A DNA stretch of 62,707 nucleotides. Source: Patescibacteria group bacterium (GTDB taxonomy: Bacteria; Patescibacteriota; Patescibacteriia; Patescibacteriales; UBA12465). The notes under the pieces were generated by a model. It searched no databases, was not told the DNA's origin, and saw only the letters and a program-made list of their open reading frames with translations. Positions within the stretch are counted from its first letter, which is position 1; the number at the start of each line of letters is the position of its first letter. Positions 1-62,707 of this stretch are shown piece after piece. The position numbers and the translations under genes were made by a program. The stretch covers positions 1 to 62,707 of the forward strand of contig JAQUHX010000001.1 in assembly GCA_028681575.1 (NCBI GenBank), given 5' to 3'.

Positions 1-1082
1 CGCTCATTAAAGAGAACACAACCACTGTCTACATTAACAATTCCATTGCAAGATTTTAAATCTATTTGCCCTTTTAATTGATAGTTAATTATTGCCTCCC
101 TAAGATATATAGAAGAACCTAGATTGGTCCGATAAATTCGAACTTTTACCGGAGCGCCCGTGCTTAAGAGGTTTTGCGTATAAAAGAGAGCTTGATTATT
201 AGAAACTATTATCTCCTTATTCGGCGCACTCAAAAAATTACTAGAATCAAGGAGCCGCAACTCGGTTTCTTCCTCGTTCTCAGTAATTAAAACTACACGT
301 AAACCAGCAACATTTCCATTAGTTGTAATGGTATAAAGGCGATTTGATTTTAAGCTTAACTCTTGATAATAACCACCACCCGAACTCCAACCATCGGCAG
401 TATTTCCATTAATACTACTGCCAGCTGGATTATAAAGGAGGTTGCTGGCATGATCACTAATTGGATCAATATATTCAGTACAACCAGAAGACTCAGCCGA
501 ACACAAACCAACCATATTTCGCGGCGACGGTACTAAATTACCACTAAGCCCAAGTGTTCGTCCATAATCAACTAAACATTCATAATCATTTTCATCAACT
601 ATACATTGAGAACTGCCACAATCTTGATTTGAAACACAAATAACGCCAACATTTTCGCCTTGATCTATCTTCCCATCGCCATTAGAATCACAACGCTTAA
701 CTGGGGTTTGCAACCATTTACCATCACGATAGAAGCAAGTATTGGTTCCCGGGTTCTTGAAATAGCTAGTCGCCCCATTTTCATAAGCCCAGGCATCACA
801 ACCAACTTCATTAGTTTGGCAAAGGGGGCTGCTCACTTGATCCTTATAAGAATCAGGCAGCAAGCGGCGGAAAACTTCAGTCCAACTAGAGACACCAAGC
901 TGATTTTGAATAAGCCCTAAACGAGTACAGCCAGTCGCCGCCTGATTACATTGTTTAGCAGAATCAAAGACAGCATAAATAGCTTGATGACTGGGAACAA
1001 CAAGACAACCAGGAGAACCCGGCGTACAAGTAGAAACCCAACTATCATCCTTTACTTGCTGATTATAAGTAAAGCCAAAAAA
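1..1082 (-). CDS. Continuation of the giant protein: 360 codons open to the window edge, 3' partial, no start codon of its own
   Basis: The same frame as the 4994 ATG is open from 1082 down to position 3; all codons were checked. It contains 16 more Cys codons, another C-x4-VGC copy (LCQTNEVGCDAW, 798..818) and a Ca-loop-like CDSNGDGKIDQGE (654..692). No ATG/GTG/TTG lies near its 5' end, so it is not an independent gene. Confidence 0.6.
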
Positions 1083-1201
1083 ATTAGAATTATTATAAGT
1101 TTGCACTAGAAGCTCACAACCAACCGCAGAGTCTTGACAAAGTTCACTAAATTGCCGTAGGTAATGAAAAGCTCCAGACCGATCAGAGTACTGTGAACAG
1201 C
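1055..1201 (-). other. Frame-disrupted junction inside the giant gene; about 20 codons readable only in the +1 frame
   Basis: The frame with codon low coordinates of 2 mod 3 is open over 1055..1201. It encodes FCQDSAVGCELLVQTYNNSNF, a canonical copy of the repeat (Cys codons at 1136..1138 and 1115..1117). The main frame has stops here at 1113, 1092, 1089 and 1083. Coding-strand T4 lies at 1138..1141 and T6 at 1077..1082, where the frame must change. Confidence 0.6.
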
Positions 1202-4200
1202 CTAAATTATAATTAGGACCCCGATAAACATCGTTAATATCATAAGAACAAACATCGGGAATAAGACTTGACCCTTTAATTAAATAATAACGATCAGAAA
1301 CCTCACTAACTACCAAATTATCAAAGAGCACGCCTCCTGTGGTCTCGACCTGAAGGCGCTCTGAATCGGGCCGATGATTAAGGGAATCTAAATTTAATTC
1401 ATAAGCCTGCCAACCGCCACTTAATTTGAGCTCACCACTTGTATTAGTTGGGGTAACTCCAAAAACTGAAGTCTCCCCGTCTGTGTTTATAAAGGAAAAG
1501 GTAAGGCTTGCATTAGCAGTTAAAGGCTTGGCTAAAAACTTCAAAGTATAAGCGGCTCCTTCTGTCGCATAAGAATCAGCGCTAGCATAGGCCGTGCCGC
1601 TAACTGATAAAGACTGCCCCTCTTCAAAGATTGAATCATTATTAGAAGTGCCGCCATTGAACCTAGTTACATTCTCAAAATCATAAGTCTCTAGTACCCG
1701 CGAAGCATTCCCCTTCTTGCCATTATATTCACGGCAACCAACACTATTTACTCCACACAGCTTGCCCTCCTGAGGAATCGCTTTATAAACACAAGCTTTT
1801 TGTTGCCCATCCCAAAGTCCACCATTTTTACAAACCTGGCAAGCCTTAGAAAAGTCATCCCAACTTCGATTGGCACCGACGCACTCAGCTTCCTTTAAAG
1901 TAGAATCATAATTTTTAGTATTTAGGCGATAAGAGTTACAATTTTCTGAACAAGTCACTGTTTCTGAAATAAGATGATAAGTAATCCGCCCCTCTTTACT
2001 ATAAAATTCTCGGCAATCAGGGTTATATCGAGGATCAGAGACCGGCAAATTATAAATTTCCTTATTACATTTAGTGGCTGATTCGGGATTAATTATATAA
2101 GGACGGCCATCAGGATTCTGCCGCAGTGAAAGAACAAGAAGCTGAGAATTATTCCAAGAATAAAAATCACCACAAGAAGCTTCTTGCGGTTTAACGCACT
2201 GTTTAAGTTCCGAGTAATATTCAACTCCTTCGCCCCCTTGTTCCACTTTATCTAAATTAGTAAAACTCGCACACCCAGCATCGGAAGCAGCACAAGTGCT
2301 AGTGTTATCAGGAATAATATTGTCAGCACTCGCTGAAAAAAGGTTCGATTCTTTAGCGATATAAACATCATAACCAACACACTGCGAATCGCAATAATCA
2401 AGCTCGTTAGCCTTAGCAGCTACTTTAAAGTTATCGTCTGTTGCCGAATAAAACTCACAACCAACCTCTTCAGGACTGCACTTACGTGCATAATCAAAAC
2501 AGACTGACGGAGCATCGTCTTTGTAAGAGAAATTGCCGCTAGCCGGGGAGGTGTAACAAATAGATTCTAAATAATCAGGCAGGAATTTTTGATAGACCGG
2601 GTACTTGCCGTAATAACTAAAAGCCGTATCCTGGCCATTAGGGGTTAACTTTAAATTACGAACTAAAAATTTAACATCAGAACCATAACCCACTAGGTAG
2701 AAGTTAAGAGATGCTGTTGTTTCTAAAGCCAGTGATAAATGAGACCACTCAGAACTACTTGTTTCTGCTTGTTTGACTGGAGAGCCAAAAGACAAAACTA
2801 CCTTATTGCCAGAAACTATTTTTACGTCAGCTGAAAGTGTATAAGACCAACCTTTTATCGCGATCATGTTTTTAGGCAAAACACTATTTATCTCATCTGA
2901 ATAAAGCATCGCCCCGTCACCACCGCTAACCGCTAAAGCTTTGCCATTATCATTTACAATCTCTCCAGAGACATTCGCGCCCTTAAGTGGCCAATTCCAA
3001 TTATTAATATTATTAGTATCGCCCACTTGATTTAAAGCTAAACCGCCATCCATTACGTAATTAACTTCTGTCCAGCCGGGCTTGCCGCGTAAAAATTGAG
3101 TACACCCCTCATCATTAGCCTCACAAGCAGGGGCACGATTATTCAAAAATAGAGACACTTGAGTGTTCCAGGTAAAAGAGCCATTGCTAGGATTATAAGT
3201 CCCCTGGGGGTAGTATTGACGGCAACCAACATTATTAACATCACAAGTACTATAATCTAAAGTATTTTCTAAGAAAGAAAAAGATTTATTATCGGTAGTA
3301 TTGCTAAAAGTTTGGCAAGTATTAAAAACGGGTTGGCAGGTATCAGTATTAAAACGCCAAGTCCGTCTTTCTTCATTGCAATAACCATAAAGTTCACAAG
3401 AGCCATCCGCCTTCTCTTTAATGCAAGTTTGACTATCAGCACAATAATCAGTTGCCCGAGAAATTATTAATGACGACTCTCCTTCAACTTCTGGACTGAC
3501 ATAACTACTAATAATCTGACTCCCAACTCCCTCTTTGCCGCAATAGTTAAGAGGGGCTTTTAGAACCCAATCTGGATCAACCTTTCCTTGACACCAAGAA
3601 ATATCGCGCTGATTGAAGTCAGAAGAAAACTGAGAATAGTTATCAGAAGAATCAAAACAAGAAATTAAATCTTGAAAAGTCGCTTTAATATTTTCTTGAG
3701 CAACGTAATTAAAGGCCTCTTCCCAAGAAACTGGAACAATACGATATTTTCGTAAAATAGAAACACTGCGAGTATTGTAAGCGCTTTCAGATTTAGGGTC
3801 GCCGCTGATTTGCCAGTCGCCATGAAGATATTCCTGCTCTAAAGCCTGGCCAACAGTTAACTTATCGGCAATCGCTTGAGAAAATTTATCATCGATAACG
3901 CAGTTGTTTGGCCCTGGATTATCCAAATCCGGACAAGCAACTAATTCTCCTAAAATACTGTAATCACCACGAATATCAAAACGAGGCTTAACAACACTGG
4001 CCAACTTTTCGCTGACAATCGTTTCTCCATACTGAACTAGTGATTCAAAGCCACTGTTTTTTAAATCATCAAAACGAGTAGCGTCTAAAGGCTGGCTGGT
4101 ACTCTTGCCCTTATTAATTTCTCGCATTACTCTTTGAAAAGACTCATAAGCTAATTGGTTCAAAAAAATATTGGCGGCGTCAACAATGGCGTCACCTGAA

Positions 4201-4994
4201 TCTTTAAGCAGCAACTGAAGTTGAGTTTCTTTGGCGTTTTCTAAATCTTCTTTAGATTGACCCGGGGTGCCTTTCAGTTTACCAGCAATATCTCTTACAT
4301 CAAGCCAACCCTGAGTAATTATATTTTTATCTTTCTCGTCTTCCTCGGCCTTAGTACTTGTCTCTTTGACGCGACCAAAAAGCTCCTTTGCAACCGAGAT
4401 TTCACCACCACCCGGATCAAAAGAAGCTTTAATTCCCTTTAAATAATCACCGCTCTCCATCGCTGCTAATTTCTCATAAGCCGAACTGTAGTTGTTAACC
4501 AGATTGCTTAAAGTACAATCTGGTTTACTTGGATAAAGGGTTTGCACTAAACCTAAACCTATCTTGGCTTGGATATTAGGAGAAGGAGGTTGACAAAGAT
4601 CCGCTTGCCAAGCTTCGCCTAGCCCATCAATAAAATCACCAGCAGCAGCATCGCCAATATTTTTCCAATATTCACTAAAATCTTCAACGACATAAGTAGG
4701 CTTTTGCCCCTCGCCAGCACTAGCGACATACTTCGCCGTATCAATTGCAATCCGATTCAAACTATTACGCAGCGTTGTGCTAACTAAATTTGACCCAAAA
4801 GTCTTCCAAATTTTAGCCAATTTTTCTTTAATGGTAAGATTAGCTTCGCTTAAAATCGCTGGAATAGAAGAAACTTCCGCTGTTGGAATAACCGCTTGCG
4901 CTGGTTGCAGATTTAAATTAAATATCAAAAAAGCCGACAAAAGCAGTAAAAGCAAAGGGCCGGCTTTAAACTTTAAAAACGATGGGTTTTTCAT
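1113..4994 (-). CDS. Giant exported cysteine-repeat surface protein, N-terminal 1293 codons up to an in-frame TGA; absent from the supplied ORF track
   Basis: Minus-strand ATG at 4994..4992 gives MKNPSFLKFKAGPLLLLLLSAFLIFNLNLQPAQA/VIPTAE, a signal peptide with an AxA site. I checked every codon (low coordinate divisible by 3) from 4992 down to 1116 and found no stop. First stop is TGA at 1113..1115. By hand count there are 39 Cys codons, 37 of them after about codon 360. Recurring motif C-x4-VGC (3222..3245, 2457..2480, 1734..1757) alternates with Cys-free blocks that read like beta-sandwich modules. Confidence 0.85.
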
Positions 4995-5036
4995 ATTATC
5001 TAAATAAATTGCCTAGTTACCTAAAATAAAAAACTT

Positions 5037-5714
5037 TTAAAAAATCTCAGCGCTATTATCAACAGTTTCCTCATTCAAGTCCTGGTTAAGCGGAAGTGAT
5101 AATTCTGGAAACTGAGCTGCTAAAATATCTTTATACATCACCATTAAATCTTCATCACTAAGAAGGTCGACTTGAGTAACATCTGCTCCGCCCTGAAGTA
5201 AAATTTGACGCATCGTTTGAGCATCACCCTCGCCAGACAAGGCTAAAATTAACAACTCTTCATCAATAAAACTGGCCGGAGAGGCGCTGGGAATTTCCAT
5301 ATCATCAATAACGATTTCCTCAGGATTAGCAGCTAATAAGCCGCAATTTGATCCTTCGGCACACAAAGGATCAGTACCACTCCTCACTTCATCAAAATCG
5401 GATATTCCATCACCATCAGTATCTGTTAAATAAGGTGAAGTTTTATAGACATTTATTTCATCCCGATCAATCAGCCCGTCACCATCGGTATCTTTACTTT
5501 TTTCTAATAAGGCCGCCGCTTCTCTTTCCCTAGCTGCCTGTTCGGCCGCCGCCACCTCCGCTTTATCTGGCTTAAAAGGACCACTTAAACGAGAGTTAAA
5601 TTGCCAAATCCAAACTCCCAAAATAACAAGCGCTAAAAAAGACAAACCAAAAACCGCATTTTTTCGACGACGCGGCAAAGAAGAAAGAGGATTCGAAGAA
5701 GGGATTTCAGCCAT
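5037..5714 (-). CDS. Membrane-anchored protein with two thrombospondin-type-3-like calcium-binding repeats
   Basis: N-terminal basic tail plus a TM helix (AVFGLSFLALVILGVWIW). Two DxDxDGxxDxxE motifs: DTDGDGLIDRDE and DTDGDGISDFDE. Stop is 43 nt upstream of the giant gene ATG on the same strand. Confidence 0.6.
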   Translation of the reverse strand: MAEIPSSNPLSSLPRRRKNAVFGLSFLALVILGVWIWQFNSRLSGPFKPDKAEVAAAEQAAREREAAALLEKSKDTDGDGLIDRDEINVYKTSPYLTDTDGDGISDFDEVRSGTDPLCAEGSNCGLLAANPEEIVIDDMEIPSASPASFIDEELLILALSGEGDAQTMRQILLQGGADVTQVDLLSDEDLMVMYKDILAAQFPELSLPLNQDLNEETVDNSAEIF

Positions 5715-5741
5715 AATTTATTATTAGTATTTATTTTTTGA

Positions 5742-6584
5742 TTATAACACAAAAGAACGCGCCGTCGCAAACAATTTTTGCCAATCATCAAGGCTTAAAT
5801 CTTCTGCCCTAACTTGCGAAGTCAAATTAGCAGCCGCTAATAACTCAGCTGCCAATTTTAAATCAATGCCTAAACCAGCTGCTAAATTATTTTTAAGCAT
5901 TTTTCTTTTTGCACTAAAACCAACTCGAGCTAAGCGAAAAAAGGCTTTTTTTTCAGAATCATTATAAACATCACTTCGATGAGAATGGAGTTTAAGCCTA
6001 ACCAGAGCGCTATCAACTTTTGGCTCCGGCCAAAAATTACCAGCTTTAACCAAACGAACAATTTCTGGCTGACTATAAAATTGCACCGATAAGGCCAAAA
6101 GATTCATTTTTCCAGGCCTAGCAAGCAAGCGCTCAGCAACTTCTTTCTGTAAAAGCAAAACCATTCTCTCTGGAGCATTCTTTTGTTCCAAAAAAGTTCT
6201 TAAAAAAATTGAACTAATGTTATAAGGTAAATTAGCCACAATTTTATAGGCGGCTGGCAAATCGCCAGGATTAAAACGTAAAATATCCTGATTAAGCAAG
6301 GTGACATTTTCTACTGCCTGCGAATCAAGCGCAACTCGCAAAAAAGCGGATATTTTATCATCAAGCTCAACTGTAATTACTTGACCCGCATCTTTCGCTA
6401 AACGAGCGGTTAAAAAACCAAGCCCCGGACCAACCTCTAAAACTGTATCTTTTTTATCTAGCTCTGCCGCCGCAATAATATCATCATAAACGCTCTCAGT
6501 AATTAAAAAATTTTGCCCCTTAGATCGACTAGGGTGCAAATCATAAATCCGGCATAGTTCTTTCATCCTCTGAGCTAAAGTCAT
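5742..6584 (-). CDS. rsmA: 16S rRNA (adenine1518/1519-N6)-dimethyltransferase
   Basis: GQNFL motif, SAM-binding VLEVGPGLGFLT, and NLPYNISS, typical of KsgA/RsmA. Confidence 0.9.
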   Translation of the reverse strand: MTLAQRMKELCRIYDLHPSRSKGQNFLITESVYDDIIAAAELDKKDTVLEVGPGLGFLTARLAKDAGQVITVELDDKISAFLRVALDSQAVENVTLLNQDILRFNPGDLPAAYKIVANLPYNISSIFLRTFLEQKNAPERMVLLLQKEVAERLLARPGKMNLLALSVQFYSQPEIVRLVKAGNFWPEPKVDSALVRLKLHSHRSDVYNDSEKKAFFRLARVGFSAKRKMLKNNLAAGLGIDLKLAAELLAAANLTSQVRAEDLSLDDWQKLFATARSFVL

Positions 6585-6586
6585 GC

Positions 6587-9040
6587 TTAACGAGTTACTA
6601 AATTAAGTAATTTTTCGGGGATATAAATTTGACGAACTATCTCTACTCCCTCTAGCCATTTAGAAACAACTGGGTCAGCTTTTGCTAAAACCAAAGCAGA
6701 CTCCTGGTCTAAACCGATAGGCGCCTGAAGAGAGGCACGTAATTTACCATTAATCTGAACAGCTAAAATAAAGGTTTCTACCTTAACCAACTCAGGCTGA
6801 TATTCTGGCCAAGGGCTTAAAGCGAGGAAACTACTATAACCTAAACGCTCCCAGAGTTCTTCGGCTAAATGAGGGGCAAATGGTTCTAAGAGGCGTAAAA
6901 ATTTTCCTAAATTTTCATTAGCCAAAGGCCATTCTCCCTTCTTGTTTTTAGCTTCATATAAATAATTAACAAAAATCATTAGAGCAGAAATGGCGGTATT
7001 AAATTTAAAGTTGTTAATATCGGCGCTTACTTTTTTTATCGTTTGTTGCAAGAAGGAAACTGCCTCTTCGTCGTCAGACCGCGGAGATTCATCAAAAATT
7101 CTTTCAACTCGATCTAAAAATCTGGAAACCCCGCTAATTCCTTGGCTGTTCCAGGGTTTCATCTCTTCTAAAGGGCCCATAAACATCTCATACAAACGTA
7201 AAGCGTCAGCCCCGCTTAAGTTAGTTAAGCTATCAGGATTAACAACATTACCCTTAGATTTGCTCATTTTGTTCCCATCCTCGCCTAAGATAATTCCTTG
7301 ATGACGGAGGCGTAAAAATGGCTCATCAAAATCAAGGTAACCATATTTTCTTAAGACTTTGGTAAAGAAGCGCGCATATAATAAATGTAAAACTGTATGT
7401 TCAGCACCACCAAAATATAAATCAACCGGTAACCACTCTTTAAGTTTTGAGGGGTCAGCAAAAACAGTTTTATTCTGGGGGTCAGCATAACGCAAGAAAT
7501 ACCAAGAAGAACAAACAAAAGTATCCATCGTATCACTTTCTCGCCGGGCCGAAGCCCCGCAAAGTGGACAAGTTACTTGATGGAAAGAGGAAGAATTTTT
7601 AAGTGGAGACTCACCAGTAGGGCGGAAATCAACATCTTCAGGCAAAAGAACTGGCAAATCTTTTTTTGGAACCGGCACCGCCCCACAATCATCACAATAA
7701 ATAATTGGTATTGGCGCCCCCCAATAACGCTGACGAGAAACTAACCAATCACGCAAACGATAATTTACTTGCTCCCCACCCTGACGAGTACGCTCTAGAA
7801 AATCAACCATTCGCTGACGAGCCAATAATGAAGTAAGTCCAGTATATTCACCAGAATCAAGCAATAAACCATCAGCCGTAAAAACCCCTTCGTCAAAATC
7901 TAACCCCGTTTCTGGCTGAATAACTGTTTTAATTGGTAATTGGTATTTTTGCGCAAAAGCATAATCTCTTTCATCATGGGCTGGTACAGCCATCACCGCC
8001 CCGCTGCCATAATTTGCCAAAACATAATCAGCGATAAAAACAGGAATTTTCTGATGATTAAAAGGATTAATAGCACTCACGCCACGAATCGGAACACCGG
8101 TTTTATCTTTATTTAAATCCGTGCGTTCAAGTTCGGTTTTTTTAGAAACCTGTTTCAAATAATCTTTAACTGCCGTTGAATTTTCGGCCTGCCCTAATAA
8201 ATCTTCAACTAAGGGGTGTTCTGGGGCTAGAACCAAATATGTGCAACCAAAAATCGTATCTAGTCGAGTAGTAAAAACTTCAACCGAGAATTCACTCTGG
8301 TCAGAAGTTAATAAAGTAAAGTTTACCTTTGCCCCTGAAGAACGGCCAATCCAATGTCTCTGTCCAGCCTTAGTGGATTCTGGCCAATCTAAAGAATCTA
8401 GACCAGACAAAAGTCCGGAAATTTTTCGCCCCTCATATTCTTGATCTTCAATAAAATCAGTAATCTTAAAAAACCACTGTTCCAGATCTTTTTGAATCAC
8501 CGCCGTTCCGCAGCGCTCACAAATACCGCCCTCAGCTTGTTCACGAGCTAAAACTGTCTGACAATTAGAACACCAATTAACTTTGGCTTTTTTTTTGTAA
8601 GCTAAACCATTTTTATACATCAACAAAAAAAACCATTGCGTAAACTTATAATAATCCGGCTCGCTTGTGACAACAGAGTGGCTCCAATCATAAGAAATCC
8701 CTAAACTATCAATTTGCTTGGTAAAAATAGCGATAGCGGTTTTTATTGTTTCGGTAGGGTGGGTGCCGGTCTTAATAGCATAATTTTCAGCTGGTAGGCC
8801 AAAAGCATCAAACCCTTGAGGGTGTAAAACGCGATAACCACACCCCCGAGAGAAACGGGAGTAAATATCAGTAGCCGTATAAGACTCAACATGGCCAACA
8901 TGTAACCCACTTCCTGAAGGATAAGGAAACATATCCAAAATATAACGCTTAGGACGATTATCAGTTTTAGGCGTTTTAAAAACTTCAGCTTGCCGCCATT
9001 TTTCCTGCCACTTAGCTTCAATTTTTTGAAAATTATACAT
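6587..9040 (-). CDS. leuS: Leucyl-tRNA synthetase
   Basis: Class I HIGH-type motif (PYPSGSGLHVGHV), KMSKS motif, zinc-type CxxC pairs, 817 aa. Confidence 0.95.
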   Translation of the reverse strand: MYNFQKIEAKWQEKWRQAEVFKTPKTDNRPKRYILDMFPYPSGSGLHVGHVESYTATDIYSRFSRGCGYRVLHPQGFDAFGLPAENYAIKTGTHPTETIKTAIAIFTKQIDSLGISYDWSHSVVTSEPDYYKFTQWFFLLMYKNGLAYKKKAKVNWCSNCQTVLAREQAEGGICERCGTAVIQKDLEQWFFKITDFIEDQEYEGRKISGLLSGLDSLDWPESTKAGQRHWIGRSSGAKVNFTLLTSDQSEFSVEVFTTRLDTIFGCTYLVLAPEHPLVEDLLGQAENSTAVKDYLKQVSKKTELERTDLNKDKTGVPIRGVSAINPFNHQKIPVFIADYVLANYGSGAVMAVPAHDERDYAFAQKYQLPIKTVIQPETGLDFDEGVFTADGLLLDSGEYTGLTSLLARQRMVDFLERTRQGGEQVNYRLRDWLVSRQRYWGAPIPIIYCDDCGAVPVPKKDLPVLLPEDVDFRPTGESPLKNSSSFHQVTCPLCGASARRESDTMDTFVCSSWYFLRYADPQNKTVFADPSKLKEWLPVDLYFGGAEHTVLHLLYARFFTKVLRKYGYLDFDEPFLRLRHQGIILGEDGNKMSKSKGNVVNPDSLTNLSGADALRLYEMFMGPLEEMKPWNSQGISGVSRFLDRVERIFDESPRSDDEEAVSFLQQTIKKVSADINNFKFNTAISALMIFVNYLYEAKNKKGEWPLANENLGKFLRLLEPFAPHLAEELWERLGYSSFLALSPWPEYQPELVKVETFILAVQINGKLRASLQAPIGLDQESALVLAKADPVVSKWLEGVEIVRQIYIPEKLLNLVTR

Positions 9041-9142
9041 AAAAACAAATTAAAAAAGAAAAAAGAAGTTTTTCTTGATTATTTTTAAATTTTAGAGGAA
9101 AAATAAGCAAAAAGCAAGATTTTTTTGCACCTAAAACACCTG

Positions 9143-9172
9143 AAAAAAATAAAAACTGGCAACGCTAGTTTT
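9143..9172 (-). terminator. Intrinsic terminator downstream of xth
   Basis: 9-bp stem 9152..9160 / 9064-type partner at 9164..9172 with a 3-nt loop, followed on the minus strand by a T-run (plus-strand A-run 9143..9149). Confidence 0.5.
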
Positions 9173-9176
9173 AAAC

Positions 9177-9938
9177 TTAAAGCTCTAAAAGAATCGGGCA
9201 ATGATCAGAGCCTTCCACTTGATCCAAAATCGCCGCCTTTTTAACTTGAGCTTGAAAACTTCTAGAAACACAGAAATAATCAATCCGCCAACCAACATTA
9301 CGAGCACGTGCATAAGCCCGATAGCTCCACCAAGTATACTGAACCCGGTCACCATTTAAGGCACGATAAGTATCAACGAAACCGGATTTTAAAAACTTAT
9401 CCAACCAAGCCCTTTCTTCATGGGTGAAACCGGGACTGCCAACATTTTCTTTGGGACGAGCCAAGTCAATTTCCTGGTGAGCAACATTATAATCTCCCGT
9501 TAAAATAACCGGCTTCTTAAGTTCTAACTTTTTTATTTTTTTCTCCAAAGCCTCGTTAAACGCCAACTTATAATCTAGGCGAGACAATTCACCATTAGCA
9601 TTAGGGAAATAACAATTGATCAAGTAGAAGTCGGGAAATTCTAAAATTTGAGTCCGGCCCTCATCGTCAAACTCCGCTAAACCTAAAGTGTCTAGATTTA
9701 AGGGTTGATCTAAATTTTCACGAATCAAAGTAGCAGTCCCACTGTAACCCGGACGAAGAGCGCAATTCCAATATTCCCGATAACCGGGAAAATCAAAAGC
9801 AGCCTCATCTTTAGCGGCATCAGAAATTTTTACTTCTTGTATACAAATAATTTCTGGACGTTCGGCTTCTAAAAATTCCAAAAATCCTTTTTTCAAAACA
9901 GCCCGCACCCCATTAACGTTCCAAGAGATAATTTTCAT
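9177..9938 (-). CDS. xth: Exodeoxyribonuclease III (AP endonuclease, EEP fold)
   Basis: MKIISWNVNG...ICIQE N-terminus, C-terminal SDHCP motif, 253 aa. Confidence 0.9.
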   Translation of the reverse strand: MKIISWNVNGVRAVLKKGFLEFLEAERPEIICIQEVKISDAAKDEAAFDFPGYREYWNCALRPGYSGTATLIRENLDQPLNLDTLGLAEFDDEGRTQILEFPDFYLINCYFPNANGELSRLDYKLAFNEALEKKIKKLELKKPVILTGDYNVAHQEIDLARPKENVGSPGFTHEERAWLDKFLKSGFVDTYRALNGDRVQYTWWSYRAYARARNVGWRIDYFCVSRSFQAQVKKAAILDQVEGSDHCPILLEL

Positions 9939-9960
9939 GCTTTAATTTTTCATTAAATTA

Positions 9961-9968
9961 TGTATAAT
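9961..9968 (+). promoter_or_regulatory. Extended -10 element (TGTATAAT) for the dsbA-like/por operon
   Basis: TGnTATAAT match 36 nt upstream of the ATG at 10004, in the divergent xth/dsbA-like spacer. A second TATAAT lies at 9974..9979. Confidence 0.4.
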
Positions 9969-10003
9969 GAAAGTATAATTTAAAAAGAGCAAAGAGACAA
10001 TTT

Positions 10004-10822
10004 ATGGCGAAAAATCTCGGAAACATGAGCCTTGAAGAGCGCGCTAAATATTTGGCTCTAAAGGAGAAATACAAAAAGAAACTAACCCCTTGGTACAAAC
10101 GCTGGTGGGGAGTCGTGTTAATTATTATCTCTGGATTAATTTTAACCGCCCTGGTTGCCGCTGGTTTTTATATCTCCAATCTGACCACTAAAATTATAAA
10201 TGGCCAAGAAAACGAACTTTTGCTTAATTATTCAGAAAACAGCTTTCTTAACACAATTAATCCTCAAGAAACAGATTGGAATCGAATTATTTACGGACCA
10301 GGGACAAATTACTTTTTAGGAGTTGACGATGCGCTAATAACAATTGTTGAATTTAGTGATTTTGCCTGTCCTTATTGCGCTAAAGCTCACAAAATTGCTG
10401 AACAAATAAATACTCGTTATCCAGACAAGGTAAAATTCATCTACCGCGACCTCCCTTTACATGAAAACTCAATTGATCTCGCCTTAGCAGCGCGTTGTGC
10501 GGGCGAACAAGGAAGATTTTGGGAAATGCATGACCAGATATTCGCCAACCAAAAGGCTCTACCGCTAGACTCTCTAGAGCTTAAACCAGTTATTTACGAT
10601 TTAGCCGGCACATTAGGAATTAATGCTGCTTTATTTGATAAATGTTTTTCCGAAAAAAAATACACCAGCAATATCGCTGTTGACCTAGAAGACGCAATCG
10701 CTCTAAAAACGGAAGGTACCCCAACCTGGTTTATCAACGGTCGAGTAATGACTGGTTACTTAGAAGACAGCGCCTTTATTACAATGATTGATAGCTATTT
10801 AGAAACTTTAGGCAAGGAATAA
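10004..10822 (+). CDS. Membrane-anchored DsbA-family thiol:disulfide oxidoreductase
   Basis: N-terminal TM helix (WWGVVLIIISGLILTALVAAGFYI), then a thioredoxin fold with the CxxC motif FACPYCAKAH. Stop is 3 nt before porC. Confidence 0.8.
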   Translation: MAKNLGNMSLEERAKYLALKEKYKKKLTPWYKRWWGVVLIIISGLILTALVAAGFYISNLTTKIINGQENELLLNYSENSFLNTINPQETDWNRIIYGPGTNYFLGVDDALITIVEFSDFACPYCAKAHKIAEQINTRYPDKVKFIYRDLPLHENSIDLALAARCAGEQGRFWEMHDQIFANQKALPLDSLELKPVIYDLAGTLGINAALFDKCFSEKKYTSNIAVDLEDAIALKTEGTPTWFINGRVMTGYLEDSAFITMIDSYLETLGKE

Positions 10823-10825
10823 TTT

Positions 10826-11410
10826 ATGTCTTTTTCTACCACTCAAGTCCGAGTTCATGGTCGCGGCGGTCAGGGCGTAGTAACCGCTACTGAGTTAATT
10901 GCCTTAGCGGCTACTTTTGATGGCCAAGAAGCACAGGCCTTCCCTTTTTTTGGCGTAGAACGAAGTGGCGCCCCAGTGGTTTCCTTTGCCCGCATATCAA
11001 AACAACCAATTAAAACTCGGGAACAAATTTATCGCCCTGATTATTTAATTATTCAAGATGAAACTTTAATCGGCGATAAAAATATCTTAGCGGGCGCTCA
11101 TAACCAAACTAAAATTATTATTAACTCCACTTTATCCCCGGCTGAAATTAAAAAACAATTAAAGCCTTTATCCCCAAAAGATAAAATCTACGAAAAAAAT
11201 ATTATTTGTACTCCGGCAACAGTTGTCGCCTTAGAGGTAATTGGAAAAAATTTAGTAAATACCGTGATTCTGTCAGCCCTAGCAAAAAATAGCTCTTTGT
11301 TTTCTTTAGATTCACTAAAAAAAGCGGTCCGTCTAAAGCTAGCTTCAAAGGGAAAAGCAATTGTAGAAAAAAACTTAAAAGCGATTAAATTAGTTTATGA
11401 AAAATACTAA
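10826..11410 (+). CDS. porC: Pyruvate/2-oxoacid:ferredoxin oxidoreductase gamma subunit
   Basis: VRVHGRGGQGVVTATELIALAA motif, 194 aa, overlaps porD by 14 nt. Confidence 0.9.
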   Translation: MSFSTTQVRVHGRGGQGVVTATELIALAATFDGQEAQAFPFFGVERSGAPVVSFARISKQPIKTREQIYRPDYLIIQDETLIGDKNILAGAHNQTKIIINSTLSPAEIKKQLKPLSPKDKIYEKNIICTPATVVALEVIGKNLVNTVILSALAKNSSLFSLDSLKKAVRLKLASKGKAIVEKNLKAIKLVYEKY

Positions 11411-11693
11411 AAAAAATAACTCTCAATTGCGACAACCAATCAGCCAAGCGACGAGTTCACTGAAAAATAAAACCGGCTCTTGGAGAATTTATCGGCCAGT
11501 GGTTGATTATGATATTTGTATTGGCTGTTCTTTGTGCGCAAAATTTTGTCCTGATGCCTGTATTAAAATGCGCTCTCAAAAAAAATATCAGGGGAAAATA
11601 AAACCAATAATCGACCTAGATTATTGCAAGGGCTGTGGTTTATGCGCTAAAGAATGCCCTGTAAAGGCAATAAAAATGCTTGAAGATTTTTAA
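11397..11693 (+). CDS. porD: Pyruvate:ferredoxin oxidoreductase delta subunit (2x[4Fe-4S])
   Basis: Two ferredoxin-type cysteine motifs: CIGCSLCAKFCP and CKGCGLCAKECP. Confidence 0.9.
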   Translation: MKNTKKNNSQLRQPISQATSSLKNKTGSWRIYRPVVDYDICIGCSLCAKFCPDACIKMRSQKKYQGKIKPIIDLDYCKGCGLCAKECPVKAIKMLEDF

Positions 11694-12831
11694 TATGAGT
11701 TCTACAAAAAAACAATTTTTAGAAGGAGCAGCGGCCATTGCCGAAGTGATTAATCGGATAAAACCAGAGGTGGTTAGTGCTTATCCAATTACCCCCCAGA
11801 CTCACATTGTTGAAGATTTAGCACAACGAGTCGCTGACAACAAATCTGCTTATGAATATGTTCGTGCTGAGAGTGAATTTGCCGCCGCTTCAATTGTTTT
11901 AGGAGCAAGCGCCACTGGGGCCAGAACTTATAGCGCCACCTCTTCCCAAGGACTACTTCTTATGGCTGAGGTATTATACAACATCTCAGGAATGCGCTTA
12001 CCAGTAGTAATGACTGTTGCCAACCGAGCGATTTCTGGACCAATTAATATTTGGAATGACCATTCCGATATTATGGCTTTGCGTGATTGTGGCGCAATTT
12101 TATTATTTGCCGAAACGCACCAGGAAGCAATCGATCAGCATGTGCTCGCTTATAAAATTGCTGAATTTTTAAATTTACCTGTTCTTGTTAATGTTGACGG
12201 CTTTATTATGACCCATGCTTTTAGTGGTTGCTATTTGCCAGATTCAAAAACAATTAAAAAATTCCTTCCTAAACGAAATTTAGTTAAAGGAGAATATCTT
12301 AATCCACAATTCCCAGTTACTATGGGTGTTTTTGGTGGCCCAGATTCTTATTATTTATTCCGTCAGTTACTCCAGAAAGATTTGTTAAACTCTTTAAAAA
12401 ATATTAAAAAAGAATACGCAGACTGGAAAAAGATATTCCCTACGCCTAAAGAATCAGGCACTCTAACGAGCAATGGCTTAATTGAATATTACGGCTCTAA
12501 GAAACCAGCGCTAGTCATTGTAGCTATGGGAACCATCTGTGGCACAATTAAAAAAGTAATTGATGATTATCCAAAAAAGATTGGTTTAATTAAAATTCGT
12601 TGCTACCGTCCTTTTCCAAGTGTCGAAATCAAACGAGCCCTTAAAAAAACAAAAAAGGTTCTGGTATTAGAAAAATGTTATGGCCTCGGCCATGAATCAC
12701 CATTAAAATTAGATTTAAGCGCTGCTCTTTGGGGTGAAAAAATTGATTTGCGGTCTGAAGTCTTAGGCTTGGGCGGGCAAGATGTGACCGAAAAAAAAAT
12801 TACGAACTTAATTAAACATTATGAAAAATAA
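11680..12831 (+). CDS. porA: Pyruvate:ferredoxin oxidoreductase alpha subunit
   Basis: 383 aa. N-terminal AYPITPQT motif typical of POR alpha. Overlaps porD by 14 nt. Confidence 0.9.
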   Translation: MKIFNMSSTKKQFLEGAAAIAEVINRIKPEVVSAYPITPQTHIVEDLAQRVADNKSAYEYVRAESEFAAASIVLGASATGARTYSATSSQGLLLMAEVLYNISGMRLPVVMTVANRAISGPINIWNDHSDIMALRDCGAILLFAETHQEAIDQHVLAYKIAEFLNLPVLVNVDGFIMTHAFSGCYLPDSKTIKKFLPKRNLVKGEYLNPQFPVTMGVFGGPDSYYLFRQLLQKDLLNSLKNIKKEYADWKKIFPTPKESGTLTSNGLIEYYGSKKPALVIVAMGTICGTIKKVIDDYPKKIGLIKIRCYRPFPSVEIKRALKKTKKVLVLEKCYGLGHESPLKLDLSAALWGEKIDLRSEVLGLGGQDVTEKKITNLIKHYEK

Positions 12832-13807
12832 ATTAACACTTTTTTTGTTATCCCTTATTTTCTTAAGTGTTGCCACCGCTAACGTTGCTTCTGGCTCTGA
12901 AAAAAATTTTACCTTTACCCCTCAGGTAGGAATTCCTGATTCTAATTTTCAAACTGACAAACAAATCCCCATTGGAGAAGAAAAAAACGGGACGACGAGC
13001 AGCACCCTCTTAGCTGATTATATCACCTCTTTTTATACTTACGCCCTTAATATTTTAGGGGTCTTAGCAGTTTTAATTTTAATGGCCGGAGGAGTGCAAT
13101 GGATTATCTCCGGCGGTAACACTAAAAAAATTGAAAGTGCTAAAAAAATGATTGGTGGTTCTATTTTTGGCGGAGCTTTACTTATTGGTTCTTACCTCAT
13201 TTTAAATACTATCAATCCCGACTTAACTAAACTTCCCGCTATCGAAATGCCCATGATTGATAAAATCGAAACTGGCTGCTGCGATGAGGCTTTAGACGAT
13301 GGAACCGCCAAAATCACCAACACAAAAAACTGTGCTGAAGGAAAGTTGCTCCCTAATCATGCTATTGGGGCGAGCGGTAAGTGCGAAGGAAAAATGTGCT
13401 GCATTCAATATACATATCAAAAAGATGCAGTTTTATCTTGCACCATGAAATTAGCAAGTAACTGTGGTCCTAAAAAGGATTCGGTAAATGATAGCGTTGT
13501 TTATGAAGTCGGGTTTATGGATTGTGAAAACTTAGCAATTTGCAAAGAGGCAAGCTATTTAAATGACGACTGCAAAGGAATAAAGGATGGAGAAAGACCT
13601 AAGGGGCCTTATGGGAGCAATATCTGGTGTTATGACGAAAAAATCCACTCAGGATATAAAGCTCAAATAGGGGAGCGTTGCGGCAACAACGAAGGATCTC
13701 TTTGTTTTGATATTAAGTTTACAAAATGTAATCGAGATATGGGTGGAAGACGTTGTGAAACTGGTAATTGCTGCGAAGTCCACTCTGACGGAACAATGAA
13801 AAAATAA
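12821..13807 (+). CDS. Exported VirB2/TrbC-pilin-like protein with an 18-Cys C-terminal domain, inserted between porA and porB
   Basis: Signal peptide, then two hydrophobic helices split by the basic loop SGGNTKKIESAKKMIGG (core about 13007..13225), then about 190 aa holding 18 Cys. Overlaps porA by 11 nt. Paralogous to 14679..15788. Confidence 0.7.
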   Translation: MKNKLTLFLLSLIFLSVATANVASGSEKNFTFTPQVGIPDSNFQTDKQIPIGEEKNGTTSSTLLADYITSFYTYALNILGVLAVLILMAGGVQWIISGGNTKKIESAKKMIGGSIFGGALLIGSYLILNTINPDLTKLPAIEMPMIDKIETGCCDEALDDGTAKITNTKNCAEGKLLPNHAIGASGKCEGKMCCIQYTYQKDAVLSCTMKLASNCGPKKDSVNDSVVYEVGFMDCENLAICKEASYLNDDCKGIKDGERPKGPYGSNIWCYDEKIHSGYKAQIGERCGNNEGSLCFDIKFTKCNRDMGGRRCETGNCCEVHSDGTMKK

Positions 13808-13809
13808 TT

Positions 13810-14682
13810 ATGAAGCAATACCAATCTACAAAAATATGTCCCGGTCATAATGCTTGTGCGGGCTGCGGTGAATTAACTGCTGTTCAAGCGGCTTTTCGCG
13901 GCTTACCAGAAAAAGTAATTATCACCAATGCTACCGGCTGCATTGAAGTAACAACCACTTCATACCCAGAAAGTTCTTGGGGGGTGCCCTGGATTCACTC
14001 CTTGTTTGAAAATGCCGCTGCTCTAGCTTCTGGAGTTTTAGCGGCTCTAAAAGTTAAGGGCGATACAAAAACAAGAGTGGTGGCAATCGGCGGCGATGGG
14101 GCAACTTATGATATTGGTTTAGGCCTTATTTCGGGAATGTGGGAAAGAGGTGAGCGTATTCTTTATATTTGTTTTGATACTGAAGCTTACTCAAATACTG
14201 GCATTCAAGCCTCAGGAGCAACCCCCTACGGGGCAGCGACAACAACTACTCCTAGTGGGAAAGTCACTTCTGGAGCACACACCCACAAAAAAGATTTATT
14301 AGGAATTGCTTTAGCTCACGGCTTAAAATATGTCGCTCAAAGCACAGCCGGCTTCCCGGATGATATTACCAACAAGGTGAAAAAGGCTCTAACGGTTGAT
14401 GGTCCTAGTTATCTGCAAATTTTATCACCTTGCATTCCAGGTTGGAAAATAAAAAATGACGAAGCTGGCGAACTTGGAAAACTAGCCGTTAAAACTGGTC
14501 TCTACCCCTTACTAGAATACATTAATGGAAAACTAAGTGCTTCCAGTATTAACGCTAAATTTACTCCGGCGCCAGTTCAAGATTATTTAAACAAGCAAGG
14601 ACGTTTTAAAAATTTAAAAACAGCTGACCTGGAAATAATTAAAAAAATTGCTGAACAAAATGTTTCTAAATACCGATTATGA
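13810..14682 (+). CDS. porB: Pyruvate:ferredoxin oxidoreductase beta subunit (TPP-binding)
   Basis: CPGHNACAGCG Fe-S motif and GDGATYDIG TPP motif, 290 aa. Confidence 0.9.
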   Translation: MKQYQSTKICPGHNACAGCGELTAVQAAFRGLPEKVIITNATGCIEVTTTSYPESSWGVPWIHSLFENAAALASGVLAALKVKGDTKTRVVAIGGDGATYDIGLGLISGMWERGERILYICFDTEAYSNTGIQASGATPYGAATTTTPSGKVTSGAHTHKKDLLGIALAHGLKYVAQSTAGFPDDITNKVKKALTVDGPSYLQILSPCIPGWKIKNDEAGELGKLAVKTGLYPLLEYINGKLSASSINAKFTPAPVQDYLNKQGRFKNLKTADLEIIKKIAEQNVSKYRL

Positions 14683-15788
14683 AAAAAATATTTTACACTT
14701 TTGTTTTTGTAATATTAGGAATAATTTTTTTGATAGTGCCGGCAAAGGCGGAAGATGTTTGCGCGTGGACTGTCGGGGCTACGGGGCAAATTGCGCACTA
14801 TCTTTACTGCCCTACTAATTATGAAGAGAAGCAAGGCGCTTGTGATGGAGAACATCCTGGTCAAGGCTACATTTGCTGTTGTACAAAAATTACAATAGAA
14901 CCAACAAAAGAGCCTAAATTCACAAACCCTTCAGACACTTGGCAGGTAAAAATTCCCGGTTTAGAAAGATTGAGTGAAGTTAATTGTGCAGACGGCGTTT
15001 GTAAAATTCCTTGGATTTCTGAATACTCTTTTGGCCTTTACAGTTTCGCCCTCAATATTGCTAGCATTTTAGCGGTTTTAATTTTAATGGCCGCCGGAGT
15101 AATTTGGATTATTTCCGGTGGCGACCAAGGAAAAATTACTAACGCCAAAAAAATGATTGCCGGCAGTGTTACTGGCCTAGTCTTGTTAGTCGGGGCCAAT
15201 TTAATTTTAAGTTTCATTAATCCTGATTTAATAAAATTAAAAAGTTTAGAAATTGCCTATATTGAACCCTTGGAAAATCTCCCCGATGCTGATGTTGGTC
15301 AATTAGGAGAAGTCGCCCAAGCAGCCAACCCCTACCAGAAAGCTTGCGAAGCTAGCAGAAAAGGAGATTATTCCGCATGCCTTGCTTTAGGAGAAACTCA
15401 ACCAGCCGGACTGGTAACAACAAAAGCTATTGGCGGCTCAACTGTTTTTGTTGAACAATCCGTTCTTAATGCTTATCTATCAGCAATAGAGTGCGTCAAA
15501 GAAAAAAATAATGGTAAATTTCCTTTTGGAATTAATAACGCCTGGCGATCTCCTAAAAGACAAGTAGAGATAAGAATTAGATATGAAAACGAAGGAAGAG
15601 CTAAAGACGCAGCGCTCCCTTGTTGTTCAAATCATGGGTCCGGACAAGCAATTGATATCAATTATTTTGAAGGGAAAATGAGCTGGTCTTATAACGAGAC
15701 GAGTCATTTAAGAGAATGCATGAACGCTAACGGCCTCTACGCTAAGATTAGCAAAGAGCCTTGGCATTGGTCACCAACCGGAAACTAA
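14679..15788 (+). CDS. Exported Cys-rich / VirB2-TrbC-pilin-like / M15 (VanY-type) zinc peptidase fusion protein
   Basis: Signal peptide (PAKA/ED). 8 Cys in the first about 85 mature residues. Pilin-like two-helix core (about 15012..15230) nearly identical in pattern to 12821..13807. C-terminal AWRSPKRQ, SNHGSGQAIDI and EPWHW motifs of D-Ala-D-Ala carboxypeptidase/VanY peptidases. ATGA overlap with porB. Confidence 0.75.
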   Translation: MKKIFYTFVFVILGIIFLIVPAKAEDVCAWTVGATGQIAHYLYCPTNYEEKQGACDGEHPGQGYICCCTKITIEPTKEPKFTNPSDTWQVKIPGLERLSEVNCADGVCKIPWISEYSFGLYSFALNIASILAVLILMAAGVIWIISGGDQGKITNAKKMIAGSVTGLVLLVGANLILSFINPDLIKLKSLEIAYIEPLENLPDADVGQLGEVAQAANPYQKACEASRKGDYSACLALGETQPAGLVTTKAIGGSTVFVEQSVLNAYLSAIECVKEKNNGKFPFGINNAWRSPKRQVEIRIRYENEGRAKDAALPCCSNHGSGQAIDINYFEGKMSWSYNETSHLRECMNANGLYAKISKEPWHWSPTGN

Positions 15789-15821
15789 AAAAAGACCCGA
15801 TAAAGTCGGGTCTTTTTTTTT
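15789..15821. terminator. Bidirectional intrinsic terminator between the por unit and rnhA
   Basis: AGACCCGA (15793..15800) pairs with TCGGGTCT (15806..15813), with an A-run before and a T9 run after. Confidence 0.8.
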
Positions 15822-15831
15822 AAAAGTATTT

Positions 15832-16239
15832 TTAACAAGCGCGGTCCATTGCCTGATTTGCTAATCTGTCAGCCTCTTTATTTAACTCGCGTCGAACATG
15901 AAGAAATTTACATTGAGAAAAAGCCAAAGAAAGGTTGTGTACTTTTAGAAATAGAGGTGCCAAATCGGCATTTTTTACTTTATACTCTCGATTCAACTGC
16001 TTAACTACTAATTCGCTATCCAAATAACAATCAACTTCGCTTGCTTTTAATTCTTGAGCTTTAGAAAGGGCGGCAATTAAGGCTCGATATTCTGCTTGAT
16101 TATTAGTAGTTTTGCCTAAATATTCAGAAATTTCAGCGACAACCACGCCAGTTTCCGTAGTTAAAACGGCTCCAATCCCCGCTGGACCAGGATTACCACG
16201 AGCACCACCATCACTATGAATAATAATTTTTTTTACCAT
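15832..16239 (-). CDS. rnhA: Ribonuclease HI
   Basis: DGGARGNPGPAGIGAV and NNQAEYRALIAAL motifs. I prefer the internal start MVKKIIIHSDGG at 16239 because the listed start at 16272 would overlap the recJ 3' end. Confidence 0.85.
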   Translation of the reverse strand: MVKKIIIHSDGGARGNPGPAGIGAVLTTETGVVVAEISEYLGKTTNNQAEYRALIAALSKAQELKASEVDCYLDSELVVKQLNREYKVKNADLAPLFLKVHNLSLAFSQCKFLHVRRELNKEADRLANQAMDRAC

Positions 16240-16243
16240 ATAA

Positions 16244-18055
16244 TTATTTTTTTTCACTAAGCCGCAAATCAATTATTTTTAATTGCGCTTCTCGGCGACC
16301 GTTAAATTCATTAACTTCTAAAGTATAAACAACATCAACCTTGTCGCCAATACTTAAATCAGGATAAGTTTCAGCGGCATTAAAAGCCAAAGCCCAAAAA
16401 TAGTGGGGCTTATCATCAGAACTAAGGCGCAATTTTAAATGCTGATTATCTTGTCCCAAAAAAAGCAAGTCTGTGATAGTTAAATTATAACTAACAAGCT
16501 TCGGTTGGGGATTGTCCTGACCGAAAGGTTCTAATTTTTTTATTTCCTCTGCTAAATTTAAACTTAGATCCCCCCAAGGAAGTTCCGCTTCAATTTTTAG
16601 TTGCGGTAAAAGCTCCTGACCAGCCAACAACTCAGAAACGGCTGCAGTTAAATTACTGATAAATTTTTGAAGCTTAGCTTCGCTGGCAATGGAGAAACCG
16701 CAAGCCATTGGATGTCCGCCAAATTTATCTAAAAATTCCGCTTGATTTGTCAACGCAGCAACTAAATTTAATTCTTTAATAGAACGACCCGAGCCCTTAA
16801 AGGATAAGTTACCAGCCTCATCATTAAGACGAGAAATAATTAAAGTCGGACGATAATAACGCTCACAAATCCGACCAGCAACCAAACCGACAACCCCTTC
16901 GTTCCAGTTCTCCCCTTCGGGGGCAATGCCAATAATGATCGCCGGCAAATTACTAGGATTAATTTGTTTTTCCACTTGAGCCACAATCATTTCAGTGATT
17001 TGTTGTCTTTCTTGATTACGTTCATTCAACTCTAAAGCAAAGCGTCGAGCTGCTGTCTCCTCAGTAGCAGTTAACAAGCAAAAAGCACTATTAGCATGAG
17101 CCAAACGGCTAGCAGCATTTAAACGCGGAGCTAACTGCCAACCAATATTCCAAGCCTCTAAAGGCTTTTGATAATTAGAACGACTCTGGGAGATTTTAAC
17201 TAATGCCGCTAAACCAAGACGCTTCCCCTGATTTAAAATATTTAAACCACGCTTAACTAAAAGACGGTTTTCACCTAAAAGACTGACCATATCAGCCACA
17301 GTGCCAACAGCCACCAAGTCTAAAGTTTTCTCTAAAATTAATTTTTTTTGAATTTGAGAAAGTTCAGCCTTAAAAATTAAAGCACTCGCCAATTTAAAAG
17401 CTACCCCAACGCCAGCCAAATAAGGCCAAGGATAATGGTCGTTTTTATTGGAGGGATTAATAATTGGGCAAGGTGGCAAGTCTGATTCTTCTTCTGGCAA
17501 GACATGATGATCAGTAATAATAACATCAAGACCTAAGGATTGAGCCACCAAAACCTCTTTGCGATTACGAATGCCACTATCAACGCTGATAATTAAATTA
17601 GTGCCCTGCTTAGATAGCTGCTCTAAAGCCGAACAATTCAAACCATAACCCTCGCTAACACGATCGGGCAAATAAACGCTAACCTCAGCATGGAGAATTT
17701 TTAAAGTTTCAAATAAAACTGCGGCTGCAGTTACACCGTCAGCGTCATAATCACCGAAGATTACTATTTTATTATGGGCTTTTAAGTGTTTAATAATTAG
17801 AGCCACGGCCACGGCCATGTCTTTAAATAAAAAAGGGTCATAAAATAATAAATCACTATCACTAACGATATCCAAAACCTGTTCGGCTGGTAAATTTAGA
17901 GACAAAAAAGAACGAACCGCTTCTGAGCTTTTTAATCCGCGATTAAAGAAAAGTTGACGAAGAAGGGTTGATTCTAAAAAATCGGTCGCCAAAAAATCAG
18001 CTGGCATTAACGGAGCTAAGTGCCACCGTTTTTTTAAATTACAATTTGAGGCCAT
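16244..18055 (-). CDS. recJ: Single-stranded-DNA-specific exonuclease RecJ
   Basis: DHH motifs (DYDADGVTAAA, ITDHH) and DHHA1 GGHPMACG, 603 aa. Confidence 0.9.
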   Translation of the reverse strand: MASNCNLKKRWHLAPLMPADFLATDFLESTLLRQLFFNRGLKSSEAVRSFLSLNLPAEQVLDIVSDSDLLFYDPFLFKDMAVAVALIIKHLKAHNKIVIFGDYDADGVTAAAVLFETLKILHAEVSVYLPDRVSEGYGLNCSALEQLSKQGTNLIISVDSGIRNRKEVLVAQSLGLDVIITDHHVLPEEESDLPPCPIINPSNKNDHYPWPYLAGVGVAFKLASALIFKAELSQIQKKLILEKTLDLVAVGTVADMVSLLGENRLLVKRGLNILNQGKRLGLAALVKISQSRSNYQKPLEAWNIGWQLAPRLNAASRLAHANSAFCLLTATEETAARRFALELNERNQERQQITEMIVAQVEKQINPSNLPAIIIGIAPEGENWNEGVVGLVAGRICERYYRPTLIISRLNDEAGNLSFKGSGRSIKELNLVAALTNQAEFLDKFGGHPMACGFSIASEAKLQKFISNLTAAVSELLAGQELLPQLKIEAELPWGDLSLNLAEEIKKLEPFGQDNPQPKLVSYNLTITDLLFLGQDNQHLKLRLSSDDKPHYFWALAFNAAETYPDLSIGDKVDVVYTLEVNEFNGRREAQLKIIDLRLSEKK

Positions 18056-18157
18056 TTAAAAAGTAAGCATCGACCCCAAAGATAAAAAAATCATTGACGT
18101 GATTACAATTATAGAAACTACTACCCACAAAATGCGAGTACTTTCTTTTTTTTTCAT
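18056..18157 (-). CDS. Candidate 33-aa single-TM micro-protein (below ORF-track cutoff)
   Basis: Hand translation: MKKKESTRILWVVVSIIVITSMIFLSLGSMLTF*. ATG is 4 nt after the lepA stop. Its TAA abuts the recJ ATG directly (TTT TAA ATG GCC). Confidence 0.35.
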   Translation of the reverse strand: MKKKESTRILWVVVSIIVITSMIFLSLGSMLTF

Positions 18158-18161
18158 AAAA

Positions 18162-19961
18162 CTATTTCTTTAAAATTTTAATAAAAGTATCTGGGGGAAT
18201 GGCAACTCTTCCTCGACCTAGGCTCATCATTTTTTTCTTACCTTTTTTTTGTTTATCTAAAAGTTTAGTTTTGCGAGTTAAATCACCGCCATATAATTTA
18301 GCCGTAACATCCTTTCTTAAAGCACTCAAACGATCAGCTGCAATAATTTTTCCGCCAATCGCCGCTTGAATTTTAATCGCAAACATCTGGCGAGGCAAGC
18401 TTTTTTTTAAAATTTCTACAATTTCTCGCCCCTGACGATAAGCTTCATCTCGATAAACAATTGTCGCCAGAGATTCTACTACCTCTTCAGCAACCATTAC
18501 TTCTAATTTTACCACATCAGTTAGTCGATATTCTAAGAATTCATAATTAATAGAAGCATAACCAGCGGAAACACTTTTTATTTTATCATAGTAATCAGTC
18601 AAAATTGCTGACATCGGAATTTCATAATGAAGAATTGCTCTGGATTCATCGTCGCCAACAGAAATATACTCAGTGTTTTTATAAACCCCGCGCTTCTCCT
18701 GAGTAAGAGACATAATCCCGCCCAAGTATTTTTGTGGCGTCACAACATCCAAGGAAACAAAAGGTTCAGAAATCGATTCTAAAGTATTGAGTTCAGGCAG
18801 CCTCTGTGGAGTTCTAACCACTAACTGTTCACCCCCCTTTAAAACCACCTGATAAGCAACACTGGGAACAGTTACCAACAAAGATAAATTATATTCACGC
18901 CGCAACCGCTCTTGAAAGATTTCTAAATGCAAAAGACCTAAAAAGCCACAACGAAAACCGACTCCAATTGCATCTGACTGTTCTGGTTCATAAACCAAGG
19001 CCGCATCATTAAGTTTTAACTTTTCAAGAGCTTCGCGTAAATCTTGTAAATCAGTATCAGCGCTAGGAAAGATTCCCGCAAAAACCATCGGTTTTACCTC
19101 TTTGTAGCCGGCTAATGGAAGCGCTAAAGACTGGCTAAAAATGGTCATGGTGTCACCAACGCGACAATCGTCAACCCGCTTAAAACCAGTTACCACATAA
19201 CCGATGCCACCGGTTTCTAAAATATTAGTAGAATGATAACCGGGCTTAAAAATGCCAATATCTAAAACTTCTGAAGTCGCTCCGGTTGCTAAAAGTTTTA
19301 TTTTATCACCTTTCTTGATTGTGCCATCAAAAATTCTAATATAGGCGACAACTCCTTTATATTCATCGTATTTTGAATCAAAGATTAAAGCACGAGTAGT
19401 TAAGGGCTCTGCTGGACGTGGAGCCACGCCGCTACTTATAACCGCTCTTAAAACTTCGGCGACCCCGACTCCTGTTTTTCCCGAGCAACTTAAAATCTCT
19501 TCAGGGTGACAGCCCAACAACTTAACTAATTCCGATTTTGTTTTAGGAACATCGGCTGCCGGCAAGTCAATTTTATTTATAACCGGAATAATATTCAGAT
19601 TCTGCTCCAAAGCTAAATATAGGTTAGCCAAGGTTTGAGCCTGAATCCCTTGGGTTGCGTCAACTAATAAAACAGCCGTTTCTACTGCCGCCAAAGAACG
19701 AGAAACTTCATAAGAAAAATCAACATGACCCGGGGTATCAATTAAGTTTAATTGATGGCCCGCATATTCCATGGTCACCGGTTGCAGTTTAATGGTAATT
19801 CCTCGTTCTCGCTCTAAATCCATTCCATCAAGAAGCTGCTGTTTCATCTGACGGCTTTCAACTGTACCAGTAATCTCCAACATCCGATCAGCCAAAGTAG
19901 ACTTGCCATGATCAATGTGGGCAATAATACAGAAATTTCTAATTTTATCCAAGTTCGCCAT
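18162..19961 (-). CDS. lepA: Elongation factor 4
   Basis: IRNFCIIAHIDHGKSTLADR G1 motif, DTPGH motif, 599 aa. Confidence 0.95.
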   Translation of the reverse strand: MANLDKIRNFCIIAHIDHGKSTLADRMLEITGTVESRQMKQQLLDGMDLERERGITIKLQPVTMEYAGHQLNLIDTPGHVDFSYEVSRSLAAVETAVLLVDATQGIQAQTLANLYLALEQNLNIIPVINKIDLPAADVPKTKSELVKLLGCHPEEILSCSGKTGVGVAEVLRAVISSGVAPRPAEPLTTRALIFDSKYDEYKGVVAYIRIFDGTIKKGDKIKLLATGATSEVLDIGIFKPGYHSTNILETGGIGYVVTGFKRVDDCRVGDTMTIFSQSLALPLAGYKEVKPMVFAGIFPSADTDLQDLREALEKLKLNDAALVYEPEQSDAIGVGFRCGFLGLLHLEIFQERLRREYNLSLLVTVPSVAYQVVLKGGEQLVVRTPQRLPELNTLESISEPFVSLDVVTPQKYLGGIMSLTQEKRGVYKNTEYISVGDDESRAILHYEIPMSAILTDYYDKIKSVSAGYASINYEFLEYRLTDVVKLEVMVAEEVVESLATIVYRDEAYRQGREIVEILKKSLPRQMFAIKIQAAIGGKIIAADRLSALRKDVTAKLYGGDLTRKTKLLDKQKKGKKKMMSLGRGRVAIPPDTFIKILKK

Positions 19962-19994
19962 TTGAAGATATAAGTTAAAATTGAGTAACTGTTT

Positions 19995-21659
19995 TTATTT
20001 TTGTCGATTTTCTAATTCCGCTTCGGCCACTGAGGCGGAGACCTGCGATCGTTTTAGTTTGCCGCGCTGCCGCCAAGAATCAAGTAAACCAAAAAACTCT
20101 TCACTACGCAAGAGATAACAAACTAACAAGTAAATAGCTAGACCAGCGATTGTAGCCAAAGCTAGCTGAGTAAAGACACCAACGAAGGTAGTCATATCAA
20201 CTGAATTGCCAACAACTTGTTTAGTTATTTGAATCGCCACGCCAGCCCCGAGAGCAGCTAAAGAAAATTTAAAAGCAGAAATAGCGATTCGGGAGAGATC
20301 AAAATTACCGACCTTAAAGATTAAATAAAGCCAGAGAAGAATAAAATTGAAAATACTCGCAATAGAATAAGCCAAAGGCAAGCCCAAAACACCAAGAAAA
20401 TGAGAAAGGGTTATCGCCAAAACAATGTTAACCGTAACCGCTAAAAGGCTGAGCACAAAAGGAGTCTTTGAATCTTGGCGCGCGTAAAAAACCCTAACCA
20501 AAAGAGGAATTGAGGCTTGCGCAAATAAACTTAAAGAGAATAAAGCTAAAGCGTTCATAGTTAAAACAGTATCACTCCAAGAAAAAACCCCCGTACCAAA
20601 AACAACTCGAACAATTTGCGCCCGAAGTGTGATCATTAAGACGGTCGCCGGAATAACAAAAAATAAAATTCGTCGAAAAGTCTCAGAAAAACTTGCCTCC
20701 AATTTCTCCTTATTGTTAGCATATTGAGAGAAAGTGGGAAAAGCGGCAACAGCAAAAGAAACTCCAAAAATACCAACTGGAAAAGATTGTAAATTATTAG
20801 CTAAAGAAAAGATGGTTAAAGAACCGGCCGTCAAACCAGAAGCAATTGAGGTAATAACTAAAAGGTCAATTTGGCTAACAGCTAAACTGAGCGTCCGAGG
20901 CACCATTAAGCGCCCTATTTGTCTTAAATTTTTATCTCGCCAATTTAAAAAAGGCCGATAGCGGAAACCTAAATTAATCAGAGCCGGGATTTGAACCAAC
21001 AAATGAAGAAGCGCTCCTAAAATAACCCCCCAAGCTAAACCGGGAAGCCCCCAAATATCCATTAACCATAACGCCCCAGCAATAATTCCTAAATTATAAA
21101 AAATTGGTGAAAGCGAATAGGCAAAGAATCTTTTAAAAGATTGGAGGGTTGCGCCGACAATTCCGGAAATTCCCAGGAACAACGGCGATAAAAACATAAT
21201 TCGCGCTAACCGAGCTGCCTGTAATTGATTTTCCGGGCTAAAACCCGGGGCAACTATTTTCATCAACCAGGGGGAAAAAATAACACCAATCAAACCTAAA
21301 ACTACAAGGATAAGGCTTAAAGTATTTAAAACATTATTAACTAAATCCCAAGACTCAGTATTATCCTCATGTTTTTTTGGAGAAGAATTTTTAATTAAAC
21401 GAGAAAAAATTGGAATAAAACCGGCCGATAAAGCTCCTAGAACAATTAAATTATAAAGGAGATCGGGAATACGAAAGGCAGCAAAATAAACGTCTAACTC
21501 TGGCCCTGGACCAATATGACTAGCTAAAATTCGATCACGAAATACCCCTAAAAACCTAGAAAGCAAAGAAGAACTAGCCACTAAAATAGCCGCCACAGTG
21601 ATACTGTTAATTCTCTTCTGAAAAACCTTAGGTAAAAATATCCGGCGCCAAAAATTCAT
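19995..21659 (-). CDS. murJ: Lipid II flippase MurJ/MviN
   Basis: Polytopic membrane protein of 554 aa with the N-terminal LSRFLGVFRDRILASHIGPGPELDVYFAAFRIPDLLYNL signature. Confidence 0.85.
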   Translation of the reverse strand: MNFWRRIFLPKVFQKRINSITVAAILVASSSLLSRFLGVFRDRILASHIGPGPELDVYFAAFRIPDLLYNLIVLGALSAGFIPIFSRLIKNSSPKKHEDNTESWDLVNNVLNTLSLILVVLGLIGVIFSPWLMKIVAPGFSPENQLQAARLARIMFLSPLFLGISGIVGATLQSFKRFFAYSLSPIFYNLGIIAGALWLMDIWGLPGLAWGVILGALLHLLVQIPALINLGFRYRPFLNWRDKNLRQIGRLMVPRTLSLAVSQIDLLVITSIASGLTAGSLTIFSLANNLQSFPVGIFGVSFAVAAFPTFSQYANNKEKLEASFSETFRRILFFVIPATVLMITLRAQIVRVVFGTGVFSWSDTVLTMNALALFSLSLFAQASIPLLVRVFYARQDSKTPFVLSLLAVTVNIVLAITLSHFLGVLGLPLAYSIASIFNFILLWLYLIFKVGNFDLSRIAISAFKFSLAALGAGVAIQITKQVVGNSVDMTTFVGVFTQLALATIAGLAIYLLVCYLLRSEEFFGLLDSWRQRGKLKRSQVSASVAEAELENRQK

Positions 21660-21660
21660 A

Positions 21661-21840
21661 TTAAAACAAAAGCATTAAACCAAGTAATAACCAAATAAAA
21701 ACTGCGTAATTTAAATTAAAATAAGCCAAAACACTAGCGGGCCAAAGTAATTCAAAAAAAACCATCATAACGATAAGGCCACTAAAAAAAATAAAAAGGT
21801 CTTTTAAGAATGAATGATTTTTATAATTTAAGAAACGCAT
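21661..21840 (-). CDS. Candidate 59-aa two-TM micro-protein (one residue below ORF-track cutoff)
   Basis: Hand translation: MRFLNYKNHSFLKDLFIFFSGLIVMMVFFELLWPASVLAYFNLNYAVFIWLLLGLMLLF*. It fills the gap exactly: ATG is 2 nt after the upstream stop (21843) and TAA is 1 nt before the murJ ATG. Confidence 0.5.
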   Translation of the reverse strand: MRFLNYKNHSFLKDLFIFFSGLIVMMVFFELLWPASVLAYFNLNYAVFIWLLLGLMLLF

Positions 21841-21842
21841 AT

Positions 21843-23315
21843 TTAAAAATAATCAGCTAGTTTTTCCCAAAGTGTCCGTCCGGAAAATTCGACCTTAATT
21901 TTTTCAATTACCAACTGTCCTAAATCTTCAGGAGCCAAACCCGGAACGGAGATCATAAAGCTATATTTACCATTTTCTCGATAAGCTGCCTTGGTATTAA
22001 AAGTCGCACTTGCTTCTTTTAAACCACCATCTTTGACAAGCGGCTGATTGTAATCAGCAATAATATATTTTGTTTCATCATTAATAGTAAAGTAGCGACC
22101 CAAAATATCAAAATCAGGATTAAAGAAGGTTTCAGGGCTAAGAGAAAAAACGCCACCGGTTTCCAAAATAACGTCATCTTTTTCTAGAACAATTTGTTTA
22201 AGGCCAAGGGCTTTATGAGTAAATTCATAACGCTGATAAGGCTCGGCCAACAAAAATTCTTGGCTACCAAAAGAAATTTTCTGCCGACTGGCTGGATTAG
22301 CAGTTGTTAAGCTAATTAAATTACGATCAGTCCAAAAAATTAAAGGATGGGTTGTTGATTGCACTGGATAAACTCGACCAACAAAATTTAAAGCTCCCGG
22401 AGCATCACTAATTTCTTTAATAATTAAATCGGAGCTCCCTTTTATTTCCAGCTTCAAGGTTTCCTTTGTTGTTAAGGGTGGGCAAGAAAGAGTGGCTTCT
22501 TTAGTATAAGACTTGCCCTCGCCTTCACCGCCAGAGTTATCTTCAATTTTATCCTGACAAATTATTTGACTGCCCTTATAAACAGTCAAATAAACGGGGT
22601 CAGCTCGTTTATCTAAATTTAAATCAATTAATTCAAAAGAGAAAAATAATTTTTTATTAGCCTCAGCACTAAAATAAAATTGATGCGCCCCTTTTAAAGG
22701 AACAGTCCAAGGAACAAAATTTTCTAAAGGACCAGGAGTTCTTTTTTGTAAGATATCAAGCGCCGGCGGATTGTATAAAGCCAAACAAGAATTAAGCTTT
22801 CCGTCTGAGCAAATTTTTTCTGGGTTCTTATTTGCCACTTCCATAAATTCACTCACTGAAGAAAAAATTGGATCTTTCTGATACAGCGACACCTCTTTTT
22901 CCTGAAGTCTCTGCCAGTCGCTTAAATTATCTAAAGTTTTATTCTCTAAAGATTTAGTCTGGTAGCGCCAAACCAAATTATCAACTAAAACCCCAACTTC
23001 AATTACTGGCGTCGCACTAGTTAACTCATTTTTATAAGTAACAGTGACTTTGGCCTCAGAGAATGTTCGAGGCGTAAAAACAGAAAAATAAACAGGATCG
23101 CCAATCATAATGGCTGGAGAAGATTTTTCTTGACTAACCCGTTCAGCCGGAGTCAGCTGCCCAATAAAACCACGCCCTCCGAAGGGTTGGCTTAAATTTC
23201 GATATTCAAGTTCATAGCTCGCTCGTCCACCAGGAACAATTTTTGCAAACAAAATAAAGATGGCGAAAAAAAGCCAAAAAAACACTAAAACACCTTGGCG
23301 TCGGGATAATAACAT
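21843..23315 (-). CDS. Membrane-anchored extracytoplasmic protein of unknown function
   Basis: One N-terminal TM helix (VLVFFWLFFAIFILFAKIV), then about 455 aa with no motif I recognise. Lies between rpoC and murJ. Confidence 0.6.
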   Translation of the reverse strand: MLLSRRQGVLVFFWLFFAIFILFAKIVPGGRASYELEYRNLSQPFGGRGFIGQLTPAERVSQEKSSPAIMIGDPVYFSVFTPRTFSEAKVTVTYKNELTSATPVIEVGVLVDNLVWRYQTKSLENKTLDNLSDWQRLQEKEVSLYQKDPIFSSVSEFMEVANKNPEKICSDGKLNSCLALYNPPALDILQKRTPGPLENFVPWTVPLKGAHQFYFSAEANKKLFFSFELIDLNLDKRADPVYLTVYKGSQIICQDKIEDNSGGEGEGKSYTKEATLSCPPLTTKETLKLEIKGSSDLIIKEISDAPGALNFVGRVYPVQSTTHPLIFWTDRNLISLTTANPASRQKISFGSQEFLLAEPYQRYEFTHKALGLKQIVLEKDDVILETGGVFSLSPETFFNPDFDILGRYFTINDETKYIIADYNQPLVKDGGLKEASATFNTKAAYRENGKYSFMISVPGLAPEDLGQLVIEKIKVEFSGRTLWEKLADYF

Positions 23316-23383
23316 GTTGTTATTTTAAGCTATTTAAACATAAAAGACAACCAAAAAAAATGAGCAAAATTTCAACTAGAAAG

Positions 23384-23416
23384 AAAAAAAACGACCCCAA
23401 TGGAGTCGTTTTTTAA
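23384..23416 (-). terminator. Intrinsic terminator downstream of rpoC
   Basis: Hairpin ACGACCCC/GGAGTCGT (23391..23410) flanked by A- and T-runs. Confidence 0.6.
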
Positions 23417-23423
23417 CTAGCTT

Positions 23424-26400
23424 TTATTTAAAGATTAACTTGGGACGAACACGCTGCCCTTTATAGCCAGTACCAGACGGAATTAAACGCCCAATAATGA
23501 CGTTTTCCTTAAGACCATCTAAATAATCAATCTTACCAGAAACGGCCGCCTCTATTAAAACTCGAGGTGTCTCTTGGAAGGAGGCGGCTGACAAAAAGCT
23601 GTCAGTAGTCAAAGAAGCTTTAGTAATCCCCATCAACAATTGATCAGCAACAGCTTCTTTTTTAGTTTCTTTATTGGCTCGATAAAGAACTTCCTCTTCA
23701 ATTGTTTCTCCTGGCAACAAATTAGTTTTTCCTGACTCTTTTACTAAATAGCGAGAAAACATTTGACGGGCAATAATTTCCACATGCTTATCATTCAAAA
23801 ACTGACCTTGTGAAGAATAAACATACTGAATTTCTTTAATAATGTATTTTTGTGTTTCTAAACGCCCCTTAAGTTTAAAGAGTTCACGCAAATCTAAACT
23901 ACCCTCGGTTAACTGTTTACCGACTTCAATCTCATCCCCATCTTTAACCAACAACATTGTCCCTTTTAAGATGTGGTACTCTTTAACTTTTTTAACCTCT
24001 TTAGCTAGAGCAACATATTTTTCAGTAACAGAAACAAGGCCAGCGGTCTTAGCCTTAACAGACTCAGCGCCAACCTTAAATAATTCTGTGCCAGTTTTTA
24101 CACTTTGGCCTTCGTTAACTAAAACTTTAAGTTCTAATTTTTTCTTACTATTTTTAGTGGTCGCCCCAGATGCCAATTTAAGCTCATTAATCTTTTCTGA
24201 AAAATAGTATTTATCACTATCAGTCCCCTGATAAGTAATTGATAGAAGTTTTGATTGTGGGTTGTCAACGAGAATTTCCTTGCCATTCTTATCACGAATT
24301 ATTTTTTGATCAAACTCAATCTTAACCTTACCAGCGACATCGGAGATTAAAGCTTTTTTCTTAGGTGTGCGGCTTTCAAAAATTTCTTCAACCCGCGGCA
24401 AACCTTGGGTAATATCATCTGAACCAGCAACACCGCCACTATGAAAAGTTCTCATCGTCAACTGTGTTCCTGGCTCACCAATAGATTGAGCGGCAATAAT
24501 CCCAACCGTCGCCCCTAATTTAACCGGCTTGTTATAGGCTAAGTCATTACCGTAACATTTAGCGCAAACCCCCTTATGAAGATGGCAGCTAAGAGCGCTT
24601 CTAATCTTGGCCTCCATAACCACTTTCTCTTTAGCTAACAAAATTTCTTTTTCGCCTAAAAGCTCGCCAGCCGCCAAAACCTTCTTACCCTTAGCATCTA
24701 AAAGATCAGCGGCTAAATAACGACCAGCAATTTTCTTAAAAAAATCTTCGCCATTTTTTTCTGTCTCTGCTCGAGTAATCAAAAAGCCTTCATTGTCGCC
24801 ACAGTCATCTTCAGCAATAATTACATCTTGCGCAACATCAACTAAACGACGCGTTAAATAACCAGCATTGGCAGTTCTAAGGGCTGTATCAGACAAACCT
24901 TTTCGGGTGGCATGAGTCGAAAAAAAGTATTCCAAAACTCCGAAACCTTCTTTAAAATTACCCTTAACCGGCAACTCAATAATCGCCCCCGAAGGAGAAG
25001 TTACCAAGCCTTTCATACCTAAAATCTGAACTGGCTGAGCCCAAGAACCACGCGCCCCCGAATCAATCATGGAAAACACCGGCAATGAGGTGGTTAAACT
25101 TTTCTTACAAATATCAGCAATCTCATCCTTGGTATTAGTCCATTCTTCCACAACTTTACTATAGCGCTCGCTATCAGTCAGAAGTCCTTCTTCATATTGC
25201 TCTTGAATCAAATCAACTTTTTTAGTCGCCGCCTCGATTAAGACATCTTTTTCTTTGATATCCGGCAAATCACCAAAGCCCCAAGAAAGACCAGACTTCG
25301 TAATAAAGGCAAAACTATGATTCTTTAAGTCATCAATAAATTTAACAGTTTCTTGCTCACCGTAAAGTCGTAAACAATCCTTAATTAAATCTTTAATTTT
25401 TCCTTTATTGATGATTGCGTTAACAAAGCGTAACTTCTCTGGCAAAATCAAATTAAATATTAAACGCCCAACCGTAGTCCGCAAACGTTCCCCTTCCCAA
25501 TTAACTATAATTGATTCATGCAAACCAATATAATTATTATCATAGGCTAAATGTGCCTCATCGCTGTCATAAAAATGACGAAGTTCATTGTCTGGACGCT
25601 TAGCCGAAGCTTCATCCTCAAAAGTAATATAGTAAGCTCCCCAAACAATATCCTGAGATGGAGTAACAATCGGTTCCCCTGTTGCCGGCTTTAAAAGATT
25701 ATGTGAAGACAACATTATTTCCTCAGCTTCACGACGAGCCTCTTTAGTTAACGGCACATGGACAGCCATTTGGTCACCATCGAAGTCAGCATTAAAAGCG
25801 GTACAGACAAGAGGGTGAATCTGAATTGCCTTACCCTCAATTAACACCGGCTTAAAAGCTTGAATACCGAGACGATGCAAAGTTGGCGCGCGATTTAATA
25901 AAACAAAAGCCTCGGCAACGGTTTCCTCTAAAATATCCCAAACTTCGTCGTGACCAGCTTCAATATAACGAGAGGCACTACGAACATTATGAACAACTTC
26001 ACGTTTAATTAATTCAGCAATTATGTAAGGCTTAAATAATTCCAAGGCCATAATCTTAGGCAAGCCACACTCATCAAGATTTAACTTAGGGTTAACAACA
26101 ATAACTGAACGGCCCGAGTAATCAACCCGTTTACCTAACAAATTTTGACGAAAACGACCCTGTTTACCCTTTAGAGCATCAGCTAGAGATTTTAATTGAC
26201 GCTTTTGGCCAGTAGAAGCAGTTACAGTTTTGCTGTGTCTAGCCGAGTTATCAATTAAAGCGTCAACCGCCTCTTGAAGCATACGCTTTTCATTGCGACA
26301 AATAACTTCTGGGGCATTAAGATCAGTTAATTGCTTTAAGCGGTTATTACGATTAATAACCCGACGATATAAATCATTTAAATCCGAAGCGGCAAAACGA

Positions 26401-27350
26401 CCACCATCTAAAGCAACCATTGGCCGTAAATCAGGAGGAACGACCGGCAAGGTAGTTACAATCATCCACTCAGGACGAATGTTATTATTGGCCAAACTCT
26501 TTAAAAGTTTCAGCCTTTTAATCATTTTTTCTTTTTTTGACTCTAAAGCTGTCTCAAATTTAGTCTCCAATTTAGCAATGCTTTTTTCTAAATCAATTTT
26601 GGATAAGAGCTCTCTGATTGCTTCAGCGCCAATGCCAGCTTCAAAAATGTGACCAAATTTTAAACTTAAATTCTGATATTGCTGTTCAGAAATAACTAAA
26701 AGCGGTTTTAAATCTTTAAGCTCTTTTAAGGTAACGGCAAAATCTTCATCTAAAGAAGCTACTCGCTCATTGTGCTCGGCGGCTAAACTTTTTTCATCTT
26801 GGCCCTCCTTTGGAGATTCTTTTAATCGCTTTAAAGACTCTTTATAGTCGCTATCAATATTTTTGCGTTTGGATTTATACTCTTGTTTAATTTGCTCAAT
26901 GGTCGCCTCTTTTAAATCCTCATCAACAGCCGTCACAATGAAATTTGCAAAATAAATTACTTTTTCTAAAGATTGAATCCCTAAATTTAAAAGAAGACCA
27001 ATCTTGGAAGAAATTCCGCGTAAAAACCAAATGTGTGTGCAAGGGATTTCTAATTGGATGTGCCCCATCCGTTCACGACGAACAACGCTTCGTGTCACCT
27101 CAACGCCACACTTATCGCAGACAATCCCTTTATAACGAATTTTCTTATATTTTCCACAAGCACATTCCCAATCTTTAGTTGGCCCAAAAATCTTTTCACA
27201 AAACAAACCGTCTTTCTCTGGTTTTTGAGTACGATAATTAATTGTTTCCGGTTTAGTAACTTCGCCATGAGACCAACTTAAAATTTCTTCCGGGGAAGCC
27301 AGTTTAAGCCGAATCGCATCGAAGTCGCTAGTTTTAATCGGATTTAACAT
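23424..27350 (-). CDS. rpoC: DNA-directed RNA polymerase beta' subunit
   Basis: NADFDGD catalytic motif, zinc-binding CxC...CxxC N-terminus, 1308 aa. Confidence 0.97.
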   Translation of the reverse strand: MLNPIKTSDFDAIRLKLASPEEILSWSHGEVTKPETINYRTQKPEKDGLFCEKIFGPTKDWECACGKYKKIRYKGIVCDKCGVEVTRSVVRRERMGHIQLEIPCTHIWFLRGISSKIGLLLNLGIQSLEKVIYFANFIVTAVDEDLKEATIEQIKQEYKSKRKNIDSDYKESLKRLKESPKEGQDEKSLAAEHNERVASLDEDFAVTLKELKDLKPLLVISEQQYQNLSLKFGHIFEAGIGAEAIRELLSKIDLEKSIAKLETKFETALESKKEKMIKRLKLLKSLANNNIRPEWMIVTTLPVVPPDLRPMVALDGGRFAASDLNDLYRRVINRNNRLKQLTDLNAPEVICRNEKRMLQEAVDALIDNSARHSKTVTASTGQKRQLKSLADALKGKQGRFRQNLLGKRVDYSGRSVIVVNPKLNLDECGLPKIMALELFKPYIIAELIKREVVHNVRSASRYIEAGHDEVWDILEETVAEAFVLLNRAPTLHRLGIQAFKPVLIEGKAIQIHPLVCTAFNADFDGDQMAVHVPLTKEARREAEEIMLSSHNLLKPATGEPIVTPSQDIVWGAYYITFEDEASAKRPDNELRHFYDSDEAHLAYDNNYIGLHESIIVNWEGERLRTTVGRLIFNLILPEKLRFVNAIINKGKIKDLIKDCLRLYGEQETVKFIDDLKNHSFAFITKSGLSWGFGDLPDIKEKDVLIEAATKKVDLIQEQYEEGLLTDSERYSKVVEEWTNTKDEIADICKKSLTTSLPVFSMIDSGARGSWAQPVQILGMKGLVTSPSGAIIELPVKGNFKEGFGVLEYFFSTHATRKGLSDTALRTANAGYLTRRLVDVAQDVIIAEDDCGDNEGFLITRAETEKNGEDFFKKIAGRYLAADLLDAKGKKVLAAGELLGEKEILLAKEKVVMEAKIRSALSCHLHKGVCAKCYGNDLAYNKPVKLGATVGIIAAQSIGEPGTQLTMRTFHSGGVAGSDDITQGLPRVEEIFESRTPKKKALISDVAGKVKIEFDQKIIRDKNGKEILVDNPQSKLLSITYQGTDSDKYYFSEKINELKLASGATTKNSKKKLELKVLVNEGQSVKTGTELFKVGAESVKAKTAGLVSVTEKYVALAKEVKKVKEYHILKGTMLLVKDGDEIEVGKQLTEGSLDLRELFKLKGRLETQKYIIKEIQYVYSSQGQFLNDKHVEIIARQMFSRYLVKESGKTNLLPGETIEEEVLYRANKETKKEAVADQLLMGITKASLTTDSFLSAASFQETPRVLIEAAVSGKIDYLDGLKENVIIGRLIPSGTGYKGQRVRPKLIFK

Positions 27351-27372
27351 ATGATATAAAAATTTTTATTTT

Positions 27373-30300
27373 TTAAACCTCGGCTTGAGCTTTTTCCTCC
27401 TCATCGGTAATAGTGCCAGTCGACGACTCTGGAACTTCTTTTTCTAATTCAGTCTCAATTTTCGGCTCAGTCGCTAGTAAAAATTCATCTTCAGAAGAGA
27501 TAACTTCGTCCGCCGAACCCTCCTCACTTAAAAGTTCAACATCTAAACCTAAACCTTTAAGCTCACGAATTAAAACATTAAAAGACTCGGGAACATTTAA
27601 TTTCTCAATTACCTCGCCCTTAATAATGCTTTCATAGGCCTTTGAACGACCAGGAACATCATCAGATTTAATCGTTAACATTTCTTGAAGAGTATGAGCC
27701 GCTCCATAACCTTCTAAAGCCCAAACTTCCATTTCTCCAAAACGCTGACCACCAAACTGAGCTTTACCACCTAAAGGCTGCTGTGTGATTAAGGAGTAAG
27801 GGCCAATAGATCGCTGGTGAATCTTATCTTCAACCATATGGTTGAGTTTAAGCATATACTTATAACCAACCGTAATCTTGTTATCATAAGGGAGGCCAGT
27901 TTTCCCGTCATAAAGAATAACTTTTCCATCTTCAGGTAAGCCAGCTTTTTTAAGCTCCGCTTTAATCTGAGATTCAGTAATACCATCTAAGGCGGGCGTA
28001 GCCGCACGGTAACCTAATTTATGAGCAGCTAAACCTAGGTGAGTTTCTAGTAGCTGCCCTAAATTCATACGAGAAATGATTCCTAAAGGCGAAAGAATAA
28101 CATCAACGTGAGTACCGTCTTCTAAATAAGGCATGTCTTCATCGGGAACAATTTTAGAAATAACCCCCTTATTGCCGTGTCGTCCGGACATTTTATCCCC
28201 CACTTGAATTTTTCTTAAATTAGCAACCGAAACTTGAATAGATTTTAAAACTCCGGCTGACAACTTGTCACCATCCTCGCGAGAAAATACTTTTACATCG
28301 ACGACTTTACCGTGCTCGCCATGCTCTAAGTAAAGAGAGGAGTCGCGAACATCTTTAGCTTTTTCTCCAAAAATAGCCCGCAATAATTTCTCTTCAGCTG
28401 ACAAAGTGGTTTCTCCTTTTGGAGTAATTTTTCCCACTAAAATATCACCCGAAGAAACTTCCGCTCCAATACGAATAATCCCATCTTCATCCAAATTCTT
28501 TAATTTTTCTTCACTAATATTGGGAATGTCGTTGGTAATTACTTCCGGTCCAAGTTTTGTATCTCGAACATCAATAGTGTAGTTTTCAATATTAATAGAG
28601 GAGAAAACATCTTCACGAACTAGGCGCTCAGAAATAATAACCGCATCTTCATAGTTAAAACCCTCCCAAGTCATAAAGGCAACTAAAACGTTGCGCCCCA
28701 AAGACAATTCTCCATTATCAATTGAAGGGCCATCAGACAAAACTTCCCCGGCTGAGACTTTATCACCAACTGAAACAACCGGATGTTGATTAATGCAGGT
28801 AGAGGAGTTAGAACGAACAAATTTATTTAGAGGATATTTAATGGTTTGCCCTTTTTTTGTTTGTAAATCAATTTCTAGGCCGTCAGCCCGAGTAATTGTG
28901 CCCGGTTCATCAGCTAAAACTAAGTGCCCACTATCTCGAGCCGCTCGCGCCTCAATACCAGTTCCAACTATCGGCGCCTCTGCTTTAATTAGAGGAACGG
29001 CTTGACGCTGCATATTTGTTCCCATTAAAGAGCGCTGTCCGTCATTATGTTCCATAAAAGGAATCATCGAGGTCGCTACAGAAATAATTTGATTCGCGGC
29101 AACACCAACAAAATCAATTTTATCAGCGTCTTCCATACTTGGTTCGCCGTTTTTTCTAACCTCAAAACGAGAGGCTAAAATTTTTCCTTTTTCATCAATT
29201 GGCAAAGTAGCGTCGGCAGTAGTATATTTTTCTTCCTCAAAAGCATCGAGGTAAACAATCTCTGAAGTGACAAAGCTTCCACCTTTAGTATGATTAACTC
29301 GACGATATGGAGTTTCTAAAAACCCATAAATATTCAGTTTAGCATAAGTCGCCAAATGACCAACCAAACCAATATTTGGACCCTCTGGGGTTGCAATTGG
29401 GCAAATGCGGCCATAATGAGTGGAGTGCACATCACGAACATCAAAACCAGCTCGCTCTCTAGTTAAACCGCCCGGACCCATCGCCGACAAACGACGTTTA
29501 TGTTCAAGCTCGGCTAAGGGGTTAGTCTGATCCATGAATTGAGACAATTGAGAAGACATGAAAAATTCTTTAATCACCCCAATAATCGGCCGCGCATTAA
29601 CGAGCTTAGTTGCTGTTAAAAGAGAAATATCGGTAGTCGACATTCGATCTTTAATGATTCTCTCCATTCGCGCTAAACCAACACGAAAACGAGTCTGGAT
29701 TAAACCGCCGATAGCCCGCACCCGACGATTTCCTAAATGATCAATATCATCTTCCGGCTCCTTGGTAATATTTAAGCGAATAACTTCTTTAACAATCAAA
29801 ACTAAATCCTCCTTACGTAAAATCCTATTCTCACGATTATTTTCTAAATCCAAATTAAAACGACGATTTAATTTATAACGACCAACGCGACCAAAATCGT
29901 AACGGTCAAAACGGAAAAACATTGAATGGATTAATTGACGAGCATTTTCAACTGAAGCTAAATCACCAGGACGAATACGACGATAAACCTCCTGCAAACC
30001 CTCAGCTTCACTTTTAGCTAAGTCCTTCTCGATGGTCGCCTGAATAAAAGTTGGTTCATCATCACTTTTTACCAAATCAACATCTTTAAATAAGGCCTGT
30101 AATTCTTCATCGCTCTCATAACCAAAAGCACGCAAAAGAGAAGTAATCGCTACTTTGCGCTTGCGGTCAATTCTTACCCAAATTACCTTATTAGCATCAG
30201 TTTCAATTTCTAACCAAGCCCCTCGATTAGGAATAACTTTCGCCCCATAACATTTCTTTCCTTTAATAAAATCAGCTGTAAACATTACCCCCGCCGAACG

Positions 30301-30720
30301 AATTAACTGAGAAACAACAACACGCTCAATCCCGTTAATGATAAAAGTCCCTTGATTAGTCATTAGAGGGAAATCACCTAAGTAAACCTCTTGATTGCTA
30401 ATCTGATTAGTCTTTTTATTAACTAAACGAGTTTTGACACGAAGAGGGGCCTCATAGGTGATATTTTTAGCCCGACTCTCCTGTTCGCTAAACTTAGGAT
30501 CATCTAAATAATAATCTTCAAAATAGAGCTCCAGGTCACGACCAATAAAGTCGGTAATTGGATTAATTTCTTCAAACAGCTCCGTTAAACCCTCATTTAA
30601 AAACCACTTGTAGGAATCCTTTTGGATTTCAATCAATTCCGGTATTGGCATTATCTCCTGACGGTCTTTGAAAAAGCGGCGCGGGGCAAGGCACTTGTCT
30701 ACGCTTTGTGTCTTAGGCAT
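27373..30720 (-). CDS. rpoB: DNA-directed RNA polymerase beta subunit
   Basis: 1115 aa with conserved beta-subunit blocks (GRHGNKGVISKI, GGQRFGEMEVWALE). Confidence 0.97.
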   Translation of the reverse strand: MPKTQSVDKCLAPRRFFKDRQEIMPIPELIEIQKDSYKWFLNEGLTELFEEINPITDFIGRDLELYFEDYYLDDPKFSEQESRAKNITYEAPLRVKTRLVNKKTNQISNQEVYLGDFPLMTNQGTFIINGIERVVVSQLIRSAGVMFTADFIKGKKCYGAKVIPNRGAWLEIETDANKVIWVRIDRKRKVAITSLLRAFGYESDEELQALFKDVDLVKSDDEPTFIQATIEKDLAKSEAEGLQEVYRRIRPGDLASVENARQLIHSMFFRFDRYDFGRVGRYKLNRRFNLDLENNRENRILRKEDLVLIVKEVIRLNITKEPEDDIDHLGNRRVRAIGGLIQTRFRVGLARMERIIKDRMSTTDISLLTATKLVNARPIIGVIKEFFMSSQLSQFMDQTNPLAELEHKRRLSAMGPGGLTRERAGFDVRDVHSTHYGRICPIATPEGPNIGLVGHLATYAKLNIYGFLETPYRRVNHTKGGSFVTSEIVYLDAFEEEKYTTADATLPIDEKGKILASRFEVRKNGEPSMEDADKIDFVGVAANQIISVATSMIPFMEHNDGQRSLMGTNMQRQAVPLIKAEAPIVGTGIEARAARDSGHLVLADEPGTITRADGLEIDLQTKKGQTIKYPLNKFVRSNSSTCINQHPVVSVGDKVSAGEVLSDGPSIDNGELSLGRNVLVAFMTWEGFNYEDAVIISERLVREDVFSSINIENYTIDVRDTKLGPEVITNDIPNISEEKLKNLDEDGIIRIGAEVSSGDILVGKITPKGETTLSAEEKLLRAIFGEKAKDVRDSSLYLEHGEHGKVVDVKVFSREDGDKLSAGVLKSIQVSVANLRKIQVGDKMSGRHGNKGVISKIVPDEDMPYLEDGTHVDVILSPLGIISRMNLGQLLETHLGLAAHKLGYRAATPALDGITESQIKAELKKAGLPEDGKVILYDGKTGLPYDNKITVGYKYMLKLNHMVEDKIHQRSIGPYSLITQQPLGGKAQFGGQRFGEMEVWALEGYGAAHTLQEMLTIKSDDVPGRSKAYESIIKGEVIEKLNVPESFNVLIRELKGLGLDVELLSEEGSADEVISSEDEFLLATEPKIETELEKEVPESSTGTITDEEEKAQAEV

Positions 30721-30943
30721 AATATTGCGAGAAATTAGTTAACAACAAAAAAAACTTAAGCTCCGGCGAACAAAGCTCAAGATTAAAAAAAATTAATTGG
30801 CGGTGAAGAGGCAACTCACTGTGATGGCTGTAAATTATTTTTACAAAATAATGTAAAAAACAGCAAAAAAAACGGTTTGGGAACTTTTATTATCCATATC
30901 ACCGTATCTATCCATTTTTTGCTTTAAGTTAAATTGTAGCGCT

Positions 30944-30972
30944 ATTATAGAATGCTTTTTAACTTATGTCAA
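30944..30972 (-). promoter_or_regulatory. Consensus sigma70-type promoter (TTGACA-17-TATAAT) upstream of rpoB
   Basis: Minus strand: TTGACA (30972..30967), a 17-nt spacer, TATAAT (30949..30944). This predicts a leader of about 215 nt before the rpoB ATG at 30720. Confidence 0.6.
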
Positions 30973-30989
30973 TTATACTAATGAACAAG

Positions 30990-30998
30990 TTATCCACA
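30990..30998 (+). promoter_or_regulatory. Perfect DnaA-box consensus TTATCCACA
   Basis: Exact 9-mer lying 18 nt upstream of the rpoB -35 element. A one-mismatch copy, TTATCCATA, is at 30890..30898. Confidence 0.3.
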
Positions 30999-31004
30999 GC
31001 TAAT

Positions 31005-32441
31005 TTAAGTGCCTAAATTAAGGGCATTAAATTCCTCGCGAACAATGCGACGATCATCCCAGGGAACTTTCTTACCATCAGCTAAACAAATATATTGCTC
31101 TGCCCCTTTTCCAGTGATTAAGACTAAATCATCTTTATCCGCTAAAGATAGGGCTTTTTTTATAGCCTGGCGACGATCATCAACTAAGAATAAGTCTTTA
31201 CTGCGCTCCTTGCCAGTCGCCTCAGCTCCAGCCGCTACCTCCTCAATGATTACACGCGGATCTTCATCGTATGGATCTTCATTAGTAATAATTACATAAT
31301 CAGCATTATCCCCAGCTAAACGACCTAAAATTGGGCGCCGATCTTTATCGCGCCCACCGCCACAAGAACCAAGCACATGAATTATTTTTTGATGAGGAAT
31401 AACCTTAATTGTGCTATACATTTTTTGTAAAGCACGAGGCTCAAAAGAATAATCAACAATAATAGTAAAATCTTGCCCCAAATCTATTTTTTCTAATTTT
31501 CCAGACAAGCAAGTGACACCCTCTAAACCCTTTTTTATCTCTGGCCACAAAACCCCCTGACTAAAAGCGGTCAGAGCAGCATTTAAAGCGTTTTCAACAT
31601 TGAAAGCCCCTAATAATTTCAGGTTTATTTTTTGATCCGCAACTAAAAAAGAAACACCCTCTGGCTTTTCCTCCACTTCTTTATATTGGAAGAATTGGCT
31701 GCCGTGCAAAATTCTACTATCCAAACCACTAAATAAGTCCGTGTCTAAAGAATCTTGAGAAGAATAAATAAACTGTTCTTCGCTCCAAAAATTTAAAAAA
31801 TAAGGAGCGTGCTCGTCGTTTCCATTTACAATTATAGTTTTTTTAACTCGAGTATAATCTAGCTTCTTTAAAGCTGAGGTTGGATGAACAACTCCTTTGT
31901 GATCGTCAACATATTTAGGGCGACTCTTTTTTAAAGTTTCGAATAAGCGCCCCTTTGCTTCTTTATATTTTTCAAAACCACCATGACTCTCTATATGTTC
32001 GGGGTATAAACCAGTAAAAATTAAAATGTCATAATTAATAAATTTATGGCGAAACTGAACAATCCCCTCAGAAGTTGTTTCAACAATTGCATACTGACAA
32101 CGATTTTTCACCATGCGCCGAAGCATTTTCTGAACAAAAAAACGACCAGGCATTGTCATTTTTTTATCGTTAAGCCACTCTCGTTTTCCGTCATCAAACA
32201 TTGCTGTTGAAGTGTAACCAACATTATAACCAGCCGATTCTAGGGCTTTAGCTACCAAGTAAACAGTCGATGTTTTGCCGGTGGTCCCGGTTACACCAAT
32301 AACAATTAGATTACGACTAGGATAGCGATACCAAAAAGCAGCTAAGGGCGCCATTAAATAATGATAAGCCGGCTGAACAATTTTAAATATTTTTTTAGGA
32401 ATAAGTTTTTTCAGAAAATTCATAAAATTAAGGCTCCTCAA
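31005..32441 (-). CDS. murE: Mur ligase family protein, MurE-like (UDP-MurNAc-dipeptide amino-acid ligase)
   Basis: P-loop GVTGTTGKTST, and Mur ligase middle and C-terminal domains. The region before the P-loop is short. True start may be M7 at 32423. Confidence 0.7.
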   Translation of the reverse strand: MRSLNFMNFLKKLIPKKIFKIVQPAYHYLMAPLAAFWYRYPSRNLIVIGVTGTTGKTSTVYLVAKALESAGYNVGYTSTAMFDDGKREWLNDKKMTMPGRFFVQKMLRRMVKNRCQYAIVETTSEGIVQFRHKFINYDILIFTGLYPEHIESHGGFEKYKEAKGRLFETLKKSRPKYVDDHKGVVHPTSALKKLDYTRVKKTIIVNGNDEHAPYFLNFWSEEQFIYSSQDSLDTDLFSGLDSRILHGSQFFQYKEVEEKPEGVSFLVADQKINLKLLGAFNVENALNAALTAFSQGVLWPEIKKGLEGVTCLSGKLEKIDLGQDFTIIVDYSFEPRALQKMYSTIKVIPHQKIIHVLGSCGGGRDKDRRPILGRLAGDNADYVIITNEDPYDEDPRVIIEEVAAGAEATGKERSKDLFLVDDRRQAIKKALSLADKDDLVLITGKGAEQYICLADGKKVPWDDRRIVREEFNALNLGT

Positions 32442-32465
32442 TTATATACTAATTTACTAATTTGT

Positions 32466-32496
32466 AAAAAAGCGCCCCCGAAAGCGCGCTTTTTTT
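32466..32496 (-). terminator. Intrinsic terminator downstream of ftsK
   Basis: GC-rich hairpin AAAGCGC...GCGCTTT, with a T-run on the minus strand. Confidence 0.6.
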
Positions 32497-32498
32497 CT

Positions 32499-35162
32499 TT
32501 ATCTAGCAAAAAAAGTATCATCATCGTCAAGCTGATAAGTTGGCGGAGTGTTTAATTTTTTTTCTTCTTCCTCGCCATCTTCCCTCTCGGACTCTTTAAC
32601 TGGCTCAAATTCCTCCCCTTCTGAAGTATCGCCAAACTCAGCTTGCTCGCGAATATTATCTAAGATTTCCTCTTCACTGGCAATCTTATCTTCTGGGCCG
32701 TCATCATCTAGTAAAAAATCAGGCACCTCCAGCTCTTCAGTTTCTTCAACTTCTTCAGACTCTTCAATATTTTCTTCTGGGTCAAATTCAACTTCATCTT
32801 TAATTTCACTTTCTTCCTCATTCTCTTCTTCACCAAAATCTAAAACACCATCATCCCCTTCTTCTCCATCAAGAAAAGAATCAGGAATGGAAGTGCTTTT
32901 TTTGTCATGCAGAGTAAGACCAGAAACTCCAAGGGCAAACTGTTCTTTAGAAACTAAAACTTCTCGAGGCTTAGAACCGTTAGGCGCCCCCACAAATCCC
33001 TGCTCTTCTAAAAGATCCAAAATCTTAGCGGCGCGACCATAACCAATTGAAAGACGACGTTGCAACAGAGAAGTCGAAGCTCGGCCAGCTTCAACAATAA
33101 TCTCTCTAGCCTCATTAATTAATTCATCTTCATCGCCATAGGCACCATCAAGACCAACGCCAGCCACACCACCAACCTTTTGCCGATCAGTTACCCCTTC
33201 TAAATATTCGGCTTCGCCACTACGCTCTTTAATGTAATTAACAATATCATTAATCTCTTCATCGCTAACATAAGCTCCTTGAATTCTTTTAGGTTTAGAT
33301 AATTCCGCGGTTGATAAAAGCATATCGCCTTGTCCTAAAAGTTTTTCAGCGCCACTCATATCCAAAATCGTCTTAGAGTCAATAACTGAGGCAACAGAAA
33401 AAGCAATCCGCGCAGGAATGTTGGCCTTAATAAGGCCAGTAATAACATCAACCGAAGGACGTTGGGTCGCCAAAATTAAATGAATACCAACGGCTCGAGA
33501 CATCTGAGCTAAACGAATAACCGCCGCCTCCATTTCTTTTCCGGCTGTCATCATAAAGTCTGCCAACTCATCAATAATAAAAACTATATAGGGCAACTTT
33601 TCAGAGGCAACAGCATTATAGCTTTGAATATTTTTTTTACCTTTTTTATTTAATAAATCATAACGGTTATTCATCTCGTTTAAACACCACTTTAAAGCAT
33701 TAATGGTTTTAGAAACTTCAGTAATCACCGGCACCAATAAATGAGGAATACCATTATAAACCGGCAGCTCAACTCGCTTGGGGTCGACCATAATAAGCCG
33801 TAAATCTTCCGGGTTATTTTGATAAAGCAGACTAATAATAATAGTATTTAAACAAACCGACTTTCCTGAATTAGTTGCACCTGCAACGAGTAGGTGAGGA
33901 GCCCGGGTTAAATCATAAATCCAAGATGTGCCCGCGACATCCTTACCAAGAGCAATCATCAAGTTGTGCTTACGCTTTCTAAAAACATCGTCCTCTAGAA
34001 TCTCTCGCAGACCAACCAAAGCCTTGCTTTTATTGGGCACCTCAACACCAACAAGAGATTTGCCCGGAATCGGTGCTTCAATTCTCAAAGGATGAGCAGC
34101 TAAGGCCAGGGAAAGGTCATTAGAAAGAGTTGTAATTTTAGAGAGCTTAACGCCTTCGGCGGGCTTAAAAGTATACTGGGTTACAGTTGGGCCTACTTTT
34201 GTCTCCCCCATCCCAACCGCAATACCAAAATTCTCTAAAGTTTTCTTAATTTTCTTAGCGTTAGCTTCGGTATCGCCACCAATAGCTTGACCGGTTTTGT
34301 GATTTAAAAGTTCAATCGGTAAATCAATTTTTATTTTTCTTTTTGGCCAAGAAATTTTTTCCTGAACCTTAACTGCATCTTTTTTCCGAACCGCAGCAGT
34401 TGGCGCTAAGGCTTCTTTATTTTCTGCTAGCTCCTTTGCTGTCCAGGCACCAAGAACCTCATTACGCGCCTGCTCAATAAAACCTTCTTCAGGCTCCTCC
34501 TCTTCCTCAATTTCAACATCTGTCTCATTAAAATGCTGTTGACGACGCTCTTGGTCGCGAGCAAAAGCACTTTTAAACCAATTAACTATCGGCTTAAATA
34601 TTTTAGCCAAGAAACTCTCGGTGCCAATTATTTTAGACAAAGAGGTGTTAAAAACTAGAACCAGGGAGCTTAAAAATAACAAAAATAAAATTACTACTCC
34701 ACCCCAAAAACCGAAGAGATAGAAAAACCCTTCGCTTAACCAATAACCAACATAGCCACCACCGCGCCCCTCAACGGGGGCGGTTTTCCAAAAATCTTTT
34801 TCTAAGAAAAAATGAAACAAGGTTTGAGTAGAAACAAACAATAAAATTACCCCCAAATAATCAGTAAATTTTACTTCATATTTTTTGTTACTAACCAGCA
34901 GCATTCCCCAAATGAAAAAAAGCAAGGGCACTAACCAGCGTCCAAAACCAAATATTAAAGAAAGCCATTTAGAAAAAAATTGTCCCACCACCCCCGACAT
35001 ATCAAATAAACCCAAAAGACCGATAAGGGCAAAAGCAAAAACCAAAACTATGCCCAAACTCCGACGAGCAGAATCATCCAGTTGTAAGCTCGGTAAAGTG
35101 AGATAATCATTATTATTATCCTTATTTGATTGGACGGACTTTTTCCTTTTTTTAGCGCTCAT
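32499..35162 (-). CDS. ftsK: DNA translocase FtsK/SpoIIIE with a long acidic C-terminal tail
   Basis: N-terminal TM helices, Walker A GATNSGKS, and a gamma winged-helix region (LLQRRLSIGYGRAAKILDLLEEQG), followed by about 150 extra residues rich in D/E. Confidence 0.9.
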   Translation of the reverse strand: MSAKKRKKSVQSNKDNNNDYLTLPSLQLDDSARRSLGIVLVFAFALIGLLGLFDMSGVVGQFFSKWLSLIFGFGRWLVPLLFFIWGMLLVSNKKYEVKFTDYLGVILLFVSTQTLFHFFLEKDFWKTAPVEGRGGGYVGYWLSEGFFYLFGFWGGVVILFLLFLSSLVLVFNTSLSKIIGTESFLAKIFKPIVNWFKSAFARDQERRQQHFNETDVEIEEEEEPEEGFIEQARNEVLGAWTAKELAENKEALAPTAAVRKKDAVKVQEKISWPKRKIKIDLPIELLNHKTGQAIGGDTEANAKKIKKTLENFGIAVGMGETKVGPTVTQYTFKPAEGVKLSKITTLSNDLSLALAAHPLRIEAPIPGKSLVGVEVPNKSKALVGLREILEDDVFRKRKHNLMIALGKDVAGTSWIYDLTRAPHLLVAGATNSGKSVCLNTIIISLLYQNNPEDLRLIMVDPKRVELPVYNGIPHLLVPVITEVSKTINALKWCLNEMNNRYDLLNKKGKKNIQSYNAVASEKLPYIVFIIDELADFMMTAGKEMEAAVIRLAQMSRAVGIHLILATQRPSVDVITGLIKANIPARIAFSVASVIDSKTILDMSGAEKLLGQGDMLLSTAELSKPKRIQGAYVSDEEINDIVNYIKERSGEAEYLEGVTDRQKVGGVAGVGLDGAYGDEDELINEAREIIVEAGRASTSLLQRRLSIGYGRAAKILDLLEEQGFVGAPNGSKPREVLVSKEQFALGVSGLTLHDKKSTSIPDSFLDGEEGDDGVLDFGEEENEEESEIKDEVEFDPEENIEESEEVEETEELEVPDFLLDDDGPEDKIASEEEILDNIREQAEFGDTSEGEEFEPVKESEREDGEEEEKKLNTPPTYQLDDDDTFFAR

Positions 35163-35191
35163 ATAATTCTATTATAGCAAATCGCCGCTGA

Positions 35192-35680
35192 TTATCTAAT
35201 TAAAGGTTTATTAAGGGCGCAAATAGCCAAAGCTAAGGCATCAGCCGCATCATCTGGCTTGGGAATTTTTTTTAAACCTAAAATTGTTTTAACCATTCGC
35301 TGAACTTGCTCTTTTGTGGCCGCACCATAAGAAGCAACTGCTTGTTTAACTTGACTTGGTTTAAACTCCACCAAAGAACAGCCACGCTCTTGAATAGCCA
35401 ACAAAATCACCCCCCGAGCTTCTCCGACAGTAATCGCTGTCTTCACATTTTTACTAAAGAATAATTCCTCAACAGAGACTAAATCGGGCTGATAAGTATC
35501 TAAAATGAGAAGCAATTCTTGATGCAAGGTCTCTAAGCGAGCCATCAAGTTGATTTTTGAACTGGTTTTAATGGAACCATAAGCCAAACAGCGGACAGTG
35601 CTGCCGTTGACTTTAATCACCCCGTAGCCAGTATCAGCAATACCGGGATCAATTCCTAAGATAACTCGCGACTGAGACAT
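35192..35680 (-). CDS. ruvC: Holliday junction resolvase RuvC
   Basis: ILGIDPGIADTGYGVI N-terminus, 162 aa. Confidence 0.9.
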   Translation of the reverse strand: MSQSRVILGIDPGIADTGYGVIKVNGSTVRCLAYGSIKTSSKINLMARLETLHQELLLILDTYQPDLVSVEELFFSKNVKTAITVGEARGVILLAIQERGCSLVEFKPSQVKQAVASYGAATKEQVQRMVKTILGLKKIPKPDDAADALALAICALNKPLIR

Positions 35681-35689
35681 AATAAAAAA

Positions 35690-36406
35690 TTACCAGTCAG
35701 AGTTTAAATAATAGTCACTTACATCTTCATTATCATCTAACTCGGCTAGCAGACGATCGGCCTTAGTCTGGTCCTCAGGACTGAGAACTATTTTTTCTTG
35801 AGCAACATAAGCGATGTCAGCCGACTCAGGATTTAGATTTTTTCCTTTTAAAAAATCGGACATTTTCTGAAAATCCGACAAATCAGTATAAATTGTTAAA
35901 CCTTCGGTTTCAGTTTGAACATCGGTCGCCCCCTGATCTATCAATTCCAAAATAAATTCTTCTCGATCAAGAGGGGCTAATTGTTCATCCGGCAAAAGAA
36001 AAATTCCCTTTTGAGAAAAATTCCAAAGCACAGAGCCAAAAGATCCGCCGGCCTTAGAAAAAGAATGACGAATAGTTGAAGCCGAGCGATTCTTATTGTC
36101 CGTAACACTTTTAACAACGACCTGAAGCCCTCCCGGACCCAAAGCTTCATAATACAGCTCCTCAACCTGAGCCCCATCCAACTCACCGGTTCCTTTCTTT
36201 ATTGCTCGTTCAATATTATCCTTAGGCATGTTAGCGCTCCGCGCCTTTTCAATCGCCGTTCGTAAACTGCTATTAGCTTCTGGGTCACCGCCTTTTCTGG
36301 CCGCCACCGAGATATTGTTAGCTAGTTTGGTGAAAATTGTGCCTCGTTTAGAGTCAACAATTGCTTTTTGACGATGAGTTGTCGCCCATTTTGAGTGTCC
36401 AGACAT
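35690..36406 (-). CDS. yebC: YebC/PmpR-family transcriptional regulator
   Basis: MSGHSKWATTHRQKA canonical N-terminus. The listed start at 36433 adds 9 implausible residues. Confidence 0.9.
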   Translation of the reverse strand: MSGHSKWATTHRQKAIVDSKRGTIFTKLANNISVAARKGGDPEANSSLRTAIEKARSANMPKDNIERAIKKGTGELDGAQVEELYYEALGPGGLQVVVKSVTDNKNRSASTIRHSFSKAGGSFGSVLWNFSQKGIFLLPDEQLAPLDREEFILELIDQGATDVQTETEGLTIYTDLSDFQKMSDFLKGKNLNPESADIAYVAQEKIVLSPEDQTKADRLLAELDDNEDVSDYYLNSDW

Positions 36407-36538
36407 AAAGAAAAAATTAAAGAAAAAAATCAAATAAACAAATTTCCAGTATTTTTAGCTTAGATTAAATTGAAATAAAAATCAAGATTAATTATAATAA
36501 AAAGACTGATAAAATAAAGCAAAAATTAAAATAATTTT

Positions 36539-37459
36539 ATGTCCAAACTACTTATCAAATCTTTAGATACTATCGTAAATGAAGCCCTGGATTTTTTTAG
36601 CAACAACCCGCCAGCAAAACTAAATCTAGCAAATTACAAGTTCCCTTTAGTAGTCGGTAGCGGCAACGCCTTTAATACTGGTAAAATTTTATTCGCTAAA
36701 AAGGCGGCAGTTTTTGCCAATGAAAGTAATTTTAAAAAAACTCTAAAAGATTACGAACACTTAATAAAAAATGGAACTATTCGTGAGGCGTTTATTATCT
36801 CCGCCTCTGGAGAAAAAGATTCCATCTGGGAAGCAAAAAAGGCAAAAGCGGCTGGCTTAAAAACAATTCTTTTAACTTGTGCTCTTGATTCTAGCGCTGC
36901 CCAGATTACTAATGAAGTTAAGGGCTACCGTAAATTAGCCGAGCCCTATACTTATAATTTCTCTACTTACTGCGGGATGATTCTAAGTGTCAGTGGAGAA
37001 AAAATTAAAAACATTAAAGAAGTTTTAAAAAAATTAAAAACTCCGGCAAATTTTAGCACTTATAAATCTTATTCATTTATACTCCCTGATGAATTTGGCG
37101 AGTTAGCCCCCATGCTAGATATTAAGCGTCACGAACTTTTTGGGCCTAAACTTTCTTTGCGGGCTTTTACTTTCGGAGAAGCGCGCCATGCCAAATTCGT
37201 TGTTCGCGACCCAAAAGAACTAGTTATCAGCTTTGGCGCCAATAAGTTTTTCGGTAGCCCTAATAGCCGCTGGGAAATTAATCTACCTAAAAATATCGGC
37301 TACGCCGGAATGATGGCTTTAACTTATTTTCTAGTCGGACAAATCCAAAATAATCAACCCGACTATTTTAGAAAAAATATTGAACGCTTTTGCAAAGACG
37401 ATGGTCCCAAAGCCTATGGTAGCAATAAGCCGTTCTCAGTTATTGTTCCGGGTAATTAG
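36539..37459 (+). CDS. Hypothetical protein, possibly a SIS-fold sugar-phosphate-binding/isomerase-like protein
   Basis: VVGSGNAFNTG and ISASGEKDS...AGLKTILLT resemble SIS-domain motifs. The match is weak and there is no HMM confirmation. Confidence 0.3.
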   Translation: MSKLLIKSLDTIVNEALDFFSNNPPAKLNLANYKFPLVVGSGNAFNTGKILFAKKAAVFANESNFKKTLKDYEHLIKNGTIREAFIISASGEKDSIWEAKKAKAAGLKTILLTCALDSSAAQITNEVKGYRKLAEPYTYNFSTYCGMILSVSGEKIKNIKEVLKKLKTPANFSTYKSYSFILPDEFGELAPMLDIKRHELFGPKLSLRAFTFGEARHAKFVVRDPKELVISFGANKFFGSPNSRWEINLPKNIGYAGMMALTYFLVGQIQNNQPDYFRKNIERFCKDDGPKAYGSNKPFSVIVPGN

Positions 37460-37490
37460 AGTAAATGGCTCTGGAATTCTAAAGGCCTAT

Positions 37491-39053
37491 CTAAATTAAA
37501 CTTTTTCCACTCATCTGGCTCGGTGGGGTTATTTTTTGAATCTTTAAAACAGTGGGCGCAATATCAATTAATGTACCGCTCGGCTTTTTGTTATGCAAAG
37601 AAAGGCGACTCGGACTATCCAAAAGACTAGCTGAACTCACCCAAATAAAAGGCACGGGATTGGTAGTATGCTCTTTAATAATTTCTTGACGGCGGGAATC
37701 ATAAAGAGAATCCGCATTTCCATGGTCAGCAACAATTAAAATATCCCCTCCTTCTTTTAAAACAGCTTTAACAATTCTCTTTAAACCTCGGTCCGCCGCC
37801 TGAACTGCTTTAATAGTGGCCTCTAGATTGCCAGTGTGACCAACCATATCGGGATTAGCAAAATTGACCAAAATAAAAGAATATTTGTTAGTCTTTAAAG
37901 AATCAACGACAGCGCCAGCAACTGCCGCCGCCGACATTTGTGGTTTTTTGGCATAACTAAGGACACGAGGCGAAGGTATTAAAATCCGGTCTTCACCAAC
38001 AAAAGGCTTTTCCCGGCCACCATTGAAAAAGTAAGTGACGTGAGCATACTTCTCCGTTTCCGCAACCCGCAATTGTTTTTTATGATGCTTGCTTAAAATT
38101 TCACCTAAACAATTTTTAAGCACAAATGGAGGGAAAACTACTTTCAAAGGAAGTTTTTTGTCATAATTGGTAAAACTGATAAAATCCAAATTTTTAAAAC
38201 GCTGGAGCCTAAACTCCTGAGTCTTAAAGTTTTTGTCGGTAAAGGCCCGGCTTAGCTGACGAGCTCGATCAGCCCGATAATTAAAAAATATCAAAACATC
38301 CCCTTCTTTTACCGAGGCTCCGCCTTCAATTAAAGCCGGTACAAACTCTTCATCATAAATTTTCGCCTGATAACTAGCTTTTAAAGCTGCGGTCGCGCTA
38401 AGATATCGCTGACCTTGACGATTAACCATTGCTTCATAAACTGGAGCAATTCGCTCCCAATGATTATCCCTATCCATAGCATAAAAACGTCCCGACAGGG
38501 TGGAAATTTTACCAACCCCGAAACGACGACAAGCACCTTCAACCGCTGCTACAAATTTAGCCCCACTGCTACGAGAAGTATCGCGTCCATCTAAAAATAA
38601 ATGCAAAAAAACTTTCTTTATCTTCAAACGCTTAGCTAAATCTAATAAAGAAAAAAGATGCTCTAGCGAAGAGTGAACCTGACCATCTGAAGCTAAACCC
38701 GCTAGATGCCAAGCTCCACCAGTTTTTTTAACTTTTTGAGCAGCTGCCAACAATTCTTTATTCTTAAAAAATTCACCATCCTTAATTGCTTGGTTGATAC
38801 GCAACAAATCTTGATAAACAACTCGACCAGCCCCTAAAGTTAAATGTCCAACTTCACTATTCCCGAAAATCCCCGCAGGCAAGCCAACCGCCTCACCCGA
38901 AGCAGCCAATATTTGAGCAGGATAATTAGCAGCTAGGTGGTCAAAAAAAAGCGGACCCGCTTGAGTGATTGCGTTATTTTTTGAAGGTTTAGCAACCCCC
39001 CAACCATCTAAAACCACCAATACAGTTGCTTTGGTTTTTTGCTTACCTGACAT
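37491..39053 (-). CDS. gpmI: 2,3-bisphosphoglycerate-independent phosphoglycerate mutase
   Basis: VVLDGWG and NSEVGH motifs, 520 aa. Confidence 0.9.
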   Translation of the reverse strand: MSGKQKTKATVLVVLDGWGVAKPSKNNAITQAGPLFFDHLAANYPAQILAASGEAVGLPAGIFGNSEVGHLTLGAGRVVYQDLLRINQAIKDGEFFKNKELLAAAQKVKKTGGAWHLAGLASDGQVHSSLEHLFSLLDLAKRLKIKKVFLHLFLDGRDTSRSSGAKFVAAVEGACRRFGVGKISTLSGRFYAMDRDNHWERIAPVYEAMVNRQGQRYLSATAALKASYQAKIYDEEFVPALIEGGASVKEGDVLIFFNYRADRARQLSRAFTDKNFKTQEFRLQRFKNLDFISFTNYDKKLPLKVVFPPFVLKNCLGEILSKHHKKQLRVAETEKYAHVTYFFNGGREKPFVGEDRILIPSPRVLSYAKKPQMSAAAVAGAVVDSLKTNKYSFILVNFANPDMVGHTGNLEATIKAVQAADRGLKRIVKAVLKEGGDILIVADHGNADSLYDSRRQEIIKEHTTNPVPFIWVSSASLLDSPSRLSLHNKKPSGTLIDIAPTVLKIQKITPPSQMSGKSLI

Positions 39054-39182
39054 AAAAAAATTTATTTAAAATTTAAAATAATTTGACTATAAAAACGTAA
39101 GAATGATAGTATGAATCAATAGTAATTAAACCATATTAAACCTTTTTCTGCAAAATTAAAGAACTTAGGGATTGGTTTTTTG

Positions 39183-40502
39183 ATGCTCCTTGTAAAAATC
39201 TTGATTGTTATCAAAAACATCCTTCATGGGCTGCTGTTAATTATCTTCAAGCCCATTTTTAGTTTAGTTAAATTTCTGTTCACCAAGCCACTAGTCTACT
39301 TCTATCATTTCTTATTTCGCGCCCGCAGAAATCTAGGAGGTGGAAGTCTTTGGCAAAATTTATTAAAAATACGAACAGTCCACTTAACCGTTCTGGCCTT
39401 AACTTTTGCCGTGGTCACTAACAACATTATTAGCTTAAATAGAACGAACAATAACCTTTTACCTCAGGGGAAAGAAACAATTGCCGCCCATTTAGCGCGA
39501 ACCGAATTTAGCTTACTAACAGAAGAAACAATCTTAATTGAAGAATATCGCCACAACAACTATCAAGCCTCAGATGATTATAATCTCAGAGATTCTCTTC
39601 TGAACCAAACACCACTTCAAAAAAAAGATGCTCTCCTTTTAGTAGAAGGCCATGATGATTCAGATTTAATCGTCCGCAGCCCCTTAAATGAGGTAAAACC
39701 AAATTCTACTAGCCAATCTGAAGTTCCTCAAGATCGCGACAACATTATTCAATATACAGTTCAAACTGGAGACACAATCTCTTCTATCGCCAACCGCTTC
39801 CGTCTAAGTGTTAACACTGTTTTGTGGGCTAATAATTTAGGCGCCTATAGCCTGATTCGCCCAGGCGATACCCTCTCTATATTGCCAGTCTCTGGAGTTA
39901 CTTACACCGCTAAAAGAGGCGACACGGTTAACTTAATTGCTTCCCGTTATGGGGTTGAAGAAACGGATATTTTTAAATATAATGATTTAGAAAATGGCTT
40001 AAAGGCTGGACAAGAGTTAATTATTCCTGGAGGAAGAAAAATCACAACTGCTGTTGCTAGTACCCCTAGTCGTCAAACTAGCTCAGGCAGTGTTAGCTCG
40101 GTAATTGAAAAACTAGTCAACCCGGCTAAAGCTGAAGACTCAGACACCATTATGGCCTGGCCAACCGAAGGGAGTCGAATCACTCAATACTATTCTTGGC
40201 GTCACACCGGCTTAGATATTGCCAACAAAACCGGAACCCCTCTTTACGCCGCAGAAGCTGGAACGGTGGAAGTTTCTGGTTGGAACAATGGCTACGGCTA
40301 CAACGTAGTAGTTAATCATGGTGGTGGCAAAAAAACGCGCTATGCTCACGCCTCAAAACTATATGTAAAAATTGGTGATAAAGTTGAACGCGGTGAACAA
40401 ATTGCCGCCATGGGTTCAACCGGCTGGTCAACTGGCCCTCATATTCACTTTGAAGTAATTGTCAATGGAGTACGTCAAAATCCACTTAATTATATTCGCT
40501 AA
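39183..40502 (+). CDS. LysM-domain M23 metallopeptidase (peptidoglycan endopeptidase)
   Basis: N-terminal TM region, two LysM repeats (YTVQTGDTISSIANRF, YTAKRGDTVNLIASRY), and M23 motifs HTGLDIA and GSTGWSTGPHIHFE. ATG at 39183 is preferred over TTG at 39180. Confidence 0.85.
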   Translation: MLLVKILIVIKNILHGLLLIIFKPIFSLVKFLFTKPLVYFYHFLFRARRNLGGGSLWQNLLKIRTVHLTVLALTFAVVTNNIISLNRTNNNLLPQGKETIAAHLARTEFSLLTEETILIEEYRHNNYQASDDYNLRDSLLNQTPLQKKDALLLVEGHDDSDLIVRSPLNEVKPNSTSQSEVPQDRDNIIQYTVQTGDTISSIANRFRLSVNTVLWANNLGAYSLIRPGDTLSILPVSGVTYTAKRGDTVNLIASRYGVEETDIFKYNDLENGLKAGQELIIPGGRKITTAVASTPSRQTSSGSVSSVIEKLVNPAKAEDSDTIMAWPTEGSRITQYYSWRHTGLDIANKTGTPLYAAEAGTVEVSGWNNGYGYNVVVNHGGGKKTRYAHASKLYVKIGDKVERGEQIAAMGSTGWSTGPHIHFEVIVNGVRQNPLNYIR

Positions 40503-40511
40503 TTTATTTAT

Positions 40512-40766
40512 ATGATTATTTTCGGTCTTATTTTAACTGCAGTTGGAGCTTTATTTGTTATTAAAACTGACTGGTTTTTACAAAACTTTGGCGGTATCGA
40601 GTTTTTTGATAAAAACCTAAGAACATCTGGCGGTTCGCGCTTGGGCTGGAAATTACTGGGCCTGATTTTTATTATTATTGGCGTCTTGATGATGACTGGA
40701 AGTGGCGGCCAGTTCTGGGGCTGGGTTTTATCACCACTTATAAAAACCCAAAATCCGAACATCTAA
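40512..40766 (+). CDS. Small two-TM membrane protein
   Basis: MIIFGLILTAVGALFVI...LLGLIFIIIGVLMM. Co-directional with the M23 gene and 9 nt after its stop. Preferred over the mirror-image minus-strand ORF. Confidence 0.5.
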   Translation: MIIFGLILTAVGALFVIKTDWFLQNFGGIEFFDKNLRTSGGSRLGWKLLGLIFIIIGVLMMTGSGGQFWGWVLSPLIKTQNPNI

Positions 40767-40774
40767 GAAAATAC

Positions 40775-40803
40775 TTGACCCAAAATTAAAGGGTCGCTAG
40801 AAT
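40775..40803 (+). promoter_or_regulatory. Promoter for tRNA-Ala (TTGACC-17-TAGAAT)
   Basis: -35 at 40775..40780 and -10 at 40798..40803, 30 nt upstream of the tRNA. Confidence 0.45.
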
Positions 40804-40832
40804 AGAACCACTGTCGTACTTCTAGATTATTT

Positions 40833-40905
40833 GGGCCTTTAGCTCAGTTGGTAGAGCACCTGCTTTGCAAGCAGGGGGTCAAGGGTTCGAGTCCCTTAAG
40901 GTCCA
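40833..40905 (+). tRNA. tRNA-Ala (UGC)
   Basis: Cloverleaf folded by hand. Anticodon loop TTTGCAA. G3:U70 alanine identity pair present. No encoded CCA. Confidence 0.9.
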
Positions 40906-40910
40906 CCCTA

Positions 40911-40941
40911 AAAAATCTTTCCTTTCGGAAAGATTTTTTTT
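40911..40941 (+). terminator. Intrinsic terminator after tRNA-Ala
   Basis: AATCTTTCC/GGAAAGATT stem with a TTTC loop, followed by a T-run. Confidence 0.7.
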
Positions 40942-41004
40942 GTTTTAAGCTCCATTTGTCTAAATCTGGGAGAAGGAGCATGATTGTGTTAAAATAAAGT
41001 TATT

Positions 41005-43779
41005 ATGACCTCAAGCAACAAACCAAAATTACTAGTTATTGATGGACACGCTTTAATCCACCGAAGCTTTCACGCCCTACCAGCTACACTCACAACGAAA
41101 GACGGCACGGTGGTAAACGCTGTCTACGGCTTTAGCTCTTTTTTACTAAAAGCTTGTTTAGAGTTTAAGCCAAAATATTTAGTTTTGACTTTAGATAGTG
41201 CCGGACCAACTTTTAGGCATAAAGAATACGCTGATTATAAAGCGACTAGGGTAGCGGCCCCCGATGAATTTTATCACCAAATACCCTTAGTTGAAGAAGT
41301 AGCTAAGGCTTTAGACATTCCAATTTTTATTAAATCCGGCTTTGAGGCTGACGATTTAATTGGCACGATTGTCAGCCGGGCAGCCAAGGAAACAGATTGG
41401 GAGAGTTATATTGTTACCGGCGATATGGATAGCTTACAACTGGTAAACGCTAAGACTTTTGTTTATGCGATGAGTCGTGGCTTAAGTGAAAGTGTCACTT
41501 ATAACGAAGCGGCCGTAAAAGAGCGCTATGGTTTGGCCCCCAAACAAATTGTCGATTATAAAGCCCTCCGCGGCGATCCAAGTGATAATATCCCTGGTGT
41601 TAAAGGGATAGGAGAAAAAACAGCCACCGAATTATTACAAACTTTTGGAACTCTAAAGGGTGTTTATGAGGCGGTTAAGAAAAAAGATTCTCGCTTAAAA
41701 CCAAGAATTGCTGAACTTTTAATTAGCTCTCAAGAAGATGCCTGGCTGAGCCAGGAGTTAGCAACTATTAAGTGTGATGTTGATTTAGAAATTGACTGGG
41801 AAAGTTTACGACTTGATTCTTTTGATTTAGAAAAAGCCAGTGAACTGTTTACTGCCCTAGAATTCCGCTCACTCCTAGATCGTTTAAGACAACTAAAAAG
41901 TCTTGTTTCTGGCACTGAAACCGCCCCCCTCTCTCCCGAAAAATTAATATCAAAGCCAAAAGAAAAAAGAAATTATCACTTGATAAAAACCGAAGCTGAT
42001 TTTAAAAAATTACTTAAGGAAATGACTCTCCAAAAAGAATTGGCACTGAGCGTAGAAACTCAAGATGGCAAACTTTTCGGATTAGCTTTTTGTTGGTCGC
42101 CCAAAGATGCTTACTATTTAGAATTAAATACCGCTTCTTCTAAGAATTTAGATTTATTTAATTACCAAAAAAATGTTTCAGCATCGCACTCTCGTCTTGA
42201 GAACTTGCGTTCAATTTTAGAAAATTCTCAAATTAAAAAAATTACCCATGATAGCAAATCGGCCTGGCGATCCTTAAAACGCGCTGGGATTAATTTAGCA
42301 GGAATTGCTTTCGATACCTTTCTAGCTGATTATTTATTAGCTCCTGATAATCGCCAGCATAATTTAGATAATTTAGTTTTCCGTGAACTGGGACAAGAAA
42401 AAAGGTCTCTGAATGATTTACTTGGGAAAGGCGCAGAGAAAATTAATTTAAGCCAAGTTAACCTTACTAAAATGGCTGAGTTCGCCGGTGAAAATGCTGC
42501 CAGCATTTGGGACCTATCAAAAATCTTGGCTAAAAAAATAAAAACGGAAGAATTAGATGAAGTTTTTAAAAAAATTGAACTCCCGCTAGCTCTGATTTTA
42601 GGAAAAATGGAAGACGCGGGAATCAAAGTAGAAACAAAGCCTCTAGAAAAATTAAGCGCTGACCTAGAGAAGCGCTTAAATAAAATCCGTCAAGAAGCTA
42701 AAAATTTAGCCGGCGAAGATTTTAATCTGAATTCTCCCAAACAATTACAAATCATCCTGTTTGAAAAATTAAAAATTGATAATAAAGCGATTAAAAAAAC
42801 TAAAACTGGTTATTCAACCGCCGACTTGGAATTACAAAAAATTTCCGACACTCATTTGATTGTGCCTTTAATTCAAGAATACCGCGAATTAAGTAAACTG
42901 GTAAGCACTTACACCAACGCTCTACCCAAATTAATTAACAAAGACACTGGGCGGATTCATACAAAATATCAACAAGCGGTTGCCGCTACCGGGCGCCTTT
43001 CTTCAGCGGAGCCTAATTTGCAAAACATCCCCACTCACAGTGATGCCGGCCGAGAAATTCGTCGCGCTTTTGTTGCTACTCCCGGTTATCAACTTTTAAG
43101 TTTAGATTACTCCCAAATTGAATTACGCCTAGCCGCTCATTTTTCAAATGACAAAAAATTATTAAATGCTTTTAAAAATAAACAAGATATTCATCGAACA
43201 ACTGCTGCTCAAATTAACGAAATTCCACTTGAAGAAGTTACCCACCAAATGCGTTTTGAGGCAAAAGCAATTAACTTTGGAATTCTTTATGGCCAAGGGC
43301 CGCACGGCTTATCTCAAAACGCTCATATTCCTTATCAAAAAGCGCGCGAGTTTATCGCTAAATATTTTTCAGTTTATCCAGGGGTAAAAAAAATGGTGGA
43401 TAAATTTATTGCTGACGCTAGCGAGCGTGGCTACACTCAAACTCTGGGCGGCAGAAAACGCTACTTACCAGAACTCAACTCTTCTAACCCCATTGCCCGC
43501 CGTAGTGCCGAACGAATGGCAATTAACACTCCGATTCAAGGTAGTGCTGCTGATTTAATTAAATTAGCAATGATTAATATTGATAAAAAAATTAGCGGCC
43601 AAGAAGAAGATATTCGCTTACTCTTACAAATACATGATGAATTAATTTTTGAAATAAAAAATGACCGCCTAAATTATTGGCTCCCCTTATTAAAAGACCT
43701 AATGGAGTCTGCTCTTGATTTGAAAGTTCCGATTGTGGTTGAATCTTCAATTGGCACTAGTTGGGCAGACTTAAAATAA
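41005..43779 (+). CDS. polA: DNA polymerase I
   Basis: 5' nuclease N-terminus, central exo-like domain, polymerase motifs A (LLSLDYSQIELR) and C (QIHDE), 924 aa. Confidence 0.95.
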   Translation: MTSSNKPKLLVIDGHALIHRSFHALPATLTTKDGTVVNAVYGFSSFLLKACLEFKPKYLVLTLDSAGPTFRHKEYADYKATRVAAPDEFYHQIPLVEEVAKALDIPIFIKSGFEADDLIGTIVSRAAKETDWESYIVTGDMDSLQLVNAKTFVYAMSRGLSESVTYNEAAVKERYGLAPKQIVDYKALRGDPSDNIPGVKGIGEKTATELLQTFGTLKGVYEAVKKKDSRLKPRIAELLISSQEDAWLSQELATIKCDVDLEIDWESLRLDSFDLEKASELFTALEFRSLLDRLRQLKSLVSGTETAPLSPEKLISKPKEKRNYHLIKTEADFKKLLKEMTLQKELALSVETQDGKLFGLAFCWSPKDAYYLELNTASSKNLDLFNYQKNVSASHSRLENLRSILENSQIKKITHDSKSAWRSLKRAGINLAGIAFDTFLADYLLAPDNRQHNLDNLVFRELGQEKRSLNDLLGKGAEKINLSQVNLTKMAEFAGENAASIWDLSKILAKKIKTEELDEVFKKIELPLALILGKMEDAGIKVETKPLEKLSADLEKRLNKIRQEAKNLAGEDFNLNSPKQLQIILFEKLKIDNKAIKKTKTGYSTADLELQKISDTHLIVPLIQEYRELSKLVSTYTNALPKLINKDTGRIHTKYQQAVAATGRLSSAEPNLQNIPTHSDAGREIRRAFVATPGYQLLSLDYSQIELRLAAHFSNDKKLLNAFKNKQDIHRTTAAQINEIPLEEVTHQMRFEAKAINFGILYGQGPHGLSQNAHIPYQKAREFIAKYFSVYPGVKKMVDKFIADASERGYTQTLGGRKRYLPELNSSNPIARRSAERMAINTPIQGSAADLIKLAMINIDKKISGQEEDIRLLLQIHDELIFEIKNDRLNYWLPLLKDLMESALDLKVPIVVESSIGTSWADLK

Positions 43780-43783
43780 AATT

Positions 43784-45070
43784 ATGAATCGTTTGGCCGG
43801 AAAAAAAATTGCTTTCTTAGGCTATGGCCTAGAAAACCAGGCTCTATTAACCTGGCTAAAAAAGCAAAAACTAGCAACAACTTATACAATTTTAGACCCC
43901 CATCCAGCACCAGCCAAATTGCCCACTAAAGTTACTTGGCAAAGCGGCCAAAACTATTTAAAAAATTTAAATTCTTTTGATGTTGTGTTCCGTTCTCCAG
44001 GGGCCCCCTTATTTTTACCAGAAATAAAAGAGGCTGCAAAAAAAGGCGTTTCAATTACCAGCGCCATGAATTTGTTTTTAGAGTTAGCGCCAACAAAAAA
44101 TATTATTGGCGTCACCGGGAGCAAAGGTAAAGGAACAACGGCTAGTTTGATTGCCGCTATTTTAAAAGCTGACGGCCGAAAAGTTTTTTTAGGTGGGAAC
44201 ATCGGAGTCGCTCCTTTTTCTTTTTTTGAAAAGTTAACCGCTGCTTCTTGGATTGTTTTAGAGTTATCTAGTTTTCAGCTTGAAGATTTCCGAAGCAGTC
44301 CTCGTTATTCCCTATTAACTAATCTGTTTAAAGAACATCTAGAGCCCGCTGACCCAAATAATCCCAACTATCATAAAAGTTTTGCCTCTTACGTTGAAGC
44401 TAAATTAAATATTGCCCGGCATCCCGAAAATAAATATTTCTGGATTCCTAAAAAACTAAAAACAAAACTTAATTCTAAAAAAATTAACGGTCAATTTCGA
44501 TTTTTTGAAGCTTCTAATTATCCTAGCCTGCTCGCTGGCGATTTTAATAAAGAAAATGTGGGTGCGGCCTTCGCTCTCACTAATTATTTAAGAGTTCCCA
44601 AAAAAACTATAAAAAAAGCGGTGGCAACTTTCCAGGGCCTACCCCATCGCTTAGAATTAGTAGCCGTTAAAAAAGGGATTGCTTACTACGATAATAGTTT
44701 TTCAACTACCCCCGAAAGCACTATTGCTGATTTAGAGTCTTTCCCAGGGGCAGTAATTATCTTGGGAGGAGCTGACAAGGGAGCCGACTTTAAAGCTCTG
44801 GCGAAAAAAGTAAAAAGCCAGGCTCATTTTGTTATTCTTTTAAAAGGAACCGCCTCGCCGCGACTTAAAAAAGACTTACTTAAAGCGGGCTTATCTGCTC
44901 AGAAAATTAAAGAAGCCAAAAGCATGGCCGAAGCTGTCTTTTTTGCAAGGGCCGCGGCACCAACGAAAGGCGTTGTTTTGCTATCGACCGCTTGTGCCAG
45001 TTTTGGTTTGTTTAAAAACTACAAAGAGCGCGGCGATTTATTCCAAAAATATGTCCGAGCTCAAAGATAA
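43784..45070 (+). CDS. murD: UDP-N-acetylmuramoylalanine--D-glutamate ligase
   Basis: GVTGSKGKGTTASL P-loop, Rossmann-like N-terminus, 428 aa. Confidence 0.85.
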   Translation: MNRLAGKKIAFLGYGLENQALLTWLKKQKLATTYTILDPHPAPAKLPTKVTWQSGQNYLKNLNSFDVVFRSPGAPLFLPEIKEAAKKGVSITSAMNLFLELAPTKNIIGVTGSKGKGTTASLIAAILKADGRKVFLGGNIGVAPFSFFEKLTAASWIVLELSSFQLEDFRSSPRYSLLTNLFKEHLEPADPNNPNYHKSFASYVEAKLNIARHPENKYFWIPKKLKTKLNSKKINGQFRFFEASNYPSLLAGDFNKENVGAAFALTNYLRVPKKTIKKAVATFQGLPHRLELVAVKKGIAYYDNSFSTTPESTIADLESFPGAVIILGGADKGADFKALAKKVKSQAHFVILLKGTASPRLKKDLLKAGLSAQKIKEAKSMAEAVFFARAAAPTKGVVLLSTACASFGLFKNYKERGDLFQKYVRAQR

Positions 45071-45887
45071 AAATTTAAATTCGGGAGCCATTGGTGTTTT
45101 TGATTCAGGCCTAGGAGGACTTTCGGTTTTACGCGCCTTACTTAAAAAACTTCCGAATTATTCTTATTTTTATTTAGGTGATACTGCTAGAGTGCCTTAC
45201 GGCGAACGCTCTTCTGAAACTATTTTTAAATATACAGTAGCTGCTGTGGAATTTTTATTTAAACACGGTTGCTCTCTAGTCATTGTCGCCTGCAATACCG
45301 CCTCTTCTCAAGCCCTCAGGCGACTGCAACAAGAATGGCTCCCTAAAAATTACCCCGATTATCGCGTTCTTGGAGTAATTCGTCCACTAGTAGAAGCGAT
45401 TGCCCTTTCTAATAAAAAACACCTAGGGATTATTGGGACTACTGCCACTATCAAATCCCAGACTTACACTCAGGAATTAAAATTTTTAAAACCAGACCTA
45501 AAGATAGCGGCTAAAGCAACTCCCCTTTTAGTCCCTTTAGTTGAAGAAGGGCGCCTAGACACCCCGGAAACTCGCTTAATTTTAGAAGATTACTTAAAAC
45601 CATTAAAGATGGCTGGGATTGATAGTTTGGCCTTAGCTTGCACTCACTACCCTTATTTGCAAAACTTAATTAAAGAATTACTCGGACCGGAAGTTTTAAT
45701 TTATGATTCTGGAAAAATTATTGCCGACTCTTTAAACCTTTATTTAAAAAACCACCCAGAGCTTAATTTGAAAACTAAAAATCCAGAACGCCGTTTTTAT
45801 GTAAGCGACAACCCCGCCTCCTTTGCTTCTCAAGGGGAAAAATTTTTAGGCCAATCCTTAAAAAATCTAGAATTAGCGAACTTATGA
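45051..45887 (+). CDS. murI: Glutamate racemase
   Basis: GVFDSGLGGLSVL and VIVACNTAS motifs. Start taken at ATG 45051 (MSELKDK). The listed 44943 start runs 128 nt into murD. Confidence 0.9.
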   Translation: MSELKDKNLNSGAIGVFDSGLGGLSVLRALLKKLPNYSYFYLGDTARVPYGERSSETIFKYTVAAVEFLFKHGCSLVIVACNTASSQALRRLQQEWLPKNYPDYRVLGVIRPLVEAIALSNKKHLGIIGTTATIKSQTYTQELKFLKPDLKIAAKATPLLVPLVEEGRLDTPETRLILEDYLKPLKMAGIDSLALACTHYPYLQNLIKELLGPEVLIYDSGKIIADSLNLYLKNHPELNLKTKNPERRFYVSDNPASFASQGEKFLGQSLKNLELANL

Positions 45888-46867
45888 TTATCTTTTTATA
45901 CGGACCAGACTCTTTCCGGCGTCATCAAAAACTTCAAGAATTGCGAGAACACTTTATTAAAACGGTTGACAGTAGTGCTCAAAATGTAATTACAATCGAT
46001 GGCTCAACTGCTAATATTAAGGAGTTAAGCGAAAAAATAGGCACTGGCTCTTTATTTGTTCGTCGTCGCTTAATTATTATTCGCGATTTACTAAAAAATA
46101 AAAATCAAACAACTCTTTTTAGTAATTTATTAAAACTTCTACCGGGTTGGGAGAAGGGCAAGCCAGAAGAACAAAATATTATCATCTTTAATGAGGATGA
46201 TTGCGGTGGCAGTAAGCCCAGTCAAGAAAAAAAAGCTCTTTTGTCTTGGTTAAAAAAACAACCCTTCACTCAAGAATTCAAACCCCTTTCAACCCCAAAA
46301 ACAATCAGCTTCATCCAAAATTTAGCTAAAAACTGGGAGCGCGAAATTGATTATAGCGCCGCCCAAACTTTAATTAATCGAACCGGCACTGATTTGTGGC
46401 GCTTACAAGCGGAGACTCACAGACTAGCCTTTTCCCTCCCTCCTCAAGGCAAAATCAATTCTGCGCTAATTAAAGAGATTGTTAATGACACTTACGAACA
46501 AAATATTTTTGCCTTAACCGATGCTGTTGCTAGTCGTCAAGGCAAAAAGGCTCTCAACTTACTAGAAGAACAATTTATAGCCGGTCTTAGCGAAGAATAT
46601 ATTTTGAGCATGTTGATTCGCCAATTTAAAATTCTATGCCAAATTAAGGGGGCTGAATCAGAAAATTTAAGTGCCACAGAAATTGGCAAAAAGACAAACC
46701 TTCACCCCTTTGTTATTAAAAAAGGGCTAAGTCAAGCTCAAGCATTTTCTAATGACGATTTAAAAAAACATTTAGACCACCTCATTCTTTTAGATTTTAG
46801 CAACAAAACTGGAACAAGTAATTTAAAAATTGCCTTAAGCTTATTTGTTGGTGGTTTAAAAAACTAA
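45884..46867 (+). CDS. holA: DNA polymerase III delta subunit
   Basis: IIFLYGPDSF N-terminus and length typical of HolA. ATGA overlap with murI. Confidence 0.7.
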   Translation: MIIFLYGPDSFRRHQKLQELREHFIKTVDSSAQNVITIDGSTANIKELSEKIGTGSLFVRRRLIIIRDLLKNKNQTTLFSNLLKLLPGWEKGKPEEQNIIIFNEDDCGGSKPSQEKKALLSWLKKQPFTQEFKPLSTPKTISFIQNLAKNWEREIDYSAAQTLINRTGTDLWRLQAETHRLAFSLPPQGKINSALIKEIVNDTYEQNIFALTDAVASRQGKKALNLLEEQFIAGLSEEYILSMLIRQFKILCQIKGAESENLSATEIGKKTNLHPFVIKKGLSQAQAFSNDDLKKHLDHLILLDFSNKTGTSNLKIALSLFVGGLKN

Positions 46868-46955
46868 TTTCCCCTTTTTAAGTCTTGCGTTTTTAAAACT
46901 TGTTTGTTATATTCAAAAGAGCCTTCTGGCTAATTTTTGTTTTATTCAAATTTTT

Positions 46956-47029
46956 GGGCAATTAGCTCAGCTGGTTAGAGCGCAACACTGATAATGTTGA
47001 GGTCGGAGGTTCGAGTCCTCCATTGCCCA
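46956..47029 (+). tRNA. tRNA-Ile (GAU)
   Basis: Cloverleaf folded by hand. Anticodon loop CTGATAA. Confidence 0.9.
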
Positions 47030-47125
47030 CTTTAATTGGTTTTTAAAAAGAAAAATCTTAGCATCCGGTTTAAAGTAAAAGCGACTGAATAAATTAAGCG
47101 TAATCAAACTCTGTTTTGATTGAAT

Positions 47126-47198
47126 CGCGGGGTAGAGCAGTTGGCAGCTCGCCAGGCCCATAACCTGGAGGTCGTCGGTTCGAATCCGACCCCCGCAA
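47126..47198 (+). tRNA. Initiator-type tRNA-Met (CAU)
   Basis: C1xA72 mismatch and A11:U24 pair. Anticodon stem CCAGG/CCTGG with loop CCCATAA. Confidence 0.85.
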
Positions 47199-47204
47199 CA
47201 AGTC

Positions 47205-47276
47205 GCCTCGGTAGCTCAGTGGTAGAGCAAAGGACTGAAAATCCTTGTGTCGTCAGTTCGATTCTGACCCGGGGCA
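47205..47276 (+). tRNA. tRNA-Phe (GAA)
   Basis: Cloverleaf folded by hand. Anticodon loop CTGAAAA. Confidence 0.9.
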
Positions 47277-47279
47277 CAT

Positions 47280-47305
47280 AAAAAACTCGGATTCCGAGTT
47301 TTTTT
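47280..47305 (+). terminator. Hairpin plus T-run between tRNA-Phe and tRNA-Pro
   Basis: AAAACTCGG-ATT-CCGAGTTTT followed by T7. Confidence 0.6.
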
Positions 47306-47310
47306 AGAAA

Positions 47311-47381
47311 CGGGGTGTCGTATACCGGTAGTACGCATGCTTTGGGAGCATGTTGACTGGGTTCAATTCCCAGCACCCCGA
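47311..47381 (+). tRNA. tRNA-Pro (UGG)
   Basis: Acceptor CGGGGTG/CACCCCG. Anticodon loop TTTGGGA with G37. Confidence 0.85.
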
Positions 47382-47390
47382 CATAGAACT

Positions 47391-47420
47391 AACCGTCACT
47401 TAATAAATGGCGGTTTTCTT
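47391..47420 (+). terminator. Intrinsic terminator after tRNA-Pro
   Basis: AACCGTCA/TGGCGGTT stem followed by TTTT. Confidence 0.5.
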
Positions 47421-47578
47421 AAAAGATTACTTTTTCTTAAAATAGACCATCTAAATAAGCCTACTTACTAAATTTTTTCAACGAAGCGGCAATGCCCGCC
47501 TCTTGATTTTTATTTAAATTATTGGTAGCATCTATTTGTTTTAGATAAACTAAAAAAATATAAAATTCAGAATCCAAT

Positions 47579-47842
47579 ATGCCTAATAAGAAATCGGCCG
47601 CTAAAGAGCTGCGCAAGAGCGTTAAGCGCCAAGCAGACAACAAGAAAGTAAAAAAGGCCATGAAAGAAGTAATTAAAACTAGCAACAAGGCGATTGCTGC
47701 TGGCGAAAAGCTTAGTGCCGAAAGTCTAGCTAAAGCTAGCAAATTAATTGATAAGGCCGCCAAAAAAGGAGTTATCAAAAAGAACACTGCCGCCAGACAA
47801 AAATCACGCCTGGTTAAGCGGGCTAATAAAACTACTAAATAA
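47579..47842 (+). CDS. rpsT: 30S ribosomal protein S20
   Basis: MPNKKSAAKELRKSVKRQ... basic 87-aa protein. Confidence 0.9.
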   Translation: MPNKKSAAKELRKSVKRQADNKKVKKAMKEVIKTSNKAIAAGEKLSAESLAKASKLIDKAAKKGVIKKNTAARQKSRLVKRANKTTK

Positions 47843-47919
47843 TAATTTTAAAAAGACTTAATCTCGGATTCGTCGACTAGTCGCCGTCATTCTTGGATTT
47901 AGCCTTAAATACCTATTCT

Positions 47920-48327
47920 ATGTTAGACAAAAAGACTAAAGAAAAAATCATTAAAAAATTTCGAGTTCATGAGAGTGATACCGGCTCTACACAAGTCCAA
48001 ATTGCTATCTTAAGTGAAGAAATCAAACAATTAACCGATCATCTTAAACAACACAAGCAAGATAATTCTTCCCGACGCGGATTATTGAAGAAGGTAAGCG
48101 AACGCCGAAAATTCCTTAAGTATCTACAGAAAGAAAGCGCTGAACAATTTAAAGAATTAGCTACAAAATTAAAGCTAAAAATTGCTGATAAGCTAATCGC
48201 CGAAGAAGAAGAGGAGAAGCTGAGACAAAGCCGTTACACTCCTACTAAAAATGATGAGGAAGAAGAAGTTGAAGAAGAACCAAAAGATTTAAGTGACCTG
48301 GAAGAAGAAAAAATTGACGAAGAATAA
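47920..48327 (+). CDS. rpsO: 30S ribosomal protein S15 with an acidic C-terminal extension
   Basis: HESDTGSTQVQIAILSEEIKQLTDHLKQHKQDNSSRRGLLKKVSERRKFLKYL core. Start taken at ATG 47920. About 48 extra E-rich residues follow the normal end. Confidence 0.9.
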   Translation: MLDKKTKEKIIKKFRVHESDTGSTQVQIAILSEEIKQLTDHLKQHKQDNSSRRGLLKKVSERRKFLKYLQKESAEQFKELATKLKLKIADKLIAEEEEEKLRQSRYTPTKNDEEEEVEEEPKDLSDLEEEKIDEE

Positions 48328-48344
48328 AATAAACAGCGGCCCAT

Positions 48345-48863
48345 ATGATTAAACACCCTGAACAAAGAATTGGTATTCTGGTAGATGTTTCTAACATGTA
48401 CCATTCGGCCAAGAATTTATATAATCGCCGCGTTAACTTCAAAAACGTTCTTAGCGAAGCAGTGGCCGGTCGGAAACTTATCCGAGCCACTGCTTATGTT
48501 ATAAAGAGCGACAATGAAGACGAAATGAACTTTTTTGAAGCTTTAAGTCAGCAAGGATTTGAAGTTAAAATGAAAGACCTGCAAACTTTTGCTGGTGGCG
48601 CCAAAAAAGGAGATTGGGACGTCGGGATTGCTTTAGATGCTATTCGTCTGGCCGACAAATTAGATGTAATTATTCTAGTTTCCGGAGATGGTGACTATCT
48701 TCCCTTACTTTCTTATTTACAAAACAATAAAGGCTGCCTCGTTGAAGTTATTGCTTTCAGAAAAACCTGCTCTACACGCCTGATTGAAGAATCCGATGAT
48801 TTTACTGACTTATCTTCAAATCCTAAATTTTTATTAGGGCGAGGGCAATTAAAAATAAAATAA
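48345..48863 (+). CDS. NYN-domain (LabA/DUF88-like) putative ribonuclease
   Basis: IGILVDVSNMYH, GDWDVGIALDA and LVSGDGDYLPL acidic motifs characteristic of the NYN/LabA fold. Confidence 0.7.
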   Translation: MIKHPEQRIGILVDVSNMYHSAKNLYNRRVNFKNVLSEAVAGRKLIRATAYVIKSDNEDEMNFFEALSQQGFEVKMKDLQTFAGGAKKGDWDVGIALDAIRLADKLDVIILVSGDGDYLPLLSYLQNNKGCLVEVIAFRKTCSTRLIEESDDFTDLSSNPKFLLGRGQLKIK

Positions 48864-48880
48864 TTTAATAAGTTAATATT

Positions 48881-48943
48881 GTTCTGACCGGCAAATACTT
48901 AGTGCTGTAAGCTTTTACAGTCCTTTAATTTGACGGCCAGAAC
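48881..48943 (+). promoter_or_regulatory. Long imperfect stem-loop in the pnp 5' leader
   Basis: Outer arms GTTCTGACCGGCAAAT (48881..48896) and ATTTGACGGCCAGAAC (48928..48943) pair at 14 of 16 positions. Inner perfect stem CTGTAA-GCTT-TTACAG at 48905..48920. No trailing T-run. Ends 8 nt before the pnp ATG. Confidence 0.55.
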
Positions 48944-48951
48944 CACAATGT

Positions 48952-51225
48952 ATGAGTGAACAGATTTTTAAGACCGAGTGGTTGGGCCATGAGCTCACTA
49001 TTAAGACTGGTCGCATTGCGCTTCAAGCCGATGCTTCAGTAACGGTTCAATACGGCGAAACCGTCGCCATGGCTAATGTTGTTCAAGCCAAAAATGAACG
49101 CGAGGGAGTCAATTTCTTCCCTTTAATGGTTGATTTTGAAGAAAAGCTTTACGCTGCCGGAATAATTAAAGGTTCCCAATGGGTAAAGCGCGAAGGTCGG
49201 CCAACCGATCAGTCTGTTTTGACTGGTCGAATGATAGACCGAGCAATTCGTCCACTTTTTAATCAGGATGATCGTCGTGACATTCAAGTAATTGTCTCTG
49301 TTTTGGCTGTAGATAATGAAAATGATTATGATGTTGTCTCTTTGATAGCTGCCTCAGCCGCCCTAGCAATTTCTGGGATCGACTGGGCTGGGCCAATTAG
49401 TGGCGTTCGCATTGGACGCATCGACGGACAATTCGTCTTTAACCCAAGCTACAAACAACAAGCTTTAAGCGACTTAGACATTATTGTCTCTGGAACCAGT
49501 GGTCGCTTACTAATGCTAGAAGCAGCAGCCACCGACATCGCTGACGAAATAGTCTCTGAAGCAATTATTGCCGGCTTAGACAAAATGCAGGGAGCGCTTG
49601 ATTTAATTAATGAAATGAAGGCCAAACTAAAACCGGAACTAAAAGAAAAAACTAAGGAATTGAAAACAAGTGAGGAGTTAGAGACCGAAGAAACGAGAAA
49701 GAAATTACTAAGCGATTCAACCGCTTGGCTAAAACCGCTTATTCCTGGAATTTTATTTGATGCCTCTTATTACACTAAGAAAGAGCGAAAAGCCGCAGTT
49801 GGTGAAATAAAAAAACAGTTAGACCAACACTTATTTGATCAAAAAATTAGTCGTTCTGAACGCCAATGGGTAATTGGAAAGATAGTAGAAACTCTAGTTG
49901 ATGAAGAAATTACTCGCGCTATTTTAGAAAAAAATCATCGCGTTGATGGTCGCAAACTAACCGAAATTCGCCCCCTGTTAGCTGATACGGCTATTTTGCC
50001 ACGCGTACACGGCTCATCTCTTTTCTCCCGTGGCGAAACCCAAGTAATGTCTATCGTCACTTTAGGAGCACCTGGATTAGAACAGTCTCTAGAGGGAATA
50101 GAAGGGGCCAGTAAAAAGCGCTACATGCATCACTACAATTTCCCGCCTTATTCGGTTGGTGAAGTTTCTCCTTTGCGAGGAACTGGCCGCCGCGAAATTG
50201 GCCATGGTGCCTTAGCAGAAAAAGCCATCATGCCTTTGCTGCCAACAAAGGAAGAATTCCCTTATACAATTAGGGTGGTTTCTGAAACTTTAGGATCTAA
50301 TGGCTCCTCTTCAATGGCTTCAACTTGTGCCTCTACTTTAGCTTTAATGGATGCCGGGGTACCACTTAAAAAGCCGGTTGCCGGAATCGCTATTGGGTTA
50401 GCTTCCCTGCCTGATATGAGTCAATGGAAAATTATCACTGACATCCAAGATTTAGAAGACGGTAACGGTGGAATGGATTTCAAAATTACTGGCACAGACA
50501 CTGGCTTAACCGCTATTCAATTAGATACTAAGAGTATTGGCCTAGATGCAACCATGATTAAACAGGCAATCTCTCAAGGGCGAACTGCTTTAAATGAAAT
50601 CTTAACAGTTTTAAAAAATGCTATTGCTGCGCCCCGACCAGAACTATCTCCTTATGCTCCAAGAATTACCAGCTTTTCAATTAATCCAGAAAAAATTGGT
50701 GCTATTATTGGGCCTGGCGGAAAAACCATTAACGGAATTATTGACGAAACCGGAGGCACTGTCAGTATCGATATTGAAGATGACGGCCTAGTAATGGTCT
50801 GCGGCAACGACGCTGAAATGGTTGCCCTTGCTTTAAATCGCCTTCAAGATATTGTCAAGGAGTTTAAAGTTGGTGACGAAGTAAAGGGTAAAGTTGTCCG
50901 TTTGTTAGACTTTGGCGCTTTTGTGGCCTTAACACCTAATCAAGACGGAATGGTTCATGTCAGTGAACTCGCCCCTTACCGAGTTGAAAAACCAAGCGAC
51001 TTTATCAATGTCGGCGACGAGGTAAGCGTTAAGGTTCGAGAAGTTGATAGCCAGGGACGAATTAATTTAACAATGAAGGGTTTAGCTGCGAACGAACACC
51101 TCTGGAAGGAGGAAAAAGGCAAATCCCAAGGTGGTAGCAGTTTTGAAAAAAGCCCTGCTCGTTTTAACAACCGCCCCACCAGCTCTCGTGGTCAGAGCTC
51201 AAGACCTTTTAGACCACGCTCTTAA
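48952..51225 (+). CDS. pnp: Polyribonucleotide nucleotidyltransferase (PNPase)
   Basis: Two RNase PH domains, then KH and S1 domains, 757 aa with a Ser/Arg-rich tail. Confidence 0.95.
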   Translation: MSEQIFKTEWLGHELTIKTGRIALQADASVTVQYGETVAMANVVQAKNEREGVNFFPLMVDFEEKLYAAGIIKGSQWVKREGRPTDQSVLTGRMIDRAIRPLFNQDDRRDIQVIVSVLAVDNENDYDVVSLIAASAALAISGIDWAGPISGVRIGRIDGQFVFNPSYKQQALSDLDIIVSGTSGRLLMLEAAATDIADEIVSEAIIAGLDKMQGALDLINEMKAKLKPELKEKTKELKTSEELETEETRKKLLSDSTAWLKPLIPGILFDASYYTKKERKAAVGEIKKQLDQHLFDQKISRSERQWVIGKIVETLVDEEITRAILEKNHRVDGRKLTEIRPLLADTAILPRVHGSSLFSRGETQVMSIVTLGAPGLEQSLEGIEGASKKRYMHHYNFPPYSVGEVSPLRGTGRREIGHGALAEKAIMPLLPTKEEFPYTIRVVSETLGSNGSSSMASTCASTLALMDAGVPLKKPVAGIAIGLASLPDMSQWKIITDIQDLEDGNGGMDFKITGTDTGLTAIQLDTKSIGLDATMIKQAISQGRTALNEILTVLKNAIAAPRPELSPYAPRITSFSINPEKIGAIIGPGGKTINGIIDETGGTVSIDIEDDGLVMVCGNDAEMVALALNRLQDIVKEFKVGDEVKGKVVRLLDFGAFVALTPNQDGMVHVSELAPYRVEKPSDFINVGDEVSVKVREVDSQGRINLTMKGLAANEHLWKEEKGKSQGGSSFEKSPARFNNRPTSSRGQSSRPFRPRS

Positions 51226-51306
51226 AAATTGACTTTTTCTCAGCATTTGGTTAGAATTGGTTTATTAATTGCCGTTTCGGCCATAACTGACAGACAACAA
51301 AGAATT

Positions 51307-51738
51307 ATGTTAACCATCAAATTATCTAAATTAGGAAAGAAAAATCACAAATTGTTTCGAGTAATTATTAATGAAAAGGGTCGTGATCCTTATGGTCGCG
51401 CCTTAGAAGTTCTTGGATCTTACGATCAATACCAAAAGAAGTTGCAAGTAAAAAATGACCGTGTTACTTATTGGCTCTCCAAGGGAGCGCAAATGACTAA
51501 TACAGTTAACAATTTACTGGTTACTCATGGTGTTATTGACCGTGAAAAAATTATTCCAAAGAAAAAAACTAAGACCAGCGAAAAACGTGAGGCCCAAAAA
51601 AAGGCTAAAGCGGAAAAGCGAAAAGAAGCAGAAAAGGCCGCTACCCCAGAAACACCCGAAGAAAAACCATTAGAGGAAACAGTTGAACCAGAAGAAGTAA
51701 TAAAAGAAGAGATTAAGCCGGAAGAAGCGGCTGTTTAA
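51307..51738 (+). CDS. rpsP: 30S ribosomal protein S16 with a K/E-rich C-terminal extension
   Basis: MLTIKLSKLGKKNHKLFRVIINEKGRDPYGRALEVLGSYD core. ATG 51307 preferred over the listed TTG at 51229. About 60 extra charged residues. Confidence 0.9.
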   Translation: MLTIKLSKLGKKNHKLFRVIINEKGRDPYGRALEVLGSYDQYQKKLQVKNDRVTYWLSKGAQMTNTVNNLLVTHGVIDREKIIPKKKTKTSEKREAQKKAKAEKRKEAEKAATPETPEEKPLEETVEPEEVIKEEIKPEEAAV

Positions 51739-51832
51739 ACTTATTACTTAGCTGCTTTTAGCAGTTATTTATATAATTAACTTTCTTTTTTGTTTGATGT
51801 CTACATTAAACCGGAAAGGAAAAAATAAAACT

Positions 51833-52180
51833 ATGGAAGCTCAAGACAAGCAATTCTTAGAAATGATCGTTAAGAACATCGTCAGCAATCCAGATGATGT
51901 CCAAGTAGATCGCACCGTAGACGAAATGGGTGTGCTCTTGACCCTAAAAATCAACCCGGCAGACATGGGTTATGTCATCGGGCGTAAGGGGCAAACTGCG
52001 CAGGCAATTCGCACCTTATTAAAAATCGTTGGCGCTAAGAACAACTCTCGCGTAAACTTAAAAATTTATGACCCAGAGGGTGGCAAGCGATACGAACAGC
52101 GCCCAGAGGCTGAAAAAACTGAAGCCGCTCCTGCCGAAGGTAGCGATTTAGAATCAGCAATTGATGATTTGCGCATCTAA
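51833..52180 (+). CDS. KH-domain RNA-binding protein (YlqC/UPF0109 family) with a C-terminal extension
   Basis: VIGRKGQTAQAIRTLLK KH GxxG motif. ATG 51833 is preceded by GGAAAGGA. Confidence 0.8.
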   Translation: MEAQDKQFLEMIVKNIVSNPDDVQVDRTVDEMGVLLTLKINPADMGYVIGRKGQTAQAIRTLLKIVGAKNNSRVNLKIYDPEGGKRYEQRPEAEKTEAAPAEGSDLESAIDDLRI

Positions 52181-52195
52181 TAAGTTATCGATTCG

Positions 52196-52227
52196 AAAAG
52201 CCCCGCCCTGCGGGGCTTTTCTTTTTT
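52196..52227 (+). terminator. Intrinsic terminator between the KH gene and trmD
   Basis: AAAGCCCCGC-CCT-GCGGGGCTTT followed by a T-run. Confidence 0.75.
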
Positions 52228-52259
52228 AACAAGTTTAGACGGTGTTTAAATATCTATTT

Positions 52260-52928
52260 ATGAATTTTCAAGCTATCTCTATTTATCCAGAAATTTTTGA
52301 CTCCTACTTTGAGGCCGGAATTTTAAAAAGGGCCAAAGAACAGGGATTAATCAATTTTCAAGCTCACGATTTAAGAAATTGGAGCACTGATAAGTACCAC
52401 AGCATTGACGACACCCCTTATGGCGGTGGGGCGGGGATGATTATGAGGGCAGATATTTGGCAGGCAGCTTTAAGTGATGTAAAAAAGGAAAGCTCTGCAA
52501 AAAAAAGAAAGGTTGTGATGTTGTCTGCCAGTGGTGAGTCTTGGACGCAAGCAAAGGCCGAAGAGTATGCCAGACTAGAAGAAATTATTTTTGTTTGTGG
52601 ACGCTTTGAGGGAATTGATGAGCGAGTTCTCAACTTTGTTGATGAAGAAATTTCTGTGGGTAATTATGTTTTAACTGGCGGCGAACTGCCAGCTCTAATT
52701 ATTATCGACTCTGTTTCCCGCCTGATTCCCAGCGTTCTTGGAAATAGAAGTAGCTTATTCGAAGAATCTCATTCTGAAGCCGGAGTCCTGGAATACCCCC
52801 AATATACAAAACCGCCAGTTCTTGAGGTGGATGGTGAAAAATACTCCGTTCCTGAAATTTTGCTTTCCGGTGATCATGGAAAAATAGCCGCCTGGAAAAA
52901 AGCTAATCGTAAACAAAAAAAGAGCTGA
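52260..52928 (+). CDS. trmD: tRNA (guanine37-N1)-methyltransferase
   Basis: ISIYPEIF N-terminus, DDTPYGGGAGM and CGRFEGIDERV motifs. ATG 52260 preferred over GTG 52242. Confidence 0.9.
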   Translation: MNFQAISIYPEIFDSYFEAGILKRAKEQGLINFQAHDLRNWSTDKYHSIDDTPYGGGAGMIMRADIWQAALSDVKKESSAKKRKVVMLSASGESWTQAKAEEYARLEEIIFVCGRFEGIDERVLNFVDEEISVGNYVLTGGELPALIIIDSVSRLIPSVLGNRSSLFEESHSEAGVLEYPQYTKPPVLEVDGEKYSVPEILLSGDHGKIAAWKKANRKQKKS

Positions 52929-52950
52929 CTTTTAGTCAGCTCTTTTTTTT
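52915..52950. terminator. Bidirectional terminator between trmD and the DHH phosphoesterase gene
   Basis: AGAGCTGACT-TTT-AGTCAGCTCT, a perfect 10-bp stem flanked by A- and T-runs. It overlaps the trmD stop. Confidence 0.8.
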
Positions 52951-52974
52951 AAATAACTTTGTAAATAATTTTTC

Positions 52975-53994
52975 CTAAACAATCTTCCACCTATCACCAT
53001 CTTTTAATAAACGGCCCTTGAGAGTAAAACCTGAAGCTTTGGGGTGACCACCACCACCAAACATTCTCGCCAATTTTGAAACATCAACACCGTCTTGAGA
53101 ACTACGCAAGCTGCCTTTTACTAAACCTTCGGGCTCTTCTCGTAAAACCATAATTGCATCCACCTCAGAAATATTACTCAACCAACCAGCAATCTCACCA
53201 AAGATATCTTGACTAGAGAAACGATTCCACTCTTCACTAGTTGCTGATTTTAAAATCTCATCAACCTCGGGACGAGTCAAAACAGAAAAAGCTAAATTAT
53301 ATTTTTTGTTAAGCCGCAGATTATTAAACGCTAAGCCCCAAAGCTTCATTGTTAACAAACTCTGATTACGAATTAGACGATTAATAATTTTAGTAAACCG
53401 AGCACCACAAGCCACCATCTCTGAGGCAATACTTAAATTATCAATGCTGGTTTTTGAATACAAAAAATTACCTGTATCAGAAAGTAAGCCAGTTAAAATA
53501 CAATCAGCTAAATCTCGATTAATCTCCTCCCCGTTAATTTTTAAAAAATCATAAATGATTTCAGTCGTCGCTGCTTTTTCTGGTAAACGCAGCTCCAGGT
53601 CTGACCAGTGCTCACTGTTAGGGTGATGATCAAATTCAATTAAAAGTGGTCTTTTTGACTTTTCTTTTAAAGATTTAATTTGTTCGGCTAAATTGGTGCG
53701 CGCTAAAGAACCACAATCAACCACAATAATAAGACTATAATTATCTAGCTCGCCCAGACACTCAGGCGTGGCCGCTATTTTCTGAATATGTGGCAAATAA
53801 TCAAAAGTCCCTGTGCTTCTATAGTCAGAACAAAAACCTCGGGCAAAAATATTATATCTCTCCGAAAGCTCTAGTAAGGAACAGACTGAAGACAGGGCAT
53901 CTCCGTCAGGGCTAAGATGACCAATAACTAAAATTCTTGTAGCCGTAACAAAATTATGAAAAATTTCTTTATAAACGGATTCTAATATAGCCAT
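52975..53994 (-). CDS. nrnA: DHH/DHHA1 phosphoesterase (NrnA-like oligoribonuclease/pAp phosphatase)
   Basis: GHLSPDGDALSS, DHHPN and GGGGHPKASG motifs. The start could instead be the listed 54024. Confidence 0.75.
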   Translation of the reverse strand: MAILESVYKEIFHNFVTATRILVIGHLSPDGDALSSVCSLLELSERYNIFARGFCSDYRSTGTFDYLPHIQKIAATPECLGELDNYSLIIVVDCGSLARTNLAEQIKSLKEKSKRPLLIEFDHHPNSEHWSDLELRLPEKAATTEIIYDFLKINGEEINRDLADCILTGLLSDTGNFLYSKTSIDNLSIASEMVACGARFTKIINRLIRNQSLLTMKLWGLAFNNLRLNKKYNLAFSVLTRPEVDEILKSATSEEWNRFSSQDIFGEIAGWLSNISEVDAIMVLREEPEGLVKGSLRSSQDGVDVSKLARMFGGGGHPKASGFTLKGRLLKDGDRWKIV

Positions 53995-54051
53995 AATTAT
54001 TTTTAAAATCACCAATTTTATCAAAATCTTATCATCTTAGTGACAAAACAA

Positions 54052-54085
54052 TAAAAAGTCCAGCTTTCTTGGCTGGACTAAAAAA
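54052..54085 (-). terminator. Intrinsic terminator downstream of rbfA
   Basis: AGTCCAGC (54057..54064) pairs with GCTGGACT (54072..54079). T-run on the minus strand. Confidence 0.65.
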
Positions 54086-54105
54086 TATCTAAATTTTTAA
54101 TAATC

Positions 54106-54429
54106 TTATTCTAAATTATCTAAATACGCCTCCATAGCGGCCGCTTCTTTTTCGGTAGAATCAAAAACAAAACTAAGACGGGGAATCTGCCGCAAACGAA
54201 CCTTTTTAGTTAGGGCGGCGGCAATTGGTCGTGCTGATCGTTTAAGCGCCGCTAAAGCAGTGCCTGCTTGGTTATCTGGCAAAACTGAAACACCAACTGT
54301 CGCCGCCTTCTGATCAACAGAGGCCAAAACATAAACAACCGTAATCAAAACTCCCGGCAAAGCCACTTCACGACTTATTATTCCGGCTAATTCTTCTCTT
54401 AAAACATGATTTAAGCGAACTTGCGACAT
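54106..54429 (-). CDS. rbfA: Ribosome-binding factor A
   Basis: 107 aa with an RbfA-like pattern (LREELAGIISRE...). Positioned immediately downstream of infB. Confidence 0.8.
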   Translation of the reverse strand: MSQVRLNHVLREELAGIISREVALPGVLITVVYVLASVDQKAATVGVSVLPDNQAGTALAALKRSARPIAAALTKKVRLRQIPRLSFVFDSTEKEAAAMEAYLDNLE

Positions 54430-54434
54430 AAATT

Positions 54435-56411
54435 TTAATCCTTTACCTCTTCTTCATGATAGGCTTCTAAAATATCACCTTCCTCGATTATTGGCGCCCC
54501 CTCAAATAAAAGGCCGCACTCATCATTAGTTTGAATTTCTTTAACATCCTGCTTACCGCTCTGCAATTGCACAATTTTTTTAGTTGCAATGAGCTCACCC
54601 GCGCGCTTAACCGCGACCGAACTACCGCTTCTAATATAACCATCTAAAACACGGCCACCGACAATTTGACTATCGGCTTCGGTTCTAAAAATCGCTAAGA
54701 CCTTAATTCTGCCTTCATCGACGCGCTTTGTTTCAACCTTAATCATCTTTTTCATCTTCTCGCGCATATCTTTTATTAAATCATAAATAACCGAATATAT
54801 TTTTATAGATACGCCTTTTTCTCTAATTAAGTTTTCAATCGGTGCGGTCAAGCGGACATTAAAGCCAACAATCTCAGCCCCCGAATCTTCAGCTCGACGA
54901 ACATCGCCTTCGGTAATATTGCCCAAACCTTTAGCTAAAATTTTTGTTCTAACTTTCTCGGTATTTAACTTCAGCAAAGATTCTTCAATTGCCTCCGCTG
55001 AACCCAAAAAGTCCGCCTTAATAATTAAATTAAGCTGAGGGACATCGTCATCGGTTTCTGAAGAAGCCATCGACATTGCCGATTTCACTGTTTGACCAGA
55101 GGCTGTTCTAATTCTTTTGTTTTTAACTCGAGTGCCATTACCAACCTCTAAAATATCCCCAATTTCTGGAGAGATTTTTAAGCCAAGAATTTTAGTCGGA
55201 ACCGATGGCCCTGCTTCTACTATTTCTTCACCTAAATAATTTTTTAAAGATTTAACTTTGCCATAGATAATTTCATTAAAACAAAGCTGGTCGCCAACGC
55301 GTAAAGTACCATTTTGAATTAAAATTGTCGCCACCGGCCCAGCCCCTTTATCAACATTTGACTCAATAACAGTGCCAGCTGCCAAAGCGTCAGGATTAGC
55401 TTTCATAGCGCTACCCTCTGTTTCCGCCAACAATAGAACAACATCTAAAAGTTCTTCAATTCCTAGGCCGTCTTTAGCAGAAATTGGAACGCAAATTGTT
55501 TTTCCGCCCCAATCTTCAGGGGTTATTCCCAAAACAGAAGATAACTCTTGTTTTGTTTTATCTAAATTTGCCTCTGGCTTATCCATCTTATTAATCGCCA
55601 CTAAAAAAGGAATTTTAGCCGCTTCAATAATCCGGCAAGCTTCTACAGTTTGTGGCTTAACACCATCATCAGCAGCAACAACTAAAATAGCGATATCAGC
55701 AACCTTGGCCCCGCGACTACGCATAGCGGTAAAAGCTTCATGCCCCGGAGTATCAATAAAAGTCATTTCCTTCCCCTGCCGTTTAATCTGGTAAGCTCCA
55801 ATGTGTTGAGTGATTCCACCCGCCTCTTGAGCAGCAACATCGGTTAAACGAATTGAATCTAATAATTTAGTTTTCCCATGATCAACATGCCCCATCACAA
55901 CTATTACTGGTGGGCGATTCTGTAAATCACTTTTTTCTTCTTGATCAATAATTCCTTGTAGTTTTTTTTCTTCATCGACTCCTTCAATCAAGTCTGTTTC
56001 CGGTTCAGCTTTAACTTCTAAGTTAAGGCCAGCCCCAATAATAGAAGCGGTATCAAAATCTATTTTTTCATTAATTGAAGCAAAAACACCGTTTTTCATT
56101 AATTCTGCAAGAACACGATTAACCGGAATCCCAGCTAACTCAGAGAAGCTACGAACTGTAATTGTTGCCGAAACAGTAATCGGCTTTTTTTCTTTAGGCA
56201 AATCTTTCTCTTCGCGCTCTTTAGCAAAGGCGGCAGCTCGCTCCATTTCTAAACGTCGCCTAAAAACTGGCCAATTTTTAATAATTTTTTTAGCGGTATT
56301 ATTATCTATCTTAATAGCTTTTTGGCCAACATTAAAACCAATCTTAGGCAAAAGGTCTCTAAGTTCTTGAGGGTTTACTCTTAATTGGCGCGCTAATTCA
56401 GAAATATTCAT
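54435..56411 (-). CDS. infB: Translation initiation factor IF-2
   Basis: VVMGHVDHGKTKLLD G1 motif, DTPGHEAF motif, 658 aa. Confidence 0.95.
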   Translation of the reverse strand: MNISELARQLRVNPQELRDLLPKIGFNVGQKAIKIDNNTAKKIIKNWPVFRRRLEMERAAAFAKEREEKDLPKEKKPITVSATITVRSFSELAGIPVNRVLAELMKNGVFASINEKIDFDTASIIGAGLNLEVKAEPETDLIEGVDEEKKLQGIIDQEEKSDLQNRPPVIVVMGHVDHGKTKLLDSIRLTDVAAQEAGGITQHIGAYQIKRQGKEMTFIDTPGHEAFTAMRSRGAKVADIAILVVAADDGVKPQTVEACRIIEAAKIPFLVAINKMDKPEANLDKTKQELSSVLGITPEDWGGKTICVPISAKDGLGIEELLDVVLLLAETEGSAMKANPDALAAGTVIESNVDKGAGPVATILIQNGTLRVGDQLCFNEIIYGKVKSLKNYLGEEIVEAGPSVPTKILGLKISPEIGDILEVGNGTRVKNKRIRTASGQTVKSAMSMASSETDDDVPQLNLIIKADFLGSAEAIEESLLKLNTEKVRTKILAKGLGNITEGDVRRAEDSGAEIVGFNVRLTAPIENLIREKGVSIKIYSVIYDLIKDMREKMKKMIKVETKRVDEGRIKVLAIFRTEADSQIVGGRVLDGYIRSGSSVAVKRAGELIATKKIVQLQSGKQDVKEIQTNDECGLLFEGAPIIEEGDILEAYHEEEVKD

Positions 56412-56457
56412 AATTTTATCAGTTAAAATCAGGCGTCAGTCGCCAGAAACTCCCTAA

Positions 56458-56486
56458 ATCTTACGCTAATTAGGGTTTTTCGTCAA
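56458..56486 (-). promoter_or_regulatory. Candidate infB promoter (TTGACG-17-TAAGAT)
   Basis: Minus strand: -35 at 56486..56481 and -10 at 56463..56458, about 45 nt upstream of the infB ATG. Confidence 0.4.
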
Positions 56487-56735
56487 ATATTAGGGGCTAA
56501 AATAAACAAATCCCATCTTTACAAAGTTAGCTTTTAGTGCTAGAGTAAATTTATAAGATTTTTAATTAGGTTGTTTCTGGAACTTAAACCCTGTTTACCG
56601 TCGCTTAATATTTTTAGTTTTTTATCTCCTGTTTACGATTTTTAGCTATCAATATAATATTTTTCTAACTCTAATTATTTTTAATTGAGAGTAGGCGCGT
56701 CGGCCGTCGGTTTTTCTAAAAACAACCGCAACCAT

Positions 56736-58250
56736 ATGGAATATATTCTTTATGCTTTGTTTTTAGTCGGCGGTTTTTTTATTGGTTATTTAATTTATAA
56801 AAATGTCGGCGCTAAAAAACTAAGCGGCTCAGAACAAAAAGCTAAAAAATTATTAGACGAAGCGGCCCTAAAAGAAAAAGAAATTTTACTCCAGGCCCAA
56901 GAAAAAGCGCTTAAGGTGATTGAAGACTCCAAGAAAGAAGAGGTCCGAAGACGACAAGAAATAAGTCAGGCTCAAGCTCGTGTTGAAGAAAGAGAAAATT
57001 CTTTCTCCCAAAAACTTATTGATCTTCAAGAAAAGCAACAAAAGCTTTATGATCAGGTGGCTGAAGTCCAAAACATCAAAGATGAGATAAAAACTATCCA
57101 GCAAGAACAAGAAAAGAAGTTAGCAGAAATTGCTAATTTAAGCCCCGAAGAAGCTGAAGAAAAACTTTTAAAGAAAATTGAGGCTCAGTGTAGCGAAGAT
57201 TTAGCAATTCGCTTAAAAAAGCTAGAAAACGAAAGCGATGAGCGCCTGGCTGATAAAGCTCGCGATATTATGGCCTTAGCGATGCAAAGAACAGTTTCCA
57301 ATTACACTGTAGAATTAACAACTACAACAGTTGATTTGCCTAATGATGAAATGAAGGGACGAATTATTGGCCGCGAAGGAAGAAATATTAAATCGATTGA
57401 ACAACTAACGGGAACTGAAATTATTGTTGACGACACACCAAATGCAATTACTATTTCCGGCTTTTCTTTAATTCGTCGTCATATTGCTAAAAAAACTTTA
57501 GACTATTTAATCAAAGACGGCCGCATCCATCCAACTAAGATTGAGGATGCAGTGGAAAATGCCAAAAAAGATATTGCCATTGATATCAAAAAAGCTGGAG
57601 AAGAAGCACTTTACGAAGTCGGAGTGGCTGGCTTTGACCCCAAATTAGTACAAATTATCGGCCGTTTAAAATACCGAACAAGCTATGGTCAAAACACCTT
57701 ACACCACTCAGTAGAAGTTGCTCAATTAGCAGCAATTCTGGCCGAAGAGCTAGGCGCCGACGTTACTTTGGCGAAGAAAGGCGGCTTACTTCATGACATC
57801 GGTAAAGCTGTTGACCATGAAGTTCAAGGCACGCACACAGAAATTGGCCGTGACATCGCCAAAAAGTTTAATCTTCCTCAAGAATTAATTGATCCAATTG
57901 CTACTCACCACGATGACCAGCCCGCCTCTCTTATCTCAGTAATTGTAAAAGTAGCCGACGCTATCTCTTCTGCTCGCCCTGGAGCTAGAAGTGATAACTT
58001 CGAAAACTATATTCAGCGTTTAGAAGAATTGGAAAAAATCGCCTCATCTTTTGAGGGTGTTGAAAAAACTTATGCTATCCAGGCTGGCCGAGAAGTTCGT
58101 GTTTTTGTACGTTCAGAAGAAATGTCTGATTTAGCCTCACATGATTTAGCCCGCAATATCGCCCAAAAAATAGAAACTGAACTCAAATATCCAGGAGAAA
58201 TAAAAGTTAATGTGATTAGAGAATTACGAGTAACTGAATACGCTCGTTAA
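56736..58250 (+). CDS. rny: Ribonuclease Y
   Basis: N-terminal TM helix, coiled coil, KH (IIGREGRNIKS) and HD (LLHDIGKA) domains. ATG 56736 preferred over the listed TTG at 56685. Confidence 0.9.
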   Translation: MEYILYALFLVGGFFIGYLIYKNVGAKKLSGSEQKAKKLLDEAALKEKEILLQAQEKALKVIEDSKKEEVRRRQEISQAQARVEERENSFSQKLIDLQEKQQKLYDQVAEVQNIKDEIKTIQQEQEKKLAEIANLSPEEAEEKLLKKIEAQCSEDLAIRLKKLENESDERLADKARDIMALAMQRTVSNYTVELTTTTVDLPNDEMKGRIIGREGRNIKSIEQLTGTEIIVDDTPNAITISGFSLIRRHIAKKTLDYLIKDGRIHPTKIEDAVENAKKDIAIDIKKAGEEALYEVGVAGFDPKLVQIIGRLKYRTSYGQNTLHHSVEVAQLAAILAEELGADVTLAKKGGLLHDIGKAVDHEVQGTHTEIGRDIAKKFNLPQELIDPIATHHDDQPASLISVIVKVADAISSARPGARSDNFENYIQRLEELEKIASSFEGVEKTYAIQAGREVRVFVRSEEMSDLASHDLARNIAQKIETELKYPGEIKVNVIRELRVTEYAR

Positions 58251-58289
58251 CTTGGATTAGCGACTAAAAGATGAGATAAAAATTACCCC

Positions 58290-58318
58290 TTGAAATAAAG
58301 CCTTCCTTTTATTATAAT
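58290..58318 (+). promoter_or_regulatory. Near-consensus promoter for hup (TTGAAA-17-TATAAT)
   Basis: -35 at 58290..58295 and -10 at 58313..58318, 30 nt upstream of the ATG at 58348. Confidence 0.55.
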
Positions 58319-58347
58319 AATAACAGCTAAAAATTAAGTCTAAACCT

Positions 58348-58635
58348 ATGAACAAGGCACAACTCATCGAGAGGCTTTCTAAGCAGGTTGATGGTGTTTC
58401 AAAGAAACAGGCCGAGCAGTTTCTCAACGCTCTTACAAGCACCCTTACTAGCGAGTTAAAAGAGGGGCGTGAGGTAACCATTACCGGTTTCGGCACTTTC
58501 CTATCTCGTGTCCGTTATGCGCGAGGCGGGGTTAATCCGCAAAACCCAACCCAGAGAATTATTATCCCCGAAGTTCGAGTGGCCAAGTTTAAAACTGGTT
58601 ACAATCTCAAACAGGCCCTAAAAGGTAAACGCTAG
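58348..58635 (+). CDS. hup: HU-family DNA-binding protein
   Basis: MNKAQLIERLS...ITGFGTF...RNPQT-like arm motif (GGVNPQNPTQRIIIPE), 95 aa. Confidence 0.9.
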   Translation: MNKAQLIERLSKQVDGVSKKQAEQFLNALTSTLTSELKEGREVTITGFGTFLSRVRYARGGVNPQNPTQRIIIPEVRVAKFKTGYNLKQALKGKR

Positions 58636-58643
58636 ATTTAAAG

Positions 58644-58716
58644 GCGCTCGTAGCTCAATGGATAGAGCACTTGGCTTCGGACCAAGGGGTTGTGGGTTCG
58701 AATCCTGCCGGGCGCA
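58644..58716 (+). tRNA. tRNA-Arg (UCG)
   Basis: Cloverleaf folded by hand. Anticodon loop CTTCGGA. Confidence 0.85.
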
Positions 58717-58727
58717 CTATTTTTTTG

Positions 58728-58756
58728 TTGACAACTCTAGCCTCTTCCTTTATTCT
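58728..58756 (+). promoter_or_regulatory. Promoter for tRNA-Met/tRNA-Lys (TTGACA-17-TATTCT)
   Basis: -35 at 58728..58733 and -10 at 58751..58756. Confidence 0.45.
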
Positions 58757-58805
58757 AAGTTAAAGAAAATTAAAATTTTTTATTTTTTAGGTTATTTTTT
58801 CACGA

Positions 58806-58879
58806 GGCTGGGTAGCTCAGCTGGTTAGAGCGTAGCACTCATAACGCTAAGGTCGAGAGTTCAATTCTCTCCCCAGCCA
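58806..58879 (+). tRNA. tRNA with CAU anticodon (elongator Met or lysidine-modified Ile2; not distinguishable by eye)
   Basis: Acceptor GGCTGGG/CCCAGCC is fully paired, so it is not an initiator. Anticodon loop CTCATAA. A31/C39 mismatch at the base of the loop. Confidence 0.8.
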
Positions 58880-58892
58880 CTAAAAAATTTAA

Positions 58893-58968
58893 GCGCTGTT
58901 AGCTCAGCTGGTAGAGCAGCTCCCTCTTAAGGAGACGGTCGCAGGTTCGAATCCTGCACGGCGCACCA
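58893..58968 (+). tRNA. tRNA-Lys (CUU), with genomically encoded CCA
   Basis: Anticodon loop CTCTTAA. It is the only tRNA of the eight here that encodes a 3' CCA (58966..58968). Followed by a terminator hairpin ATAGGC...GCCTAT plus a T-run. Confidence 0.85.
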
Positions 58969-59096
58969 AGCAAAAATAGGCACTAGGGCCTATTTTTTAT
59001 TAATAATCAATCTAAAAAAATTAAAAAACTTTGAAATTTGCTAATTTTTATACTACAATAAAAATAAGAAATTAAAATTACTAAACAACAGATGCT

Positions 59097-60065
59097 ATGA
59101 GAATAAACAAAAAGTATTTAATTACCGCCCTTGTCGTTCTAGTAGCAATCTTAACAGTGGTAATTTTTTACAAACCTCAAGCTCCAGAAAATGAACCAAT
59201 CAAAGATGCCCCTGCAAATGATAAAAAAATTAACACCATGTTAATGCTGATTGAATTTGAAGAAATCGACGGGATTTTGCAATGGGAAAAAGAGCTGGAC
59301 CAAAGAGGCTTAACTGCCCTTATTAAAGTTCAAGACAATATTTTAGAAGAAAACCCCGAGGTCTTTAAAAGGTTAGCCGATAAAGGCTACGAAATTGCTG
59401 GGGGGTACGACACGGAGCCCTTTTGGGGCATGCCTTACGATAAACAATACAATTACTTAGAAGAATCAAAAAAACTAGTAGAAGAAATTACCGGCAAAAA
59501 GATGCGCGTCTTCGGTAGCCGCTATTTTGCTTATGATGAAACCACTTTAAAAGCCGCTGATGATTTAGAAATTGATTATATTTTAGGGCGTGGCGTGAAC
59601 GATGTTGAAGCAACTATTTACCATCCAGAAGAATACAACGTAAAAATTATCTCAGTAACGAACGTGGATGTTGGCGAACCAATGGGAAGAGGCTCTCTTT
59701 GTGATTACAGCCTTTGGGCAAGAGGTGCTGGAGCCGAGGAATTTGGAGAAATATTAGATGAAAGTATTGCTAAAAACCCAAACAATATGATTTTAGTTTC
59801 TCATTCTTATCTCGGCGGAACGAGATTAGAATGGTGGAATCAGTATAAAAGAGCCCTAGGCTCTAACAAAATTAGCTGGGAAGGCTTTGATTCTTGGTTA
59901 GAAAATCAAACAATAATTAGTTTGCCGAACGCAGAAATTCCCTTAAACAACGAGGTAAAATATGTTCAACCAGCTCCAGCTAAGGCAATGAGCGACTACG
60001 AGGAGGTTCCCGGACTAGGAGACATATTAGCACCATCCTCTCATAATGAGATGATGTGCTATTAA
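59097..60065 (+). CDS. Membrane-anchored hypothetical protein, possibly a degenerate NodB/deacetylase-like fold
   Basis: N-terminal TM helix. There is loose resemblance to polysaccharide deacetylase strand order, but the canonical TFDD and HxxH metal motifs are not visible. Confidence 0.3.
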   Translation: MRINKKYLITALVVLVAILTVVIFYKPQAPENEPIKDAPANDKKINTMLMLIEFEEIDGILQWEKELDQRGLTALIKVQDNILEENPEVFKRLADKGYEIAGGYDTEPFWGMPYDKQYNYLEESKKLVEEITGKKMRVFGSRYFAYDETTLKAADDLEIDYILGRGVNDVEATIYHPEEYNVKIISVTNVDVGEPMGRGSLCDYSLWARGAGAEEFGEILDESIAKNPNNMILVSHSYLGGTRLEWWNQYKRALGSNKISWEGFDSWLENQTIISLPNAEIPLNNEVKYVQPAPAKAMSDYEEVPGLGDILAPSSHNEMMCY

Positions 60066-60092
60066 AATAAACTTCTCTTACTTTTAAAAAAC

Positions 60093-60130
60093 AAAAAAAC
60101 ACCCTCAACTTAAAGCTGGGGGTGTTTTTT
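60093..60130. terminator. Bidirectional terminator between 59097..60065 and recA
   Basis: ACACCCTCA...TGGGGGTGT hairpin flanked by A7 and T6 runs. Confidence 0.7.
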
Positions 60131-60137
60131 ATTTATA

Positions 60138-61217
60138 CTACTCTTCTTCGCCCTTATCTTCTTTTTCTACCGGGCCACCCTCAATCTCTCTTTTTTTAGA
60201 TTCCACTAAAATTTCTTTACGTAATTTTAAAAGCATCTTTTTATCCTCTTTCATAAAACGCTTAGCGGCCTCACGCCCAACGCCCAGCTTAATTTCTCCA
60301 TAAGAATAGGAGTTGCCATTTTTCTTAATAACCCCATATTCAACGCCGGTGTCTAAAATATCTCCAGCTAAAGAAATCCCTTCGTTATACATGATATCAA
60401 ACTCACTAGAACGAAAAGGGGCGGCAACTTTATTCTTAACCACTTTTACTTTAACGCGATTGCCGATTATTTTATCACCTTGTTTTATTTGAGCTGCTCG
60501 GCGAATTTCAATTCTGACCGAAGAATAAAACTTCAGAGCATTGCCGCCAGTAGTTGTTTCCGGATTACCAAAGAAAACACCAATTTTATTTCGGATTTGA
60601 TTAATAAAAATAATCACTGTATTTGTTTTAGCCACTGCCGCCGTTAATTTTCGCAGGGCCTGACTCATTAGCCGCGCTTGAAGGCCCATATGCTGATCCC
60701 CCATATCGCCCTCTATTTCTTTTTGTGGCACCAGAGCAGCGACTGAGTCAACAACCACTACATCAACCGCATTAGAACGAACCAGAGTTTCTACTATGTC
60801 TAAGGCTTGCTCGCCAGAATCTGGCTGAGAAATGATTAAATCTTTAATGTTAACGCCTATTTTTTCAGCATAAGCTGGATCAAGTGCATGCTCCGCATCA
60901 ACAAAAGCAGCAATACCACCGAGGTGTTGAACCTCGGCAACGATATGTTGAGCTAAAGTAGTTTTTCCTGATGATTCAGGGCCATAGATTTCGATAACTC
61001 GACCACGCGGGATACCGCCAATCCCTAAAGCAATATCTAAAGATAAACATCCGGTCGGAATTGAATCAACATCAGTTTTACGGGCATCACCAAATTTCAT
61101 GATGGAGCCCTCGCCGAACTTAGCACGCACTTGTTCCATTGCCGCTAAAGCCGCTTCTTCTTTTTTGTCAGCTTCACCGTTAGTCTTGGTAACGGCAGCT
61201 GTTTTTTTATTAGCCAT
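60138..61217 (-). CDS. recA: Recombinase A
   Basis: [10 protein letters not shown] Walker A, with L1/L2 loop regions conserved, 359 aa. Confidence 0.97.
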
Positions 61218-61286
61218 ACTTTTTTAACAATAACCTTTCGGGAGGGTTGGTTATTAAAATTAAATTTATAAAAATTCGACTGCTAT

Positions 61287-61315
61287 ATTATAACTTATTT
61301 TGCTTAGCAAACCAA
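61287..61315 (-). promoter_or_regulatory. Candidate recA promoter (TTGGTT-17-TATAAT)
   Basis: Minus strand: -35 at 61315..61310 and -10 at 61292..61287. I could not see a LexA/Cheo-type box. Confidence 0.35.
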
Positions 61316-61328
61316 CTATTTCAAAAAT

Positions 61329-61739
61329 TTATCTAAACTCTTTTAGACGGCTTATCAGCTTAGTCCAAACAACCCCCAAATCAAAGGCGCCAGCTCTAAA
61401 AGCTTCCTTGAGATAGTTGGCTCCAGAAAGATCGGTTCCCTGATTTTTGTAAAGAGGCAAAGAAACGATATCGTTATTTTGAGTTGATTGATTTTTAATA
61501 AATTCCCCCATTTGAAAACTAAGCCCTCTTGCTCCCCAAGCAAAGAGCGGCAATGGCCGATTATTGGCCTGATCAACGAGAGTAGATACTCCAGCTAAAA
61601 ATTGCCCAACCAGAGGCCAACGATCGGAAGACTGAGTAGAAAAATTATCCGAATTATATCCAAGGGTTGAAAAAACAGCCAAATAAAAAAATAGTAATAA
61701 CAGAAATAAGGTGCTTAAAATTCCCCCTAATTTTTTCAT
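61329..61739 (-). CDS. Exported or membrane-anchored hypothetical protein
   Basis: N-terminal hydrophobic segment (ILSTLFLLLLFFYLAVFSTLG), 136 aa, no recognisable motif. Confidence 0.5.
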   Translation of the reverse strand: MKKLGGILSTLFLLLLFFYLAVFSTLGYNSDNFSTQSSDRWPLVGQFLAGVSTLVDQANNRPLPLFAWGARGLSFQMGEFIKNQSTQNNDIVSLPLYKNQGTDLSGANYLKEAFRAGAFDLGVVWTKLISRLKEFR

Positions 61740-61897
61740 AAAAAAACAAAACTTTATAAATTTATTTTATCATTTTAAGAGGCAGTGAGCAATTTTTATT
61801 TTTATCTTATTTTAGATTAAAAATATTGGGAACTACTTGACAATAAAAAGAAAATGGTTTATTTTAAAAAGAGAATTTTAACAAAAAAATAAGAAAA

Positions 61898-62551
61898 ATG
61901 GAGGGACTAATAAACTTTTACAAAGAGGCTAATAGCCATGCTGGCTCAAACTATCTTTTAAAAAAAGATTTAGAAATTGTTGTTGATAGAGGAGTTTCAA
62001 ACCCTAATTTATCAACAACAAAATTAATGGCTGAATATATCGACCAAAACCCGGAAATTAGCCAAGGAAAAGTAGTTGTTGACTGTCGTTGCGGTTGTGG
62101 AGTTTTAGGAATTAAAGCTGCTCTAAATGGAGCCAAACAAGTTTTTCTTACCGACTCTTCGCCGCTTGCAATAAGAAATACTGAAAAAAACATAAAAAAG
62201 ATTCGTCTCTGTAAATTAGTCGAGGTAATTGAAACTGATTTGCTAGAAGATGTTCCTGAACAGGTTGATACAATCTTTTTTTCACACCTCTTATTGCCTG
62301 GAAGACCAAAAAGTTTTGACTGGTTAGAAAAAACCCTATTTGACGATGGTCAAATCTTGAGTCGTTTTTTCTTCCAAGCGCTTACTTTTCTAAAGCCTGA
62401 AGGGAAAATTTTTATCCCCTTTAATCGAGCAATCGGTGATGTCCGCGGACCAGCTTTCTTTTCCGCAAAAAGAAGCCTGGAGCCGAGAATAGCTCATCGC
62501 CAAAAAATGCAAGAAGGCGAAATAATGATTTTTGAATTTAAAAAGTTTTGA
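61898..62551 (+). CDS. Class I SAM-dependent methyltransferase
   Basis: Motif I VVVDCRCGCGVLGIKAA and acidic motif II FLTD. Substrate unknown. Confidence 0.65.
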   Translation: MEGLINFYKEANSHAGSNYLLKKDLEIVVDRGVSNPNLSTTKLMAEYIDQNPEISQGKVVVDCRCGCGVLGIKAALNGAKQVFLTDSSPLAIRNTEKNIKKIRLCKLVEVIETDLLEDVPEQVDTIFFSHLLLPGRPKSFDWLEKTLFDDGQILSRFFFQALTFLKPEGKIFIPFNRAIGDVRGPAFFSAKRSLEPRIAHRQKMQEGEIMIFEFKKF

Positions 62552-62554
62552 AAC

Positions 62555-62588
62555 AAAAAAACCATCTCATAAAGAGGTGGTTTTTTTC
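62555..62588. terminator. Bidirectional terminator between the methyltransferase gene and 5S rRNA
   Basis: AAACCATCTC-ATAAA-GAGGTGGTTT flanked by A- and T-runs. Confidence 0.7.
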
Positions 62589-62606
62589 AAATAAAAAACA
62601 CCATTG

Positions 62607-62707
62607 TTCTGGCGACGACCTACTTTCCCAGGGCTCCTGCCCAAGTATCATCGGCGCTGGAGGGCTTAACTTCTGAGTTCGGGAAGGGATCAGGTGTGAC
62701 CCCTCCG
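62607..62707 (-). rRNA. rrf: 5S ribosomal RNA (3' about 100 nt; 5' end beyond the window)
   Basis: The reverse complement reads ...CCTGATCCCTTCCCGAACTCAGAAGTTAAGCCCTCCAGCGCCGATGATACTTGGG...GGGAAAGTAGGTCGTCGCCAGA. This matches the conserved bacterial 5S core (CCGAACTCAGAAGTGAAAC...GCGCCGATGGTAGT). Confidence 0.9.

Follow-up and report, generated by a model that had tools for sequence, protein, structure and literature searches.

The first 5 kb of the window (the whole stretch of DNA analysed, 62,707 nucleotides) encode, on the minus strand, the larger part of a giant protein that is exported through Sec and in which Cys-rich connectors alternate with CBM_4_9-type jelly-roll modules, three to four of them at least. 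We put at roughly one in two the probability that this giant is a disulfide-stabilised, glycan-binding surface fibre that serves as extracellular contact arm to a type IV secretion system (T4SS), the chromosomal and relaxase-less one of Falkowbacteria, a function that we infer. The protein is a good candidate for host attachment of Falkowbacteria-type ultra-small bacteria.

Positions 3–4994 (minus strand) constitute a single reading frame that opens with the ATG at 4994 and runs, free of stops, through 1,664 codons down to base 3; the two alternative minus-strand frames of 1–4994 are stop-rich. A preliminary description had taken this strand to be coding throughout, which re-translation bears out. 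Its single giant ORF stands, with the size corrected from at least about 1,670 codons to 1,664, and the break it suspected near 1082–1116 is absent, the frame being continuous and residues 801–1664 being 100% identical to a public protein (P0001). Over 100% of the query, P0001 is 99% identical to the window protein; at 2,570 aa in full length, it supplies the C terminus sought beyond the window start and places the C-terminal 906 aa there. The window part is thus the N-terminal 65% of a protein of ~2,570 residues. Such a gene is missing from the ORF list because its frame runs off the window edge, and ORFs of this kind are unlisted. Features are collected in Table 1.

Table 1 Features of the giant and of neighbouring genes within the window
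Feature	Positions	Strand	Details
Giant gene, N-terminal 1,664 codons	3..4994	-	Stop-free translation and P0001 match
Sec-type signal peptide	4893..4994	-	Residues 1–34; MKNPSFLKFKAGPLLLLLLSAFLIFNLNLQPAQA then VIP; read from sequence
Cys-poor N-terminal region, predicted helical	3960..4892	-	Residues 35–345; Cys only at Cys134 and Cys160
Conserved alpha/beta domain	3660..3959	-	Residues 346–445; confident prediction to about 480; pLDDT 79–89
Cys-rich connector K1	3102..3659	-	Residues 446–631; 13 invariant Cys
Cys-free jelly-roll B1, CBM4/9/16-like	2559..3101	-	Residues 632–812; pLDDT 80–93
Cys-rich connector K2	1734..2558	-	Residues 813–1087; 20 conserved Cys
Cys-free jelly-roll B2, CBM22/CBM_4_9-like	1251..1733	-	Residues 1088–1248; pLDDT 77–93
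Cys-rich connector K3	480..1250	-	Residues 1249–1505; 18 conserved Cys
Loop DxNxDGxID…E, CDSNGDGKIDQGE	654..692	-	Residues 1435–1447; TSP3/EF-hand-type Ca2+ site look-alike, judged by its letters
Cys-free beta-sandwich B3	51..479	-	Residues 1506–1648; pLDDT ~74–89
TSP3 partner, 225-aa single-pass membrane protein	5037..5714	-	Pfam TSP3_bac, E 2e-11; TM residues 21–39
DsbA-like thiol-disulfide oxidoreductase, membrane-anchored	10004..10822	+	Pfam Thioredoxin_4 and DSBA
VirB2-like T4SS pilin-family protein, Cys-rich C-terminal extension	12821..13807	+	Within PFOR operon; Pfam T4SS_pilin 24.6 bits
Second T4SS pilin-family protein, VanY/M15 peptidase-like fusion	14679..15788	+	Pfam T4SS_pilin 32.5 bits, above cut-off

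The giant belongs to a family of 1,384 clusters (50% identity) of the same length. Retrieval with the K1 signature pattern (YCADxQTC…GSCExYGYC) finds it in 239 GTDB species genomes, with hardly any outside Candidatus Falkowbacteria and unclassified Patescibacteria, and a small-genome Patescibacterium as source, as first supposed, is supported. Neighbourhoods of orthologues were compared in 85 loci, each of which carries the gene once (85/85). A flat GC content and the housekeeping nature of its flanking genes mark the gene as native and chromosomal. Most of the giant is under strong purifying selection: dN/dS is 0.04–0.18 overall and 0.01–0.07 for most window segments in four of five close pairs, rising to 0.2 at most in the fifth. 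Faster-evolving hot spots are B3 (~0.11–0.13 in four of the five pairs, 0.05 in the other), a V region and the C terminus, with the C-terminal region outside the window hypervariable and apparently exchangeable. With its very high conservation, the window part differs from typical host-specificity adhesins.

Behind the signal peptide, AF2 predicts residues 35–345 as helices (pLDDT <50), and profiles from 67–77 orthologues find no match to the N-terminal region in Pfam or the PDB. The alpha/beta domain (mean pairwise identity 0.58) likewise returned no known relative; with their fold unassigned, the N-terminal 445 residues could hold an unrecognised activity. Outside the jelly rolls the AF2 models are poor (mean pLDDT 52–62). 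Beta-sandwich or CBM-type modules had been proposed between the Cys stretches, and three kinds of search agree. By Foldseek, B1 matches the CBM16 structures 2zew and 3oea, as well as 8xmz (E ~1e-7 to 1.5e-7, TM 0.60–0.64), and B2 matches 4xuo (TM 0.64, rmsd 3.7 Å). A B2 profile run against PDB sequences hits the CBM22 4xup (E 3e-4), a weak but specific match. The Pfam CBM_4_9 model (PF02018, gathering threshold 25.9 bits) is passed by orthologous blocks, in P0045 (33.8 bits, B1), P0064 (29.6 bits, B2) and P0074 (26.7 bits); the own blocks of the window protein and of P0001 fall below that threshold. Predicted models (segment pLDDT 80–93) give the blocks a jelly-roll fold superposable on solved CBM4/16/22 structures. 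B3 is the most variable block within the window (mean pairwise identity 0.35). The length of about 150 residues first given for the Cys-free blocks is near for B3 (143) and B2 (161); B1 is longer (181). Residues 1115–1200 also match NCBIfam GTA_spike_fiber weakly (E 0.004). As the preliminary description had it, the protein fits no named family: neither Pfam nor NCBIfam holds one for the whole protein.

The window part has 57 Cys, exactly the earlier hand count, and none of them is missing from more than one of 30 homologues (39–79% identity); at full length there are 86 (3.3% Cys), nearly all invariant. The connectors include ten short hairpins: CDVNNVGC and CEANDEGC in K1, next to its signature; CSPEEVGC, CAASDAGC and CGVNSVGC in K2 (pLDDT ~80–85 over residues ~931–1080); CQDSAVGC, CTPGSPGC, CNQAATGC, CQTNEVGC and CSAESSGC in K3. 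When the full-length protein is shuffled 5,000 times, the motif proves to be no chance feature: C-x5-GC has 10 copies (0.2 expected, shuffle maximum 3) and C-x6-C 12 (2.8 expected, shuffle maximum 11). The motifs originally quoted do exist, at slightly wider positions (3213–3248, 2448–2483, 1725–1760 and 789–824) that enclose the ranges given for them. To call them an array of repeats was an overstatement, as only the short hairpin recurs and no homology between the blocks can be detected: profile–profile comparison among them yields nothing significant (best E ~0.008), nor do the connectors share similarity at profile level. Curated Cys-repeat models (Myxococcus Cys-rich, furin-like, EGF-like) in Pfam and NCBIfam give no match at E up to 1. 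The Ca-loop-like segment lies exactly where it was first placed. It resembles a TSP3/EF-hand-type Ca2+ site, with C1435, D1436 and E1447 invariant and I1443 nearly so; the fifth position is N in a near-identical relative, and the Pfam TSP3_bac model does not match the loop.

The predicted export signal has a basic n-region, a hydrophobic core and an A-x-A cleavage site (…PAQA|VIP), with A34 invariant or nearly so among homologues, in line with the signal peptide first read at the ATG. Its core contains the only hydrophobic segment of the whole giant (residues 6–24). The recommended search for anchor or sorting signals, run on full-length P0001, found the sequence free of LPxT[GAS] motifs throughout and its C terminus, …SWSENGNCGL, devoid of a membrane anchor or hydrophobic tail. 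Pfam and NCBIfam scans found neither an SLH or other recognised wall-anchoring domain nor a polymer-adhesin, glucan-binding or thioester domain.

A candidate for the missing anchor is encoded 42 nt upstream. The TSP3 gene directly precedes the giant in 75 of 85 loci, tens of bases apart or overlapping in nearly all, and no terminator-like site separates the two here. The conserved order runs from the membrane-anchored TSP3 protein through the giant and a small membrane protein to a divergent TrbL/VirB6, followed in about half of the loci by VirB3, TrsD and VirB4. Counts for the downstream neighbours are 51 (D1), 54 (D2), 46 (D3), 24 (PrgI/VirB3) and 19 (VirB4) among the 85 loci; a few loci (L002, L045 and L047) have other genes between the giant and D1–D3. 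D2, the TrbL/VirB6-like gene, lies beyond the window, two genes downstream on the same strand in its 54 loci. Its product is polytopic, and the TrbL/VirB6 likeness is a weak match in 3 of 41 orthologues; P0380 reaches 27.2 bits, above the cut-off, and homologues are annotated with PF04610 under the name 'type IV secretion system protein'. PrgI–TrsD–VirB4 follow within 10 kb, again beyond the window, in 19–24 loci; about half of the loci that have enough downstream sequence show no VirB3/VirB4 within that distance.

On the other side, the DsbA-like gene lies ~5 kb upstream in 58 of 85 loci (TM segment at residues 30–48 in the L001 orthologue). The first pilin-family protein, just under the Pfam T4SS_pilin cut-off of 26.6 bits, is found in 49 loci, its L001 orthologue having 18 Cys and three hydrophobic segments; the VanY match of the second is weak here and clear in orthologues. 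Gene order is generally conserved in the clade. LeuRS and KsgA are equally constant neighbours, which makes adjacency alone weak functional evidence. The tight, same-strand set of TSP3, giant, D1 and VirB6-like genes outlasts rearrangements that remove VirB3/VirB4 from the vicinity.

Because the operon runs on into the small membrane protein, TrbL/VirB6 and, in about half, VirB3/TrsD/VirB4, the giant is best read as a T4SS contact arm. Its cysteines would form ~40 disulfides, which the neighbouring membrane-anchored DsbA may introduce. As the giant lacks an anchor of its own, what keeps it at the cell surface is probably the TSP3 protein, membrane-anchored, putatively Ca-binding and presumably co-transcribed. 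The conserved N-terminal two-thirds, in the window, would be the stalk, with target specificity presumably carried by the fast-evolving C-terminal region outside it. An adhesin or host-contact role, suggested at the outset, is still something we infer: the conserved operon with the membrane-anchored TSP3 and TrbL/VirB6-like genes strengthens it, as does the variable C-terminal region, and strong purifying selection over the window part tempers it.

The same selection, acting over most of the length, would also suit a scaffold of the cell's own wall or S-layer, whose CBM-like modules bind its own peptidoglycan or glycans and whose T4SS neighbourhood is inherited gene order with no part in host contact or secretion. 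Single copy, a housekeeping chromosomal context, the equal constancy of the unrelated LeuRS and KsgA, and a VirB4 that is non-adjacent in about half of the loci all fit such a scaffold. We nevertheless think it unlikely, given that the TSP3/D1/VirB6-like arrangement survives the rearrangements that took VirB3/VirB4 away and that the C-terminal region is hypervariable and apparently exchangeable. A Cys content of 3.3% together with a missing SLH or wall-anchor domain is atypical of S-layer proteins.

A secreted carbohydrate-active or wall-lytic enzyme is less probable again. Here CBM_4_9 modules would target an unrecognised catalytic domain, in residues 35–445 or the variable region, possibly as a VirB1-like wall opener of the T4SS. 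CBM_4_9/CBM22/CBM16 modules do typically accompany glycoside hydrolases, and the N-terminal region combines invariant polar residues (G96, Q97, D115 and others) with no assigned fold; however, few enzymes have a length of 2,570 residues and ~40 disulfides, no hydrolase, lyase or transglycosylase family matches even with the 67–77-orthologue profiles, and a separate VanY/M15 peptidase–pilin fusion is already encoded nearby. In favour of the enzyme, VirB1 homologues rarely adjoin virB4 in Patescibacteria (PMC12102498). Delivery to the host cell as a toxin-like protein or effector, for instance as a pore former resembling Vip3 or the B component of a binary toxin, is very improbable: iota toxin Ib, CDTb and Vip3 are among the top Foldseek matches of the second model, but at TM 0.1–0.2 and rmsd 17–25 Å, with superposition limited to the CBM-like receptor-binding domain (9mui RBD1, TM 0.62). 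Domain scans of the giant showed neither a pore-forming nor a protease domain, and a Sec signal peptide speaks against direct T4SS translocation. That the giant is no real gene, but a chance open frame, pseudogene or assembly chimera, has only the gap in the ORF list to recommend it and is refuted by 1,664 stop-free codons, the 1,384 same-length clusters, dN/dS well below 1 and the same context in 85 loci.

As a contact arm, the giant invites comparison with T4SS adhesins. Patescibacteria T4SSs are MPF-FATA-like, chromosomal and mostly without relaxase; epibiotic growth of a Saccharimonadia strain depends strictly on T4SS genes, and the published survey did not detect adhesins such as PrgB (PMC12102498). 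PMC7726212 and PMC8092201 describe large adhesins encoded in Gram-positive T4SS operons, and these and PMC12102498 present PrgB-type and thioester adhesins as thought or shown to make the cell–cell contact that the T4SS needs. Like these proteins (pCF10 PrgB and the pLS20 adhesin, from MPF-FATA T4SS operons), the giant is large and Sec-exported, and its gene shares a strand with VirB6/VirB3/VirB4-type genes of a monoderm-type T4SS. It has no detectable sequence relationship to them, lacks their polymer-adhesin, thioester and LPXTG features, and has roughly double their length, many cysteines and CBM-type modules; its T4SS is chromosomal and, per the survey, mostly without relaxase, and its role is a proposed one.

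B1–B3 share a predicted jelly-roll fold with the CBM_4_9/CBM16/CBM22 modules of glycoside hydrolases, whereas no catalytic domain is attached in the giant. Binary toxins, in their CBM-like receptor-binding domains (CDTb RBD1, iota Ib), and phages, in tail fibres or minor tail proteins, have the same jelly roll as a cell-surface recognition module along a long extracellular protein; a single domain alone superposes, the overall architectures being unrelated (TM ~0.1). By description only, the giant also resembles the large Cys-rich extracellular proteins of Peribacteria (Anantharaman et al. 2016, PMC4736985). The giant lacks the Myxococcus-type Cys repeat (Pfam, NCBIfam). Set beside them, it has a Cys content of 3.3%, a single copy at each of the 85 loci, strong sequence conservation and a link to T4SS genes. 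Both are very large, high-Cys proteins with signal peptides from small-genome CPR bacteria, accompanied by a disulfide-forming protein and suspected of attachment (PMC4736985).

Translation of window positions 1–4994 gives one continuous minus-strand frame, from the ATG at 4994 to base 3, with 1,664 codons and zero stops; the remaining two minus-strand frames are stop-rich. The preliminary description held that this strand is coding throughout although the ORF track lists no minus-strand ORF below 5037, and retranslation bears this out: ORFs running off a source end go unlisted, so the omission is a tool artefact and not biology. It also carried the frame correctly to the window edge, its length of about 1,670 codons being approximate. 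The stretch 1082–1116 holds no stop and no frameshift, and a public protein matches residues 801–1664 at 100% identity. We regard an artefactual giant as excluded. The proposed signal peptide stands, with an N-terminus (MKNPSFLKFKAGPLLLLLLSAFLIFNLNLQPAQA, then VIP) that has a basic n-region, a hydrophobic core and an A-x-A cleavage site, and so reads as a textbook Sec signal; it is the sole hydrophobic segment of the entire giant. The hand count of 57 Cys is exact for the window part, the quoted Cys motifs lie within a few bases of where they were placed, and the CDSNGDGKIDQGE loop is at exactly 654–692. An 86-residue ORF on the opposite strand is very likely spurious, because the minus-strand frame of the giant is conserved.

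A public homologue, P0001, is 99% identical across the full query and 2,570 residues long; the window thus contains the first 65% of the giant. Against 5.8 billion proteins there were 288 matches, nearly all 2,500–2,800 residues, every one unnamed or 'hypothetical', and those with organism labels nearly all from Patescibacteria or Candidatus Falkowbacteria. HMMER, run exhaustively over 1.84 billion cluster representatives, gave 1,384 clusters at E ≤ 0.001 (1,073 at E ≤ 1e-30), the best 150 of the 1,384 being mostly 2.0–3.0 kaa. A sequence pattern, run over a single genome for each GTDB species, located the giant in 239 genomes; nearly all of those with a name are Falkowbacteria or Patescibacteria. 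The family is therefore large and lineage-restricted. Several contigs with the locus (L007, L008, L010, L013, L017, L068 and others) are titled 'uncultured Gammaproteobacteria', 'Bacillota bacterium' or 'Saccharimonadales'; these titles are probably wrong, as the contigs share the giant locus and its gene order. GC content is flat across the window (0.36–0.41) and the surroundings are housekeeping genes (LeuRS, KsgA, RecJ, LepA, MurJ, RpoB/C, FtsK, PolA, PNPase and IF-2), which marks the giant gene, about 0.8% of a genome of roughly 1 Mb, as native and chromosomal. It encodes a real, Sec-exported protein of 2,570 residues without an anchor of its own.

Anatomy of the giant and features around it. 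Neighbour counts come from ORFs called in 85 loci and searched with these neighbour proteins; L001 is a near-identical contig that provides the downstream part absent from the window.
Feature	Position	Length	Cys	Loci (of 85)	Remarks
Signal peptide	residues 1–34		0		
Cys-poor helical region	residues 35–345		2		
Conserved domain	residues 346–445		2		
Connector K1	residues 446–631		13		
Block B1	residues 632–812		0		
Connector K2	residues 813–1087		20		
Block B2	residues 1088–1248		0		
Connector K3	residues 1249–1505		18		
Block B3	residues 1506–1648		0		
K4, B4, K5, variable region V, K6, C-terminal domain	beyond window				V: P0001 residues 2046–2340, beyond window start, length range 259–452 aa
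Opposite-strand ORF	660–920 (+)	86 aa			TTG start, within giant gene
TSP3 protein	5037–5714 (−)	225 aa		75	directly upstream; nearly all overlapping giant or within tens of bases
Sigma-70-like site	5741–5770 (−)				TTGCGA-18 nt-TATAAT, extended TG; inside ksgA end, just upstream of TSP3 gene
KsgA				72	
LeuRS				59	
DsbA-like thioredoxin	10004–10822 (+)			58	membrane-anchored; about 5 kb upstream of giant
Pyruvate:ferredoxin oxidoreductase genes	10826–11410, 11680–12831, 13810–14682				
First T4SS_pilin gene	12821–13807 (+)				
Second T4SS_pilin gene	14679–15788 (+)				fused to VanY/M15 peptidase-like domain
ORF between murJ and rpoC	21843–23315 (−)	490 aa			no Pfam match at E ≤ 1e-5
tRNA-Ala	40832–40908				lone
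tRNA cluster Ile-Met-Phe-Pro	46956–47382 (+)				
tRNA cluster Arg-Met-Lys	58644–58968 (+)				
5S rRNA	62607–62707 (−)				interrupted by window end
D1	L001, downstream of giant	194 aa		51	C-terminal TM segment
D2	L001:18493–21456, outside window	987 aa		54	two genes downstream of giant; about nine N-terminal hydrophobic segments, long charged tail
D3	L001, downstream of giant	350 aa		46	
D4	L001, downstream of giant	555 aa		27	
PrgI/VirB3	L001, downstream of giant			24	
TraC/TrsD-like protein	L001, downstream of giant			21	
VirB4 ATPase	L001, downstream of giant			19	

Cysteine-rich connectors alternate with Cys-free blocks along the chain. In a 30-sequence alignment (39–79% identity), 79 of the 86 Cys are kept in at least 27 sequences, and all 57 of the window part in at least 29, pointing to an invariant cysteine framework. 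Conservation is highest in the connectors (mean pairwise identity 0.52–0.63); the blocks, V and the C-terminus, whose final domain bears a PKD-like WGDG…H.FYHYY motif, are the most variable (0.30–0.45). A C-x5-G-C hairpin motif is present in 10 copies where chance predicts 0.2 and none of 5,000 shuffles exceeded 3, and C-x6-C in 12 copies against a predicted 2.8; the hairpin therefore recurs far above chance level. The 'array of repeats' suggested earlier does not survive comparison of 13 segments with one another by hhalign, which gave nothing significant between blocks or connectors (best E about 0.008). We accordingly rejected a tandem repeat protein; the giant is a mosaic in which only the hairpin recurs.

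No named family had been recognised at the outset, and none emerged: Pfam and NCBIfam gave no significant match for the window part, nor did Pfam for the full-length giant, PHROGs for the giant, or a PDB sequence search with the whole-family profile. Two AlphaFold2 models built on 29-sequence alignments have low confidence as a whole (mean pLDDT 52.5 and 61.7) and are poor beyond the jelly rolls and two further segments, with confident stretches at residues 350–480, 650–790, 931–1080, 1100–1230, 1430–1480 and 1520–1630. Foldseek against the PDB matched the Cys-free blocks to CBM16 (2zew/3oea, E 1.5e-7, TM 0.60–0.64), CBM22 (4xuo, TM 0.64, rmsd 3.7 Å) and the receptor-binding domain of CDTb (9mui, TM 0.62). 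Sequence agrees independently: a 77-sequence profile matches CBM22 (4xup, E 3e-4), with weak matches to CBM4 and GH26 modules, and in three homologues the orthologous blocks score above the Pfam threshold for CBM_4_9. The giant thus contains several CBM-type modules, as the beta-sandwich reading of these blocks had anticipated. Long Foldseek alignments to iota toxin, Vip3 and phage tail proteins (TM about 0.1–0.2) reflect the shared jelly-roll module only, and a search of viral models yielded nothing beyond generic multi-beta-sandwich tail proteins (TM about 0.1). The N-terminal 445 residues have no match even with profiles of 67–77 sequences; for residues 34–480, a Pfam scan of 67 orthologues gave scattered noise only (SseC in 4/67, E ≥ 0.015), and a profile against the PDB no match below E 1.

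Between the window and L001, the giant carries 10 non-synonymous and 4 synonymous codon changes, against 1 and 7 in four flanking genes together (Fisher p = 0.024). Over the nine closer locus pairs, where computable, its whole-gene dN/dS is 0.04–0.18, slightly above LeuRS and KsgA; on these pairs, more distant than window and L001, a hypervariable adhesin under positive selection was rejected for the window part. Taken segment by segment, dN/dS over most of the giant is 0.01–0.07 in four of five close pairs, while the fifth reaches 0.2. Elevated values are confined to B3 (0.11–0.13, four of five pairs), V (up to 0.45) and the C-terminal domain (about 0.1, most pairs). The window part is therefore a constrained scaffold, and the variable end of the giant lies outside the window. 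In the locus pair L025 and L080, the entire C-terminal third is strongly diverged and the N-terminal part is not, suggesting that the distal end has been exchanged by recombination.

Directly upstream lies a membrane protein with bacterial TSP3 (Ca-binding) repeats, its gene ending 42 nt from the giant's ATG, with no terminator-like site found between them. A good-looking sigma-70-like site could drive a joint transcript; we place no weight on it, since promoter-like matches in the scanned region are fewer than the shuffle expectation. The DsbA-like thioredoxin is a plausible oxidase for both the giant and the Cys-rich pilins, two VirB2-like T4SS_pilin family proteins with Cys-rich C-terminal extensions. 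The pilin genes are interleaved with pyruvate:ferredoxin oxidoreductase genes, overlapping their ends, an odd pilin-within-metabolic-operon arrangement that recurs in about 49 related loci.

Downstream, D2 reads as a divergent TrbL/VirB6. Only 3 of 41 orthologues match PF04610, and weakly, but the relatives recovered with a profile span many Patescibacteria groups (Magasanik-, Uhr-, Komeili-, Veblen- and Buchananbacteria among them), several carrying PF04610 or the name 'type IV secretion system protein'. Rescanned, these relatives cover 9–194 of the 215 model positions, one scoring above threshold (27.2 bits). D2 is thus much more widespread than the giant. It has no match among PDB sequences, and 62 scanned orthologues of D1, D3 and D4 gave no Pfam family. 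From the neighbour counts, VirB3–VirB4 genes occur in about half of the loci having 10 kb of downstream sequence. The giant, the TSP3 membrane protein and the VirB6-like gene form a conserved same-strand cluster; adjacency to T4SS genes is suggestive rather than decisive, because unrelated genes also keep a conserved order here.

A central question about the ultra-small cells of CPR/Patescibacteria is how they recognise a host and stay attached to it; until now this has been linked chiefly to type IV pili and, on genetic grounds, to Saccharimonadia T4SS genes. An adhesin or host-contact function for the giant is plausible, and our analysis motivates it better than before. From operon structure and knowledge of related machines we infer that the giant would be the contact arm of the T4SS, that the neighbouring DsbA would form disulfides between its cysteines and that the TSP3 protein would dock it to the membrane. 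To a bolder proposal we give about a one-in-three probability: the giant would be the 'missing adhesin' of type IV secretion in Patescibacteria, a fibre exported through Sec, folded by DsbA and docked with calcium. The TSP3 membrane protein and a VirB6-like complex would hold its conserved N-terminal stalk, and its exchangeable C-terminal tip would select the host; a conjugation machine would thereby have been repurposed, across a whole candidate phylum, for docking to hosts and for uptake or delivery. A 2025 survey established that Patescibacteria T4SSs belong to the monoderm MPF-FATA type, are encoded on the chromosome and mostly have no relaxase, and that T4SS genes are essential for epibiotic growth in one Saccharimonadia strain; it found no adhesin (PMC12102498). 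Large adhesins are typically encoded in Gram-positive T4SS operons (PMC7726212, PMC8092201). The giant shares T4SS linkage with such surface proteins, but has no homology to known adhesins. The general kind is known, since a 2016 study of another CPR lineage had already pointed out large exported proteins rich in Cys, 'possibly for attachment' (PMC4736985); our literature search for this family or a Falkowbacteria T4SS adhesin found no description, and within the searchable literature neither the family nor its architecture or T4SS linkage appears to have been described.

Against a contact arm, about half of the loci have no adjacent VirB3/VirB4, and the conserved window part is unlike a fast-evolving host-range determinant. 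That strong constraint would suit a structural envelope protein, which we hold unlikely given its poorer match to the variable tip and tight VirB6 linkage. A carbohydrate-active or wall-lytic enzyme could house an unrecognised catalytic domain in the 445 unmatched N-terminal residues, an improbable reading, and a toxin, for which the shared receptor-binding jelly-roll module is the sole basis, is more improbable by far. Were the T4SS link inherited gene order only, the giant would still be an uncharacterised, lineage-defining envelope protein, of modest interest. The family is a concrete adhesin candidate for one large lineage, paired with a Ca-binding membrane protein and a VirB6-like gene, with roughly 40 putative disulfides conserved across >1,000 sequence clusters, CBM modules as handles for glycan arrays and a variable tip for host prediction. 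The signature peptide YCADxQTC…GSCExYGYC fetches the family from metagenomes.

Elsewhere, the window holds two tRNA clusters, a lone tRNA-Ala, a truncated 5S rRNA gene and an ORF between murJ and rpoC.

Follow-up and report, generated by a model that had tools for sequence, protein, structure and literature searches.

A por gene cluster interleaved with two pilin-like genes: a conserved operon-like unit in Falkowbacteria-type Patescibacteria

Seven close-packed plus-strand genes, at 10004-15788 of a 62.7-kb window (the whole stretch of DNA analysed) from a Falkowbacteria-type member of the Patescibacteria, encode in this order a DsbA-like protein, PorC, PorD, PorA, a protein X, PorB and a protein Y. 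The por genes, a gene for a disulfide-forming enzyme and genes for two pilin-like surface proteins are joined here in one operon-like unit, which is inherited and conserved among relatives. It is probably a composite, co-transcribed operon common to the whole Falkowbacteria-type lineage of Patescibacteria; if so, a surface module would be obligatorily co-expressed with the central fermentative enzyme. The interleaved order, the tight packing and the gene identities (a four-subunit Por/Vor-family oxidoreductase, a DsbA-like gene and two pilin-like paralogues) had been proposed in a sequence-only reading of this DNA, and were recovered as ORFs and by profile matches:

9961..9979, plus strand: promoter-like element, TGTATAAT at 9961-9968 plus a second TATAAT at 9974-9979
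10004..10822, plus strand: dsbA-like thiol:disulfide oxidoreductase; Thioredoxin_4 (PF13462) 98.6 bits, DSBA (PF01323) 63.3 bits
10826..11410, plus strand: porC, gamma subunit; PF01558 125.9 bits, TIGR02175 172 bits (cutoff 81)
11397..11693, plus strand: porD, delta subunit; TIGR02179 99.5 bits (cutoff 60), also Fer4 families
11695..12831, plus strand: porA, alpha subunit; POR_N 218.6 bits, PFOR_II 72.9 bits; alternative TTG start at 11680
12821..13807, plus strand: X, modular VirB2-like pilin; PF18895 T4SS_pilin 24.6 bits (cutoff 26.6)
13810..14682, plus strand: porB, beta subunit, TPP-binding; TPP_enzyme_C (PF02775) 68.1 bits, PRK11865 336.6 bits
14679..15788, plus strand: Y, modular VirB2-like pilin; PF18895 T4SS_pilin 32.5 bits (cutoff 26.6)
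15789..15821, no strand assigned: bidirectional intrinsic-terminator-like hairpin; A-run, stem GACCCG-ATAAAGT-CGGGTC, T-run

By length and motifs, the Por subunits appear standard. The translation of PorD contains two [4Fe-4S] motifs, CIGCSLCAKFCP and CKGCGLCAKECP; in PorB the [4Fe-4S] cysteines C16, C19, C44 and C208 as well as G95-D96-G97 are invariant in the orthologue alignment, and its best solved relative is the beta subunit of a four-subunit PFOR (PDB 9bt4_C, E 2e-80), the closest solved structure to this enzyme. PorCDAB is most likely an ordinary four-subunit 2-oxoacid:ferredoxin oxidoreductase with pyruvate as substrate; substrate specificity is not certain because the Por scores lie under NCBIfam equivalog cutoffs. 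Known por operons are normally contiguous. The same four subunit families, the gamma-delta-alpha-beta order, short overlaps and intact TPP/Fe-S motifs are found in porCDAB of Helicobacter pylori and porGDAB of Thermotoga, Pyrococcus and other archaea; here, in contrast, pilin-like genes stand both between alpha and beta and after beta, and a DsbA-like gene comes before gamma.

The junctions read from the sequence are a 3-nt gap (dsbA/porC), a 14-nt overlap (porC/porD), an 11-nt overlap (porA/X), a 2-nt gap (X/porB) and an ATGA overlap (porB/Y), as described previously in the sequence-only reading. A further 14-nt overlap between porD and porA, also claimed there, was rejected: it needs the TTG at 11680, whereas the ATG at 11695 has the usual AT-rich start context and matches the orthologue in locus L001, a 378-aa PorA beginning after a 1-nt gap from porD. 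The ATG at 11695 likewise gives a 378-aa protein and is most likely the start of porA, which would leave a 1-nt gap here too. Shine-Dalgarno motifs are not used by the organism, so translational coupling is not arguable from ribosome-binding sites.

X and Y are paralogues, as had been noted: they share 52% identity across a 95-residue two-helix core (E 3e-27), and an 18-nt string, GTTTTAATTTTAATGGCC, occurs in exactly two copies, at 13070-13087 and 15075-15092, with 0 expected by chance. They are the sole ORFs of their kind in the window. HMM searches, which had been suggested for both, matched each to PF18895 at the scores listed above; the same family, and no other domain, was matched by 81/86 X-position orthologues. 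X (328 aa) is composed of a signal peptide, an FTPQVGIP motif, the two-helix core (∼12986-13270; helices at 63-96 and 101-131 in the AF2 model) and a fast-evolving Cys-rich ectodomain (13271-13804) with 18 cysteines; Cys positions are conserved in the orthologue alignment. No fold or sequence match to X was found in PDB or BFVD; X possibly displays this domain as an adhesin or for host contact.

In Y (369 aa), a signal peptide and a small Cys-rich N-terminal domain precede the two-helix core (∼14991-15275), which is followed by a C-terminal domain (∼15291-15785) of the M15B type, a VanY/LdcB-like peptidoglycan peptidase. This assignment is based on the structure model (AF2 pLDDT 81; Foldseek matches to VanXYc, LdcB and VanY with E 1e-5 to 7e-4 and probability 1.0), on a family alignment profile that matches YodJ/LdcB (E 2e-5), and on residues invariant among orthologues (R290, H319, D326 and E360-P-W-H363). 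X and Y are thus exported, Cys-rich proteins, as had been recognised, to which the fold match adds a tethered M15 cell-wall peptidase in Y. Among relatives the Y position carries VanY (16), M15 (10), C39_2 (4), NlpC/P60 (4) or 3D (3) domains, with single cases of M15_4, Amidase_5, SLT and SLT_3. Y would display a cell-wall hydrolase, of the M15 VanY/LdcB type here and swapped for NlpC/P60, C39-like, 3D, SLT or Amidase_5 domains in other species.

The VirB2-like (PF18895/PF04956) pilin arrays of Patescibacteria belong to the identical Pfam family, and VirB2-like pilin genes are essential in the cultivated epibiotic Patescibacterium Southlakia (PMC10633639). Here, by contrast, the pilin genes are separated by genes for subunits of a central metabolic enzyme, the window has neither VirB4 or VirB6 nor any further gene for type IV secretion, and X and Y are large modular forms compared with pilins of ∼100-150 aa. 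Their design, in which a small pilin or anchor module is coupled to an adhesive or enzymatic one displayed at the surface, is that of modular pilins such as Streptococcus sanguinis PilB, in which a functional module is grafted onto a pilin module (PMC8179133). The latter are type IV pilins with class III signal peptides, whereas X and Y have ordinary signal peptides and an unrelated two-helix hairpin of the VirB2 type.

In the DsbA-like protein, a conserved N-terminal tail in the cytoplasm is joined by a single transmembrane helix to a thioredoxin domain outside the cell, whose active site is CPYC; the orthologue alignment shows no variation at C122, C125, T239-P240 or a further pair, C165/C214. 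Its gene heads the unit in every related locus with readable upstream sequence. The Cys richness of X (18 in 178 residues) and Y (14) fits a need for DsbA, and the enzyme probably serves these surface proteins. Disulfide oxidoreductases can be encoded beside the pilus or secretion genes that they serve, such as Bacillus BdbDC for the ComGC pseudopilin, and thioredoxin-like TraF/TrbB are encoded with F-type conjugation systems. The co-location of a DsbA/thioredoxin-fold gene with genes for Cys-containing pilus proteins is shared with these systems; here the oxidoreductase gene comes first in an operon whose other products include a cytoplasmic enzyme, and no DsbB, BdbC or VKOR partner is encoded within the seven-gene unit.

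Conservation was assessed in 80 loci, those of the best matches among the 432 PorB relatives in the genome collection; they come from species-level Falkowbacteria/Patescibacteria genomes, and their PorB is 62-85% identical. All 78/78 informative loci (L084 included after inspection) have one or more pilin genes between porA and porB; the por-locus comparison proposed at the outset hence identifies interleaving as a lineage-wide trait. Gene order and flanks (LeuRS and exonuclease upstream; RNase H, RecJ, LepA and MurJ downstream) were unchanged in six contexts around X orthologues with as little as 36% identity, and recurred in the 80 species-level genomes selected by PorB. Junctions typically measure -11 to +7 nt, with medians of 2 (DsbA>PorC), -11 (PorC>PorD), 4 (PorD>PorA), 1 (PorA>pilin), 7 (pilin>PorB) and -4 nt (PorB>pilin); larger gaps of 82-233 nt around X occur in L008, L017 and L075-L079, and several loci have no Y after porB. 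Median identity to the window is 69% for PorB, 56% for PorA, 40% for DsbA and 49% for the pilin core. Ectodomains were BLAST-alignable in only 8 loci for X and 13 for Y, with Cys positions nonetheless conserved. To judge from these patterns, both the oxidoreductase and the surface module look functional. The layout, earlier called unusual, is widespread within the lineage, and the X/PorB adjacency is visible in public records, in which X is labelled 'pilin' next to a TPP-dependent PorB (consecutive accessions MFA6369411.1 and MFA6369410.1); no paper describing the layout was found in the searchable literature.

The promoter-like element, TGTATAAT, in which TG directly abuts TATAAT, sits in the 65-nt gap between dsbA and a divergent exonuclease gene. 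The motif is at chance frequency in the window alone, so it is supported by its conservation among loci: at 26-110 nt before dsbA, TGnTAnnnT is present in 61/68 loci and TATAAT in 65/68, and TGnTATAAT is found in the 150 nt that precede dsbA in 55/67 loci, and before any one internal gene in 0-2 of 69-83. The extended -10 promoter proposed at 9961..9968 is backed by this distribution. The proposed terminator was likewise seen, by direct reading of the hairpin and T-run (the automatic scan gave no match), between Y and the convergent RNase H gene; a comparable hairpin and T-run follows the last plus-strand gene in 42/78 loci, and most of the others run straight into convergent RNase H. No terminator-like hairpins were found at internal junctions of the window, and no Rfam elements in the region. 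One conserved extended -10 promoter would thus drive all seven genes and a bidirectional terminator would close the unit, with products split between two compartments. PorC, PorD, PorA and PorB would assemble into the oxidoreductase in the cytoplasm; X and Y, by signal peptide and two-helix hairpin, would serve as membrane anchors or pilus subunits, and the membrane-anchored DsbA-like enzyme would make their many disulfides outside the cell. Co-expression of X/Y with por is suggested by the conservation of the motif upstream of dsbA and its near absence at internal genes, and direct POR-pilin biochemistry is not implied.

It is distinctly unlikely that the genes are adjacent without being co-expressed, with internal promoters, attenuators or RNA processing uncoupling X/Y from por and the interleaving a mere physical leftover of an old insertion. 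Sigma-70-like hexamers do occur within genes of this AT-rich region, at chance frequency, X is flanked by the larger gaps in the loci named above, and membrane proteins and cytoplasmic enzyme subunits are usually needed in different amounts; the motif counts, the typical junctions (overlaps or gaps of ≤7 nt) and the lack of internal hairpins and Rfam elements argue the other way. Rather doubtful, too, is selection for a co-regulated feeding module, in which a host or cell-wall debris supplies nutrients by way of the surface proteins: X would act as the adhesin, Y would release peptidoglycan fragments including D-Ala/L-Ala convertible to pyruvate, and membership of the por operon would keep attachment and harvesting in step with pyruvate oxidation. 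Reduced genomes with few regulators may depend on operon membership for co-regulation. The X position is never empty although pilins duplicate and swap domains, peptidoglycan hydrolases consistently occupy the Y position, those of the M15 VanY/LdcB type release terminal alanine, and the pilin genes of Southlakia are essential. The varying hydrolase type, however, speaks against a specific alanine-to-pyruvate logic. Several loci have no Y after porB, and the unit contains no alanine-converting enzyme or transporter; the housekeeping flanks are equally syntenic, so conservation alone is no proof of selection on interleaving.

We consider highly improbable a physical or redox coupling, in which X and/or Y are membrane partners of POR, as a docking site or an electron/disulfide relay, and POR a membrane-associated variant. 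X lies exactly between the alpha and beta genes, which encode the catalytic core, the cytoplasmic tail of the DsbA-like protein is unusually conserved, and unusual electron sinks are conceivable, as Patescibacteria have, to our knowledge, no classical respiratory chains. Against this, X and Y reach into the cytoplasm only with a ∼12-residue loop, whose motif S-G-G-x-x-x-K-I-x-x-A-K is common to homologues from lineages with pilin genes away from por (e.g. P0116); the core has no cysteine, the Cys-rich domains are predicted to be extracellular and show neither CxxC or CxxCH nor any ferredoxin-like motif, and the Por subunits seem to be standard ones.

Under the favoured composite-operon reading, the layout probably goes back to an ancient duplication or insertion that a static genome has preserved. 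All 158/158 X- and Y-position cores have a nearest neighbour of the same class; these two separate ancient groups indicate that the layout arose once, as a single event in the lineage ancestor. A simple route would be tandem duplication of a porB-pilin segment and loss of the first porB copy (A-B-Y-B-Y to A-Y-B-Y), of which no remnant was found. Abutting or overlapping genes with a shared promoter, a syntenically static neighbourhood and the need for both modules would explain its persistence; zero X losses in 78 species-level loci may exceed the prediction of neutral synteny and leave room for a functional tie. In the nearest outgroup por loci PorB is ≤51% identical, and more distant pilin homologues in other Patescibacteria form plain tandem arrays without por, with hydrolase fusions in L089-L091. 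Extra pilin copies (X2, Y2 and one between porD and porA in L082, which forms the remaining nearest-neighbour pair with the X of L082) each group with their own locus, which indicates that local duplication is ongoing.

The seven plus-strand ORFs at 10004-15788 are flanked on both sides by blocks of minus-strand housekeeping genes, and the full set of gamma, delta, alpha and beta domains of the Por/Vor family was found among their products with Pfam and NCBIfam. In 5′ to 3′ order the genes are:

dsbA-like gene, + strand, start of the unit at 10004
porC, + strand, gamma subunit; PF01558; TIGR02175 172 bits (cutoff 81)
porD, + strand, delta subunit; two Fer4 domains; TIGR02179 99.5 bits (cutoff 60)
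porA, + strand, alpha subunit; POR_N and PFOR_II
X, 12821-13807, + strand, VirB2-like pilin paralogue
porB, + strand, beta subunit; TPP_enzyme_C
Y, 14679-15788, + strand, VirB2-like pilin paralogue

The PorD translation contains two CxxCxxCxxxCP motifs, and the cluster cysteines (C16, C19, C44 and C208) and TPP motif (G95-D96-G97) of PorB are invariant among its relatives in the PorB alignment A1. The nearest solved structure to PorB is 9bt4_C, the beta subunit of a four-subunit PFOR (E 2e-80). The top-scoring NCBIfam models for the Por proteins are those of pyruvate synthases, each under its equivalog cutoff (score/cutoff: PorA_Arch 372/550; PorB PRK11865 337/405; PorC PRK08534 185/225), and pyruvate is therefore the likely, unproven substrate. 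The best-supported description of the Por proteins is a standard cytoplasmic enzyme with no unusual features seen.

Por operons of H. pylori, Thermotoga and archaea are contiguous clusters, whereas the por unit described here is interleaved with pilin genes. The contiguous gamma-delta-alpha-beta order is absent, X separating alpha from beta in the window and a pilin gene doing so in all 78 informative related loci; the split is a trait of the operon layout, not of the enzyme.

Five gene junctions given in the sequence-only reading were confirmed in the sequence itself: a 3-nt gap between dsbA and porC, overlaps of 14 nt (porC/porD) and 11 nt (porA/X), a 2-nt gap between X and porB and an ATGA overlap of porB and Y. 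Its 14-nt overlap of porD and porA was not upheld, resting as it does on TTG 11680 as start codon; ATG 11695 is favoured, from which PorA has 378 aa, as called in the orthologous locus L001, and which lies in a normal AT-rich start context. By PorA length and start context the porD/porA junction is most likely a 1-nt gap. Junctions are tight throughout the related loci, with medians of -11 to +7 nt when gene starts are approximated by the first ATG. The possibility that a programmed frameshift in the A-rich overlap of 11 nt joins PorA to X was rejected, as neither the length nor the sequence of this junction is conserved across loci.

Upstream of the unit, TGTATAAT lies at 9961-9968 and a further TATAAT at 9974-9979; downstream, a GACCCG/CGGGTC hairpin flanked by an A-run and a T-run occupies 15789-15821. 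Scanning the window alone for promoters and terminators was uninformative, since 20 promoter-like sites against 18 expected is the chance level in AT-rich sequence. Across related loci, TGnTATAAT was found in the 150 nt preceding dsbA in 55/67 loci, and upstream of the porC, porD, porA, X-position, porB and Y-position genes in 0-2 of 69-83 loci each. A hairpin with a T-run follows the last plus-strand gene in 42/78 loci, and most loci lacking it run directly into a convergent RNase H gene. No riboswitch or other family was matched in an Rfam search of the seven-gene unit. The seven genes thus appear to form a single transcription unit. A Shine-Dalgarno-like motif was present at one of the 28 gene starts checked in the window, and the starts are preceded by AT-rich sequence that frequently ends in ATT or TTT, which suggests Shine-Dalgarno-independent initiation in this organism. 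Elsewhere on the minus strand, TGCTATAAT at 35171-35179 ends 8 nt ahead of the ATG (35162) of the FtsK gene, whose mRNA could be leaderless or have a very short leader.

Related loci were collected by a genome scan with the PorB alignment as query and one genome per species. The scan yielded 432 relatives, of which the best 80 were examined (62-85% identical; mostly Candidatus Falkowbacteria or Patescibacteria group), and ORFs were labelled by using the proteins of the window and an HMM of the 95-residue two-helix core common to X and Y. One or two pilin-core genes lie between porA and porB in 78/78 loci with that DNA present, so the comparison proposed in the sequence-only reading bore out the interleaved order. 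DsbA heads the unit in every related locus with readable upstream sequence, and one or two more pilin genes follow porB in most. X orthologues down to 36% identity were found in six independent contexts, with the order DsbA-PorC-PorD-PorA-X-PorB in 6/6 and Y after PorB in 5/6, locus L008 being without Y. The flanks are the same in all six contexts: LeuRS and an exonuclease upstream; RNase H, RecJ, LepA and MurJ downstream. In L008, RNase H and RecJ are separated by two unannotated genes of 207 and 375 aa (10488-12247, - strand). Locus L084 had seemed an exception, with contiguous porCDAB and neither DsbA nor pilin; N-masked stretches fuse its PorA to an X-like ORF and conceal the dsbA region, and it was discarded as such.

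Median identities to the window are 69% for PorB, 56% for PorA and 49% for the pilin core, and the ectodomains (the remaining parts predicted outside the cell) are barely alignable. All matches listed by a word-indexed PorB search were relatives at 69% identity or more; in an exhaustive representative PorB search the nearest relatives beyond the lineage were at 51% identity or less. The top match of the latter, P0244, is an unrelated fusion of PorB to cytochrome-b5-like and metallo-beta-lactamase-like parts. Some further PorB relatives (P0245, P0250, P0253 and P0261; ∼800-860 aa) have two separate regions of match to the query; residues 19-133 of P0261 and 663-821 of P0245, taken together, suggest PorB halves ∼530 residues apart, and either a fusion or an intein-like insertion could account for the separation. 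In three loci porA is found in two ORFs (L003 (=L019) 2320-3460, L057 1631-2805 and L062 2-1110), representing either sequencing-error frameshifts or incipient pseudogenes.

X and Y are the sole ORFs with the two-helix core in the window, and their description as paralogues is confirmed by 52% identity over 95 residues (E 3e-27). Near-identical DNA had also been claimed for the pair: an identical 18-nt string does occur at 13070-13087 and 15075-15092, but DNA identity over the whole core is only ∼58%. In a distance analysis of 160 cores (simple neighbour-joining trees) X-position and Y-position copies formed two separate groups, each of the 158 X- and Y-position cores having its nearest neighbour in its own class; the last two cores were an extra L082 copy and the X of L082. 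This full separation indicates that X and Y are ancient paralogues and that the interleaved order is older than the radiation of these species. The 18-nt string had suggested recent gene conversion within the pair, a reading rejected in view of the separate ancient groups and the core DNA identity. Extra pilin copies pair with copies of their own locus, including an L082 gene between porD and porA, which points to continuing local duplication and so makes a duplication-loss route plausible for the original event, with A-B-Y-B-Y passing to A-Y-B-Y. The added L082 gene (3941-4651), closest to L082's own X, looks like a second, independent interleaving inside the por operon.

The only family common to X and Y is PF18895 ("T4SS_pilin"), with 24.6 and 32.5 bits against a gathering cutoff of 26.6; X falls just under this cutoff and is homologous to Y (E 3e-27). 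T4SS_pilin was matched by 81 of 86 X-position proteins (E <= 0.001), none of which matched any other domain, and by 61 proteins of the Y-position alignment (71 proteins, the Y of the window included). From orthologue alignments and AlphaFold models, both proteins consist of a signal peptide, a Q-V-x-I-P motif, a two-helix hairpin, an I-N-P-D-L motif and a large ectodomain. The hairpin is of the VirB2/TrbC type, with a short loop rich in lysine, GGNTKKIESAKKM, between two long hydrophobic helices (AF2 residues 63-96 and 101-131 in X; 111-145 and 150-180 in Y). A weak similarity of fold to 8dfu, a conjugation pilin of Aeropyrum, is not significant (E 7, TM 0.49). The hairpin could be a polymerising pilus subunit or, equally, a mere membrane anchor for the ectodomains. 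Among the larger ORFs of the 62.7-kb window, Pfam searches identified housekeeping genes only, with no VirB4, VirB6 or other type IV secretion genes.

The ectodomain of X contains 18 cysteines in 178 residues and is very variable except at the conserved Cys positions. Searches with this ectodomain gave no significant match in the PDB (by structure or profile), in BFVD or among Pfam families (E <= 10). A role of X in contact or adhesion is probable. In assembly GCA_028694515.1 (99% identical; locus L092) a 100-N scaffold gap at 6113-6212 replaces about 13062-13891 of the window, opening a few bases ahead of the 18-nt repeat and closing inside porB. This gap, and no deletion, accounts for the shortened X (81 aa) and PorB (263 aa) of that strain; X may be hard to assemble owing to the repeat or to strain variability.

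Y combines a small Cys-rich N-terminal domain with a C-terminal M15B peptidase of the VanY/LdcB type. The C-terminal fold of Y matched VanXYc, LdcB and VanY in Foldseek (E 1e-5 to 7e-4, probability 1.0) and a profile search matched YodJ/LdcB (E 2e-5); the zinc ligands and catalytic residues H319, D326, E360 and H363 (H-x6-D ... H, catalytic E) are invariant. Against Pfam VanY, Y itself scored 19.4 bits, under the gathering score of 25 bits, and the best E value among the Y-position matches to VanY was 2.6e-12. A peptidoglycan hydrolase domain was recognisable in ∼40 of the 71 aligned proteins. Y is a predicted tethered cell-wall hydrolase.

Hydrolase domains in the Y-position alignment (71 proteins, Y of the window included)
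VanY: 16
Peptidase_M15: 10
C39_2: 4
NlpC/P60: 4
3D: 3
M15_4, Amidase_5, SLT, SLT_3: one case each

The DsbA-like protein was assigned to PF13462 (DsbA/Thioredoxin_4; 98.6 bits, cutoff 23.2) and has an N-terminal transmembrane anchor, an invariant C122-P-Y-C125 active site and an invariant cis-Pro loop (T239-P240). Its probable role is to oxidise the ectodomains of X and Y, which are Cys-rich; no re-oxidising partner (DsbB, BdbC or VKOR) is encoded within the seven-gene unit. The cytoplasmic tail of the enzyme (N-terminal 36 residues, 10004-10110) is conserved above much of the thioredoxin domain, with L10, R13, K15, K20, K25, P29-W30-Y31 and W34-W35-G36 invariant in seven loci.

The wide occurrence of VirB2-like pilins of family PF18895 in Patescibacteria was known before, and in Southlakia, a cultivated epibiont, such pilins are essential (PMC10633639). 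For type IV pilins, the concept of a pilin that carries an added functional module is established (PMC8179133), and X and Y are the VirB2-type counterpart of such modular pilins. Distant homologues of X and Y on Parcubacteria and Magasanikbacteria contigs sit in pilin arrays, where their partners are M23, 3D and M15_4 and, unlike in the window, por genes are missing. The layout varies two known themes, the por operon and the Patescibacteria pilin array, in a new way and across the whole lineage. A widespread and already annotated order would speak against novelty: the order is indeed lineage-wide and X is labelled "pilin" beside a TPP-dependent PorB in public annotation, with a near-identical copy of Y in public records annotated as Candidatus Falkowbacteria, but a literature search found no paper on por genes interleaved with pilin genes.

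Gene order, families and related loci confirm the seven-gene interleaved arrangement and support the interpretation given to it in the sequence-only reading. On balance we favour, with some reservation, a composite operon that arose once and was kept, in which the layout would make co-expression of the por enzyme with the DsbA-like protein, X and Y obligatory. That the interleaving is functional and not frozen, POR working with the surface module through spatial coupling or a feeding regulon, appears improbable. With spatial coupling, X and Y would enter the membrane while being translated and so hold the polycistronic mRNA there, and POR would be assembled at the site of host contact, the entry point of scavenged substrates; with a feeding regulon, a pilin-borne cell-wall hydrolase would supply carbon for oxidation by POR.

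The complete absence of X loss hints at a true tie of this kind between POR and pilin, whether as a feeding regulon or as membrane-localised POR assembly, but the adjoining housekeeping genes are just as syntenic. Moreover, the sole cytoplasmic part of X and Y is the loop, whose motif also occurs in homologues away from por, and the Por proteins have nothing unusual about them, so that we consider such a tie doubtful. Were it real, the operon would be a minimal attach-harvest-ferment unit of an ultrasmall epibiont. The finding would be highly interesting only if the association of POR and pilin turned out to be functional, and is otherwise moderately so; a merely historical link would make it a curiosity of operon evolution, not new biology.

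Patescibacteria have tiny genomes with few regulators and are mostly uncultured, so gene order is among the few clues to their physiology. In this lineage the main fermentative enzyme is hard-wired to an enzyme that forms disulfides and to a pair of modular VirB2-like surface proteins; of these, Y is a predicted cell-wall hydrolase with a catalytic domain that is swapped between species. As a genomic marker of the lineage the layout is clean; it also supplies two ancient, well-defined families of modular VirB2-like pilins and the testable hypothesis that host contact or cell-wall attack is co-expressed with pyruvate oxidation. It is also a clear case of an enzyme operon split by an unrelated gene and still split in at least 78 species-level lineages.

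Elsewhere in the window, ORFs 21843-23315 (- strand; 490 aa) and 36539-37459 (+ strand; 306 aa) had no Pfam match at E <= 1e-4. The window opens inside a giant minus-strand ORF (1 to ∼5000), orthologues of which are 2569 aa long in L001, 2723 aa in L004 (where CBM_4_9 is matched weakly) and 2019-2583 aa in L006 and L007. After it, at 5037-5714, comes a conserved gene (∼220 aa) whose match to TSP3_bac is weak.
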